From Octopus sinensis (taxonomy: Eukaryota), in NCBI RefSeq assembly GCF_006345805.1, contig NC_042997.1, positions 80,476,001 through 80,540,000 on the forward strand: 64,000 nt of DNA. The letters run 5' to 3'. Below the pieces are notes generated by a model. That model was not told where the DNA came from. It saw nothing but the letters and a program-made list of their open reading frames with translations, and ran no database searches. Below are positions 1-64,000 of this stretch, piece by piece. Numbering within the stretch: the first letter of the stretch is position 1; every line of letters starts with the position of its first letter. A program made the translations under genes and the position numbers.

Positions 1-122
1 TACAGAAACTTATACAAACCCATGGCATGTACCCAAGGTTCTATTAACACATGCACATGTGTGCGTTTATCAAATAGTGTTTTTTTTACATTAATATGTG
101 TGTGTGTGCATGTGTAGCTGGT

Positions 123-161
<39 letters not shown>

Positions 162-204
162 CCATATCAGCATGGAAGGTGGACATATGATGATAATATA
201 AATG

Positions 205-332
205 CAGGCATGTTTTCTAGCTACATCATTTCAAGTTCAATCCAATGCACAGCATGTTTATCATCTAACATAGCCCCAAGCTGACCAAAGCCATACAAAT
301 GGGTTTGGTAGATGGAAACTGTAAGAAGCTTG

Positions 333-376
<44 letters not shown>

Positions 377-650
377 CCATATGCCCTCCTTGTATTGACA
401 TCATGTGATGGTTGTAAACGAGCATTGTCATCATACAAGTGATGTTGTTAGTTCCAGTTTTCCATGAAAAATACATCAGGCCACAGAGAAACTTTGCTTG
501 GAAAAATACAAGCCATGGGGAAATGTTGCTTGGAAACAAGAGCTGGGGATAGGAAAGGCATCTGACCATAAAATGAATTCTGTCTGACCCATGCCAACAT
601 GGGCAAGTGGTTGTTGGTCACAGTCAAATGAGTGAAACAAGTAAAAGAAT
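205..650 (+). mobile_element. Degenerate tRNA-derived SINE with internal (GT)n
   Basis: Shares 'gaccaaagcc...tttggtagatggaaactg.aagaagc' and the 3' end 'cagtcaaatga.tgaaacaagtaaaaga' with copies at 46515 and 45640. Confidence 0.7.
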
Positions 651-866
651 ATATGTATGTATCCACTCACATACATGCATGTATGTATGTATACACACAT
701 ATGTACCCACTCACATACATATACACCCCTCCCACATACACATATCCACTCAATATGCACATGTACACACAAACACACACATGCACATACATATATCCAC
801 TCACACACTTCCACATGTACACACACCCACTCATACAAGTACACACACATCCACTCACACACATGT

Positions 867-898
<32 letters not shown>

Positions 899-900
899 CA
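651..900. repeat. (CA)/(TA)-rich low-complexity microsatellite tract
   Basis: Visible directly; explains the His/Thr and Cys/Val ORFs. Confidence 0.9.
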
Positions 901-1162
901 AAGAGGGGATAATTTTATGAAAAAAATGAACTAAATCTGTACAATGACAGAAATTGGTCTTAATGCTTTTTACTCTAAAGACCTAATTTTAAAAAAGCAA
1001 TTCTTTTAAATGTTTTTTTTCTTTATGAGAAGAATGGTCACAAGCTAAAATAACAAAGCAAAGAAACAGAGAGGAGAAGCTCAACAACCAAATTAGAATA
1101 TTTCACAGTGCAAATTTTTTTTTTTTTAAAGGTATATTTTATACTACTGAAACAAAACTCAC

Positions 1163-1346
1163 CAAACACTTCAAAATATAAAACACTAGTCAGCATGCAA
1201 TGAACATCAATTGTCAAAGAGAATTTTCAAGAACGTTTTAAGAATCAAAATGGGCAATGAAAAATATATACAGTTTACATAATTTAAAAGTTGTAGACAT
1301 TTTGCAGTTAACTCCAGTGACAAAGTTGGTCATAGCTGTGCTAAAC
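1163..1346 (-). other. Candidate spliced exon, probably non-coding
   Basis: Minus strand tttcag|GTTTAGC...GTGTTTG|gtgagt; stops in all three frames. Confidence 0.3.
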
Positions 1347-4300
1347 CTGAAATTATTATTTAAATGAACATATTTTTCTTTATCTCACTTTTCTTGTTCA
1401 CTGAATGTGTAAAGAACAATTTAGTTGAAAATTAGGAATTGATTAAAAGATTGAACAAAGAAATCAGAAACATGAACAAAAGCAACTAAAAGAATGATAT
1501 ATGTAAAATCTATTGAAAAGATAATCAATTTTCAGAAGGAATAAGTCTAGATTTTTAACTGTAAATTTTACAAAATCATGACAGCAATAAAAAAAAAAAA
1601 ATTAAAAAAAAAAAATTTCTAATGGTATCCTAGTGTAGCATACAGCCAGTTAATAATTATAACAATAGAACTATAATGAAATGATAAGCCTGTATCTAAG
1701 AGATAAACAGGAAATGGAAATGGGTTATCCCTTATGAAATTGTGAATATTATGACAAGAGACTATTGTCGAGAAATAACAATGAATGTATTGAAATGAAA
1801 GAAGGAAAAACTGGTTCAATTTCCTGATAAGATAATAAAAAGAGGAAAGTAATATAAATGCCATCAATTCTCACAGTGCTAAAAGACACAAGACTTGTAC
1901 ACTGTTAAGACAACTAGGTATCATGTCAACTTTAATTGATACTTTCATTAGTGTTGTGAAATCAAGTGAGGAAATAAATTACAAATTCAAGCCTGATTTC
2001 AAGTTAGGTTGACCTTTTGGGTTTATAATATCTACATTCTATAACACACATTCTGAAAAATACAACAGCACCATTACAAAGAGATGTGAGAAAGCATATT
2101 GGATAAAAGCGATGAATGAAGCAAGCAGCCAGGGTTCTTCATGAGTACTACTGAAAATATTAGGTGTCAAATCATCTAGTTGAACTAGCTTAGATTTTGC
2201 CCAATTCAGTCCCATCATGATGCTACATAGCATTTGGGAGGTCAGCAAGCAACTTCATGTGACCATATAGAGCTGTTAAATAAAGGGTTTTTTTTCCTGC
2301 TTATTCATGATCATATCACCACATCAATGAAAGATTTAAATGCAATATCCAAAGTAAAACTTAATGATAAGAATAATCAGTAATTTATATCAGACAGCTA
2401 CATCTGCCAATCAATGATGTTAATTAAAAATCAACATTACCTTTATACACTGACTACATTTTCAAGTATAATAAGATCATGTGTTTTGATTAATTAATAT
2501 GCACACACAATCTGCCATAAGTAGAAATTACATTTTTAACTGCCAGAATGGTTCCAAATTTCAATTATTAAGGTCATCCCATTTGCAGTTTGTTTTAAAA
2601 GACTTTTAGGTTAAATGCTTTAGTCTGTCTAAGATAAAAAGTCAACTTCCACATAAGTAATTAGTCATTGAAAATCTAAAGATATACAAATAATATTAAA
2701 TGTATCTAGTCAGAAAATTTAAGAGAAATACCATTCAATATTGATCCATTAATGAATAATTCTACCGCAGTAAAATGTCAATTTTGCTACAACAAAAGTG
2801 AGACCAAACATCAAGAAAATTATTTTAGAAACAACTTTCTTTCATTAACTAAAACATAGCAATGCAACTTATCATCATAACAAAACTGTTTTCAATTATT
2901 GAAGAGAAAGCAAGCAAATTAATATATAATTCAAAGAACACCACAAGTAGTTATTGTTTAATGCATAAGTTTGGGGCTTAGGAATATCTTTCTTATGGTT
3001 AAAGTGAATATTTAATAGATGAATATTACAACAATGAAACCCAAGAAAACTAAATGAACTTCAAATATTTTTTTACATTTATTTTTATAATACCTGTTGT
3101 TTAATATAAATTCTGGCAATAACATATTGTCTCAATTGCTTGTCATTTTTTATTGATCATAGAGTTTATTGGGAAATAGCAACATTTTTAATGAAATTTT
3201 GATTCACAGAAGTACATAGATTTTCCAATTCTATACATTATTACCCATGATAAAATCAATAGCATAATGGTAAAATTTACAACAAATAAATAGATAAAAT
3301 AAAATAAATGAAAATATATTCAAATAGCAAAACATATGAGCAGTAAGAGGGGAGGGAATGGAAATATACAGAGAAAAAAAGAGAGAGAAATTTACAGGTA
3401 TTCTTTCATAAATGGAGCGAAGAGTGAAGTACTTGGAAGGGGGAAAGAATTTTGTTTTGTTTTCTTTTGACAAGATGCAAGGCCAGTTTTACTGAATAAA
3501 CCTTTGTATATGTATTAACAGTACTTGTTTTATCAACATTGTCAAGATGAAAAGATATCATAATCCCAGTAAAATTTGAACTACAAATGTTGGACTTTGT
3601 GTTAGACACTGTAAATTCAACTCACTACTGTCTGTGCAAATTTAAAATTTTCCTGCTACTACTGCTACAAAAACAACAATAATAGTTGTTTCTAACATAG
3701 GCACAAGGCTATAATTTTACATAAGAGGTCAGTGAATTAAAATTGCCTCAGAACATGACAGACACATATTATTAACCCAGAGGGATGAAAGACAAGGTTA
3801 ACCTTGGCTGGGTTTGCACCCAGAACATAAAGGGCTAAGCTGAAAGAAATACCTCATTGCATTTTGTCTAATGCTCCAAAGTTTTTGCAAATCCACTTCC
3901 AATATGATAATAATATTCTTTCCTAATTTAGATCATGTTCAAAAGGGAAACAGTAATAATCACTTCTCATAAGACTACTGTCTCGTGTTACACCATGATC
4001 TCAAGAAGAGAGGGGTCTTGCACAGAAAGAAAATTACCATAAAACAGTTACTGGGTAATTACAAATATATCTGGTAAAGAATAATGACAAACTAGTGCAC
4101 AAAGTAGCAAACATGGGAACAATAAACTTCTTTCCATCTTCAAGGAGATCAAAAGGTACAAAATAGTTGAAGAAGCTAGCATTTGTGAGAGGGGTAGAGA
4201 CTCTATGGGGAAAATTATGAGATTAAAAGAAAATTGAAATTGAAATTTCAAATACTTGTGGTAAATTAATATCGCAGAAAACTTCTACAAGGTCAGTACT

Positions 4301-5296
4301 CAGTATGTTAAATGAAAGCCCATGCAAAGACTAAGTTTCATCCAGTTTCAGAACTTAGGTTGAGTGATGCTTTGATTGCAGCACAAAACCTAGAAATGAG
4401 ATAAACTATCAAAAGTGTAACAGAGAATGGGAATAAGAAACTTCAGATTTATGGAAAAACAATGCATCCCAATGTATTATTTCTGGTTGTCAATTCTTAT
4501 TCAAAACTTATTACACATAGACATGACTAAGTTGAAAATACTAGAAACTGAGCATTTCAGAACCCATGACAAAATGCGTGTGTGTAGATCGACAGGCAGA
4601 TTGGTAGAAACGTTGAATTTTACAGTAAATAATATAGTAACTATGTGATGGAAAACTTCATTTCTCACTGACAAGTGAAATAAATGAAAATTACCTAGAT
4701 ACTAGTTTCAGGGGCTTTTGGGGGAAAACAGATGGTTCCTGAAAGCCATATCCTTTCTAGTGAATGACAGCTACACAAATGCAAATATTTGGAAATGCAG
4801 TGATATGCAACAGTAATAGTTTCAATCATAATAGGAGTGTAAGGAATGATAAAAGAAGACTAATGAAATAAGTAACTCACTCCCAGGTTTAACATATATA
4901 TCCCCAATGTACACTAAATACTAGGCACAGCATGTATGTTGTGCAGAGTGCTATTAAAACACTACGTAAAACACTCAGGAATGCAACAAAGAAAAAAAAG
5001 AGGCAAAGTAAATAGAGTGCTGAAATGAATACAAAGCTAATCAATTGTTTCTTAGATAAATAGGCAATCTCACTTAGAAAGAAAGTAAATGCCAGCAACT
5101 GAATAATTTAGTGACCTTGAAGGCACCGAAAAGGCTAATCAACTCCAGTAGAATTTGAATTCGTTGAAAGACCACAATGTATCCTATTGTCTAATGTCTT
5201 GAGCATTTTCATTACTCCCAAAATAATTATGATAATTACAAACTGTTAACAAGAAATAATAATAATAATAATAATAATAATCATCATCATCATTAA

Positions 5297-6147
5297 GGCA
5301 GCAAACTGGCAAACTTACATTTTCTTACATTTTGAGTTCAATTCCTGCCAAAGTCAATTTTACCTTTCATTCTTGGAGGTGGGAAGGGGAAGGCAATAAA
5401 ATTAGCTTCAGTTGAGTACAGGGACTGATGTAATTGGCTTGATCCCTTCCCAAAATTTCAGGATTTGTGTCCAAATTGGAGAGAATACAGGAAAAAAAAG
5501 GGTGGGGGCAGAATTGTTTAGCATGCTGGACAAAATGCTTACTGTTATTTCTTCCAGCTTTATGTTCTGAGTTCAAATTTTGCTGAGGTCAGTTTTACCT
5601 CTCATTCTTTCAAGGTCAATAAAATAAATGCCAATTGAGCAATGGGGTTGATGTAATTAACTAGGCCCCACCACCACAACCCAGGCCTTGTGCCTATAGT
5701 AGAAAGGATTCTTCTTCTTCTTCTCATTTGGTAGAATCATGAGCATGTCAGGTAAAATGCTTAGCAGCATTTCATCTATGTTCTCAGTTCAAATTCTGCC
5801 AAATTGACTTTGCCTTTCCTCCTTTTGGAGTTGATAAAGTGAGTACCAGTTGAACATTGGAATCGATGTAATCAACTGGTCCCCTCCCCCAAAATTTCAG
5901 GATTTGTGCCTTTATTATTATTATTATTATTAAGGCAGTGAGCTGGCAGAATTGTTAGCACATTGGGTAGAACGCTCAGCAGCATTTTGTCTGTCTTTAC
6001 ATTCTGAGTTCAAATTCTGCTGAAGTAAACTTTCCCTTCCATCCTTTCAGGGTCAACGAAATAAGTACCAGTTGAGCACTGGGGTTGATGTAAATGATTA
6101 ATCCCTCTCCCCCAAACTTACTGGCCTTGTGCCAAAATTTGAAACCT
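5297..6147 (+). mobile_element. Four head-to-tail copies of a tRNA SINE with a Nin-like domain
   Basis: Recurrent 'ttctgagttcaaatt.tgc...actttgcctttcatcc...aagtaccagttgagcactggggttgatgtaat' near 5297, 5500, 5728 and 5933; (TTC)n and (TTA)n tracts at the later junctions. Confidence 0.85.
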
Positions 6148-6454
6148 TTATCATTATTATTATTAGCAGTAGCAACAGTAGAATTAGTTGTTTCTTACAT
6201 CAACATAAACAGCATAATTTATTGAGTTAAGGTTACAAGTTGTGCACTCAGATTACTGAGATCTAACCATTACATAATGACATCAGCCAATGATTACAAT
6301 TAATTAACTTTAAAATAACAGTGCAATTTTCGACATTTTATTCTTTCTCATTGAAACCATTTTAGCTGGAAAATGTGTTTAAATAATGAAAAATATAAAA
6401 AAAGCTTCAGTTAATTGATCATTAAAACTATAACAAAACATCCTTTATATTTTT

Positions 6455-6782
6455 TTTTAGTCATTAGACTGTGGCCATACTGGGACACTGCCTTGAAAGG
6501 TTTTAATCAAACAAATTGACTATGCTACTTAGACTCTTATGCTGAACTGCCAAGTTACAGGGATATAAACAAACCAACACTGGTTGTCAAGCAGTGGTGG
6601 GGATAACCACAAAGACACACACAGCAGGCTCCTTTCAGTATCTGTCAACTAAATCTACTCACAGGGCTTTAGTCAGTCTAGGACTGTAGTAGAAGACTCT
6701 TGCGCAAGGTGTCACACAGTGGGACTGAACCCAATACTATAAGAACAGGAAGCAAACTTCTTACCAAACAGCCATACCTATG
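6455..6782 (-). mobile_element. tRNA-derived SINE (same family as 46515)
   Basis: Reverse complement of the 'aagaagcttgcttcc...gggttcagtcccactg...' body and 3' end. Confidence 0.8.
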
Positions 6783-7227
6783 CCAAATTTTATTTGGATT
6801 ACTTGAATTTTAAAATGTTTTGAACATAATATGTGATAAGTATATATGATTTATACTTAAAAATGGAAACTGGAGATTAAAAAAACAAAAATATAACATT
6901 CAATAAAGACCATAGCAAAGCCTAGGTTAGCAGACACCTGGTTAGAGGATTGGTGGAAATTCCTGTAGTTTTAATAGGAGTACACCAACAACTATTAAGA
7001 AGCTAGCATTCTAGTTTTGCTTTTATCAAGAGGGTAACTGTATAAACACCTCTTGCTTCAGTCATAACTTCCTTTGCACTCTTCTGGACATACCTGTCTT
7101 CCAGCAAAATGAATTATAAATCATACAGAGGAAAATTCTATGAATAAATTGTGTGTGTGTGTACACACACACACACATTATATTGTATTTGGGGCGAGCA
7201 ATTCTGTTTTAATGCCTTATTAATTAC

Positions 7228-8041
7228 ACACTCACTGGTTTAATTTCCACTCATTTACTTTTTCTAAAATTTTCATTGCTTCTTGCAACCTCTTCAATAG
7301 TCGTTGACTCTGTCCATTATTGGAGCTGTGTTCTTTCTGTTTGTTTGTTTGTGTGCACGTCTATACACATATGTATATGTGTGTGAGTGTGTTTGTGTGT
7401 GTGCTTCTGTCTCCTTGTGTGTGTCTATGTGTATGGGTTTGTGTGGCTATATGTGTCTGTTATGGGTGGATGTGTGTCTCCGTGTGTGTGTGTATATAGT
7501 CATGTGTTTCAGTCTTCTTTTGTGTATGTATGTATCTGTGTGTGTACCTATATACTTATCTATCAGTTTACTTATATATCCATTTACCTACTTATATATA
7601 AGTAGGTAAATGGATATGTAAGTAAACTGATAGATAAGTAGATAGATAATACATACAGACAAGCACACACATACATACATACATACACAAAAGAAGACTG
7701 AAACACACGGCCATATACACACACACAAGGACACACATCCATGCATAACAAATGCATGTACATAGTCACATAAACCCATACATATTGGAACACACAAACA
7801 TGAACACATGAATATGCAGAATACATACAAACGTACACACACACATACATATATAAATGCATAAACACACGCATATATACATACACACACACACATGTGT
7901 GTATACACATGTGCACAAACAAACAAATAAAAAGAACACAGCTCTGATAATGGACAGAGTCAGTGACTATTGAAGAGGTTACAAGAAGCAACGGAAATTT
8001 TATAAAAAAAGAAAAAAGAGTGGAAAAGAAACTTGTGAGTG
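7228..8041. repeat. About 810 bp spacerless imperfect palindrome, Penelope-pLTR-like
   Basis: Centre cctacttata|tataagtagg at 7596/7597; outer arms 'ctcttcaatagtcgttgactctgtccattat' and 'ataatggacagagtcagtgactattgaagag'. Confidence 0.85.
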
Positions 8042-9339
8042 CATGCACATACTCAATCTTCCACACAGTTGGTATTGACAGTAAATGGAGCAGCTGACCA
8101 GTGGAACATGTGCCTTCCTCAAAAAGTAGAGCAGTCAACTTGTCAAATGTAAACTATGCAAGGCAGGTAATAATAGATAACAGAGGTGATGTAGGTTTTT
8201 ATCACTTCTGCCCAACATAAGAATTGAACATAATCCATGTGTGTGATAAAGTGGAACCCTGCAAATAAGTGCCATGTAAACCAAGGAACAACTGTGTGTG
8301 TGCATCTTGCCGAAGTTTAGAATCCTACCCCTTTACACAGAAGTTTAAGCAAATTACATTTTCTGTATGAATATTATTACTGTCAAAATACAGAAATAAA
8401 GGAGAATATGAACAGCATTTATTGACAGATAAGAAGTAGAAAACAAAACATAATAGCTGGAGCGATATATATGAATTTCAATTAAACAAGAGAGATATGA
8501 AATATATTTAAAATTAAGTTATTTGTTTTGAAGATTATTTATTTTTTTCTTGCAAATGGGAAAGCAAGCTAGTTAAAAAATATTAATTTTGGCAGTAAGT
8601 AATGCAACATATAATTTTAATAATTTAATTACCATATCAATTTGAAAATGAAGTCAAATTCTGGGGCAGTTTTTTATTCCTCCACTTTTAATGAAACATT
8701 TGTTTTGCCTCAACAAGACTCTCGTTTATATTTGAGGTGTTACAATCTATATAATTATTAGCGATTGAAGTGGAGTTATTTCTACTTTAAATAATACACA
8801 TTATATTAGCTAATTGAATTAGATTTATTTTGCATTTCATATAGTTTATTGATATTAAACATTTTATATCAGGATTAGGTTTAATTCCACTCATTTTTTT
8901 TTTAATGCTCAGTAAAAAGCTCCATAATGTTTTAAATAACCAGTGCAGCTTTTAAGAATTTCTGCCTAATCAACGATTTGTTTTATAAAACAATAATTCA
9001 ACTAGTTTATCCTACCAAACAAGTATCATTAGTATGTGTGTGTGCACACGTGTAAAATGAAAAGGAACTAAGTGAAAACTAGTTAAAGGGAACAGGGAAT
9101 AGATTTGAATTACAAAGTCAACGAGAGAGAGAGAGAGAGTGTGTGTTAAATATCATACATAAATTCAGCAAAAATTATAAGCAACACTGATTGTGCCGGA
9201 GTGGGCTAGGGGAAGAATTTTAAAAAATTAAAGGTCTTTTACTTAATCCAGGCTTTCCATTTACAATGAGTAAAAAAGAATTTGATAGGGTACTTAGAGG
9301 GAGATGAACTATCTATTGATGACTAAATGTCTTAGTCAT

Positions 9340-9830
9340 AGACAGTGTAGTACTGGTGATAGTATATGAAACCAATAGTATTTCAGTTAGTTGCTTGGTA
9401 CATCTTCAAGCGGCCACAATGATGCTTTAGCATAAATCTCTAATCCCAGTTAGCTTAAGTAGACCCTCAATTTCAATGTTGTGTACATCTGTACATCTCT
9501 TTGCGAGTGCAATGGACTACATCCTTTGGTAAAATCTTGATCTCATCCAAGAAAAGGTCTCATCATGCAGGACAATATGTTAGCAGAGCATGCAACGCAT
9601 TGCCCGGACTTTGACATGCTGCTGATCTTCCTTTCAAGGTCCATTAGCTGTATGATGAACAAGAAATGTCAACATCTTTTGAAAAAGCTGAGGCAAAGAT
9701 AGTCTATTTCTTAATAGAACAAAGACTGAATGCATGTCCATCAGTGAAGATAAGTGACACCTGTTAATTTGCTCCAATGAAACTGAGTTCTGGAAGCACT
9801 GTGGGTTTCAACCACATGTAACAACAATAA
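9340..9830 (-). pseudogene. Highly decayed RTE-type RT C-terminal relic
   Basis: Only fragmentary similarity to the post-YLG region of RTE ORFs; many disruptions. Confidence 0.3.
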
Positions 9831-10299
9831 AATGTTTTCCACACCCTACCGCAACAAACCAAACTGCATCTCTCCTCTTCCTCACATTTCCTCTTTTCAT
9901 GTACTATGCTTATCACTTGCACCCCAATTCTGTCCTCACTGCCTTGCTCACTGTATCATTGCTATCCTGTTGTACCTCACCCCCTCTATATGCCCAGGTT
10001 TTTACCAGTCACTGCATACTCCACCTCCACACTCCTTACATTCATGTGAAGTTTCTACTCCCTACTCATGCACCTTGGCAATATCCCACCATTTATATTC
10101 TGACCCTGTATCTTTAGGGCATGCCCTTCCACTTTGCCACCACTTATCTCTCCTTGGCTCTTCGCTACCACCCCATTTATATTCTGATCCCTGTTACTTG
10201 TAAGCATGCTCTGACACTTTGCTACCATCTCTCTCCTGCTCTTTTCTTGGTTTCTTCCACTCTCTCTCTTCTTGTCCTATCCGTGACTGGTTGACCATA

Positions 10300-10745
10300 T
10301 TTTTCCTCTACAGTAGCACATCTGTTACTGGCCTTAATCTTGATCACTTCTCTCTCTCTCTCTCACCAGGTAACCTCTACAGCAAGACACCTGTTTCTGT
10401 CTCTCTGTCACACTCTAACCTTTCCTCATTTAGCACAAGATCACATCCTCCCATGCCACATTCCCTCTCAAAGGATCTTTGTCTTGCAAGTTACTTGGTA
10501 ACCCTGCCAGTGCTGGTGCCTTATGAAAAGCATCCAGCTGTAAAAAAAAACATGCCAAAACTGACCTCATCTGTGCTGGTGCCGTATAAAAAGCACTCAG
10601 TCCACTCTGCAGGGTGGTTGGTGTTAGGAAGGGCATCCAGCCAAAAAACCATACCAAAACAGACAGCAAAGCATGGTGCAGTATCCTTCTTAGCCAGCTC
10701 CTGTCAACCCATGCCAGCATGGAAAGTGGATGTAAAATAATGATG
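10300..10745 (+). mobile_element. Older RTE-related 3' end
   Basis: 'ggttggtgttaggaagggcatccagc...cccatgccagcatggaaa...taaaataatgatga' matches the 3' ends of the young RTEs; paralog at 17046. Confidence 0.75.
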
Positions 10746-10754
10746 AATAGTACA

Positions 10755-11010
10755 CAATTCATTGTCAATGACTTCAAGTACCTGGGATCCAATGTTGCTG
10801 ACAGTAAGCAAGACATTCTTACACATAAGGGATTTGCTTGGAGTGACTGTAACCAGTTTCAAAACATTCGGTATTCAAGTGTTTCAAGTCAACAAGGTTG
10901 GACTTCTTAAAGGCTTGTATGAGAGCATGATTCTCTAGAAAATCAAAACCTGTATTATTAAAGAGCTTCATGGTCACCTTGACAGTACATACTCCAGGTT
11001 TCTGTACCTC
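10755..11010 (+). pseudogene. RT fragment of a second RTE-type family
   Basis: IVNDFKYLGSNVADSKQDILTHKGFAW (RT domain 7 YLG motif plus downstream AW motif). Confidence 0.65.
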
Positions 11011-12230
11011 AGAACATAGCTACCTGTACTTTCACAGATTGATCTTGTGAATATTATATGTTTAATACAAACAGAACAACAACATATTTTTATTGATGTA
11101 ACAAGCATTCACAAAGAGTCAACATTACTGCTGTTGTAAATGTATAAATCCTTCATTAAAATCTCTAAAATGATATTAACTTATTTTTGTGTAATCTATA
11201 AAAGAACTCATTACTTATTTAGCATGATTTATCTACTGACCCATTAATTACTGTATTAATAAATCTATTCAGTGTGATATGAGAAAAAAAATTCTAGCTT
11301 CAAAAAAATTATCATAAAAAAAAAAACCCTCCAAATTCATCACCTGAAAGAATTTTTCTAATATTGAGGGAAAAAGGGAAGAATATTCCTATAAATATAT
11401 TTTAATAATAAACTTCAGTGGGTGTGTTGCATTATGTACTGTAGTATTTGACTAATAAAAGTTAAGAACATGGAAATAATTTATTGCCATATTAGGTTTC
11501 ACAGACGAACTCTAAGTATATAGAGTTGTGATATACTAATCAAATGAATCCAGTTACATTATATTTCACCTGTCTATAATCTATAATGAGGATTACTCAA
11601 AATGAAGCTAACAATAAATATTGTTTATTAATCACATAGTACGGAAATATTAAATTTTGGAAATCAATTCACCTTAGCTCGAACATAAAATTTTCACAGC
11701 ATTTTAAAAGTTCAGCATTTACTTAAAACTACTAATTAATGTGTAAATTGATACGGGGGAAGTTTGAGTGAAAATTGTAATTGAAAAATCTGCATCTAAA
11801 ACCATATACAAAATCAGTAATCTACTGGTTGTCTCTATATTTTAATTTGGTATCCTTTTAATACTGATTATATTTACAGAATTAGACATAAGACAATTAT
11901 CACTTGTAGTTCAAAGCAATTTTATATTCCTGAGAAGTGAGTAGGGAAAATTATTTAGTCAAACCCTCACTAGTTTTCCCTTTGTATTACCAAATAGATA
12001 ATAGTTCTTTCATAAAATTGACTCCTATTTCCAAAGTGAAATCTTGGTTGGATAAAAACTACATGATTTCTAGCAGGCTGATTTAGGTGGAAAAATGAAG
12101 TTTACTTTCTCTTTTGTTTCATTAATATTCATCCTTGATTGTAGACTCAGTTGACTGTTTCTATAATACAGTCAACTAAGCCTTTATACTTCAGGTTTAT
12201 CAAACATTTATTCATGATAACACTAATTAA

Positions 12231-12434
12231 CCTTTTAGCATTCAGATTACTCTGTCAAATTCTTATTTATTATCAGTTTGAATGAATCATGCATTATCTT
12301 GTAGCTTCGAGATTTTAATGATGTGTTTATTTTTAGAATGACATTGTAGAGTAGGTGTGAGAGACCCAATTTGGTTGATCTGAACATAAAACAGAAAATT
12401 TTGGCTAGGTTGGGCTAGTTAAAATGCTAAAGGG
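12231..12434. mobile_element. TTAA-type (piggyBac-like) MITE
   Basis: ttaa|ccttttagcatt...aatgctaaaggg|ttac terminal inverted repeats. Confidence 0.7.
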
Positions 12435-13219
12435 TTACACATGGTAATACGGAATAGAAATAAGATCATATAGTTTATTCTAAACATTATTATGCTTTGC
12501 AGAAAAGAATGGTGAAAGCCCAGCAGCAATGTTGATAAAAGGCAACAAATTTATCAAAATTTTTGGCATAAATGCACCAAAATAGTGAAACAATATGGAG
12601 ATAGTGAGTTATATTGAGATGAAAGCTTCAATTATCACAATGAAAATCTGAAATGAATATTAACAGAACTTTCAATTAACAGTCAGGACCACTGTTTTGA
12701 AGACTATCTTAGAAGTAAACACCTAATTTCAACAGTCATATTGATTTTCTATACAAACTTAGGATCTGTCTTTCAAATAGGATCATATTGATTTACTATA
12801 CAAATTTAGGACCTGTCTTTCAAATTCTAAAAAGGAATTGACACAAGGAGAGGTAATCAATGTGGTTTGTTGACTAAAGTTTAACTACATGACATATTTT
12901 TATGTAGTTTCATTCCTTTTGTGATTTGTGAAACATAGATCAATGTCATTTTCATCATCTAGATTCTGAATAAAAAGTAAAACTGTAGCTATTCTCTGGC
13001 ATTGATAATGAGACTAAGAATGTTGAAACTATGCAAATAAAGTTCAAGAATGCATATGGCATGAACATATTGAAGATAGCACTCACATAAACAGACACAT
13101 AATATCAGAATGATTGCAATTATCTTAACATTATCCAACTTGTATTAACATCCTAGCCTATCCCTGGTAGGATAATTTGGTTATAACACAAGTTAGGAAT
13201 GCTGATACATACATACATA

Positions 13220-13880
13220 CAGTATGTTCGGGCTAAATTTGATAAGGTTTTGCTTCCTTTTTCTTTCCCCTGGAAACAGAGTGATGTATTGTGAACAGTC
13301 AACAGCATTGGAGAGCATAAAAATTAAAGTTGTATTTGAGAAAAGTTAACAGACATAGAGGACTGTAAGCCATCCGAACATTAGAAAAGAATTTATCCGT
13401 ATCATAATGATTTGTACCAGGTATTGAAATGCCAACATCATGACTGCTACTTGAAGCTCTGTGAACACTGTAAAGGCTGTAAGTCAGGGTACGGACAGCT
13501 GCAATAGAGACTAAGAAACCATGGCCAGCAGGAAAGGACACAGCAGGCATTCTGACTGCATCTGCACACTGGATTTCATCCCCACATCCTTGAACAGGGC
13601 CTTAGGCTCACTTCAGAAGGCTATGTGAAACTGCTGGTGACTGATAAAAATCCTGACTAGAGAGGGTTGCTCCTGGAAGGCTATATGTGTAGCAGCAGGA
13701 TTTGGCTCCTTGCTATACCTCCACAAAGAGTCAGAAGTGATTCTTGGAGAATGTCTATGGCTTTACCAACCCTAATTTCTGGCTTCTTAATTTACCCTGA
13801 TTGTAATTCCATAGATTATTATGTGTGGGGGCATGGTTGGGAAAGACACCAACTACCTGTAACACCAAGGCTGAGCTGGT
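13220..13880 (+). pseudogene. Tc1/mariner (maT-like) transposase relic
   Basis: QQDLAPCYTSTKSQK*FLEN...NFW..(frameshift)PDCNSIDYYVWG matches QQD.AP.H...SPDLNP.DY..W. Confidence 0.75.
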
Positions 13881-13884
13881 GAGT

Positions 13885-14048
13885 ACACAGTACACACTGT
13901 AAAGTGGCTGGTGTTAGGAAGGGCACCCAGCCATAGAAATCAAGCTAAAACAGAATATGGAATCCTGGTGCAACCCCTGGCCTTGCCAGTTCCTGTCAAG
14001 CTATCTAATCCATGCTAGCAGGGAAAGTGAATGTTAAATGTTGACGAT
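13885..14048 (+). mobile_element. RTE 3'-end fragment
   Basis: 'gtgttaggaagggca.ccagc...catgctagcagggaaa...gttaaatg'. Confidence 0.75.
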
Positions 14049-14659
14049 ATACACACATACATGTATGCCTGCTGCTGCTCTGTGTTTGTGTGTGTGTATA
14101 CACAAGCCACAGCTAATGCAAATACTAGCCAAAAATCATTATACATAAAGTTCAAAAGATGAAGTGAACAATCTAATGAACACATATTACCCTCATACTT
14201 AAATATCATATATTGTGAAGTTCAATAGTAATCTGATTTTTTTTTAATTCAAAGAAACTTTAAGAATTTAACAAAATCAGATTAGGATTCATTAGAAAAT
14301 TTTTTTCTTTTTCCCTTAACCGAGTAAAATGCAAAATGAAAACAGCAAAAAATATGGTTTTATGTTACATATTTCACTTGATTTTTTTTTCTGCTCTTTT
14401 CTTTTGAAAATCCTTCAAATTCTGAATCAACATTTGTGAATGTAAAATGGTATTTTTCTTTCTTGTTTTCTTCCTGTCGCAAAATGTTCTGGAAAATGTA
14501 ACTGTTACGATGGAAGAAAATATTCCCAACCACCAAAAAAAGTGGGGAGTAAAAATATTGGACAGTTTTGAGCAACTGTTTATCTATTGGAGACACATGT
14601 TTTCACAAACATAGTGATGAGATTTGTGTTGTAATTTTCATTTATAGATGAATAGGCTA

Positions 14660-15285
14660 TTTCAGATGAGTTGATAGTATAAGCCAAAAGAATTCTCAGG
14701 TGAGCTCAAGTGGGCCGGTAATAGAAGGATTAAAGATTCAGCAAGCAGTTAGAAATTCAGAGAGAGAGAGATTCTGGCTGAAACATTTGATGAAAAAGAA
14801 GAGGAGACAGAGATATATAGCACAGAGGTCAACTGAAAGTGGGGACAACCAACTGAGGGTCAGAGACAGAACTATAAAAGTAAAAAGGCAACCTTCAAAA
14901 GACTGGAAAAATGGAGACAGCAGAGAATTATATCAGTTACCTAGGTGAGAAGCTAGACATAAGGTTTACATAGGCAAGGTAACAGTAAATGTCCTACACA
15001 AGGATCAAAATTGTGAGGTATTCAGGACTGCAATACAGTTTATAAGAGAAAATCAAAATGTTGTGGGTGACAAATGTGAACAGGTGGGTAATGGTACATT
15101 TGCACTTAGTAATTCTGAAAAGAAAGAGGCACAGAAGTGCTACTATGAAAGGTTAGTAAGTAGTTGAGAATGCCTGGGAGAAAGCAGATGCTCCTAACAT
15201 GAACACAACAGCTATCCTAGTTGATAGTAGTATGACAAAAAAAGGCAATCAAAGAATATAAAGAGAGGGAAGGCTCCTCACCTAC
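14660..15285 (+). pseudogene. Old RTE ORF relic (endonuclease-RT linker)
   Basis: KDWKNGDSRELYQLPR and downstream sequence are homologous to 27500-27920. Confidence 0.7.
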
Positions 15286-16189
15286 ATACACAACTAACTC
15301 TCTCACAATTATAGGTCAGTTTCTATAAGGAAACTAGGATAATTTTAAATGATAATTGAAAAATATAAAATATCAAAAACTAAAGTAAACCAATAGTTCT
15401 AGTTGTTTGGAATAATTGGGCATCAAATTCATTCTGCATTTGAAAATATAAATGTAAAGTTAACAAGATTGAGTGATGCTAATATATTTTTTCAGTACAT
15501 ACAAGTTAATAGAATCAACTCAGAACTTGAACAATTAAATCACAATATAACATGTTAATAATCATGACAAAGACTGAAATCCCTGTATTCTAATATGTTG
15601 ATATTAACATTTTTTAATGAATAAATTCACATATATATAATGTGTAAATCAGTATAGTAAGATAGTAAATAACAGAAAGAAAATATTGGAAAATCAAGTT
15701 AATTCAATCTTAAATGATATATTATCAAGGTAAAAATAAAACTGATAATATATTACATACAATTATATTGAAAGCATTTATTCCTACTGTTTGGTAATCT
15801 TTACTTTTTATCATGCTAAGTGATTTATGTGTATCAACATAATGTATAAACCCCACAATTTCTAATTTCTCTCGGCAAATTCAAAAGGAGATGGAGTTAT
15901 TAGTATTTGATCCATAATCATAGTGTTCATTTTTTTTTTATCCAAAGCATGAAAGATCAGAAGCATTTTTTAAATAAATAATGTTACATTAACTATAATT
16001 ACTTTGCTGTGAGTGAGTGAGGCATTTCTTTATGTTTCTTTAAATAGAACATTTAACAAGATTTTGAGGATTGGTCTCCTGTTGGCTTCTCCAGTGAAAT
16101 ATGACAGAAAGTAAAATTTAATGATATTTTAGTTTACAGTCAAGATACCAATGAAAATCAATAGTAAATATATGAGTCAATGAGGGGAA

Positions 16190-16345
16190 CTCTACACAAG
16201 AACTTAATCTTCTAGAAATAGCAGAAAAATCACTCTTAATGCCAACCCTACCATTTTAAAAAGATGGAAAGAGGCATTAAAAAAAAATCAATAGTCATGA
16301 CCTAGTCTTCTTGGTGGACGCTGCTTTGTCGGTAAACAACAACAT
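16190..16345 (+). repeat. Dispersed ~170 bp repeat with (AAC)n tail; other copies near 36225, 39825, 49410, 50760, 54020, 59150, 62465
   Basis: Shared 'ctagaaatagcagccaaat.tccctcaaat.acaccctacc...ctttgat...gacctggggctaaacaacaac'. Confidence 0.65.
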
Positions 16346-17045
16346 TTACAAAACTATTATAATACTATAATGGAATATAAAAAATATATTCAGGCAGTGA
16401 CAAAAGATCTTTGTCCCCACAGTTATACTGTACAATATGATTTAAACTGTTGAGAAATAATTATCTAAAATGGTTTTGTCCAAGTTAATCATATTGCCAT
16501 TACCAAAGCATATTAACATTATATTTTATTTTTGGAATAGTGACTCTTGAAGCAAGTGAAGCTATAAATAATAGTATGTAAATATTAAATTGAAATATTC
16601 TTTTGGATAGAAAAAGAGGAAGGCTGCTTGTGAAATATGAACCCACATGATAGGCATTCTATTTAGACCAAAGTAATCCCTTCAAGTATTTCTATCCATT
16701 TTACAAACTTTATTGCAAGTGAAAGGTTTTTTTAATCCAATATTTATTTATACGCTATTATTTATAGCTTTATATGCTTCAAGGCACTCCATTCCAAAAA
16801 TAAATTATATTGTGTTCAAGAGGTTCTAAATTTTTATGGCATCAACATCTCATTTTATTCTTTCCCTTCCAAATCAAAGATAAATGGTATGATTTTAGAT
16901 ATTTTGTAGATATGACTTTCCTTTTTGTTGTTAAAGTATCTTGCCAAAGAGCACAATGCAATGATTAACATCCAAATATCAGTACATGACAGTGCACTCC
17001 AGGTCTCAGAACCTGGCCATTTGACGTACCAGTGCTTCCAACTAT

Positions 17046-17525
17046 TAAAAATGAATTTTCCTCTACAGCAGCACACCTGTTTCTGCACTCATTCTTGATC
17101 ATTCTCTCTCTCTCCTTCTCTTGCTCTGCCCTCTGGATAGGTGACCAAGTATCTCCTTTACATCAGCACACCTGTTTCTGTCCTCATTCTTGTTACCTCT
17201 CTTTCCCTCTCATTCTCTCTCTCTCTATGGCTGGGTAACCATGTACCTCCTCTATAGCATACTCTAACTTTTCATCATCTGATACAAGATCAGCTCCTCC
17301 AATGCCCTCTCCCTTCTCAAAATTCCTTGTTTTGCAAGTTACTTGGTGTTACCACTGTGAAGTGGTTGGCATTGGAGGGTATCCAGCTGTAAAAACTTTG
17401 CCAAAGCAAACACAATAGCCTGGAGTAGTTTTCTACCTGGCTGACTCCTGTCAAACTGTCCAACCCACGCTAGCATGGATGGCAGATGTTAAACGATGAT
17501 GATAATGATGATGATAATGATGATT
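17046..17525 (+). mobile_element. Older RTE-related 3' end with (ATG)n tail
   Basis: Paralogous to 10300-10745; ends gttaaacgatgatgat. Confidence 0.75.
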
Positions 17526-18064
17526 CAGTGACTAAAAGGGCTATTCTTCTACTGGTATGATTGAACAAGACAGAAAAGTGTGTAATCTCTTATTATATTG
17601 AAATTCCAGACATGTTAAATAAATGTTCATGCAAAAAATAAGGGAAAACTTATCATGTAATGTTGACTCTGAACATTAGGAGAGCTAACATAGGATTTGA
17701 GATTGTGTAAATTTACAGATTTTATTGACATTAGAGGCATAAGTAAAGAAAATAGTAGCATTTGGAAGTTGTATTTGGAACCCAGACAAACCATTAAGAG
17801 CTTATCTCTATTTAATAATTCACAAAAGCCTACATAATGATTAGGCATAAGGTAATTTTTTGTAGAGAAGACCTATGAACAGTTAAATCAAACCTAAAAT
17901 AAATTTTTTTAATGAATACCGACACAAAAAGAATCCCTATATCCTGCATTTTATCTAGTCAGTTTAATTAGCTTAATCATCTTAAAATTATAATCAGACT
18001 TTAGGTAAAAAAAATCAAATCAAAGCTGGTGATTTCAAAAGATGCTATATTAAACAATGCTTAC

Positions 18065-18168
18065 CATCTATATGATGAAAATTAACAGCTGGCAACCAAT
18101 TCTGATAATTCATTCATTTTGTCAGTCCCCTGCTGACTAAATTGGAATCTTTCAACACAGAAGGGTTT
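18065..18168 (-). other. Candidate spliced exon (UTR, non-coding, or start-codon exon)
   Basis: Long polypyrimidine tract then ctattag|AAACCC...ATAGATG|gtaagc; stops in all frames, but a late ATG (MNYQNWLPAVNFHHID) reads through to the donor. Confidence 0.4.
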
Positions 18169-18981
18169 CTAATAGAAAAAAAGAAAAAGAAAGCATAGTT
18201 GGTTAGGAACCATAAAATTAACCGTTAATTCAGCATCATGATAATGAGACAGGGAACAATTTTCTTGCTTCCTTAATATATAAATGAATTCCTAGTCATC
18301 ACAAAGAATACTGTTGATTGTCACACTACTGCTGTGCATTAATACTTATGCCAAGTCTATTCATTTAGCAAACTAGTGATTGACATTTTATGTTACTATC
18401 AATTTGGCAAGAACCATGTTAACAGTTGAAGAGATATGACAGTGAAGAGTGAAGCATATATAGACACAAACAGGCAAAAATGGAAACAAAGACGAAATCA
18501 AACATATAGTACTTTCAGAGAAATAAATGACATAGATATCCAAACAGTTTCATGAGTCACAGAAATGGGAAGGAGCTCAAAGAGGAATGGAAAAAAAAAT
18601 AATAAGTAACGAAAATCATCAATGACAAGAAAGAAATTACTATTCATCAGATATATATTAAGAATAAACTGTTGATACAAGTCAAACTGACTTCTCACAT
18701 TAGTACAATGCTACAAATTTGAAGTAGAAAGATATAGGAGATGAACTTCAGTGCACTACTAGCACTATTTTATTGTTTTGGGTGTGCACACGTACATATA
18801 TACATGATGAGCATTTATCAGTTTCTGTGTACCAAATTACATCATGGGGCATTGGTCAACTGGTAGCTATGGTAGAACACATCAGTGTCCATGCAATGGG
18901 AATCAACTCTCAACCATGAGATTCCAATACAAACTACTTAATCACATGGCCATGCGTGCAGCACTCCTCCCTCTCTCTTTC

Positions 18982-19018
<37 letters not shown>

Positions 19019-20148
19019 TGAGTATGAAGACCCAATAAATTACAAAATTCACCAGCATCACTTTGTGTAATATTAAATTGCTTATTAATAATAAATGATA
19101 AATCGCCTTTGTTTATCAACTATTGAATCACACAGGCTTAATAACCAAGTAAGCTATGGGATATTGTATTTAGTAATTCCCTATTTAATGAGGTATACTT
19201 GTCTTCATCCTTTGTCAGAGCATTTTGAAACATTTACATAAGTGATGACAAAGAAAAGCCAATGAAACAGGAGAAAAGTGAATTAATAAAGGATTTCATC
19301 AGCAACAAATTATAACAGCACAAAACAATGCAAATGAATAGCATAATACTGAAAAAAAAAACGTTTTTAATTCTTGTAAAAACAAATTAATAAAATGTTA
19401 ACATGTTAATAAAATTGATGTCATTTTTTTTACATCTTCAGACAACCAAATTTACTTCAGCTTAACTAAAAGCTATTTATATCTATTGACTTCTCTCTGA
19501 CATAGGCAAGACATTCAAAATGTACTGACAAAAGACAAGTACACTGTCTAAAACAAAACAAGTAACAGATTGATTATAATCAATGAAAGCATATCTTCAT
19601 GTAATTCTATGAAGATATGCTTTCATTTGACTTAAGAAATCACCACTCTCTGAACTGAATAACACAATGCAAAATGATGGGTCTAAGAATATAGGTCAGA
19701 GCAAAAATAGAATGGACCATATCATAAAAGGGAATTGGCATTCAATCAATTTTGGAATGAATTTAGATACAATCTACAAACAAAAATAAAACAAAATCAA
19801 AACAAGATTGCTAGCATTTTTACAGTTGGCCTTTTATATTTGTTGGATATGTTAAGAGTTACAAAAGGGAGTTTAGAGTTACAATATTGCTTCTTGTAAT
19901 AGAAGTGTATTACAGTTTTCATAAATAGACTTTAGTCAAGCTACAGTAGACATTAATGAAATTGTTATTGAAGTGCATGAAAATTTTAGTGAGTGTGTGT
20001 ATAATCAATACCTATAAAAATGTGCAGTGTGTGTGTGTATAAGTAAGTACATGTCATACATTTTAATTACTCATTTGAAGCTGATGGTTCATTGTGTCAT
20101 TACTTCAAGTTTCTTGCAGATAGGAGTGATTTATAGAAACACAGATAG

Positions 20149-20179
<31 letters not shown>

Positions 20180-20204
20180 TACATATTCTCATACATATAT
20201 TTGC

Positions 20205-20440
20205 TTTTGTCTTGAGCAAGACACTTTATTTCACAATGCTACAGTTCACTCACCTGTAGAAATGAGTTGTGATGTCACTAGTGCCAAGCTGTGTTGGCCT
20301 TTACCTTTGCCTTGGATAACTTCAGTGGCATGGAGAGGGGAGGCTAGTATGCATGGGTGACTGCTGGTCTTCAATAATCAACCCTGTCCAAACTTGTGCC
20401 CCAGAGTGTGCTTTCTAGGTGGTCATTTATGTAAGAAGAG
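20205..20440 (+). mobile_element. SINE fragment (family of 57795 and 63630)
   Basis: 'gtcttgagcaagacactttatttcac' core shared. Confidence 0.6.
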
Positions 20441-20511
20441 GGTCCTTCTTCTATACAGACATACACACAAATATGTGCACATGCACACATGTGTGTCTGT
20501 TTTTTTGTTTT

Positions 20512-20880
20512 TTTTACTTGTTTCGGTCATTAGACTGTGGCCATGCTGGCCTTGAAGAATTTCAGGTGAACAAATTGACACCAGTACTTTTATTATTTTT
20601 TTTATTGTATCAGTCTCTTTTGCAAAACTGCTAAATCACTGGGGCATAAACACACCAATACTGGTTGTTAAATGGTGATGGTGGTGGTGAGTAGGTGAGC
20701 AAACACAGACGCAAATTCACACACAACGGGCTTCTTTCAGTTTGCATCTATCAAATCTATTCACAAGGCTTAGGTCAGCCTGGGGCTATAATAGAAGACA
20801 ACCAAGGAGCCACAAAGTGGGACTAAACCCAGAACCATGTTGGTTGGAAACAAACTTCTTACCACACAGCCATACCTGCA
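20512..20880 (-). mobile_element. tRNA-derived SINE (family of 46515)
   Basis: Near full-length reverse-complement copy. Confidence 0.8.
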
Positions 20881-20898
20881 CCTCTCTCTCTCTCTCCC

Positions 20899-20929
<31 letters not shown>

Positions 20930-21072
20930 TTCAGCAAAACAATTAAGATTCAAATAAATTCAAATGAATATGGTACTTAACTTAGATGCACCAGAATTCT
21001 TTATGGTATTAACCATAAAATTATGTGGGGTGATTATAACCAAGAAAAAAGCAACAAGAATGGATCGGTAGT

Positions 21073-21159
21073 TTTCATACAATTGTTTCATACTATAAAC
21101 ATTTTATTTAAAGCTGCAAATATTACAGCAAATATAATGTCAAGTATTCATCAGCTAAA
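21073..21159 (-). ncRNA. Type-I hammerhead motif with stem I disrupted
   Basis: tttag-CTGATGA-atact...agtat-GAAA-caattg-TA-tgaaa (ctaaa required for stem I). Confidence 0.6.
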
Positions 21160-21801
21160 TCACATATAGGTTTTCCAAAACATCTTAGAGAGTGTAAATA
21201 TCCTTATGAAGTTATAGGAGTGAGTTCCATGAATTTGAAGTAGGATTCCAAGCAGACTATATATGTATTCCAACAATGCAAAGTTTTTAAAATGATTATT
21301 AACATCCCAGAGAAGATAAATCTACTCATAAAGATGTGGATATAAGTTCCAAGAGACATGAGGAAAGATGCTGGTCAAATGGGGATGTAAGAAGGAATAA
21401 AGATACCACAGACAAAGTTCAGTCTATATCTGTGGTGACAGAAAATCTAGGTCAGTGTAGAAGGAATCTTAAATTCATAAAAGAACTGTAAGTTTGACCA
21501 CCACTAACTCTGAATTGAGAAATTCACAGAATTAATGGTGGGATTAAGAATACAGGAAGATCAAAGGAAAACACTAAAGGGGTCATAGGTTATCGGTAGA
21601 GGGAGATACAGTAAGAAAATTAAGGTTAACACTGAGTAGATTTATCTTCTCTGGGATGTTAATAATCAATTTAAAAACTTTGCATTGTTGGAATACATAT
21701 ATAGTCTGCTTGGAATCCTACTTCAAATTCATGGAACTCACTCCTATAACTTCATAAGGATATTTACACTCTCTAAGATGTTTTGGAAAACCTATATGTG
21801 A

Positions 21802-22039
21802 TTTAGCTGATGAATACTTGACATTATATTTGCTGTAATATTTGCAGCTTTAAATAAAATGTTTATAGTATGAAACATCATCATCCATCATCCTCATTTA
21901 ACGTCCGCTTTCCATGCTAGCATGGGTTGGACGGTTCAACTGGAGTCTGGGGAGCCCGAAGGCTGCACCAGGCCAGTCAGATCTGGCAGTGTTTCTACAG
22001 CTGGATGCCCTTCCTAACGCCAACCACTCCTGTACTAAA
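21802..22039 (+). ncRNA. Type-I hammerhead motif interrupted by an RTE fragment
   Basis: tttag-CTGATGA-atact...agtat-GAAA-ca[153 bp RTE]tg-TA-ctaaa. Confidence 0.65.
21878..22030 (-). mobile_element. Young RTE 3'-terminal fragment (subfamily A)
   Basis: Nearly identical to 25034-25184. Confidence 0.92.
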
Positions 22040-23179
22040 ACTACCGATCCATTCTTGTTGCTTTTTTCTTGGTTATATATATATATATATAAATTATTAG
22101 CAATGGAAGCAGCATTAATATCAAACAGTAATCTTTATATCCAACTTAACATGGATGTCTTGTTAGAACAGTGAATGCTGTGTTATTAGCGTTGAGGGAG
22201 CCACTCCTATAGGTGCTTGGTGCATAAAAGCACACACATATCATAGCAGATGAGAACCATCTATCATGAGCATGGGAATTCTCATATCACATGATTTCAT
22301 TCTACTGGAAATCATCAGTGGGAAGCATTTGGTCATCACATAGTAGTCAAATCTTGCAGTAATGATATATAGAATACCTTCATCATTTAAACACTGCTGT
22401 TGCAAATAGCCAGCAGGTTTGTTAAAAATTAATTATTGGTGATGGAAGTAGTATCAATACCAAAAGGTAATCTCAACTGCTACAATAAATATCAGTGATA
22501 GATGAAAATGCAGCCAAGCAGCAGTCAGCATGAGTGCTCAATACATTTCAGTCGTTTTGAGCCACCCACATGCCTCTGATATAACATTCACTGATGTAGC
22601 AAACAGCTGCTTAACTGATTAAAACTCTGGTATATGCAATTGAGGCAATATTTAATTTTAAAATAATCATCTATAAGTCATAATATACATACAGTTTTGA
22701 TAGGCTAGTTACTGGGATATTTGTCCTAAGAGAACATCTATTTTGGACTTGCTGTGTTAAAAATATGATTAATGGATGACAGTTCAAGAGTGTATATACA
22801 TTTACACAGCTGGTGATTTGTATCTATGTATATATGTTTTTATGAGATTAGATACATACATGTACATATACGAAAGAGAAATTCAGTTAGAGGCAAAAAT
22901 AAATTAAAAACATACAATTGAAACAGTTTATAGAATTAGAAAAAAAAAAAAATGAAATTAAGTATGAAAATTTCAATACAATTTTCTGTTGTGTACAGTC
23001 ATCACATTGTTGAATTAGGTTACTACTAACGTGACAATTTCAGCAGTGAAAACTTAAAATTACAGAAGACTGAAATTAAGGCAACACATGAATTGTGTTG
23101 TTTCTAAGTATAAGAACTAGTTGATGAATCTTATTAGACAAGTGCTCTTCTTACTTTATATTATATTATATAAATATAT

Positions 23180-23510
23180 CATCATCATCATCATCATTTA
23201 ATGTCCACTTTCCATACTGGCATGGGTTGGACAGTTTGACATGGAGTTGGCTAGCAGGAAACTGTATGGCTCCAACTGTCTGTTGTGCTATGGTTTCTAT
23301 GGCTGAATGCCCTTTCTAATGCTGAACACTTAACAGAGTGTGTTGCGTGCTTTTTACGTGTCACTGTTACAGGTGTGCTTACGCAGCACTGGCACAAGTG
23401 CTTTTTAAGTGGCACTGGCACCTGAAAGAACAAGTCTATTTGTGTAGAAGACAACTATTTCCCTTAACTTGATGTGTCCTATCACGTACAGCAAATTGCC
23501 ACATCTGTAT
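23180..23510 (-). mobile_element. Older RTE 3' UTR fragment
   Basis: (cat)n tail, conserved 3' domain, degenerate gtg.cac.ggcac hairpin units. Confidence 0.75.
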
Positions 23511-23527
23511 GACAATAAAAATAATTA

Positions 23528-24743
23528 TTGGGTCATCCCATAAATAATGTATTTTTTTAATACTTCTTTTATTTTTCAAAATTCAGATAAACAGTTCTTT
23601 TTTGATCTAAACCAGATTGTCCTTCATTTTCTACAATGCTTTTCCATCTATCTGGTAGACTTGCAAGGCCCCACTTACAAAATTCACTTGTCTGTGATGA
23701 AAAATAGTCCTCCTGTACTGTTCTGACCTTGTCTACAGAATTCATGTTTTCCATCCAAATGATTCTGAAGATTGCAGAATAAATGATAATCAGATGGGTG
23801 TAATGTCCAACAAATATGGTGGGTGGGGCATTGTTTCCCATTCAAACTGCTCCAGCATTTAGAATGTGAGTCTCACAGTATCTGACAGAGCATTATCCTG
23901 ATGGAAGAACACCATCTTGAAATCAAAGATGGTCGTTTTTCTTCTAGCACTGACTTAAGCCGCTCAAGCTGCTCACATTAGATCTTTGTTATCATTTGGT
24001 TTGGCTTTAAAAGTTTGAAGTGGACTAAACCTTCCATATCCCACCAAACAGATAACAACACCTTATGTGGGTGAAGACCTTCTTTAGCTAGTGTTTCTCC
24101 TTTCCTTACCCACTCTTCAGTGCTTGGCATTTTATAGAGAACCCATTTCTCATCACCAGTCATTATTCAGTTCAAAAAAGGTTCATTCGTGAGATGTATC
24201 AGAAAAGAAGCGCACATATTCACTCTCTGGAGTACGATTAGACTTGGAAAGTTTGTGAGGAGTCCACTGACCCAATTTGCAGGTGTTGATGGATGGTTGA
24301 ATAACCAAATCCAAGCTTCTCTGTTATGATGGGATGATTTTGTTCCATCAGGGTTTGCAAGATATCCTCATCGAGCTCTACAGATCTTCCAGGACAAGGC
24401 TTGTCTTCTAGGCCGTAGTTTCAGGCTCAGAATTTCTGGAACCACTGTTGACAATGGCTTACGTTTATTGTCTGATCCCCATATAATGCATTCCTCACAC
24501 TTGTGTTGTTTCCTTTATTGAACTCATAAAGTAAAATATGCCAAATATGCTCACTTCCATTACAGTTTTGTAAAAATAACTATTAAAATCGAACTGTACT
24601 CTTCAAAACTTGCAATAAGAATAAGTACAAGGTAAAATTACTACCTGCTTTTATAGCAAGTTGATGCAGGTAGTTTATCCCATCTACCTCCAACTTTTAG
24701 TTCATACAAATGAAAAATCCACATTATTTATAGGATGACCCAA
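23528..24743 (-). mobile_element. Full-length degenerate mariner element with pseudogenised transposase
   Basis: TA|ttgggtcatcccataaataatg...cattatttataggatgacccaa|TA; peptides TGDEKWVLY, LHPHKVLLSVWWD, LPDRWKSIVENEG. Confidence 0.92.
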
Positions 24744-24748
24744 TATAA

Positions 24749-25011
24749 GCTTAAAGCTAGGCATTCACCATGTATTGGCTAAAGAAAATAGTCTAATATG
24801 GAGGCATATAAGCTCTCAACAGAAAAAAGTGTTTATTAGTATGTGTGTGAAATGAATCCACACATGTGTTAAATGAAGAAAAGGGTTATTAGCAAAAAAA
24901 TTCTGTAAATAATAATAATAATTACAAGCTTAAAGCTTAAAGTTCAATGTGTTTTGGCTAAAGAAAAGACTCTAATACTGAGGCATATAAGCCCTTGATG
25001 GAAAAAAGTGT
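24749..25011 (+). repeat. Degenerate direct duplication of ~90 bp
   Basis: 'gcttaaagct...ttggctaaagaaaa...ctaata..gaggcatataagc...gaaaaaagtgt' occurs near 24749 and 24928. Confidence 0.7.
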
Positions 25012-25199
25012 ATGTGTATGCGTGTATATATATCATCATCATCATCATCATTTAACGTCCGCTTTCCATGCTAGCATGGGTTGGACGGTTCAACTGGGGT
25101 CTGGGGAGCCCGAAGGCTGCACCAGGCCAGTCAGATCTGGCAGTGTTTCTACAGCTGGATGCCCTTCCTAACGCCAACCACTCCGAGAGTGTAGTGGGT

Positions 25200-25545
25200 G
25201 ATTTTATGTGCCACCGACACAGGTGCCAGACGAGGCCGGCGAACGGCCACGCTCGGATGGTGTTTTTATGTGCCACCGACACAGGTGCCAGACGAGGCTG
25301 GCAAACGGCCACGCTCGGATGGTGTTTTTATGTGCCACCGACACAGGTGCCAGACAAGGCTAGCAGACGACCACGCTCGGATGGTGTTTTTTATGTGCCA
25401 CCGACACAGGAGCCAGATGAGGCTGGCGATCGGCCACGATCGGATGGTGATTGTTACGTGCCCACAGCATGCAGGCCAGTCGGTGCGGTACTGGCTACGG
25501 CCACATTTGGATGGTTTTCTTGTGTGCCACAGGCACTGGTACCAC
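25200..25545 (-). repeat. RTE 3' UTR tandem array, 6 units of ~62-64 bp
   Basis: Repeated ttttatgtgccaccgacacaggtgccagac...ccacgctcggatggtg. Confidence 0.9.
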
Positions 25546-25700
25546 AGAGATACAAATTCCATTGATGTTCATCTATTTTGATTTTGTTTGATTTTTTGAT
25601 TTACACTTGCCTCAACAGGTCTTCACAAGTGTCACAAGAAGGAAGGTATGCACAGGTGGACTGACTACGTCCCAGGTAGGGGCCACGGGTTATGGCCTGA

Positions 25701-27111
25701 CTAGTCTTGCCGGGTCTTCTCACGCACAGCATACTTCCATAGGTCTCGGTCTCTAGTCATTTCCTTGGTGAGACCTAAAGTTCGAAGGTCGTGCTTCACC
25801 ACTTCGTCCCAGGTTTTCCTGGGTCTACCTCTTCCACAGGTTCCCTCAACTGTTAGGGTGTAGCACTTTTGTACACAACTATCTTCAGCCATTCTCGTCA
25901 TATGACCATACCAGCGCAGCCGTCTCTCTTGCACACCACAACTGACGCTTCTTAGGTTCAACTTTTCTCTCAAGGTACTTACACTTTGACGATTATGAAC
26001 ACTGACATTACACATCCATCGGAGCATACTGGCTTCATTTCTTGCGAGCTTACGCATATCCTCAGCAGTCACGGCCCATGTTTCACTACCATGTAGCATG
26101 GCTGTACGTACACATGCATCATACAGTCTGCCTTTTACTCTGAGCGAGAGGCCTTTTGTCACCAGCAGGGGTAAGAGCTCTCTAAACTTTGCCCAGGCTA
26201 TTCTTACTCTAGCAGTTACACTTTCAGCACACCCACCCCCGCTACTGACTTGGTCTCCTAGGTAGCGGAAGCTATCAACTACTTCTAGTTTGTCTCCCTG
26301 GAACGTGGTAGAAGTTGGTCTCTGCACATTTCCAGTGTTTATTTCTCCTGAGCATCTGCCACATATGAAAACTATCTTCCCAGTTAGCCTACCTTTGACA
26401 TTGCTGCACCTCTTATGTGTCCATAGCTTACACTTGGTGCACCTTATAGAGTTTCTACCTACACCTTTTTTACAGATCGAGCAGGGCCATCTACCTGAAG
26501 TCGTTTGTTGTTGGTCCACCTTCCTACTTATTAGGACTTTGGTTTTGGCTAGGTTGATTCTAAGGCCTTTCGATTCTAATCCTTGTTTCCACACCTGAAA
26601 CTTCTCCTCCAGTTCTGTTAGTGACTCAGCAATTAGAGCAAGGTCATCAGCATAGAGGAGCTCCCAAGGGCATCCTGTCTTGAATTCTTCCGTTATTGCC
26701 TGGAGGACTATGATAAATAGGAGGGGGCTGAGGACTGAACCTTGGTGGACCCCAACCTCTACCCGGAATTCTTCACTGTACTCGTTGCCAACCCTCACCT
26801 TACTAGCAGCGTCTCTGTACATGGCTCGCACAGCTCTCACTAACCATTCATCTATCCCTAGTTTCCTCATTGACCACCAGATAAGGGATCGGGGGACCCT
26901 GTCAAAGGCTTTCTCCAAGTCAACAAAAGCCAGGTACAAGGGCTTACCTTTGGCTAGGTATTTCTCCTGCAGCTGTCTTACCAGGAATATAGCATCAGTA
27001 GTACTTTTCCCTGGCACAAACCCAAACTGCATATCATCTAAGCTAACTCTCTCTCTAATTAATTGGGCTATAACCCTCTCCGTAACCTTCATTACCTGAT
27101 CCAGCAGCTTG
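25701..27111 (-). CDS. RTE reverse transcriptase segment, open frame, with internal C4HC3 finger
   Basis: QFGF, DLEKAFD, GVHQGSVLSP, LLYADD, FRYLG, GRGRPRKTW motifs. Confidence 0.93.
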
Positions 27112-27112
27112 G

Positions 27113-28093
27113 ATCGACTACATCCTTGCCAGAAAAAGGGAAAGACGGCTGCTTATAAATGCCAAAATCTTTCCAGGCGAAGAATGCACCCCACAACATA
27201 GACTGGTAGTTAGTGACTTTAGGATCAGGACTAAGAGGGCGACTAGAAGACGACCAACATGGAGAAGAAGGGTCTGGAAGCTTAAAGACCCTGCGAATGG
27301 ACAGAGATTTAGAGACATGTTACTTGAAGCCTTTGACGAAATGGAAGGGGGTATAGCTACGCATGGGGTAGAAGACAACTGGGCGCTTCTGAGGGACAAC
27401 CTGCTGAAAGCCACTGACCAGATCTGCGGCTGGTGCAAAGTCCCTTTAAGACCCAAAATAACGTGGTGGTGGAACAATATTATTGACTGGGCTATTAGAC
27501 AAAAGAAACAGGCTTGGAAGAACGGTGGTAGCAGGGAAGTGTATCAGACTGCCAGAAGGGAAGCTAGGAGACAGGTCTATCTAGCCAGAGGGGAAGCAGA
27601 TAAGAGAAAATTTGCCAATGTCCTGCGCCGTGAGGATGAAAGACTTGAGGTATTTCGTGTTGCAAGACAGTGTGTGAGAGAGAATCGTGATGTGGTAGGA
27701 GAGAAATATGTTCGCAAGGATGACGGTTCACTTGCGCTAAATGAGGATGCAAAGAGAGAGGCTTGGAGACGCCACTATGAAAGGTTGCTGAATGAGGAAA
27801 ATGAATGGGATAAAGAGAGTCTGCCGAATGTTGACCCAACAGAGGGACCAGCTATCCGAGTTGATAGTTCCGTGGTAGCTAAGGCAATTAGAAGCATGAA
27901 GACAGGGAAAGCCCCAGGCCCATCAGGAATTACTGCAGAGATGCTCAAAATATCTGGTAGTGTCGGCTATAGCATAGTCACCCGTATAGTTAACCAGGTG
28001 ATACACGAAGGAGTCATACCCAATGACTGGTGTAGCAGCATAATAGTCAACTGCTACAAAGGTAAAGGCGACGCCCTAGATACAAGTAATTAC
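27113..28093 (+). CDS. Inverted RTE segment: end of APE, linker and RT domain 0 (open frame)
   Basis: IDYILARK...PQHRLVV...KTGKAPGPSGI...PNDW...YKGKGDALDTSNY. Confidence 0.9.
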
Positions 28094-29035
28094 TGGGGTG
28101 GGGAAATGCCACTCTCTCCAACCTTATTTTGCTTTCCAAGTGGGATTTGAAAAGGTCCATGACAGCTTAGCTTAGAATGAAAGAGTTTATCCTCAGTCTT
28201 TTCAGCCTCGTCCACTGCCCAACCTCTTTTGCCATACCCACTAAACAGAAATGAATTGCCTGCCCTTCACGGTTAAAGGAAGGGTAGGCAGTTTTCCTCC
28301 ACTGTCTTTCTCTGGTTAATTTTTACTCCTGTTACAACTTCGTATTCTCTCAGAGCAGCGCCCATTATCTCGATGTATCTACTGCCCGACACTCTTATAA
28401 TGACTTTGTCTGCAGTTGATGAAACCAGTCTCCGACATCCTCTTCACGTGAGGTGCACCTCGATAACTCTTACCCCCGCAACAATGGCTCGAGTGCCTGC
28501 GCGTACCTATGGAACGAGAGGAGGAAGCCCTGACGGAACAAACCGAACGCTTCCGATAAACCAATAGTTCTCAACCGGGATCCATACGACCCTGAGGTTC
28601 CATATAAAATATATGGGTATATTCACAAAAACAGTAAATTGGGGATTCCTGATAGTATTTTAAGGGTCTCTGAAAAGTTTTGCATTAGATATATTTATTG
28701 GGATGTTTCTTGTAAGAAACAGCTAGGTTTTTTCCTTTGATATTTTACACAGTTCGTCCGACACAAGTCAATGCATAAAAAAACAAGATAGGAATTTTGA
28801 AGAAGTTGAGACTGCATTGTAAACATCGAATGGCTATGAGGGTCCACCAGAAGAAAATAATATTCAAAGGGGTCCACAGATAAAAAGAAATGGTTGAGAA
28901 ACCCTGCGATAGACCGTCATTTTTCTCTGACCACCGCCAAGGTGTTGCAGTACACTGCAGCGATCCAATAACTGAATACGGGATCGAAGCAAGATACCGT
29001 GAGGACAGCTGCCACATATTGAGGGTTAACCCTAT
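28094..29035 (-). pseudogene. Old L1/Tx1-type RT relic inside the RTE
   Basis: RQGFLLSFHRYAQALEPLL (cf. RQGCPLSP.L..LALEPLL), ADKVII...LREYEVVTGVKINQRKT, C-terminal MAKEVGQWTR...LFKSHLESKIRLER. Confidence 0.75.
28562..28906. mobile_element. hAT (Charlie-like) MITE
   Basis: TIRs caatagttctcaacc and ggttgagaaaccctg; 8 bp TSD cgataaac/cgatagac; paralog at 62205. Confidence 0.85.
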
Positions 29036-29244
29036 CGAAAATTTAAAATAATTATTATGATTTAACATTTTTGCTAAATGTCAACGGGGGAAGTCGATAA
29101 TATTAATTCTTAGTGTTTAATTTGCACTTTCTTCTATTGATTCCGAAATGATCAAAAGAAAAGTTGACATCCGAATGTTTTATATGTTCTGATGTCAACT
29201 TTTCCAATCAGTTCTACCAGTTTGCTGTGGATATAACTGGTACG

Positions 29245-29729
29245 GTAGTCGATTTGGCTAGTATGCCGGCCCGATCGGTAGGTGACCAGGTGGCTTGTTG
29301 GTTTCCTGAAGTTAGTGTTGCAGACCATAAGACTATTCGCATCGCAGAACTCCAGCAGCCTGGTTCCCTCCTCGTTGCGGGAACCATAACCGTAGCCTCC
29401 ATGTACGCCATGGAAGCCCCCAGCATGTCGTCCAACATGCCCATTGAAATCACCAGCCACAAAGAGAAGGTCCCTGTCGTTCGTCAATGAGGTGGTCTGC
29501 AGTAGGGTGTCATAGAAACTGTCTTTCTGTCCATCGGGTAGCCCTGGCTGAGGGGCATAGGCCGATATGATGGTTGCTAATCTATTATGAAGCACTATTC
29601 TAATCTTAAGTATTCTGTCACTTACTCTGATTACCTCAATTACTCTATCTACCCATTTCTCAGCGATAAGTATACCCACGCCACCAACCCCGTCAGTGTT
29701 CCCTGCCCAGAAAATCTTGTACCTGTGTT
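29245..29729 (-). CDS. RTE AP-endonuclease segment, 5'-truncated, open frame
   Basis: GGVGIL, ISAYAPQ, AGDFNGHVG, RNEEGTRLLEFC, TSQIDY. Confidence 0.92.
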
Positions 29730-29749
29730 AATATATATATATATATATA

Positions 29750-30062
29750 ATAAATATTAGGGAATAAATCCAAATTTACAGGGAAAAAAATCAGATTTAG
29801 GATTAAATCCAATTTTATAGTAAAATATTATAAAATATTATTAGAGACAAAACCACTATTTTGCAAAACAAACAAGGAAAGACTTAATCAATACATAATC
29901 AATTCATAATTTGAAACTGACTTATTGGAAGTCCACCTGAAGATTGTCGATCAAGACAAGAAACGATTGTAGTGGCGGTTTTTTTGACTATTTATTAAAG
30001 TTTTATGTATTGATTAAGTCTTTCCTTGTTTGTTTTGCAAAATAGTGGTTTTGTCTCTAATA

Positions 30063-30072
<10 letters not shown>
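29750..30072. mobile_element. Penelope-pLTR-like element in (TA)n with 70 bp inverted repeat
   Basis: 29829-29898 is the reverse complement of 30003-30072; the spacer holds a hammerhead. Confidence 0.75.
29933..29975 (+). ncRNA. Minimal type-I hammerhead ribozyme
   Basis: ccac-CTGAAGA-ttgtc-gatcaa-gacaa-GAAA-cgattg-TA-gtgg: full catalytic core, stems I and II paired, near-palindromic stem III, GUA cleavage triplet. Confidence 0.8.
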
Positions 30073-30106
<34 letters not shown>

Positions 30107-31344
30107 CAGTCATATATTTCCATCTGATGAGTTTGTGCCTGCTCATAGGCATTTCGCAAAATTCACATTAGCAACAAGGTTTGAAGTCAAATTCTTTAAA
30201 TTATTTCGAAACCCTATAGTTTAAAGATTGCCATCTGGTATAGAAATAAGAATAACTATCTTTGTATACAAAACCTCCTACACAGGAATTTACTTTCCCT
30301 CATTCATCACTTGTAACTAATAACGGACAAGGTTGTTAAAGCATTATTAACTGAAATGATGCTTCAGTAAATCTATTCTAATATGTTCTATGTATCAAAT
30401 TCTACTACTAAATAAGGTGGAGAGAAGAATATGGAATCACTAAAACTCCTGGAAACTAAAAATCTATTTCTATATTTCACTGTTGTAGAATAAAATGTCC
30501 TATCAAAAGAGATTCAAGAACATCCTTTTGTATTTTCAACAAAATATTACGATACTTTTGTTTCGCCCTTCTTGAGCTATGAGAAAAATCTGTCTATGAT
30601 GAAAAGGAAGTCCTGAAACACTATTGTTCTTCATTCCTTTGATATATTTGCAGCAAGATGATGTTTATGATAGGAGCAGCTTATCAACTGAAGGAAAACA
30701 TTTTTCTGGATAACTACTATGATCGATACAAAATTAGACAACACACACATACACATTATTATTTATCTAAATATGATCATTGTCTTTGCTGTTTCATTCC
30801 AACAATCAAACACAGAAAAAATACTTTCAACATCAAATATTGCATTATATAGTAGAAATTTTCCAGTGTTGGTAGCAGTTACTTTAAAAGAGGTACATCA
30901 ACTTATATTCTATCTTGAGGACAGAAAAGAAGAACACTATTTGGAAAGTAATTTACAATCTTCTACTGTATGCCAATTGCTTAGACAGTTGAGGAAGTTT
31001 ACTATTAAATAATAAAAATACAAAACCATAGCTTAATAGTTTTCAGGATATTTTTAATTTCACATAATTATAATATTTATGAGAAGAAACTTGTTTTTAC
31101 TTCACATTGTTATTATATTGAGCAGATATATACTATAACATGACATGGTTAAATTTAGAAGGATAAGTGAAACAGCAGGAGATACAAAGATGTTGTAAGC
31201 CCTTCTGATGTTAACTGAAGATATCACAATGTCTGGAACCTTTTGACATCTTCAGTAGGCATTTTAGGGTTACAAGTGCTTTGCCCATTAGCCTATATGC
31301 TTTGACCGAATGGGGCAACAAGAACTGAATAGGCTTTTGCTTAC

Positions 31345-31780
31345 TCAAGGAAAGCATCTATGGTCTCTTGTCAGCCACAACCACCTCAAGCTGATCTCAG
31401 TTGCCATGGTTTCCTCCAGTTCTTTGAGTCCCAAATCTATCTTGTGCAAGAAATAGCACATTGATCTTACTGGGAAACAATGACATCCAATTTCCTTGGT
31501 TAATGAGATTACATGCCACCCTTTGGAAAGAGCCTCATTAACCAAGTCCAGGTATTTGCCTTTCTTTAGTTATACAGCAATATTCCTCTGTTGCTTCTCA
31601 GCCCCTCGGCACTATAAACTTAGTCTTGCTCCCAGCATTGGCACTGCTTCAAACTCTTGGTGCTACAATTGCCAAATCCTAAACCATCCATGACAGACTA
31701 CCACAACAATCCCCTAGTGATTCCAGTATGCTCTGCTTCTTTCACAGCTTCCTGGAGCTTTCACTTCTTGTTACCTTTTA
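31345..31780 (-). pseudogene. HERO/NeSL-like LINE relic, restriction-like endonuclease C-terminus
   Basis: KKGKYLDLVNEALSKGWHVISLTKEIGCHCF...EISLRWLWLTR fits K..KY..L....GW....EVG.RGF...S.WLW..R. Confidence 0.6.
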
Positions 31781-31849
31781 TCATCTTATGTATGTGTCTA
31801 ACTTTTTCAACCCATGATAGAAGCAATGTACTGACTGCTCTAACCTTAC

Positions 31850-32250
31850 CCCTTTAGTGTTCAGATTAATCTGTCAAATGTAATGCTTATTTGTTCATGT
31901 TATTTTGAATTATTCAGGTTCAAGAGGAGTGTCCAGAATATTTGCTTGCAACTTTGTTAATTTTTTACATACAGATTTGAAATTTTGTCAATCAGTGCTT
32001 ATATACCAGTGGTTTATAATTATGTAATTTTAACTGATCTTTCTGATTAAATTTGACTTTTATGGACAGGTAAATTTAAACAACAGGTGTAAAAACAATA
32101 ACATTATGGATACACACTAAAATTGAAATTCTTAATGCATCTTACCTGTTTGATTTGTAACTAATAATTATCCCAGATGTCAACTGCCAACAATTTTGTC
32201 ACTTTTCAAGATGAGATACTTTTATTTGAATTAATTAAAATACAGGTGTA
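31850..32250. mobile_element. End of a TTAA-type MITE, inverted paralog of ~52590-52991
   Basis: ccctttagtgttcagattaat terminus plus ~350 bp shared internal sequence. Confidence 0.75.
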
Positions 32251-32769
32251 ACGCACAAGATTTTATTCTTTTTCTATATTTCATTCAAATATTTTCATTG
32301 AAAATAAAGTACAAAACTCTTTTACTAGTCAATATACCAATGGCTATGTACTCTATGTATCTAATAAAAAAGCTCATTAACACATGAGGCAAAGGTGAAT
32401 ACAAGTGTGTAACATACTGAAAATTAATATGTATTTCTCCCTTTCACATATTATTTGTAATAAAATGAAAGGAATATATCAAAAGGATGTGTTATAATAT
32501 TATTCCACATATGCAAAAACAGCCATATTAACAATCCAATAATACTATTCCACATATACAAAAACAGCCATACTATCAATCCAACATACCTCCATCATCA
32601 GCTGCCCCACAGATATCATTATGGTTTCGACACCTGGGCAGTGCCATTCAATCCGGCAGTGTCAACAGCACTAAAATAAGTGTTGTTTGAGAACAAAGAA
32701 ACCACAACTTTCAAACACATTTACCCTTATGTACAACCGTATCAGTAAATAAATTCAATAAGTAAATTA

Positions 32770-33160
32770 CAACTCCTAAATAGACATAATTCTGGAGATA
32801 TATGAATCACCATACCATATATCAAGACTCCAGTAGTTCCACAGTTGAAGAAGCTGCTTGATGCCAAACAATGTTTATAGTAAAAAAAAAGCTTGCATTT
32901 CAGCAGTATCAGTTGGCTGCCATAGTGGATTGGGTCTTCCACGAATGTTGAGCATATATATTTGTTTCCTCATAAAAAACTTTCTGGTAAAAATAAATAG
33001 TCCAATGGTTGAGCATTGGGAGGTAGTTTGTGTTGTGGACTAGTCTTTTCTGAGAAATCAGGAATTGTGGTTGATGCTGCCATAATGTTTTCAATATCAT
33101 TTTCATCACTTTCATTTTTATCACTTTCATTATTGAAATTTTCCTTGCCTGACAAAGATT
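32770..33160 (-). pseudogene. piggyBac transposase N-terminal relic
   Basis: PDFSEKTSPQHKLPPNAQPLDY; EETNIYAQ; WQPTDTAEMQAFF...FGIKQLLQLWNYWSLD...ISRIMS. Confidence 0.75.
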
Positions 33161-33987
33161 CATAAAATCTTTGAGATTATTTGAGAGAAGTGTAGATGGA
33201 GAAAATGTGTTTATACATTTAATGTTAGATTTTGTAGACAACTCACTGTTACATTTTGAAATTGTTGTGTGTTATAGACAAGTGTACAAGCTTTTTGAAA
33301 TAGATTGTTTGCAGAAAAGATTGAAAGAAATATAAGACTCCCTTGCAGTGGGTGAGGAAAACAAAAGGATGATACCTTATAGAAATATCCATCATTATTC
33401 TATTATGTTCTTTTTCCATGCTGGCATAGGCTGGATGGTTCAATAGCCTCTGAATTAGTTCTTATTAGAATTACAGCACTTCTAGATGAGTCAGAGGACT
33501 ACCTTGTTCAGATAATCTCAGTTTTGGCATAATTTCTTCTGCATGATGCCCTATCAAACACCAATCACTTTATAGAATGTACTAAGTGTTTTTTTTTAAT
33601 ACCTTTTCTTCCACTTTTTTAAAAATTATTATATTCAGTACTAGAGATTGTCATGCCTTTGACAAGACCAAAGAGTCTTTTTGACCCCAATCACTTCTGG
33701 TGATGTCACTATAAAGTTGCTTGGCAGCAACTTTATGGTGGAATCACCAAAAGTAGGGTTACTTTGTACTGCTTAGAAGTTGAATATATGAGAACAACAG
33801 TGACAGAAGAATATCCAGGATGACTGAGATAGGGAAGTAAGAATGTGATGGTAAGAACAGAGGAACTAAGATGAGAGGGCAATAAAAAAGTAGGAAGAAA
33901 GTAGGAAGAAAGTGATTGAGAGATAAAAGAGATAAGCAATACAAGCATTGATGATAAAGATATTTGTGATAGGTGTGTCAGTGATAA

Positions 33988-35000
33988 TCATCATCATCAT
34001 CATTTAGTGTCCATTTTCCATGATGGCATGGATTAGATGGTAGGACTGGAGCTAGCAAGCTGGAGAGCTGGCCACACCAGGCTCCAATCTGTTTTGGCAA
34101 GGTTTCTACGACTGGATGCCCTTACCAATGCCAACAACTCCACAGAGTGTACTGGGTGCTTTTTATGTGTCTTTTATGTGTCACTAGTGCAGGTGCCTAT
34201 TATGTTCACTGGCACAGGCACCTTTCACATGTCACCAGCATGTTACCTTTCATGTGTCTTTTATGTGTCACCAGCACATAAAAGTTTTATATGTTACTGG
34301 CACAGGTACCTTTTATGTGTTCCTGGCACTGACCACACCTATGATATGGTGTCTTCTCCAGCACAAAAGTCTCGGTTCACTTGACATCGCCTCCATGAGA
34401 CTCAACATCCAAAGATTATATTTCACCACCTTATCCCACATTTTCCTGGGTCTACCTCTTCCATAGGTTACCCTGCACAGTCAGAGATTAGCACTTCTTT
34501 CTGCAGCTGTCCACATCCATATGCATCACATAGCCACACTAGTGCATTCTTCTCTCTTGCACTACATCTTATGCCCTTTATACTTAATTTTCCTCTTAAG
34601 ACACTCACACTCTTGCACATTCAGTAGAACATACTAACTTCATTTCTTGCAAGCTTTCACATGTCCTCTGCAGTCACAGCCCATGTTTCACTGCCATGTA
34701 GCATGGGTATAATGTAGCATGGCTGTTTGCACAAAGGCATCATACAATCTGCTTTTCACTCTGAGAGAGAGGCCCTTTGTTACTGACAAAGGTAGCAACT
34801 CTCTGAATTTCACCCATCCTGTTCTTATTCTAGCAGCTACACTCTCAGAGCATCATCATCCACTGCTGATTTTGGTCACCTAGGTAACAGAAGCTATCTA
34901 TTACTTCTAGATGTCCTCCTGGCCATTTGACAAAGTCTATTTTTCACACATTCTTATTGTGCCTACACATCTGCCACACACAAAGACCATTTTTTCTGTT
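33988..35000 (-). mobile_element. Older RTE: 3' UTR plus decayed RT C-terminus
   Basis: (cat)n tail, hairpin units, homology to 25800-26380. Confidence 0.85.
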
Positions 35001-35409
35001 TGACTATTTTATCAAATAAACAAAAGATGTAGACTTAGCATTATGTGTGTTTCTATATATGTATACATACAAACACACTCACACAATTTTAATATCCATT
35101 ATACTCTATATGCATGGGTGAGTATGTCTTTTCCCACACAGCAGGTCACCACTTGGCACAATCCTTTGTCATCTCCTCCATGGGATGCAACTACAGATTA
35201 GTGTTATGTCTTCCTCAATTTCCTTTAATATTTTTCCATGGCCATGAACAACATCGCTTATTTGATGATGATGATGATGCCCATTTACAACTATAATGTG
35301 ACGTCAAAATAAGGGCACACACACGAAGGGTTTCTTTCAGTTTCTGTCAACCAAATCAACTGACAAGGTTTTGATCAGCCCAGGGCTGTAGAAGAAGGAC
35401 AGGAACTCC

Positions 35410-35800
35410 AAACTGCTAATGCAAATCAAAATCAAGCTGTTCATTGTAACTGTCAAATCAATGCTATCATATGGCAGTGAAATATGGACACTGACAAAGA
35501 AACTATCAAATAGGCTAGATGGCTACTACAAATGGCCCTGAATGTGAAATGGCAGCAACATATGACAAGTTGAAAGTTAACAAGAAGATCAAGCAAATTA
35601 GGTAATATAACTATTTGGTTACTACATGAGCCGTCATGGAATGGAAGCATCCAAATTAGTCTTTTGGAATGCATATGGCGATGTAAGAAGAGGAAAATAT
35701 CATTACACTTTTATCAACAAGTTGATCACAACACTGGTCTGGAATGTATCCAGGAATTTGAGGTAATGATGTTCGACCAAGAAATGTGGCAAGTGGACTT
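35410..35800 (+). pseudogene. RTE-type ORF C-terminal relic splitting a minus-strand SINE (35320-35400 and 35830-35900)
   Basis: SMLSYGSEIWTLTKKLSNRLDG...ALNVKWQQHMT. Confidence 0.6.
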
Positions 35801-37212
35801 CGTTGCTGCAGCCTGGGTTGGTACCTGGTCATGAAAATAAATAATGCAATGGGACTGAACCTGAAACTACATAGTGAAGTAAGCTTCTCAGCCAAGCACC
35901 CACAATGCTAAATTCACTGAAGGGGAGAAAGAGGAATGCAGAAGTGCAGCTTAGCAAGACAAATGTCCCATGATTTTTATCCAGGTATGGGATTTCAGAA
36001 AAATGATTTCTAAAGCATATAATTATTGCCACTAACCATAGTGATAATGGTTGACAATTTTAGAATTGATTGAATTACTTATCAGTATTTATACTTAACA
36101 GAGAAGAAAAAATAAGAGTTAGATAGGGTCCAGGAAGAAAGAGGGAAAATATATTTTGTCAAGTTGCTGAATCATTTTATGAAATGAAAAAGTGAACTAA
36201 GGAGGGAACCTTTACATGGTAACTCAACCTGTTAAGAATTGCAGCTAAATCTCTTTCAGACAAATTAAAAGGAGACAAATTAGGTAATATAACTTTAAAT
36301 ACACTACGCTTTACAAAAGAAAACATGACTTTGATCATGGCTGACCTTGGGCTAAACAACTAAAATTGAGGATGAGCAGATATTTTCAGAACAGCTGTTC
36401 AATCTTAATATTCTGTTTTAGAAGACAAACAAGATATAATCAATTTATATTGACTTTTGGTCACAGCTGAGTATTTAAAGTGCTAGTAATAAAAAAAATT
36501 CTTCTCCAACAGTTTTATTGAGTTCAAGTGTAGGGGGAGCCACTTATTATTATCTCAAAGTATATATGTGACAACTTATTAAATATTATTACCAGATAAA
36601 CTATAATTAGATCTTGCAGTTATTATGTACAAATTATTGTTGTTGCTGAGTATTAATTGGCCTATGCTAATAATTAGGCATTTAGCATCTAATGTCTTAA
36701 ACACAAAGATTTCAATCAATTATAATTATCAGCTTTCTGACATTTTGAGCTACAGCAACAGCTGGGTAAAGTATATGTTATAAATGCTACAAGGAAGAAT
36801 AATAACATCTGACATGGCCTGGTCCCCACACCCGGCACAGGAAGGATACAATAGATGACCATCTTCCATTTGCCACAAACCAATAAATCTTATAGACCAT
36901 CACCTGTGTCTACTTAAAGTAGAGATATGTCATCTTTTTATGTTCATAAATGTTTAAAGAATTATTACAATATCTTATGAAGCATCTTGCTACTGATTTC
37001 TGTCTTTTTCCTGAAATGCAATATTAGACATCACAAAGAGGATATCATCATCATCATCATCATCGTTTAACGTCCGTCTTCCGCGCTAGCACGGGTTGGA
37101 TGGTTCGACCGGGGTCTGGGGAGCCAGGGGCTGCCCCAGGCTCCAGTCTGATCTGGCAGTGTTTCTACAGCTGGATGCCCTTCCTAATGCCAACCACTCC
37201 GCGAGTGTAGTG

Positions 37213-38470
37213 GGTGCTTTTTACGTGCCACCTGCACAGGTGCCAGAGGGGTCTGGCATCGGCCACGATCAGTTGGAGCCTTTTTATGTGCCACCGGCGC
37301 AGAAGCCAGTCAAGGCGGCGCTGGCATCGGCCACGTTCGGATGGTGCTTTTTATGTGCCACCGGCACAGAAGCCAGTCAGGGCGGTGCTGGCATCGGCCA
37401 CGTTCGGATGGTGCTTTATATGTGTCACCGGCACAGAAGCCATTCGAGGCGGGGTTGGCATCGGTCACGTTCAGATGGTGCTTTTTATGTGCCACCGGCA
37501 CAGAAGCCAGTCGAGGCTGCACTGGCAACGGCCACGTTCGGATGGTGCTTTTTATATGTCACCGGCACAGGTATCACAACTACTGTTTCCATTGATATTT
37601 GGTTCGATGTTCATGTACATGCACTTGACTCAACAGGTCCCCTCAAGCACAGTGAGATGTTCCGGGATCCCACGATCGGTTGGTGCTTTTTATGTGCCAC
37701 CGGCACAGAAGCTAGTCGAGGCGGTGCTGGCGTCGGCCACGCTCGGATGGTGCTTTTTATGTGCCACCGGCACAGAAGCCAGTCGGGGCGGTGCTGGTAT
37801 CGGCCACGTTCGGATGGTGCTGCCACCGGCACAGAAGCCAGTCGAGGCGGTGCTGGCGTCTTCCACGCTCGGATGGTGCTTTTTATGTGCCACCGGCACA
37901 GAAGCCAGTCGCGGCGGTGCTGGCATTGGCCACGTTCGGATGGTGCTTTTTATGTGTCACCGGCACAGGTATCACAACTACTGTTTCCATTAATATTTGG
38001 TTTGATGTTCATGTGCCACTGGCACAGAAGCCATTCGAGGCGGGGTTGGCATCGGTCACGTTCGGATGGTGCTTTTTATGTGCCACCGGCACAGAAGCCA
38101 GTCGAGGCTGCACTGGCAACGGCCACGTTCGGATGGTGCTTTTATGTGCCACCGGCACAGAAGCCAGTCGGGGCGGTGCTGGCATCAGCCACGTTCGGAT
38201 GGTGCTTTTTATGTGCCACTGGCACAGAAGCCAGTCGGGGCGGTGCTGGCATCAGCCACGTTCGGATGGTGCTTTTTATGTCCCACTGGCACAGAAGCCA
38301 TTCGAGGCGGGGTTGGCATCGGTCCACGTTCGGATGGTGCTTTTTGTGTGCCACCGGCACAGAAGCCAGTCGAGGCTGCACTGGCAACGGCCACGTTCGG
38401 ATGGTGCTTTTTATGTGTCACCGGCACAGGTATCACAGCTACTGTTTCCATTGATATTTGGTTCGATGTT
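37213..38470 (-). repeat. Tandem array of about 18 units of ~67 bp with higher-order duplication
   Basis: Unit ggatggtgctttttatgtgccaccggcacagaagcca...ggccacgttc; block ggtatcaca.ctactgtttccatt recurs near 37570, 37968 and 38429. Confidence 0.92.
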
Positions 38471-38501
38471 CATGTATATGCACTTGACTCAACAGGTCTC
38501 C

Positions 38502-39633
38502 TCAAGCACAGCGAGATGTTCCGGGATACAAGGTACTTTGAATGGGCAGGTGGTATGCGGAACTGGTGCCGGAAGCATCCCGGGTCTTAGTAGTCACAGC
38601 ACATCTCCAGAGATCTCGGTCCTTCGCCATTGCCTCAGTGAGGCCCAACGCTCTGAGGTCATGCTTGACTACCTCATCCCATGTCTTCCTGGGTCTACCT
38701 CTCCCCCTGATTCCTTCAACTGTTTGGGAATGGCACTTCTTCACACATCTCTCCTCATCCATCCGCAGTACATGACCATACCATCGCAAGCGTCGCTCTT
38801 GCACACCGCATCTGATGCTTCTTATGGCTAGCATTTCTCTCAGGGTGCTTACACTCTGTCGTGCATTCACACTGACATTACACATCCAGTGGATCATGCT
38901 AGCTTCATTTCTTTCAAGTCTACGCATGTCCTCTGCAGTCACGGCCCATGTTTCACTGCCGTGAAGCATGGCAGTTCGCACACATGCATCATACAATCTA
39001 CCTTTCACTCTGAGTGAGTGACCCTTTGTTGCCAGTAGGGGTAGGAGCTTTCTAAACTTTGCCCAAGCTATTCGTATTCTAGTGGTGACACTCTCTGAGC
39101 ATCCACCCCCACTACTAACTTGGTCACCCAGGTAGCGGAAACTATCAACTACTTCTAGTTTCTCCCCCTGGAGTGTGATGGAATCTGTTTTTTGAGTGTC
39201 TGTGGTGTCTATTGTCCCTGTGCATCTGACGCACATGAAAGCTATCTTATCAGTTAATTTCCCTTTGATGTTGCTGCACCTCTTATGCGTCCATAGCTTA
39301 CACTGGGTGCATCTTATAGAGTTTCTACCTACACCTTTCCTACAGCTCGAGCAGGGCCACCTGCCCGATGGGGTGTGTGCTGAGTTCGCCTTTCTGCATA
39401 CTATAACTTTGGTCTTCGCTACATTTACTCTAAGGCCCTTTGATTCTAACCCTTGTTTCCACACCCAAAATTTCTTTTTTAGTTCCGGTAGTGATTCTGC
39501 TATGAGGGCCAGGTCATCAGCATAGAGGAGCTCCCAGGGGCAACCTGTTTTGAATTCCTCTGTTATTGCCTGGAGGACTATGATGAATAAAAGGGGACTG
39601 AGGGCTGAGCCATGGTGTACACCTACTTCTAAC

Positions 39634-39636
<3 letters not shown>
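38502..39636 (-). CDS. RTE RT C-terminal half, open frame without a true start
   Basis: LSPLLF, LLYADD, C4HC3 finger, FRYLG; the ORF-track start lies beyond the (TA)n and is spurious. Confidence 0.85.
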
Positions 39637-39674
<38 letters not shown>

Positions 39675-42600
39675 CATATCTGCCAATGCTTACAAACAAG
39701 TGATCCTCAGTTAATTCTCTATCTATACAGCTAAGTTATACAAGCTATGTATTCATATACATACAATTCAGATAGGTGTAACAGTACCGGGCACCAAGCA
39801 TATAATTCTATTACAATCAAAAGAACAAGCCAGCTAAAATTATTAACTCTATTTCCCTTACACACCAAGTCTTGAAAAAGAGAAGACACTTTGGATAAAG
39901 CAACTCTACATACCTATTACTTGAGAAAAAGAGAGGATGGCCATGAGTGGAAAACTTTTGATGATAGCTTTACTCAGTGAAAGCTGATTCAGGGCTGAAC
40001 AACAACTATCAGAAGATTGAAATAGATTTGCAAAATTTGCACACGCTTCCATCACATGATCACGAGGAAACAGTAAGGATGACGAAATTTTTTTGTCAAT
40101 AAATAAACTGATATTGAAAACTGAACAATTTAATAAAACTGAATAAAAATTGTTTTGTAAAAATATTCTATGAAATTAAATACATATTCAAAGCAATATA
40201 ATGCACATATATTAGCAATATTATTTATTTAAAGGCAAAAGCAATCATATTAAATAACTATTACTTAATCTAACATAAATATTACATATAAACAGTGCAA
40301 TTTCTGGTATTAATTAGAGAACTAAAGTTTTGAATAAATATTTAAGAAAAACAATAGCGCCATGTTACTTTCCCATGATTAACTGATTAACGCTACTATC
40401 AAGCAGCAAGAAACAACCTTATATATGCTAATAAAGATAAGTTCAAACAAAATTTAATGGATGGGTTTCTCTAATATTATATAATCAACATGTTGAAATA
40501 GAGCAGACTGAACATTTGAGTAATTACAAAGGCAATTTAGATATTTAAACAGTAATTAAAACTCCATATTTCTGTACAAAGCTGTTACATCTACTTGAGT
40601 AAAAACAAAAATTCATAACAATGTAAACTTCAGTTTGAGAATCTGCATAGTTTCATAGACAAAAAAATATTACATAATGTAATTTACCATTTTGTATGCT
40701 TGTTGTATAACATCACACTGTTCTGCACTCAAAATTTGTTCAAGTTATGTATACCTTTCATCCTCCAGAGTTGGTGGTAAAAAAAAATCAATCAGAGAAT
40801 TCAAACTGACATCAACACAAACCCAGAAATCCTTAACCACAAGCTCAGTCAAAAGAAAACAACATTTCAGTGGCAAAATTTTCACAAAAAAATTAACAAA
40901 AAACAAAGAAACAATAGTTTTCAGCACTAAAGAGGAGCCATTCACTTATATCTTCAATTCATAGTACAGAATTACTCAAAATGTTCATTGTATCTTTGTA
41001 CTGTTGCAATGGTAAGGCTAGCAATGTTATGCTGAACATGTATGCATGGAAGTAACGATTTTTAGATACTAAATGACATGATGATTTCATATATTAAACA
41101 TCTCTTCATTCTACAATAAATAGTTAGACAGGAATAGATGAGGCAAGCTCAATCTCCATGAATCAAGAAACTGTCAGTAAAGAAGACCAGGAGTAAATTA
41201 GTTTAACCTCAAAACACTGGAACATGAGATTAATCAATTCCATCATGCCATCAAAGACACCAAAGGTGTATCATTACTGAACATACATAAAATATACATA
41301 AAAAAAAAAAATAAATGAGAATCATTACATATCCATATGAAAATTATGGGAGAAAGCAGTCAATAGGTTTTGGATTTTCGATATTACATTTTATCACCAT
41401 GAACACCATCATCAGCTTTGTAGTGTAGATATAAATCTATTTGCAAAGAAAGAATTTATTTACTTTTTATTTATTTTTATTATTCATTTTTTATTTTATT
41501 TATCAATAAATTTTCTAGTAAGAATATCTTTCAAAATCATATGTACAAATAAATATATCACATTTTATTAAAGAAAACTGCATAAACCCATAAATCTTCA
41601 GTGCTTTCTTTTTCTAGTCTTTATCAAGCAAATTTAAAAATGGAAAACACACACACACACACTGTTGCCTAACATATTCTTGAAATGAATTGTCCTTCTT
41701 TCAGCAGTGAACATCTGACAACTAACTATACTATACTAGATGGAAATATGCAGCCTTTACACATGCAGATGCATATAATTCCTTTTTTTTTTTTCAAAAC
41801 CTAAAGAATCAACTTCTTACATGCATATAATTCCGAAAGTTAAGAAATGCAGTTTCAAAAAAACTGAAAGGATCTTTTAAGAGGATTCATGACAACTATC
41901 ATAAGAATTTTAATGAAGTCAGGTGAGAATTTTAAAAAGTGCTGTAAATTTAATTTTGTATAGCAAGAATGCTACTTAATTTTGAATAATATATTTCATA
42001 ATAGTGACTATGTAATTAAAAAAAAAAGACTTCATGAAGCCAGAAATATATTTAACCTAATTAGGTTAAACTACATTATTTTATTTGATATTTCTAATGC
42101 ACTAATTAACATATAAATGTAAAATTAATGAACTAGCTAACATTTAAAGCCTTCATTAAAATCTTCCAGCAAAAAGGAAAAAGACCATAAAAAGTAAGCT
42201 AAATTATATAATTCCTTATTCCATTTGATTGAGGTAAAAAAAAAAAACTGGAAACCTGTTTCAAAAGTATAAAAGATCAGAAGTATTTAAAATATATATT
42301 GAAAATTCAACTTAGAAGCTTGTCTTGACTTGAAACTATGAACTGCTATTTTTATTTATTTGATTTGTAATTATATCTTTCATATGGAATATTACTTTAT
42401 CAATGTTACTTTACAAAAATTGCAATGCACAAGTCAGTCAAGAAAGCAAAAAACATTGGTACATATATTGGCGTCTGGCGCAGCCTCTCAACTTACCAGC
42501 CTTAGTCAAACTGTCCAATCCATGCCAGCATGGACAATAGACATTAAATGATGATGATGATAAAAGAAAGGTTACAATTATTATATCTACACATTATGGA

Positions 42601-43679
42601 TGAATAAACAATGCATTTTGAATTAAAATGTGTCAGAATTTTGATAGGCAGTTTATTTTAAAGCTCCAAGAAGTGGTTAAGACAGAATAGCAAACCTCAA
42701 AGATGTGATAACACAAGCTTGATGTGCATTTTGTTGTATTACAGTCACAATCAAATGTACAATGATATGGAAAAATGGGTGCTAAAATGATAATGGTCAT
42801 CCTAATTAGAAAATCAACCAATCAAAGAACACTTCAAATTAACATATTGTACAATAAGCTCAGCAGTAAAAGACTGCACTTCATTGTTTGACTGACAATC
42901 TATACTAGGTCATTTTCCTGAAATGGAATCCTATCAATGTTCTATTAATTTTATATTGTTATCCATGATCCAATTCTCTGAAGCACTGAATATATTACAA
43001 TCAGTTAAACCTTGTCAGCAAAAGGTCAGGGTTTTGATTGTCCATGAATAACATTGCAGCTTTCTTTAGAATTTCAGTGTAGCCTGTTTCTTTCACCTTT
43101 TGCAACAGATATCAAACATTCTTTGCTATTTGTAATAATGGTATCATGACTCGGGGAGAATGGTGAATACTTTAGAATACTTTACTGTTTTGTTCCTACA
43201 TTTGTAATTCCATATTCTGTTTTATGGAGATTAGGATTAATGTGTCTCAGAATTATAGGCTCATTGGAAAATCTGATGCAATGCCACTATTCTTCATGAA
43301 GAAAGTAATTCTCTTCAATCTCACTTTCTTTGTAACAACTGAATTCTGTGTTGGATGGCACATGAAATTCCTAGAAAAATATTCTTTGAAAATTTCTAAC
43401 ACCAACTGATATTTAATCTAACTTGTTTTGGGTTGGCAAATACTAAGTTTATAGATTTCTTTTCTTTCTTCTACTCACACCTCAATGATACTGAGAAAGA
43501 GAATATTATATATGTATTTCAGTTAGGCAAGTTGGGCAAAAAAAAGCAATATGCCTTAACCAAGGGATTATAAATGCAGAGAGGATAAGTGGAGAACGGA
43601 GGGTAAAAGAACTAATCGTTTTTATTTTGGCAAATTCTATTACCTGTTTTGTAATACATCTGTGTATAAAATACAACCA

Positions 43680-44095
43680 TAAATATCAAAGATGAAGAGT
43701 GAAAAAGGATAGAGAAATATTTAAGAAGATAGCATACAAAAGATAAGTTGGTGTGTGGGGGGATAATGAGCGGTGCATCAAATGAAAAAAAGGGTAATGC
43801 TAAGGAGAGAAAATAGGAAACAAGGAGAAGGATTTTGAATGATAGAGCAAGAGAATGAAAATAGAAAAGTTAAATGAGAGAGATGGGAGCAAGAAACAGG
43901 AAGGGGAAAGGAAGAGGGGAATAAGGGAAAGAAGACCAAGAAACTAAAGCAGCCACTTAAGGAATCAGGTAGAAAGAGTTAGAGAGGAAGAAGGAAAAAG
44001 AAATAGGAAGAATAAGAGAGACAATATTAGTAATAAAGAGAGAAGTGGTAAACAGGAAGTGAAGGAAACTAAAATTGTGATGGTGAATCTAAAAT
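43680..44095. repeat. Purine-rich (GA) low-complexity tract
   Basis: Strong A/G strand skew. Confidence 0.7.
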
Positions 44096-45411
44096 GAAAG
44101 CGATTATGCAATAATATTGAGTTTTTTCTGCTTCTCAACCCTAACACTTACATAACACATGTTATTGAGTAACATGCAGCACAAGTGACATATACATTTC
44201 AGTTGATATAAATTATTCTAAACAGTCTTGTCATTTCTATTGTGTGTGCATGTGTGTGTTTGAGATAGGAACATTAAAGAGTAATTCAGAATGCTTGCAT
44301 ATGTGAGCATATGGTTGTGCATTTTTTGTGAATGTGATTATTTGTGAGTGTGTCTTGGTGTATGTGTATGGTTTGTCTTTTGTTGATGTATGTACACACT
44401 TGATTGTTTTTTGTAAGTTGGTAAATGGTATTAGACATGCCAAAGAAATAGAAGTAAATAGATGTAAACACTTTCTAGTAAATATTTACAGTCATTCATC
44501 CATCAAATCTATACACATGCATAAGCGCAAACAAAAACCATACACATGTGACAGAAGCCAATAATTTAAAGATATTGCTACTCTTAGTTTAGAAATAAAG
44601 GAAACCAGTTTAAATTTAGTCTGAACATGGACATATCCAGGAATGAGACAGCCATTAACAATCATAGGTCTAACCACCTAAAATGTAATGTAAATGTACA
44701 TAGCAAATATATATTCTAAAGATTAAGTTGATAGGCTAGAAAATATTTTCAACTTCTATGTAACTCACCTCCAGCATAAGTGTGTAGTGAGAATGCTTAT
44801 AAGTCTGTGTGCAAATAAAAATTAACATTAGTTTCAAATCACTTTCACCATGTTAGAGCCTGTTTTTTTTTTTTCTTTCTTCTTTAAATATAACCCTTGT
44901 ATGCAGTTTGACACTGTAGATGAAATTTTCCAAAGTTTTAATTTTGTCTATAATTGTTTGTCTTTCTGACTGTCAAATTGGTACATCAGACTAAGTTGAA
45001 AATTTGCTTCTTTTTTGTTTTTAATGAGAGAGAGAGATGTCTTCTCGGAAATATAAACAAAATGAACTAGGGCTGCTTATCATGAAAATGCATAAACAGA
45101 CACACCACATATACTTTTGGAAAAAGAAACACAATCAAAATAGGAAAAACTCATAGGAACAGAATATTTGTGGAAATAATTGTTAGAGTTTTAATGAACC
45201 ATCTACTAGGAAAAAAAATAACATCTCAGGCTTCTCTCTTTGATGTACAGTAATAATAATTGATACCTCTCTAGGCATATGACTGGGATTAAGGTCAATA
45301 ATGTTAACACACACATATATGTATGTATGTGTGTATGAGAGAGAAAGCAAACAAATTGTAGTTGTTGGTGATTGTGATAATGGTCAGTAATATATCTGAC
45401 AATATGTAAAA

Positions 45412-45414
<3 letters not shown>

Positions 45415-45474
<60 letters not shown>

Positions 45475-45640
45475 GTGTGTGTGTGTGTGTGGTGTGTGTG
45501 TGTGTGTGTGTAAAAAATACAAACTGGGACAGGAACGCAAAACATTTAGAAGACGATACAAAAAACACGGACGGGACATTCGAAGCCTTCAATCTTCAGT
45601 CAAGAACTGGATCATCTTCACAAATATATATATATATGTA
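45415..45640. repeat. (TA)n/(GT)n microsatellites enclosing a CpG-retaining ~110 bp fragment (45512-45624)
   Basis: Visible directly; possibly a Penelope-like terminal fragment. Confidence 0.55.
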
Positions 45641-45848
45641 TGTTTGTGTTTGTGCGCACCCCCCACCCCCACATCGCTTGGCATCGATGCTGGTGTGTTT
45701 ACGTTCCCATAACTTAGCGGTTTGGAAAAAGAGACCAATAGAATAAGTACTAGGCTTTCAAAGAACAAGTCCCGAGGTCGATTTGCTTGACTAAAAGGTG
45801 GTGCTCCAGCATGGCCACAGTCACATGACTGAAACAAGTAAAAGAGTA
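45640..45848 (+). mobile_element. 3' half of tRNA SINE
   Basis: Matches 48495-48695. Confidence 0.85.
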
Positions 45849-46697
45849 TATATTTTTACAAAAGGAAAACAATATTTGTTCCCAGCTGAAATAATTGCTT
45901 AAAATTTTTACCAGAATGGCTGTAAAAACTACACTAAATTCTGAGTGTATAACAATTTTATCTAACACTAAACCGTATTTAGAAGCACTTGATCATAGCA
46001 GGAGGTGATTTTTCTTCTTCCTTTTTCTCTTTTTATTTTCATTTAATGCATTAAGCTCAACTTAGCTTAGTTATTAATGGAAAGTAAATATATGTGATAG
46101 AAATGCTGACCAAGTGTAGTGAAATATTTATTCAATATTAGCAATAAATGCATACTGATGAAAATGAAAATATTTTCATTAAATTGCTAGTCTTGATCAA
46201 ATCATGTCATATATTGAACAAGCTACATTCTTAATTCGTATCCTTCTCCTCGTTAAGGATGATTTCCTAAAACTGTCAGTCTTAAAAGCTTTCACAAATA
46301 TCAGAACATTTTCCAAGCAATGCTTGGAATTTCTCATGTTGCCCCTAAATCCAATTTCAACAAATTATGTACAATATTTGTTCTTTTGTATGTGCTGTGC
46401 GTTTTTGATATACAGGGGTAAGAAAAAACAACAAATTCTTGGAAAAAAATGTAAAGAAACATATTTACAAGTAGTTTATTTAACAACTGTAACAAACACA
46501 TCAATGTATATATAGGTGTGGTGATGTGGTAAGAAGCTTGCTTCCCAACCACATGGTTCCAGGTTCAGTCCTACTGCGTGGCACCTTGAGCAAGTGTCTT
46601 CTATTATAGCCTCAGGCCAACCAAAGTCTTGTGGGTGAATTTAGTAGATGGAAACTGAAAGAGCCCACCATGTGTGTGTGTATGTATATATCTATAT

Positions 46698-48331
46698 CAT
46701 CATCGTTTAACATCCGTTTTCCGTGCTAGCACGGGTTGGACGGTTCGGCCAGGGCCTGGGAAGCCAGGCGGCTGCACCAGGCTCCAGTCTGATCTGGCAG
46801 TGTTTCTATAGCTGGATGCCCTTCCTAATGCCAACCACTCCGTGAGTGTAGTGGGTGCTTTTCACGTGCCACTGGCGCAGGCGCCAGGGGAGGCTGGCAG
46901 CGGCCACGATTGGTTGGTGCTTTTTACGTGCCACTGGCACAGAAGCCAGTCAAGGCGGTGCTGGCATTGGCCACGTTCAGATGGTGCTTTTTATGTGCCA
47001 CTGGCACAGGTATCACAACTACTATTTCCATTTGATATTTATTTCGATGTTCATGTACTTGACTCAACAGGTCTCCTCAAGCACAGCAGGTCGTTCTGCA
47101 ATCCAAGGTACTTTGAATGGGCTGGGGATATGCGAAACTGGTGCAGGAAGCAGCCCAAGTCTTTGCAGTCACAGCATATCTCCAGAGATCTCGGTCCTTC
47201 GGCATTGCCTCTGTGAGGCCCAACGCTCGGAGGTCATGCTTGAGTACCTCATCCTATGTCTTCCTGGGTCTACCTCTCCCCCTGATACCTTCAACTGTTT
47301 GGGAGTGGCGTTTCTTCACACATCTCTCCTCATCCATCCACAGTACATGACCATACCATCACAAGCGTCTCTCTTGCACACCACATCTGATGCTTCTTAT
47401 GTTCAGCATTTCCCTCAGGGTGCTTACACTCTGTTGTGTGTGCACACTGACATTACACATCCAGCGGAATATGTTAGCTTCATTTCTTTCAAGTCTATGC
47501 ATGTCCTCTGCAGTCATGGCCCATGTTTCACTACCGTGAAGCATGGCAGTTCGCACACATGCATCATACAATCTACCTTTCACTCTGAGCGAGAGACCCT
47601 TTGTCGCCAGTAGGGGTAGGAGCTTTTTAAACTTTGCCCAGGCTATTCGTATTCTAGTGGTGACACTCTCTGAGCATCCACCTCCACTACTAACTTGGTC
47701 ACCTAGGTAGCAGAAACTATCAACTACATCTAGTTTCTCCCGAAGGAGTGTGATGGAATCTGTTTTCTGAGTATCTGTGGTGTCTATTGTCCCTCTGCAT
47801 CTGCCGCACTTGAAAGCTATCTTATCAGTTAATTTCCCTTTGATGTTGCTGTACCTCTTATGCGTCCATAGCTTACACTGGGTACAAATTATGGAGTTTC
47901 TACCTACACCTTTCCTACAGATCGAGCAGGACCACCTGCCCAAGGGTGTGTGTGATGAGTTCGCCTTTCTGCTTACTATAACTTTGGTCTTTGCTACATT
48001 TACTCTAAGGCCCTTTGATTCTAAACCTTGCTTCCACACCTGAAATTTCTTTTCTAGTTCCGGTTGTGATTCTGTTCCGGAGAGCTGGCAGAAACATTAG
48101 CACGCCAGGCGAAATGCGTAGCCATATTTCGTCTGCCATTACATTCTGAGTTCAAATTCCGCCGAGGTCGACTTTGCCTTTCATCCTTTCGGGATCGATA
48201 AATTAAGTACCAGTTATGTACCAGTTAATCGACTTAATGCATTTGTCTGTCCTTGTTTGACCCCTCTGTGTTTAGCCCCTTGTGGGTAGTAAAGAAATAG
48301 GGAGTGATTCTGCTATGAGGGCCAGGTCATC
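46698..48331 (-). mobile_element. 5'-truncated RTE (subfamily B), 3 array units, disrupted RT C-terminus
   Basis: Homologous to 37046-39520; ORF 47359-48039 ends at a premature stop. Confidence 0.93.
48076..48303 (+). mobile_element. Young Nin-like tRNA SINE inserted in the RTE
   Basis: 9 bp TSD gtgattctg at 48067-48075 and 48304-48312; same family as the 5297 cluster. Confidence 0.88.
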
Positions 48332-48368
48332 TATATATAAATACATACATATATATATATATATATAT

Positions 48369-48417
48369 CATCATCATTTAGCGTCCGCTTTCCATGCTAG
48401 CATGGGTTGGACGGGTC
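48369..48417 (-). mobile_element. ~50 bp RTE 3' tip inside (TA)n
   Basis: catcatcatttagcgtccgctttccatgctagcatgggttggacgg flanked by TA repeats. Confidence 0.85.
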
Positions 48418-48426
48418 ATATATATA

Positions 48427-48474
<48 letters not shown>

Positions 48475-49839
48475 TATATATATCTATGCATATGCTTGTG
48501 TGTCTGTGTTTGTCCCCCAACCATCACTTGACAACTGATGTTGGTGTATTTACACTCCCGTAACTTAGAGGTTTGGCAAAAGAGACCAATAGAATAAGTA
48601 CAAGGCTTACAAAGAATGTCTTAGGGTCAATTTGTTTGACTAAAGGCATGCTCCAGCATGGCTACAGTCAAAAGACTGAAACATATAAAAGAATATATAT
48701 ATAGGCTAAGATTCTGCATGAGTCTGATGTAAATCAATGATATTAAAGATCAATATAGTATTTGTCCTACTTATGGATAGTGTCCAGTCTTTAGCCATAC
48801 ATTTTCAAGTAGAATGCTAATCAAATATCCAAGTGATCATATGATATTTACACAAAGGTACATATTTCTTTTCCATAAGACTACACTAAATCTTCATACA
48901 ACAGAAATCTACAATTCATGGAACATTAGCAACAGTGATTAATATGATGTAATAAAAGATATTTGACATGTTCTAGGTTTGTTTATGTTGGCTTCTTTTG
49001 AAATAAAGATAATTTTGAGAGAGAGAAAGAAGAGAGGGAGAAAGATAGGGAGTGAGAGAGAGAGAGAGAGATAGTGCAAATAGACAAAGAGTAGAAGAGA
49101 GTGAAAAAGAAAATTTCTAGCAAATATGTTATTTTAATGAGATCATCTTTTTTAAGATTAAAAATAGAAATGGATTGACTTGTATATGAAATTTTTTTTT
49201 ATCAACATTAAAATATGTTGTTAAAACTAGACTTGATCAATAAATATAAATAAGGAGTAGGAGACACTTCTAAATAATAGAAAAATAAATGACAAAGTTA
49301 AGGTAAACTCTATAAGAAACTTAAAAATATAGTAAAATACTGAAAAAAAAAACAAACAGATGCACTCACTGTAAACAATTCTACACAAACCTTACCAATA
49401 AATCAGTTACTATGCAGCTACTTCATTTACTAGATATAGCAACCTATATCCCTCAAATCTCACTTAAAAGGAAAAAAAGATAGGGGAGGTTCATGGTTGG
49501 ACTACTTTTGATTGCAGGTCTAGGTGATCAGCACAGGCCTGGGAACTAAACAGCAGCAGCAAAGAAATATCTTGTAGGCCAAACTTCTAACATTAATACC
49601 AGTAGCCAACAGCATACGACATAAAATTAAGCTCTTTTAAAATATCTTGATGTGCAAAATTAAAAATAAGAATATGATTTTAAAGAGTTGTTTTAAATTC
49701 AACAACAGCAATAATAATGTATCAGTTAAAAAATGTGCTCATCATTCTAACTGTGATTTAATTAATAGCAAATGCTGTGCAATAATTTATGTAAAGACAT
49801 CCAATAAAGTCATGTATAAATATTGCTATGAATTTTAGC

Positions 49840-50080
49840 ACAAAGGGGAAGGCTGTTAGTCAATTACATTGACCCAAGTACTTGACTGGTTCTTCATTTA
49901 ATTGAACCCAAAGGATGAAAGGCAAAGCTGACCATGGCAAGGGCATCCAGCTGTAGAAACCAAGCCAGATCAGACTGGAATCCAGGGCAGCTCTTCTGCT
50001 TGCCAGCTCTGATCAAACCACTCAACCCATACCAGTATAGAAAATGGACATTAAAGGAAGATGATGATGGCAATGATGAC
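49840..50080. mobile_element. Minus-strand Nin-like SINE fragment joined to a plus-strand RTE 3' end
   Basis: 'aaggatgaaaggcaaag.tgac' followed by 'aagggcatccagctgtagaaac...gatgatgatg'. Confidence 0.65.
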
Positions 50081-52260
50081 CAAAGGAAAATAGAAATTCT
50101 AATGCAGTAAATGTTACAGAATCACTGGATCATTTAGGCTGCTTGTGAGCTTCAAACACGTGTATGAATGTCTTTCAAGATGTACAGCATTCATATTGTT
50201 GGTACTTCTGCATCATCAAGTATGTTACTAAGGTTTCTGAAAACCTGCCACCATTTTTTAGTGAGTATGATTAGTTATGGAGAGAGAACTAAAAGTTCAA
50301 TCCCTAGAGTAGACAGTCTTCAAAGGCATTGTATTCATAACAGAACTGAAGTGCTCTTCAACTGTAGGAAACTCCACTACTACAGTCCATCACAGTCCAC
50401 ATCTTGATATCACTCAGTGCACGAGTAGTGATGAAAGAGTCATCAGGGGGATTTGAATCCCTAGGCAGAATTTAAACTCAGAACTCTTAACAGCCAGAAC
50501 AGATACTATGAAACATCTCATCTAACCCTAACAATTCTGCCAGTTTACTACTCTGGTTGGTCCATTATTTATCATCTCTGAAAGAATGTAAAGCAAAATT
50601 GACTTTGGCAGAATTTGAACTCTGAACAGAGAGAACTGAAATACTGTAATGCACTCTATCTAATTCTCTTATGACTGCCAATCCATTGTCATACAACATT
50701 CACATATAAGTCCATTGATATACATTACTTCTGTAATTAAATGAAATACTAATAAAGGAACTTCAGTGCAGTTGCTCAAAAGACTAGCAATAGTAGCCAA
50801 ATTCCCTCAAATCCCACCTTACTATATTGAAACAGGAAAGATATATTGGACAATATAAAAAAAGATGGGATGGTGAAGACTGGAATCTTTTTAATAACAG
50901 GTTTGCTCAGTCAGAGTTCACCTGTAGCTAAACAGCAACTCTTAAATTACAAAAATATACAAAATAACAATAAACATAAGATATACAACTACAAATATTT
51001 TATAATCATTATCTTCTTTTGAATAAATAACAAAATAAAGATATTCTATTCAGTTTCAGATTTGCATCGATGCATATAGAAGAAAATACTCCATGTAGAA
51101 GAATCTTTGTGGAAATTCTATTGTTTAAAAGAATTTTTACACTTTTTCTTGACTATTTAACTTGGTTTTTGTCAAATTAGTTTCCGTTCAAAAGTAAGGA
51201 TAATGAAGCAACACTTTAAAAGAAATTTGCGACTTTGTTTTTCCAGTGAAAATCATTTGTTAAAAAATAAAGATTAGCCTAATTATGGAAATTCAAAACC
51301 ACAAACACTGTCTCTCTTGCAGTGTTACTGCAAAGGTTAATCGTTAATAAAAGAACATTTGAAACGCATATCAAAATAAGTGCACGAGTAGTGATGAAAC
51401 AGGTTAAATATGATTTAAATATGATTGTTCAAAACAAATTTTTCCATGCTGCAATAACTGAAGTCTACAAAGTTGTAGCATTTTCTATTTATTTGTGTAT
51501 AAGACAAGACACCTTTACAGCTTTACAAAAGAAGAGAGAAAGCAACTGATGTTTCATGTCTTTGGAGTTTATTAGTGATCAAATAGAGTAGGGCCATTTC
51601 ATAGTGACTTTTCTATAATTTATTAGAAGAATGATGGATATGATTGAAACTTAAGCAATTACACAAGAGATGCAACAAATGGAAAGAAACAGGTTAAATA
51701 TGATTCATTGGAAATACAATGTTAACTTGTAAGTAAATGTAGAATGTACCAGGGTGAGACAAATAAATCAGTTAATGTGTCCAGGACAAAAGATTGCAAT
51801 AATATGGGTGTGTAATGTCAACAGATGACACATGTTTGATAGAAAAATGTATTGACTTAATAATAAAGTGTAAGAGACAGGTAGATCAAAGAAGACTTGG
51901 TAATTTCATACTAAGAAGTAGTTGTAGATGATGTAAATTTCAAGCAATTTTAGTGCTCCCTATTCTACTACAGTAGTAATAGTGCAGATTGCTGAATTGA
52001 TAGTGTACAAATAAATGAATAAATAAATAAACTACCCAAGATATCGATAATTCCTCTATCACCAATGTTTCTATGACCAAGATATTAACAGTCAATGGGA
52101 TCAATTCACTTTGATTGTAAATAGATTCTACATGGTAGAAACATTTCTCAGTTGCAATGTTAAATAGATGGCCATTTTGCAAGTTGATAGTGCTAAGTTC
52201 AATTTCTTGTGTAGATACAGTTTAAAAAAGATTCATTGCACAAGCTGACTTGCCTGAGAT

Positions 52261-53080
52261 CAGTGGTTCTCAAATAGTGGATTGCAGATTAGAAAATATA
52301 ATTCAAGATCTTAGAAAATCCAAACTAATATTTCAGCTTAGTCCTTTAGTGTTCAAACTGACCAAAACCAGCCAAAATTAATTCCACTTTTATTTGTTCA
52401 AACTGGCTAGGTCCGGTCATATCCGACTGCTCTACAGAATTGCTAGAAAAATAAACAAATCACGTTATTGAATTCTCGTAGCTTTGAGATAATGTGAGAT
52501 GAAGTCTTTCCTGCCTTTATTCAAGTATAAATACTGTGAAATTGTTTAGACCATACAGTTTTTTTTCTTTTCAATATTTGAAGAGAATACACATGTATTT
52601 TAATTAATTCAAATTAATGTACCTCATCTTGAAAAATGTAAAATTGTTGGTGGTTAACATCTGGGATAATTTTAGTAACAAGTCAAACAGGTAAGATGTA
52701 TTAAGAATATGAATGAATTTTAGTGTTTATTCATAATGTTATTGTTTTTACACCTGTTGATTAAATTTACCTGTCCATAAATGTCAAATTTAATCAGAAA
52801 GATCAGCTAAAGTTAACTAACTATAAACCACTGGCATATAAGCACCCATTTACAAAATTTTAAATCTCTATGAAGAAAATTAACAAAGTTACAATCAAAT
52901 ATTGTGGACACCCCACTTGAACCTAAATAAATCAAAATTAATGTGACCAGATAAGCATTACATTTAACAAATTAATCTGAACACTAAAGGGTTAAATTTT
53001 TAAAAAGTTTACATGCAAAATGCAAGTGTCTTTTTTAAAAAAAAAAATCTGTGCACTGTGAAAATGATTAAGAATGACTT
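52261..53080. mobile_element. hAT-like MITE relic interrupted by a TTAA MITE
   Basis: Left TIR cagtggttctcaa; degenerate right end near 53065-53080. Confidence 0.45.
52342..52991. mobile_element. TTAA-type MITE, long version
   Basis: ttag|tcctttagtgttca...tgaacactaaaggg|ttaa. Confidence 0.8.
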
Positions 53081-56000
53081 TCCTAGATATGATACAACTG
53101 TATACAGCAGTACCCTCATGATAGAACAATATTCCACTCTGATCACATAGTAGCTAGCATCTCATATAACATTTCCAGGATATCTAGTACCTGTTCTCAA
53201 TGTATAAAATTAATATATTGCCAAAATTTACAATGAAATTATTGCAATGGATTTGAATTAAAGGTTAATGAGATAGCATAGTTCAACACATTTCTGCTTG
53301 GTCACTTTGCCTCCAATCTAGTGAACAGAATTGGGGGAGGGGGGGATTAAAACAGCATCTTTTTCAATATGATGACACTAAAAATAAATCACATAGCAAT
53401 ACTGTGCATGTTCAAGAGTACTTCTGGATTGCTATTAACTAATTTTTCTTTTCTTAAAAAATCTATATGAGGGAGAAAAAGAGTATTGAAGAATCAACAA
53501 ATTATTATTTTTCACAATCCATCCAGTTATGAAAAATTTATCAGAATTTAAAATAGAATTTTTTATTTAGTTGTTTGTTTTGTAATATTTTGCAGAACTT
53601 TAAAAAATCGAATCACCAGTTGAGTCACATGAATATTATTACACAACAGAGACACCTTCGCATACACATTGAAAAGAAAACTTATGGGAAATTTGTATTA
53701 TAATCAAGTCAAATATTTTTCTCCATCTTCTCAGAGTAATTCACTAAAGTTAGATGACAACATTTAATAAGAAGACCAATTTTGCTTCCCTCTAATTATA
53801 TGATTAACACTGAAATAACAATCATTAACAAATACTGCTGACACTACTACTGCTTCTTCCTACTCTTCATCTTATCACTGCCACTAGGTGTTCTGCTACT
53901 ACTTCTAATTAGGCATAAGGGTCCAATTTTAGAGGTGAGTTGAAATGAATTTCTGTAATGCTGTACCTTTTTGAAGCACATTAGTAAAATACCGATATTA
54001 ATGATGAGATAACAAAGGAGCCTTTAAGTGATTGCACCACCTGCTAGAAAAACTAACAAAATCTCCAAATTATATCCTGATGTCTTAAAAAGAAAAGCTA
54101 CATTAGATAATATAGTCAATATGGCTGAAATACCTTTGATTACATATCTACTCAATGAGCTTTGACCCTGGGTTAAACAACAGCAATGAATTTTTTCTTC
54201 TAGTACTTCAGAGATTTAGTGACATTCTTCTCTTGAAGCAAATATATAAGAAAACTAGACAGACACTCTGTATAACCAGCCATAGGCAGGTTTTTTTCTT
54301 CTTTAAATTGTTCTTTTAAGGACATACTGAATACTCATACATTTTGCAAGAGACACGTGTATGTTACTTTACTTTTTGGCTCATTCATAGGTAAATTTCT
54401 CAAGCAAGAAAACACACTCTTTTGTAAAACACCACTGCCAAACCTCCTCCTGCTGACTGGATTCATCTATGTCAAAAACCTGCCTGTGAGCAGCACTGTT
54501 AGTAATACTGCTTGCATTGCTATTAACATAATTTACAATAGCTTTGTTTGGCGAAATATATGAATGTATGAATATTGTTGCTGTCACCAAGCAAGTCATT
54601 AGATTTTTTCACACAAGAACTATTGTGTATAGAAACATTATTCATTTTTTTCTTTTCTTTCAATTATTTTTCACACTAGAACTATTGAGTACAGAAGCAC
54701 CATTCATTTTTTTCTTTCAAAGTGTATGTATTTTGCTGTATAATATTCTTATTCTGTTATGTTGTTCATTTGTTTTGAGTTGCTGTGTTTATTGTCAAAA
54801 CTTTCATTTGATAGGGAGTCACCTAGGTCTTGCAGCTTTCTAGGGAAACTGTAGACAAGGAAAAAATCCTACATTCAGAAAAGCCTTATTCTACCTCAAA
54901 TAAAGATAAAAAATTAAAAAAGACTTCTCAGATTTGTATGTAACATGTGTATAAGACATGGCAAAAATAAAGATCTCATTGTTAGAAAAATATTAACAAA
55001 CTGTTAATCCAAATGCTAGTTACATATGAAGAGTTTTTTTTTTTTTTACCATGACAAGAAATAATAATAATAATGGTTTGAAAATTTGGCACAAGGTCAG
55101 CAATTTTAGGGTAGGGGCTAAGTTGATTACATTCCATGCTCAAGTAGTACTCATTTTATCAAGCCCATCACTCAAATGGTTTTATTACTCTATATCATGA
55201 TTTAATACTGATGTTTCCAATCCTAGAGAAATGGCCAATTTTCCCAGAGGAATGCAACAACATATTTTAATCAATCTAAAATCATTCTTACTAATTATTT
55301 TATTGATCCACCATCCACAGTGACTTTGCTTCAGAACAAAGATAAACAAAACTGTAAAGAATCTAGTCTTGTTCCTGCCAATTCCAAACAAAAGTTATTA
55401 CTAGTTAAAAGAAGAAATTAACAGCAAAAGATAGAATAGAAAAACAAAATTAAAACAAAACTTTGAAAAAAAGGGAAATTCAAATGGAAATGAAAATTCT
55501 AGTAATATGAATTTCATTTAAAGAAATAGTTGCTTCCTTTTTTTCTTCTCTATCATTATATAAAAATATAATACAAAACTTTAAAAACATTTTCAGTGAG
55601 GAATCTAAAACATACATGCTATTAATTTATGAAAAAACAATCATTATTATTATTATTGTTGTTAATAATAATAATGATGATGATAATGAACAACAACACT
55701 AAATGAAATTACAAAGATTTTTTTTTTAAATAAAAGAAATCCATTAAGTAGCATTTGTTTGCAAAGAAATGTAAGTAAAATAGATCATATATTAAACACT
55801 AACAATCAAATCAACAAAATAATAATTTAAAAGGCTAATTATTGATCATTGGTGAATGATCTTGAAACATCACCAAGAATTAACATTATTAATTATATCA
55901 TAGTTACTTTATTCTTATAACTTTATTTTCTATTTTCTTATGTGAAATCTACAAGGGTATGTGTGTAGCTTTCACTTATGTCAAGAGGAAAGAGGTATAG

Positions 56001-56247
56001 AAATGTTACTAGAAGAATGGGAAAATGTGTGGGAGAGAGGACTAACACCAATAGATTCAACAAAAGGGTTAGTTAAGGTTCACAGCAATACTCAGAGAAA
56101 ACAACTCGACCCTGATAATGAAAATATCCAGTCAAGAAAACCAGTTGCTTAGTTAATCAGGAATACAAGGTGCCAGGAATGACCAGTGAAGCAGTATTAT
56201 CTTCCACTGCTCCATGGATAAAGACAAATGCTCATAAATATATATAT

Positions 56248-56390
56248 GGAGTGGTTGGCATTAGGAAGGGTATCCAGCTGTAGAAACACTGCCAGATCAG
56301 ACTGGAGCAGCCTCCTGGCTTCCCAGATCCTAGTTGAATCGTCCAATCCGTGCTAGCATGGAAAACGGACGTTAAATGATGATGATGATG

Positions 56391-56392
<2 letters not shown>
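56248..56392 (+). mobile_element. RTE 3'-end fragment between (TA)n and (CA)n
   Basis: ggagtggttggcattaggaaggg...gttaaatgatgatgatg. Confidence 0.88.
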
Positions 56393-56437
<45 letters not shown>

Positions 56438-56835
56438 AAAGCTTCATACTGCTGGACCAAGTCATGAAAATAATAGACAAAGTTATAACAACTGTTTAGG
56501 AAGAGAATTAGTTTAGATGAGAGAAATGCAACTCAGATTTGTGTCAGGATGGGGTACCATTTATGCCCTCTTCTTAGTTTGTTGATAACAGAAGTACTTA
56601 GCATGCCACAATATCTAACTGGGGAAGGCATTTGATAGGGCACCTGGCTCTGTAATCTAAAGATCACTAAGAAAACAAGATGAAGATGAATGGTTTGTGA
56701 GGGCCCTGTAAATTATATACAAAACTTCTATTAGTAAGTGAGAATTAGATTGCTGCTAGCTCACCCACCATATTTACAGCATCTCTGAGCACAGTCAAGA
56801 ATTTAATGTGCAGACAGGAAGCCATCAGGCGTAGG
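56438..56835 (+). pseudogene. Old RTE RT relic (domains 1-4)
   Basis: Decayed homology to 26740-27110 (KLLDQVMK, LDEMQ.GF, AFDR, EWFVRA). Confidence 0.6.
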
Positions 56836-57794
56836 TCTTGGAACATTAGGAAGAAATAAGACAAGTAGGTTCTGCTAGAGGTGCAGTAATAGCAGAGCAC
56901 AAATGAGTTGAGAGACAAACTCTATATGAGAGAAATCAAATGTGCTGTACAAAAAGGAGGGCATCAACTGGATAAAGTAGTACCAAGCAATCCAAGTTGA
57001 AGGAACTTCACTAAGAAAAAAAAGAATGCAATAAGTGGCAAAACACTAATTTGGAGAAGGCCAGTTCAAAACATGGCAATATGTGAAACACTGAACAGTA
57101 GAAGGAGGAATAAAACTTTCTGCAAAATGCATATCAATTAAGTGTTTCAAGATCTTGTCATTGTCATCTTCACTTTAGTAATGATAACACTGAAGCATTT
57201 TGCAGAATGTTTGATTCATCCTTCTACTGTTCAGTGTTTCACAAGAAGCATCCATTCAGACTATCTGGGAATGTGCCAACCTCTAATGTGAAACTAACTA
57301 GCTATGGAGTCAATCCTCCAATTTATAGAAAAATGGAAAGATACTTTACTACATGCACAGAGTACTCTTCTTCTCAAATGCATCTCTGAACATAGATGTA
57401 TGTATGTATATATGAGCACACATATATACACACATAAAAACCATGTATAAAAAGTATAAAAAATAGACACAAAGTGAATATATGTGTACTCACTCTATAA
57501 AAAGTTGTGTTCTTTTTTAGATTTAAATATAATAAACTAATAAGTTTGCTTTGCAACCTGGTTCACAGAAGAAAAACTTGGATTAGTGTATTCTACTGTA
57601 GTATCAGATAGAATCCCACTGTGTGTGTGTGTGTGCATGCACACACGCATTTCTATTTGAAAAAGTGGTTCTTGTTTCATAATCTTTTAAATTGGTTGAT
57701 GTATATTTGCAAATGTTTATGTGTCAATATCAGTTACAACAGTATTTATTCTGCATAATACATGTGTATATGTACACCCACACATATTCTGAAA

Positions 57795-58122
57795 GCTTGT
57801 GGCAGAGTAGTTAGGGTATTCAGCTTACAATTCTAAGGTCATGAGCTCAATTCCCAGTGTCGCATCGTGTCCTTGAGCCTTGAGCAAGACACTTTATTTC
57901 ATGTTACTCTGGTCTACACAGCTGACAAAAATGAATAGTACTTGAATTTCAAAGGGCCAGCCTTATCACATTTTGTGTCATGCTGAATCTCCCTGAGAAC
58001 TATATTAAAGGTACATGTGTCTGTGGAGTGCTCAGCTACTGGCATATTCATTTCATGAGCAGATTGTTCCATTGATGGGAACAACTGGAACCTCCATTTT
58101 CATAGCGATGGAGTGACAGTTC
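57795..58122 (+). mobile_element. tRNA-derived SINE, third family
   Basis: A-box and B-box-like head; gtgtccttgagcaagacacttta core. Confidence 0.7.
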
Positions 58123-59209
58123 TATACACACACATACAAATACACATTCATATATTTCTTATTTGTCCCTTATTATAGAACTCATTTACTAGATTTAGCC
58201 ATCAGATTGCAATGATCATACTAGGGGCTGCCTTTAAAGGTTTTGTTTGAAAATATCAACCCCAATAATTATTTCAAGATTTATATTTATCAAATGGCTA
58301 TATTACTTTTTGACATAAATGTATACAACTTGACACACCATTTTATACTGGGTTCCCTCAGCTTACTACATGCATGTATACATGTGTGTGGGTATGTGGT
58401 AACAAATTAAGAAAAGAGTAATCAGTGTTCTGCTGACAAGAAACTCAGGGTATCCACTTGAAACCCTGACTATAATTTTCATTATAAATATATCTACAAA
58501 CATAAACATACAAATTGGGAATAAGTTTTAAAGAATAAAAAAGAATAAATCATTGGTTGTAATGGAAGAAAGGTAGAACAACAAAGACTGTTATGAATAA
58601 ATTCAAATATACATTCAGACACATATATATGATTTAATTACCATAAATATTGCACTTCAAAAACATTACAAACAGATTTATCAAGTACAGTTAGAAATAG
58701 AACAAGATAATAGATTATCATCACATTTTCTCACCAAAAATATAAGTAAAATATATTTTCATCATTTCATTCATTAATTACATGATAACTGAAATAAGTG
58801 CCAATTTATGTCCCAAAATAAAAGATAGGTATAAAGCGCAAATGGGCAATAGATTATTTTTTTTTAATATGAAATATCTATTTAATAGAATGGTAATACA
58901 AGGAACTTAAAAAACAATCACTCGATCAAGTACTTTAAAATGGTCCATTACAAAAATGTTTTAGAAAAAGAAAAAAAAATATACAAAACCCAGGTTCGAA
59001 ATTTCCCCCAGACACGTGAAGAAGGCTGGAGAGTATATCAGCCAAAATGTTGTATTAACAACAAACAAGATGAGGACAAATATCTGTCGAATGTAAATAA
59101 TATAATACAAAACTAACAAAGAAAAGCTAACAAGAATGTCACAGTAATGCTTTAACAAACAAGAAATAGAAGCCAAATCTCCCTCAAAGTACACCCTACC
59201 ATCTTGATG

Positions 59210-59273
59210 AACAATCACTTCTCTTTGTGAAACAAGAAACGCAGTTCTCGTTTCACAAAGAGAAGTGATTGTT
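59210..59273. other. Hairpin with 29 bp stem and 6 nt loop
   Basis: aacaatcacttctctttgtgaaacaagaa-acgcag-ttctcgtttcacaaagagaagtgattgtt. Confidence 0.85.
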
Positions 59274-61694
59274 TTTGGTTAGGATGCCTTTGATTACTGA
59301 TCAGAACTAACCTGGCTAAAATATATCTGAAATCACACAGAGAATGGGTGCACAAACACACAGATGTACATATACAGATGCAAAAGTATACAATATTCTT
59401 TTGTTTGAAGACTGGATTATAAGTGTAAAAGCAGTATGTCACTATAAATCAGAATATCACTAAGGAAAAAGCATGCACTCAACAATGCTGACCAGGAAGG
59501 AGACACAGAAATGCTACTACAAGAGATTGTTGAATGAGCAATATACATGGGAGAGAAAGGAACTATTGAAATAAACTAAACAAAAAGCCCAGCCACTGAA
59601 GTTAACTGTTATAAGGCTAAAACAGTAATTAAGGACATGCAGACAAGCAAAGACAACTAATTCATCAGGAATAGTCAAGAGAATGCAGAAAATATACTAG
59701 TCACTCATATAGTCAATCAGCTAGTAGTGAAGTATGCTTTGCCTATTTACTGGCACAGTAATATCATGAACTAAAATGACTGATACAAACATGCAGCCTG
59801 AAGGAAGGATGAGGGTTGTATAAATAAGTGCCAAGTGATACATGTAGAAAGATTGAAGAAGACATGGGAAGAAATGGTAAAGGTTGATCTGAAGATGCTG
59901 AACTTCATGAAGGAGATGACAAGCAGCTGTAACAAGAGGATAGAACAATAAATTGTTGCTGCTGGTGATGATATAACAGTTTGCATAGCTATTCATTTAC
60001 ATATTTATGACCAAAAAATTACATAAAATCCATTAAGTATTTCCTTCTAAAAAGTGATTTCATTTAATGTATGGGTTTTGAGCATGTGTGAACATGTATC
60101 TGTGTATGCATGTATAAATTACAGTTTGTTTGTAGAAGAATATATAAAAATTATTGGAAATATATAGTAAACTTTTTATATTGTAAATATACTTAAAGAC
60201 AAAACAAAAGGCAGAAAATATGAACAGATTAATATAAATTGTCTCCTTGACATTTCATGTATGACCACACAATCCAATATGTCCTTCTCTGTCTTTCTTT
60301 AATGGAAGGGTGTGATATGAGAAAGATTAGATTGATTCGGTCATCTGTACTAGCCAGGTTTTGATTTCAACCCATTTGAGACTACTTCTGGAATAATCTG
60401 ATACATAACCTCCTATTGTGAAGAAATCTTAAATTAAAGTAATTATTAATTTAATTAAACAAATTAGATAAAGCATTTAAATTATAACATTTCCCCATAA
60501 CTATACATAAGAAATTTTGCAGTTTAAAAAAAACTTGATAATGAAAAACTTACTTTTTTAAAATCCTTTCAAATTCTTGATTGTTTTTGGCATCAATTGA
60601 AGCACATAGGTACTGGTTTTCATGTGATTTTAGTAGTGAAAAGGTTAAAATAATAGGTGTTATTGACTAATATTGTTTTTACCTCATAGCATAATTATAT
60701 CAAGTTAGTTTTCTAATGTTCTCTGCATTAAATATGTTAACAATAACAACTATTCAATTAAATTTGTTTGCTCTTTCAACATGCTCAGTAATTAACTGCA
60801 AGTTCAAGCAGTTAATCCCCACTCCAATCTCCTTCAGATGTAACAATTGTCAGTTTTATCCTCTACTGAAAAACATACAAAATGTAGATGCAATACAAAG
60901 AGGATGGTGGAAACTGAAGGAAGAAATGCAACAGTTGACAACAATGTTGACATCAAACAGAGTTAGAGCAACATATTTAGCACATAACTACCCAGAAAAT
61001 TGGATTAGATGGAAACAACTTGTCATGTTAAGCAATGCAAACATAGAAAAAGACTTGTGGTTATGCTAATTATGATGATCGTACAAATTTCAATGCTCTT
61101 ATCTATGTTCACAGGCTGTCAATCTCAAATGGAATGGAGGAAAAGTTATGGAAGCATGGAAAATATAAATAGTGTTTAACATCAGAAAAATCATACATGC
61201 AAAATGAAATGACAGAAAAGTTGCAAGAAAAAAAAAGGAATATTTATAATGGGGAAGTTAGAGGTGGCACAGGAGAATAGATAGGAAAAAAGCTAAGCTT
61301 TCTGTCAAGCAAGTAGCATATTTTACATGAACATGATGTAGGGAAATTTACTAGGATACACACCCACCCACAGATACATGATAAGTGAATTATCAAACAA
61401 GTTAGTAAAAAGATAAACTATGCTCATATGGAAACAAGCCAGTAGATAAATGGCCAGGATTATGTTACTCTCTCTTTCCTAAGTCACCAGCAGAAAAAAC
61501 AGTTATACAATTCAAGTATACTTATTCAAACCTAGAATTTTTCTAAAAACTGAAAAATTGTTACTTTTAAAAAATGTGACATTGAACATGCAAATTCCTG
61601 TCTTTATACAAAGAATTTTCTCTTTTATGTTATGACAAAATTCACAATCTTTAAAGTCACAAGCAATTATGTAAGTAAAAAAAAAATTTCTTTC

Positions 61695-62110
61695 AATTAT
61701 TACCACCACCACCACCACATCATTGGCACTGTTACCAACTGTCATCATAATTTCTTATCCCTTTTCCGATGCTTGCATATGTTGGAAGAGGGTCTTCTCC
61801 ATCTTATCATTGCACCATTTTTGTATGTTCTTTTTTCCTTTTTTTTTTCCCCATCATGCCTTTGCAAAGTTTAGCTTTCTGAGACCAGCTTTTACCTCAT
61901 CATTCCAGGTCTTCAATGTTTTTCCTCTTTTATTGGTCCTTCCGCTTTTGATTATATGGAACTTCTTCACTCATCTGTCATCTTCCATACACACCACATG
62001 CCTGTACCAGTGCAGTTTTTCTCTCAAACTACATCTGATTCCCCTTTATACCAAGTATTTCTCTCTCATACTAGATGACATTGCTTTTGACAATCCTGGT
62101 ACATATTTGA
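61695..62110 (-). mobile_element. Old RTE 3' relic
   Basis: Decayed homology to the GRGRPRKTW region and 3' tail. Confidence 0.55.
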
Positions 62111-62204
62111 CCTGACTTGTGATCCAATTGCTATCTATTTGAAGGTAGTAACAGAGGTAGCAAAATATTTCAAATATATTGAGCTAACAAGGGAGTCTTT
62201 AAGT

Positions 62205-62459
62205 CAGTGGTTGTCAACCAGGGTCAGTATGACCCTCAGGGGTCTATATAAGATTTTGTTGCTAAAGTTTATGTGCAACAACTTGATTATACTTCTACAA
62301 TACACAAAATACTTAATTTTTTTATAACACAATTCCTAATAGTATTTAATTATAAAGATATAATAGGATTTTATTATGCATTGAATGGTTATGAGTTTCT
62401 ATCTGAGTAAAATAGGAAATCAAACGGATTCACAGGCAAAAAATGGTTGGAAAAGACTT
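62205..62459. mobile_element. hAT MITE, paralog of 28562-28906
   Basis: cagtggttgtcaacc...aaaaatggttggaaaagact. Confidence 0.7.
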
Positions 62460-63231
62460 TGCTAAGCTTCAAGAAATAGCAACCAAATTTCCTTCAAATC
62501 TCCCTCTACCCTTAAAAATGGAAAGGATATACAGCACAATGTAATCTCTAATGACTGAAATGTCTTTCATCCTAGGTTAGCATCATCAGGGATGATCTAG
62601 GGTTAAACATACCAGTATGGAAAATGGACTTTAAATGATGATGATGATCAGTAGGCAAGATTAAAAGTGATGAATGTGTTTGACACCATAAAGCTGCATG
62701 ATGTATTGATTAAATAATTTGGGGTGACTCAACCAGGAGAAAGAAGCAATTTCTGTGTAAGGAAACAGTGGAAACCATCAAATCTTATACTCCTATCAAG
62801 CAGTCAAATAAGGAAAAAGGAAGCAGTATTTCCAGAGACAGGCAAATCCTCATGAGAAACTGTTTGAGTGTTAATAAAAACCCCAATAATCCAGCTCCCA
62901 AGAAGATATAATATGGAAGAAAGAAAAGCTGTATGGCACAATACTACAATAAAGAAAGATTACAGAAAGAACTCTTGGCTGTTAAAGTCAAATTCAAAAA
63001 AAATTTTCCTCCACTAAACATGCAAAGCTTTAGTACTAAGATGAAAAATTAATCTACTTTAGAGCAAAAATAGCTTCTATCAGGATGATTTGTCTTGAAT
63101 TAGCTACCTATACAAGGAATAATACGAAACATCCACCTCTTGAGCAACAGATCAAACACCCAAATATATTTTACTGACCAGCAGCTTATATAAGTGACAA
63201 CTATGTAAGTGCTGAAGCTGACAAAATTTTG

Positions 63232-63606
63232 TATTCTCTTATTTGTTTCAGTTATTTGACTGTAGCCATGCTAGGGCATGACATTTAGTTAAACAAATTA
63301 ATCCCCAGGACTTATTCTTTCTAAGCCTAGTACTTATTCTATCAGTCTCTTTCGCTGAACTACTAAGTTACAGGAACATAAACACATCAACATCGGTTGT
63401 CAAGCGAGGGAGGGAGGACAAACACAAACATATACATACATATTTGACAGGTTTCTTTCAGTTTCTGTCTACCAAATCCATTAACAAGGTTTTGGTCAGT
63501 CCAAGGCTATAGTAGAAGGCACTTGCCCAAGGTACCACAGAATGGGACTGAACATGGAACCATGTGGTTGGGAAGCAAGCTACTTAACACACAGCTACTC
63601 CTGTGC
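63232..63606 (-). mobile_element. Full-length tRNA SINE (family of 46515)
   Basis: Continuous reverse-complement match to both halves of the split copy. Confidence 0.88.
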
Positions 63607-63629
63607 CTACACACACACATATATATCAT

Positions 63630-63885
63630 GTGATTATGTAACTGACCAGGCTATCAGATGTTGTTACACATCACTGGTCACAATGTGTTTTGCAATGCTG
63701 TAGCCTTCAAATGAAGCCTGCTGGCTAAATGAGCAGGCCAACATTTCCTCCTGATCGAAAGAGTGACTAGAGCAACATGAAATGAAGTGTTTTGCTCAAG
63801 AACACAATGTGCCACCCAATCAGAAAATTGAACCCACGATCTAGTGATTGTGAGTGCAACAGCCTAACCACTAGGCCACATGCTT
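63630..63885 (-). mobile_element. tRNA-derived SINE
   Basis: gtggcctagtggttagg (A box), gggttcaatt (B box), tgtgttcttgagcaaaacactt core. Confidence 0.75.
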
Positions 63886-64000
63886 TCACATGTGTGTGTA
63901 TCAGAATGCATTTAAATATACATATAGAGGTGCACATACACAGATATATATTCATGTATTTGCATATACTTGTGTTTACACACATAGGCACACATCCATA

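What the first reader, a model, noticed from the sequence alone, without database searches (positions are those of the whole stretch)
20928..22076. Near-perfect ~290 bp inverted arms, each with a hammerhead, each disabled in a different way
Seen: each arm carries tttag-CUGAUGA-auacu...aguau-GAAA-caauug-UA with an extended stem II (acatt/aatgt, gctgtaa/ttgcagc). The left copy (minus strand) has two substitutions, both in the 3' strand of stem I; only one other arm mismatch was seen. The right copy (plus strand) keeps stem I but is split by an RTE fragment. The sequence is unrelated to the 29933 ribozyme, so this is a second family. Inference: an inverted pLTR pair; loss of self-cleavage on both strands might reflect selection inside a transcribed locus, though two events can be chance.
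Basis: partly seen in the sequence, partly recalled or inferred. Interest (0 to 1): 0.75.

Follow-up and report, generated by a model that had tools for sequence, protein, structure and literature searches.

The report
Decayed inverted Penelope retrotransposon copy
This is one truncated, back-to-back copy of an abundant Penelope-type jumping gene; its two ribozyme motifs are both damaged, most likely by ordinary decay rather than by selection, because other copies of the family are damaged at the rate chance predicts.

Summary
There are 292-bp inverted arms with 3 mismatches, a hammerhead in each, two adjacent stem I changes on the left, and a 153-bp LINE tail splitting the right one. The arms are the end repeat of an abundant Penelope-like family whose long copies encode a reverse transcriptase with Hydra-clade motifs. 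An inverted 5'-truncated partial copy is the normal insertion form: 24 head-to-head pairs among the fetched loci, and it is in print. The ribozyme fold covaries across subfamilies. Selection for lost cleavage is not supported. After insertion, ribozyme sites decay at the background rate (1.47% vs 1.60%). Both ribozymes are hit in 2 of 17 other pairs, against 2.1 expected. The two left changes are probably one slippage event, and the insert comes from a very young family. A read-through RNA is predicted to bury either ribozyme in a ~290-bp duplex anyway. No host gene was found. One side result: the arms of a pair end at different fixed sites (18 A+B, none alike, of 24). The scan noted this rule before in other families of this genome. 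Verdict: new member of a known kind; low interest.

The parts
20902..20929 (.). (TA)n target microsatellite, left side
   Evidence: sequence; most family copies end in (TA)n
20928..21034 (-). 107-nt 'tail' between the two fixed ends (distal end B at about 20928, proximal end A at 21035); present on the left arm only
   Evidence: in L122 the equivalent tail runs on into the 5' leader before the ORF
21035..21328 (-). left arm: end repeat (pLTR) of the main, sense copy
   Evidence: 95-97% identical to the closest paralogs
21073..21159 (-). left hammerhead, type I, long stem II, palindromic 6-nt stem/loop III; positions 21077-21076 changed; stem I predicted not to form
21329..21632 (-). 3' non-coding region of the element (starts about 345 nt after the ORF stop in L023), with a 104-nt deletion at 21377/21378 relative to paralogs
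21632..21633 (.). inversion junction; imperfect ~8-nt similarity to the paralog continuation
21633..21877 (+). right arm, part 1: inverted 5'-truncated partial copy; holds stem I 5' strand, core, stem II and GAAA (21802-21877)
21878..22030 (-). 153-nt 3'-terminal fragment of a very young, abundant LINE (short-repeat tail at 21878); inserted in stem/loop III, 2 nt of target lost, no target duplication
   Evidence: 40 of 40 scored genomic matches are 100% identical over the 131 nt searched, this copy included; 98% to the 3' end of the LINE at 25032-27152, which has RVT_1
22031..22077 (+). right arm, part 2: cleavage triplet, intact 3' strand of stem I, proximal end A
22074..22091 (.). (TA)n target microsatellite, right side
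   Evidence: sequence

Best explanation
The locus is a 5'-truncated copy of a Penelope-like retrotransposon with Hydra-clade protein motifs, laid down in a (TA)n microsatellite with an inverted partial copy attached; its two hammerheads were most likely damaged afterwards by neutral, unrelated events. Shown: the arms are the family's end repeat, both arms come from one template, and head-to-head pairs with one long and one short end are the family norm. Inferred: reverse transcription primed at nicks on both strands of the (TA)n target, starting at two fixed sites of the element RNA, made the two arms. Inferred: a slippage onto the neighbouring 8-nt repeat changed the two stem I bases in one event, and an active LINE later dropped its last 153 nt into the right ribozyme. 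Predicted: neither ribozyme was much of a target for selection, because on each strand the complementary arm is transcribed before the ribozyme and pairs with it, and this short-stem-III type usually needs a second same-strand copy or protein help.
For: Family: 1370 first-look candidates, 40 scored, for the arm; 119 exact matches to a 33-nt ribozyme pattern against 0 for the control. [quoted passage not shown] 24 distinct head-to-head pairs with varied junctions: 18 A+B, 0 A+A or B+B, 6 with an end elsewhere. Both arms share 3 substitutions seen in 2 of 44, 0 of 44 and 0 of 46 paralog segments. Covariation: 9 of 24 pairs change on both sides, 93% of cells paired, 0 of 500 shuffles as high. Decay: 24 of 81 copies carry a lesion; rare changes 1.47% at 26 critical sites vs 1.60% elsewhere (p=0.78), all changes 1.9% vs 8.9%; both arms hit in 2 of 17 other pairs, 2.1 expected; paired 12 of 34 vs others 11 of 46, p=0.32 (pair tallies by hand). 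Left change creates an exact 8-nt direct repeat at 13-nt spacing. Insert family is young; three other copies carry other insertions, one 2 nt before GAAA. Whole-locus fold gives 285 and 291 inter-arm pairs that include the cores. Literature: inverted copy and one-sided tail (PMC8557442, PMC3846280), opposite-strand hammerhead pairs 100-700 bp apart and the dimer requirement (PMC4209133), two RT start sites and both-strand extension (PMC11167929).
Against: This pair is young (3 mismatches in 292 nt). Given only 3-4 events, the chance that both ribozymes are hit is about 1-4%, and the two lesions lie only about 5-7 nt apart in mirror position, so this locus taken alone is an unusual draw. Part of the sample (L086-L115) was picked by a pattern that demands an intact 5' core, which biases it toward intact copies. 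The covariation control does not correct for relatedness. Host transcription was not measured. Pfam and PDB gave no hit for the ORFs, and no tree was built.
Confidence: 0.85

Rival explanations
1. The two lesions are mechanically linked rather than independent: one repair episode in the hairpin-prone locus (a break at the AT-rich ribozyme end, or processing of the 153-nt loop) caused both the LINE capture and the templated two-base change. Still no selection.
For: The lesions are about 5-7 nt apart in mirror position. The insert has no target duplication and lost 2 nt of target. A second copy (L016) has a SINE-like insert 2 nt before GAAA, so 2 of 4 insertions seen in fetched copies fall within 7 nt. 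Small duplications of the same unit occur in L034 and L107.
Against: The slip can be explained by the neighbouring repeat within the left arm alone. The LINE junction does not recur: 2 genomic matches, this site and one unrelated. Numbers are small.
Confidence: 0.07
2. The left two-base change, or the exact arm sequence, is an assembly consensus error or a private allele, so the double loss is not a stable feature.
For: The change is unique: 1 of 4 pattern matches in the genome. Two of the variants shared by both arms are +1 homopolymer changes.
Against: The arms also share 3 non-homopolymer private substitutions and differ from each other. The architecture follows the family's long-end/short-end rule, which a misassembly would not be expected to do.
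Confidence: 0.05
3. Selection removed self-cleavage on both strands because the copy lies in a transcribed locus.
For: 1-4% chance of a double hit for a pair this young; both lesions are predicted to abolish stem I pairing.
Against: No excess of lesions at critical sites, in paired copies, or as double hits. No host exon among 150 of 370 candidate frames. The ribozymes are predicted to be buried in the inter-arm duplex. Even an intact paralog forms stem I with probability only about 0.07 in a 131-nt context. The locus was chosen after the fact among many pairs.
Confidence: 0.03

Closest known systems
Hydra clade of C-terminal EN+ Penelope-like elements (Craig et al. 2021, PMC8557442), e.g. Penelope-13_HM and Hydra-1_Obim
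   Same: RWK, DKT, CxCX5C, CxxC and CxH motifs; (TA)n target; hammerhead near the 3' end. Penelope-13_HM is listed with a 5'-truncated inverted copy and a hammerhead on each strand (supplement rows).
   Different: The hammerhead sequence differs from that listed for Hydra-1_oBim. The elements are longer (947-aa ORF with an Asn-rich linker; 4630 nt between same-strand ribozymes in L122) than the 'generally <3 kb' described. The tail is about 105 nt against the 30-40 nt described for PLEs.
Minimal and short-stem-III type I hammerheads of metazoan PLE pseudo-LTRs (Cervera and De la Pena 2014, PMC4209133)
   Same: CUGANGA and GAAA core, 4-5 bp stem I, long stem II, palindromic stem/loop III; opposite-strand pairs 100-700 bp apart already reported in Schistosoma.
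   Different: Stem II here is about 60 nt with internal loops. Cleavage activity of this family is untested.
Adineta vaga Penelope insertions (PMC3846280) and Anolis PAc (PMC11167929)
   Same: Inverted pLTR with a tail on one of the inverted ends; two reverse-transcription start sites define the tail; both target strands are cut and extended in vitro; Asn-rich inserts in A. vaga ORFs.
   Different: The PAc protein is of the Penelope/Poseidon clade. In the passages read, the one-sided tail is described as optional or frequent and is not counted as a strict rule.
MITEs and other terminal-inverted-repeat DNA transposons (recalled; considered)
   Same: Near-perfect long inverted arms.
   Different: The arms have unequal fixed outer ends and variable inner junctions, and they are the end repeat of an RT-encoding element.

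Membership tests
Penelope-like element, EN+ | single ORF with RT followed by GIY-YIG endonuclease linked to the repeat | tested here: met
   922- and 947-aa ORFs upstream of the arm sequence. Read from motifs and by eye against the Hydra alignment in PMC8557442's supplement; Pfam and PDB gave no hit. The window copy itself has no ORF.
Penelope-like element, EN+ | pseudo-LTRs in tandem and/or inverted arrangement, 5' truncation, tail at one end | tested here: met
   direct pLTR-ORF-pLTR in L122; 24 head-to-head pairs
Hydra clade | RWK motif and DKT motif | tested here: met
   both in P0001 and P0002
Hydra clade | CxCX5C linker; CxxC and CxH around the endonuclease end; no CCHH | tested here: met
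   pattern search; absence of CCHH read by eye (one Cys inside the core)
Hydra clade | (TA)n insertion and hammerhead present | tested here: met
Hydra clade | generally short (<3 kb); descriptive in the source, not diagnostic | tested here: not met
   unit about 4.6 kb in L122, Asn-rich linker 28% N
Hydra clade | RT phylogeny groups with Hydra elements | not tested
   no reference Hydra proteins were fetched into the session; no tree built
Type I hammerhead ribozyme | conserved core and three stems supported by covariation | tested here: met
   core almost invariant in 36 copies, which were picked by a core pattern; 9 of 24 pairs change on both sides; Rfam no hit
Type I hammerhead ribozyme | self-cleavage | not testable with these tools
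   needs an in vitro assay
Naiad clade (considered) | N-terminal GIY-YIG, DKA motif, no canonical hammerhead | tested here: not met
   endonuclease motif is C-terminal, DKT present, hammerhead present
RTE-clade LINE (the insert) | 3' end of an RT-encoding LINE with a short-repeat tail | tested here: met
RTE-clade LINE (the insert) | RT phylogeny in the RTE clade | not tested

The most novel reading that the evidence does not exclude
The strict one-long, one-short rule for the outer ends (18 A+B and no like-ended pair among 24, plus four tiny stubs and four further pairs read by eye) means that every inverted insertion of this Hydra-type family is made in one concerted step. Two reverse transcriptases prime on opposite strands of one (TA)n break, one at each of two fixed start sites about 105 nt apart on one RNA template. 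The family, with an intact 947-aa ORF in the genome, would then be a direct test system for how Penelope-like elements build head-to-head insertions.
Probability: 0.45. Interest if true: 0.4.

Novelty: new member of a known kind. Interest (0 to 1): 0.17.

Why it matters
As a locus it matters little: it is a decaying transposon copy. It is a useful caution for scans. In a genome with many hammerhead-bearing Penelope-like families, pairs with both ribozymes damaged arise at the chance rate and do not signal selection. The family may be of some use to specialists. It is a Hydra-type element with a covarying long-stem-II hammerhead, an intact ORF in a sister subfamily, and a strict pairing of two fixed ends that bears on the unresolved Penelope insertion mechanism.

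Tried and rejected
Rfam scan of the window: no hammerhead at E<=1. Pfam and PDB: no hit for the family ORFs. First guess of Naiad or Neptune clade: dropped after reading the Hydra description. Insert copied from the neighbouring LINE at 25032: not needed, since identical copies lie all over the genome. LINE targeting this ribozyme site: the junction pattern has 2 matches, only this one in the family; other offsets and the opposite orientation were not searched. A subfamily carrying the left change: none. The 104-nt deletion as a spliced intron: no GT-AG or similar ends on either strand. Host gene: 150 of 370 candidate frames scanned; only a mariner-type transposase fragment passed its cut-off, and four weak sub-threshold hits did not look like exons by eye; a large intron is not excluded. 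Sequencing runs: no RNA holder listed. Contigs of four runs covered the unique flanks but listed no record bridging either junction, and left 21678-21710 uncovered at 100% likeness; the tool states that such holes prove nothing, so the artefact and polymorphism tests are inconclusive. The look-ups of earlier findings by place near this window and by sequence returned nothing.

Full report
Observation. Aligning the two arms shows 245 nt (21084-21328 with 21633-21877) with one mismatch and 47 nt (21035-21081 with 22031-22077) with two adjacent mismatches. A 153-nt insert at 21878-22030 replaces 2 nt of the right arm. Rfam gave no hammerhead match. The hammerhead at 29933 belongs to another repeat family and shares only the core end.

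What the arms are. The arm is a genomic repeat: 1370 first-look candidates with 40 scored, all full-length matches 91-100% identical, and 119 exact matches to a 33-nt ribozyme pattern against none for the reversed control. The spacer is also part of the element; paralogs carry it with 104 further bases that this copy lacks. Longer copies place this sequence downstream of a long ORF. Two such proteins (922 and 947 aa, 71% identical) carry RWK, DKT, YxDD, a CxCx5C linker, a C-terminal GIY-YIG-like motif, CxxC and CxH. These are the features given for the Hydra clade in PMC8557442 (section 11 read), and the RT resembles by eye the Hydra rows of that paper's supplementary alignment. Pfam and PDB gave no hits, no tree was built, and the unit is longer than the '<3 kb' described. 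That paper lists an octopus Hydra family with a different hammerhead, and Penelope-13_HM with an inverted 5'-truncated copy and a hammerhead on each strand. One search for Penelope-like, Hydra clade, cephalopod and hammerhead returned only that paper. Repbase-type libraries and supplements of other papers were not seen, so this family may already be catalogued. That the host is an octopus is my inference from recalled repeat content.

Architecture. Read on the minus strand, the copy is a 5'-truncated element (3' non-coding region, end repeat, 107-nt tail) ending in (TA)n, with an inverted partial copy joined at its 5' end. Among the fetched loci there are 24 distinct head-to-head pairs, this one included, with varied inner junctions. 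In 18, one arm ends at a proximal site A and the other at a distal site B about 105 nt further on; none is A+A or B+B; 6 have an end elsewhere, among them this locus, whose A end is split off by the insert. Four tiny inverted stubs (L014, L017, L020, L108; read by eye) and four further pairs (L119, L124, L125, L127) fit the same rule. Earlier scan notes on other families gave me this lead. In print, the inverted copy and a tail on one end are standard (PMC8557442 passages; PMC3846280 passages). The Anolis element cuts and extends both target strands and starts reverse transcription at two sites that bound the tail (PMC11167929, parts 1-2 of 4 read). Both arms here share three substitutions that are rare or absent in paralog segments (2 of 44, 0 of 44, 0 of 46), so they come from one template or were homogenised later.

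The ribozyme. In 36 copies from this and sister subfamilies, picked by a core pattern, 93% of cells pair, 9 of 24 pairs change on both sides, and no shuffle of 500 reaches these values; slid controls pair 28-44%. The control does not correct for relatedness. Stem III is a single pair around a palindromic loop. PMC4209133 (parts 1-2 of 4 read) describes such ribozymes as working as dimers, found low activity in vitro, and already reports opposite-strand pairs 100-700 bp apart. L122 has the complete direct arrangement with two same-strand ribozymes around the ORF; the window copy has only one per strand.

The two lesions. Left: the changes at 21077-21076 give a wobble and a mismatch next to the cleavage site. 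Stem I is in the predicted fold of an intact paralog and absent from the left copy. In a 131-nt context its probability is about 0.07 for the paralog, at most 0.001 for the left copy and 0.002 for the right. The change is unique in the genome (1 of 4 pattern matches) and creates an exact 8-nt direct repeat at 13-nt spacing, so one slippage event is the simplest reading (inference). Right: the insert is the last 153 nt of a LINE whose longer copy lies at 25032-27152. All 40 scored matches are 100% identical over the 131 nt searched, so the family is very young. The junction does not recur in the family.

Selection or chance. Of 81 distinct copies covering the ribozyme in one piece, 24 have a lesion at 26 critical sites. 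All changes are depleted at these sites (1.9% vs 8.9%), as expected if propagating lineages keep the ribozyme. Rare changes, which stand for decay after insertion, are not depleted or enriched (1.47% vs 1.60%, p=0.78). By my hand tally, 2 of 17 other pairs have both ribozymes hit, against 2.1 expected, and paired copies (12 of 34) do not differ from the rest (11 of 46, p=0.32). Arms split by an insert (this right arm, L016) are not in these counts, and L086-L115 were chosen by an intact 5' core. Against the neutral reading: for a pair this young, with 3-4 events, a double hit has a chance of only 1-4%, and the lesions are close in mirror position. That is unremarkable for a locus picked after the fact among many pairs, but it leaves room for a linked repair event. 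Selection also lacks a clear target. The ribozymes point outward, so on either strand the complementary arm is made first, and the whole locus folds with 285 or 291 inter-arm pairs that include the core. No host exon was found in 150 of 370 candidate frames; a large intron is not excluded. Contigs of four runs could not test the junctions.

Other papers. PMC13282606 and PMC9115989 (passages) report recently active RTE and Penelope-like families in octopus genomes. The retrozyme preprint 10.64898/2026.07.22.740005 (passages) has no octopus data.

Verdict. An ordinary decayed insertion of a Hydra-type Penelope-like family (0.85). Linked repair 0.07, assembly error or private allele 0.05, selection 0.03. 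New member of a known kind; interest 0.17. The only part with specialist value is the strict pairing of the two fixed ends, which sharpens a feature already described in print and already noted by this scan in other families.

Noticed in passing
window 29729-30105: A second, unrelated repeat family: inverted arms with a hammerhead motif between them (29933, plus strand), flanked by (TA)n; 783 first-look candidates, 40 scored.
   Followed up: partly
window 25032-28150: LINE copy with the RT frame on the minus strand (25701-27152, RVT_1 plus a PHD-like finger) and the upstream part on the plus strand (27086-28150), apparently an internally inverted copy.
   Followed up: no
window 23981-24166 (minus): Mariner-type transposase fragment, Pfam Transposase_1, E=3e-12.
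   Followed up: no
L120:1498-4341: Intact 947-aa ORF of a sister subfamily with all Hydra motifs; the RT-endonuclease linker is 28% asparagine, recalling the N-rich inserts described for Adineta vaga Penelope elements.
   Followed up: partly
L120:5763-5851: Stem/loop III changes on both sides and stays palindromic; three related copies keep it through a G-U change. This fits pairing between two ribozyme copies.
   Followed up: partly
L016:760-1212: A 453-nt SINE-like insert splits another inverted arm 2 nt before the GAAA core, with a 4-nt overlap.
   Followed up: no
window 7554-7639: Near-perfect AT-rich palindrome of about 85 nt that draws sub-threshold miRNA-family hits.
   Followed up: no
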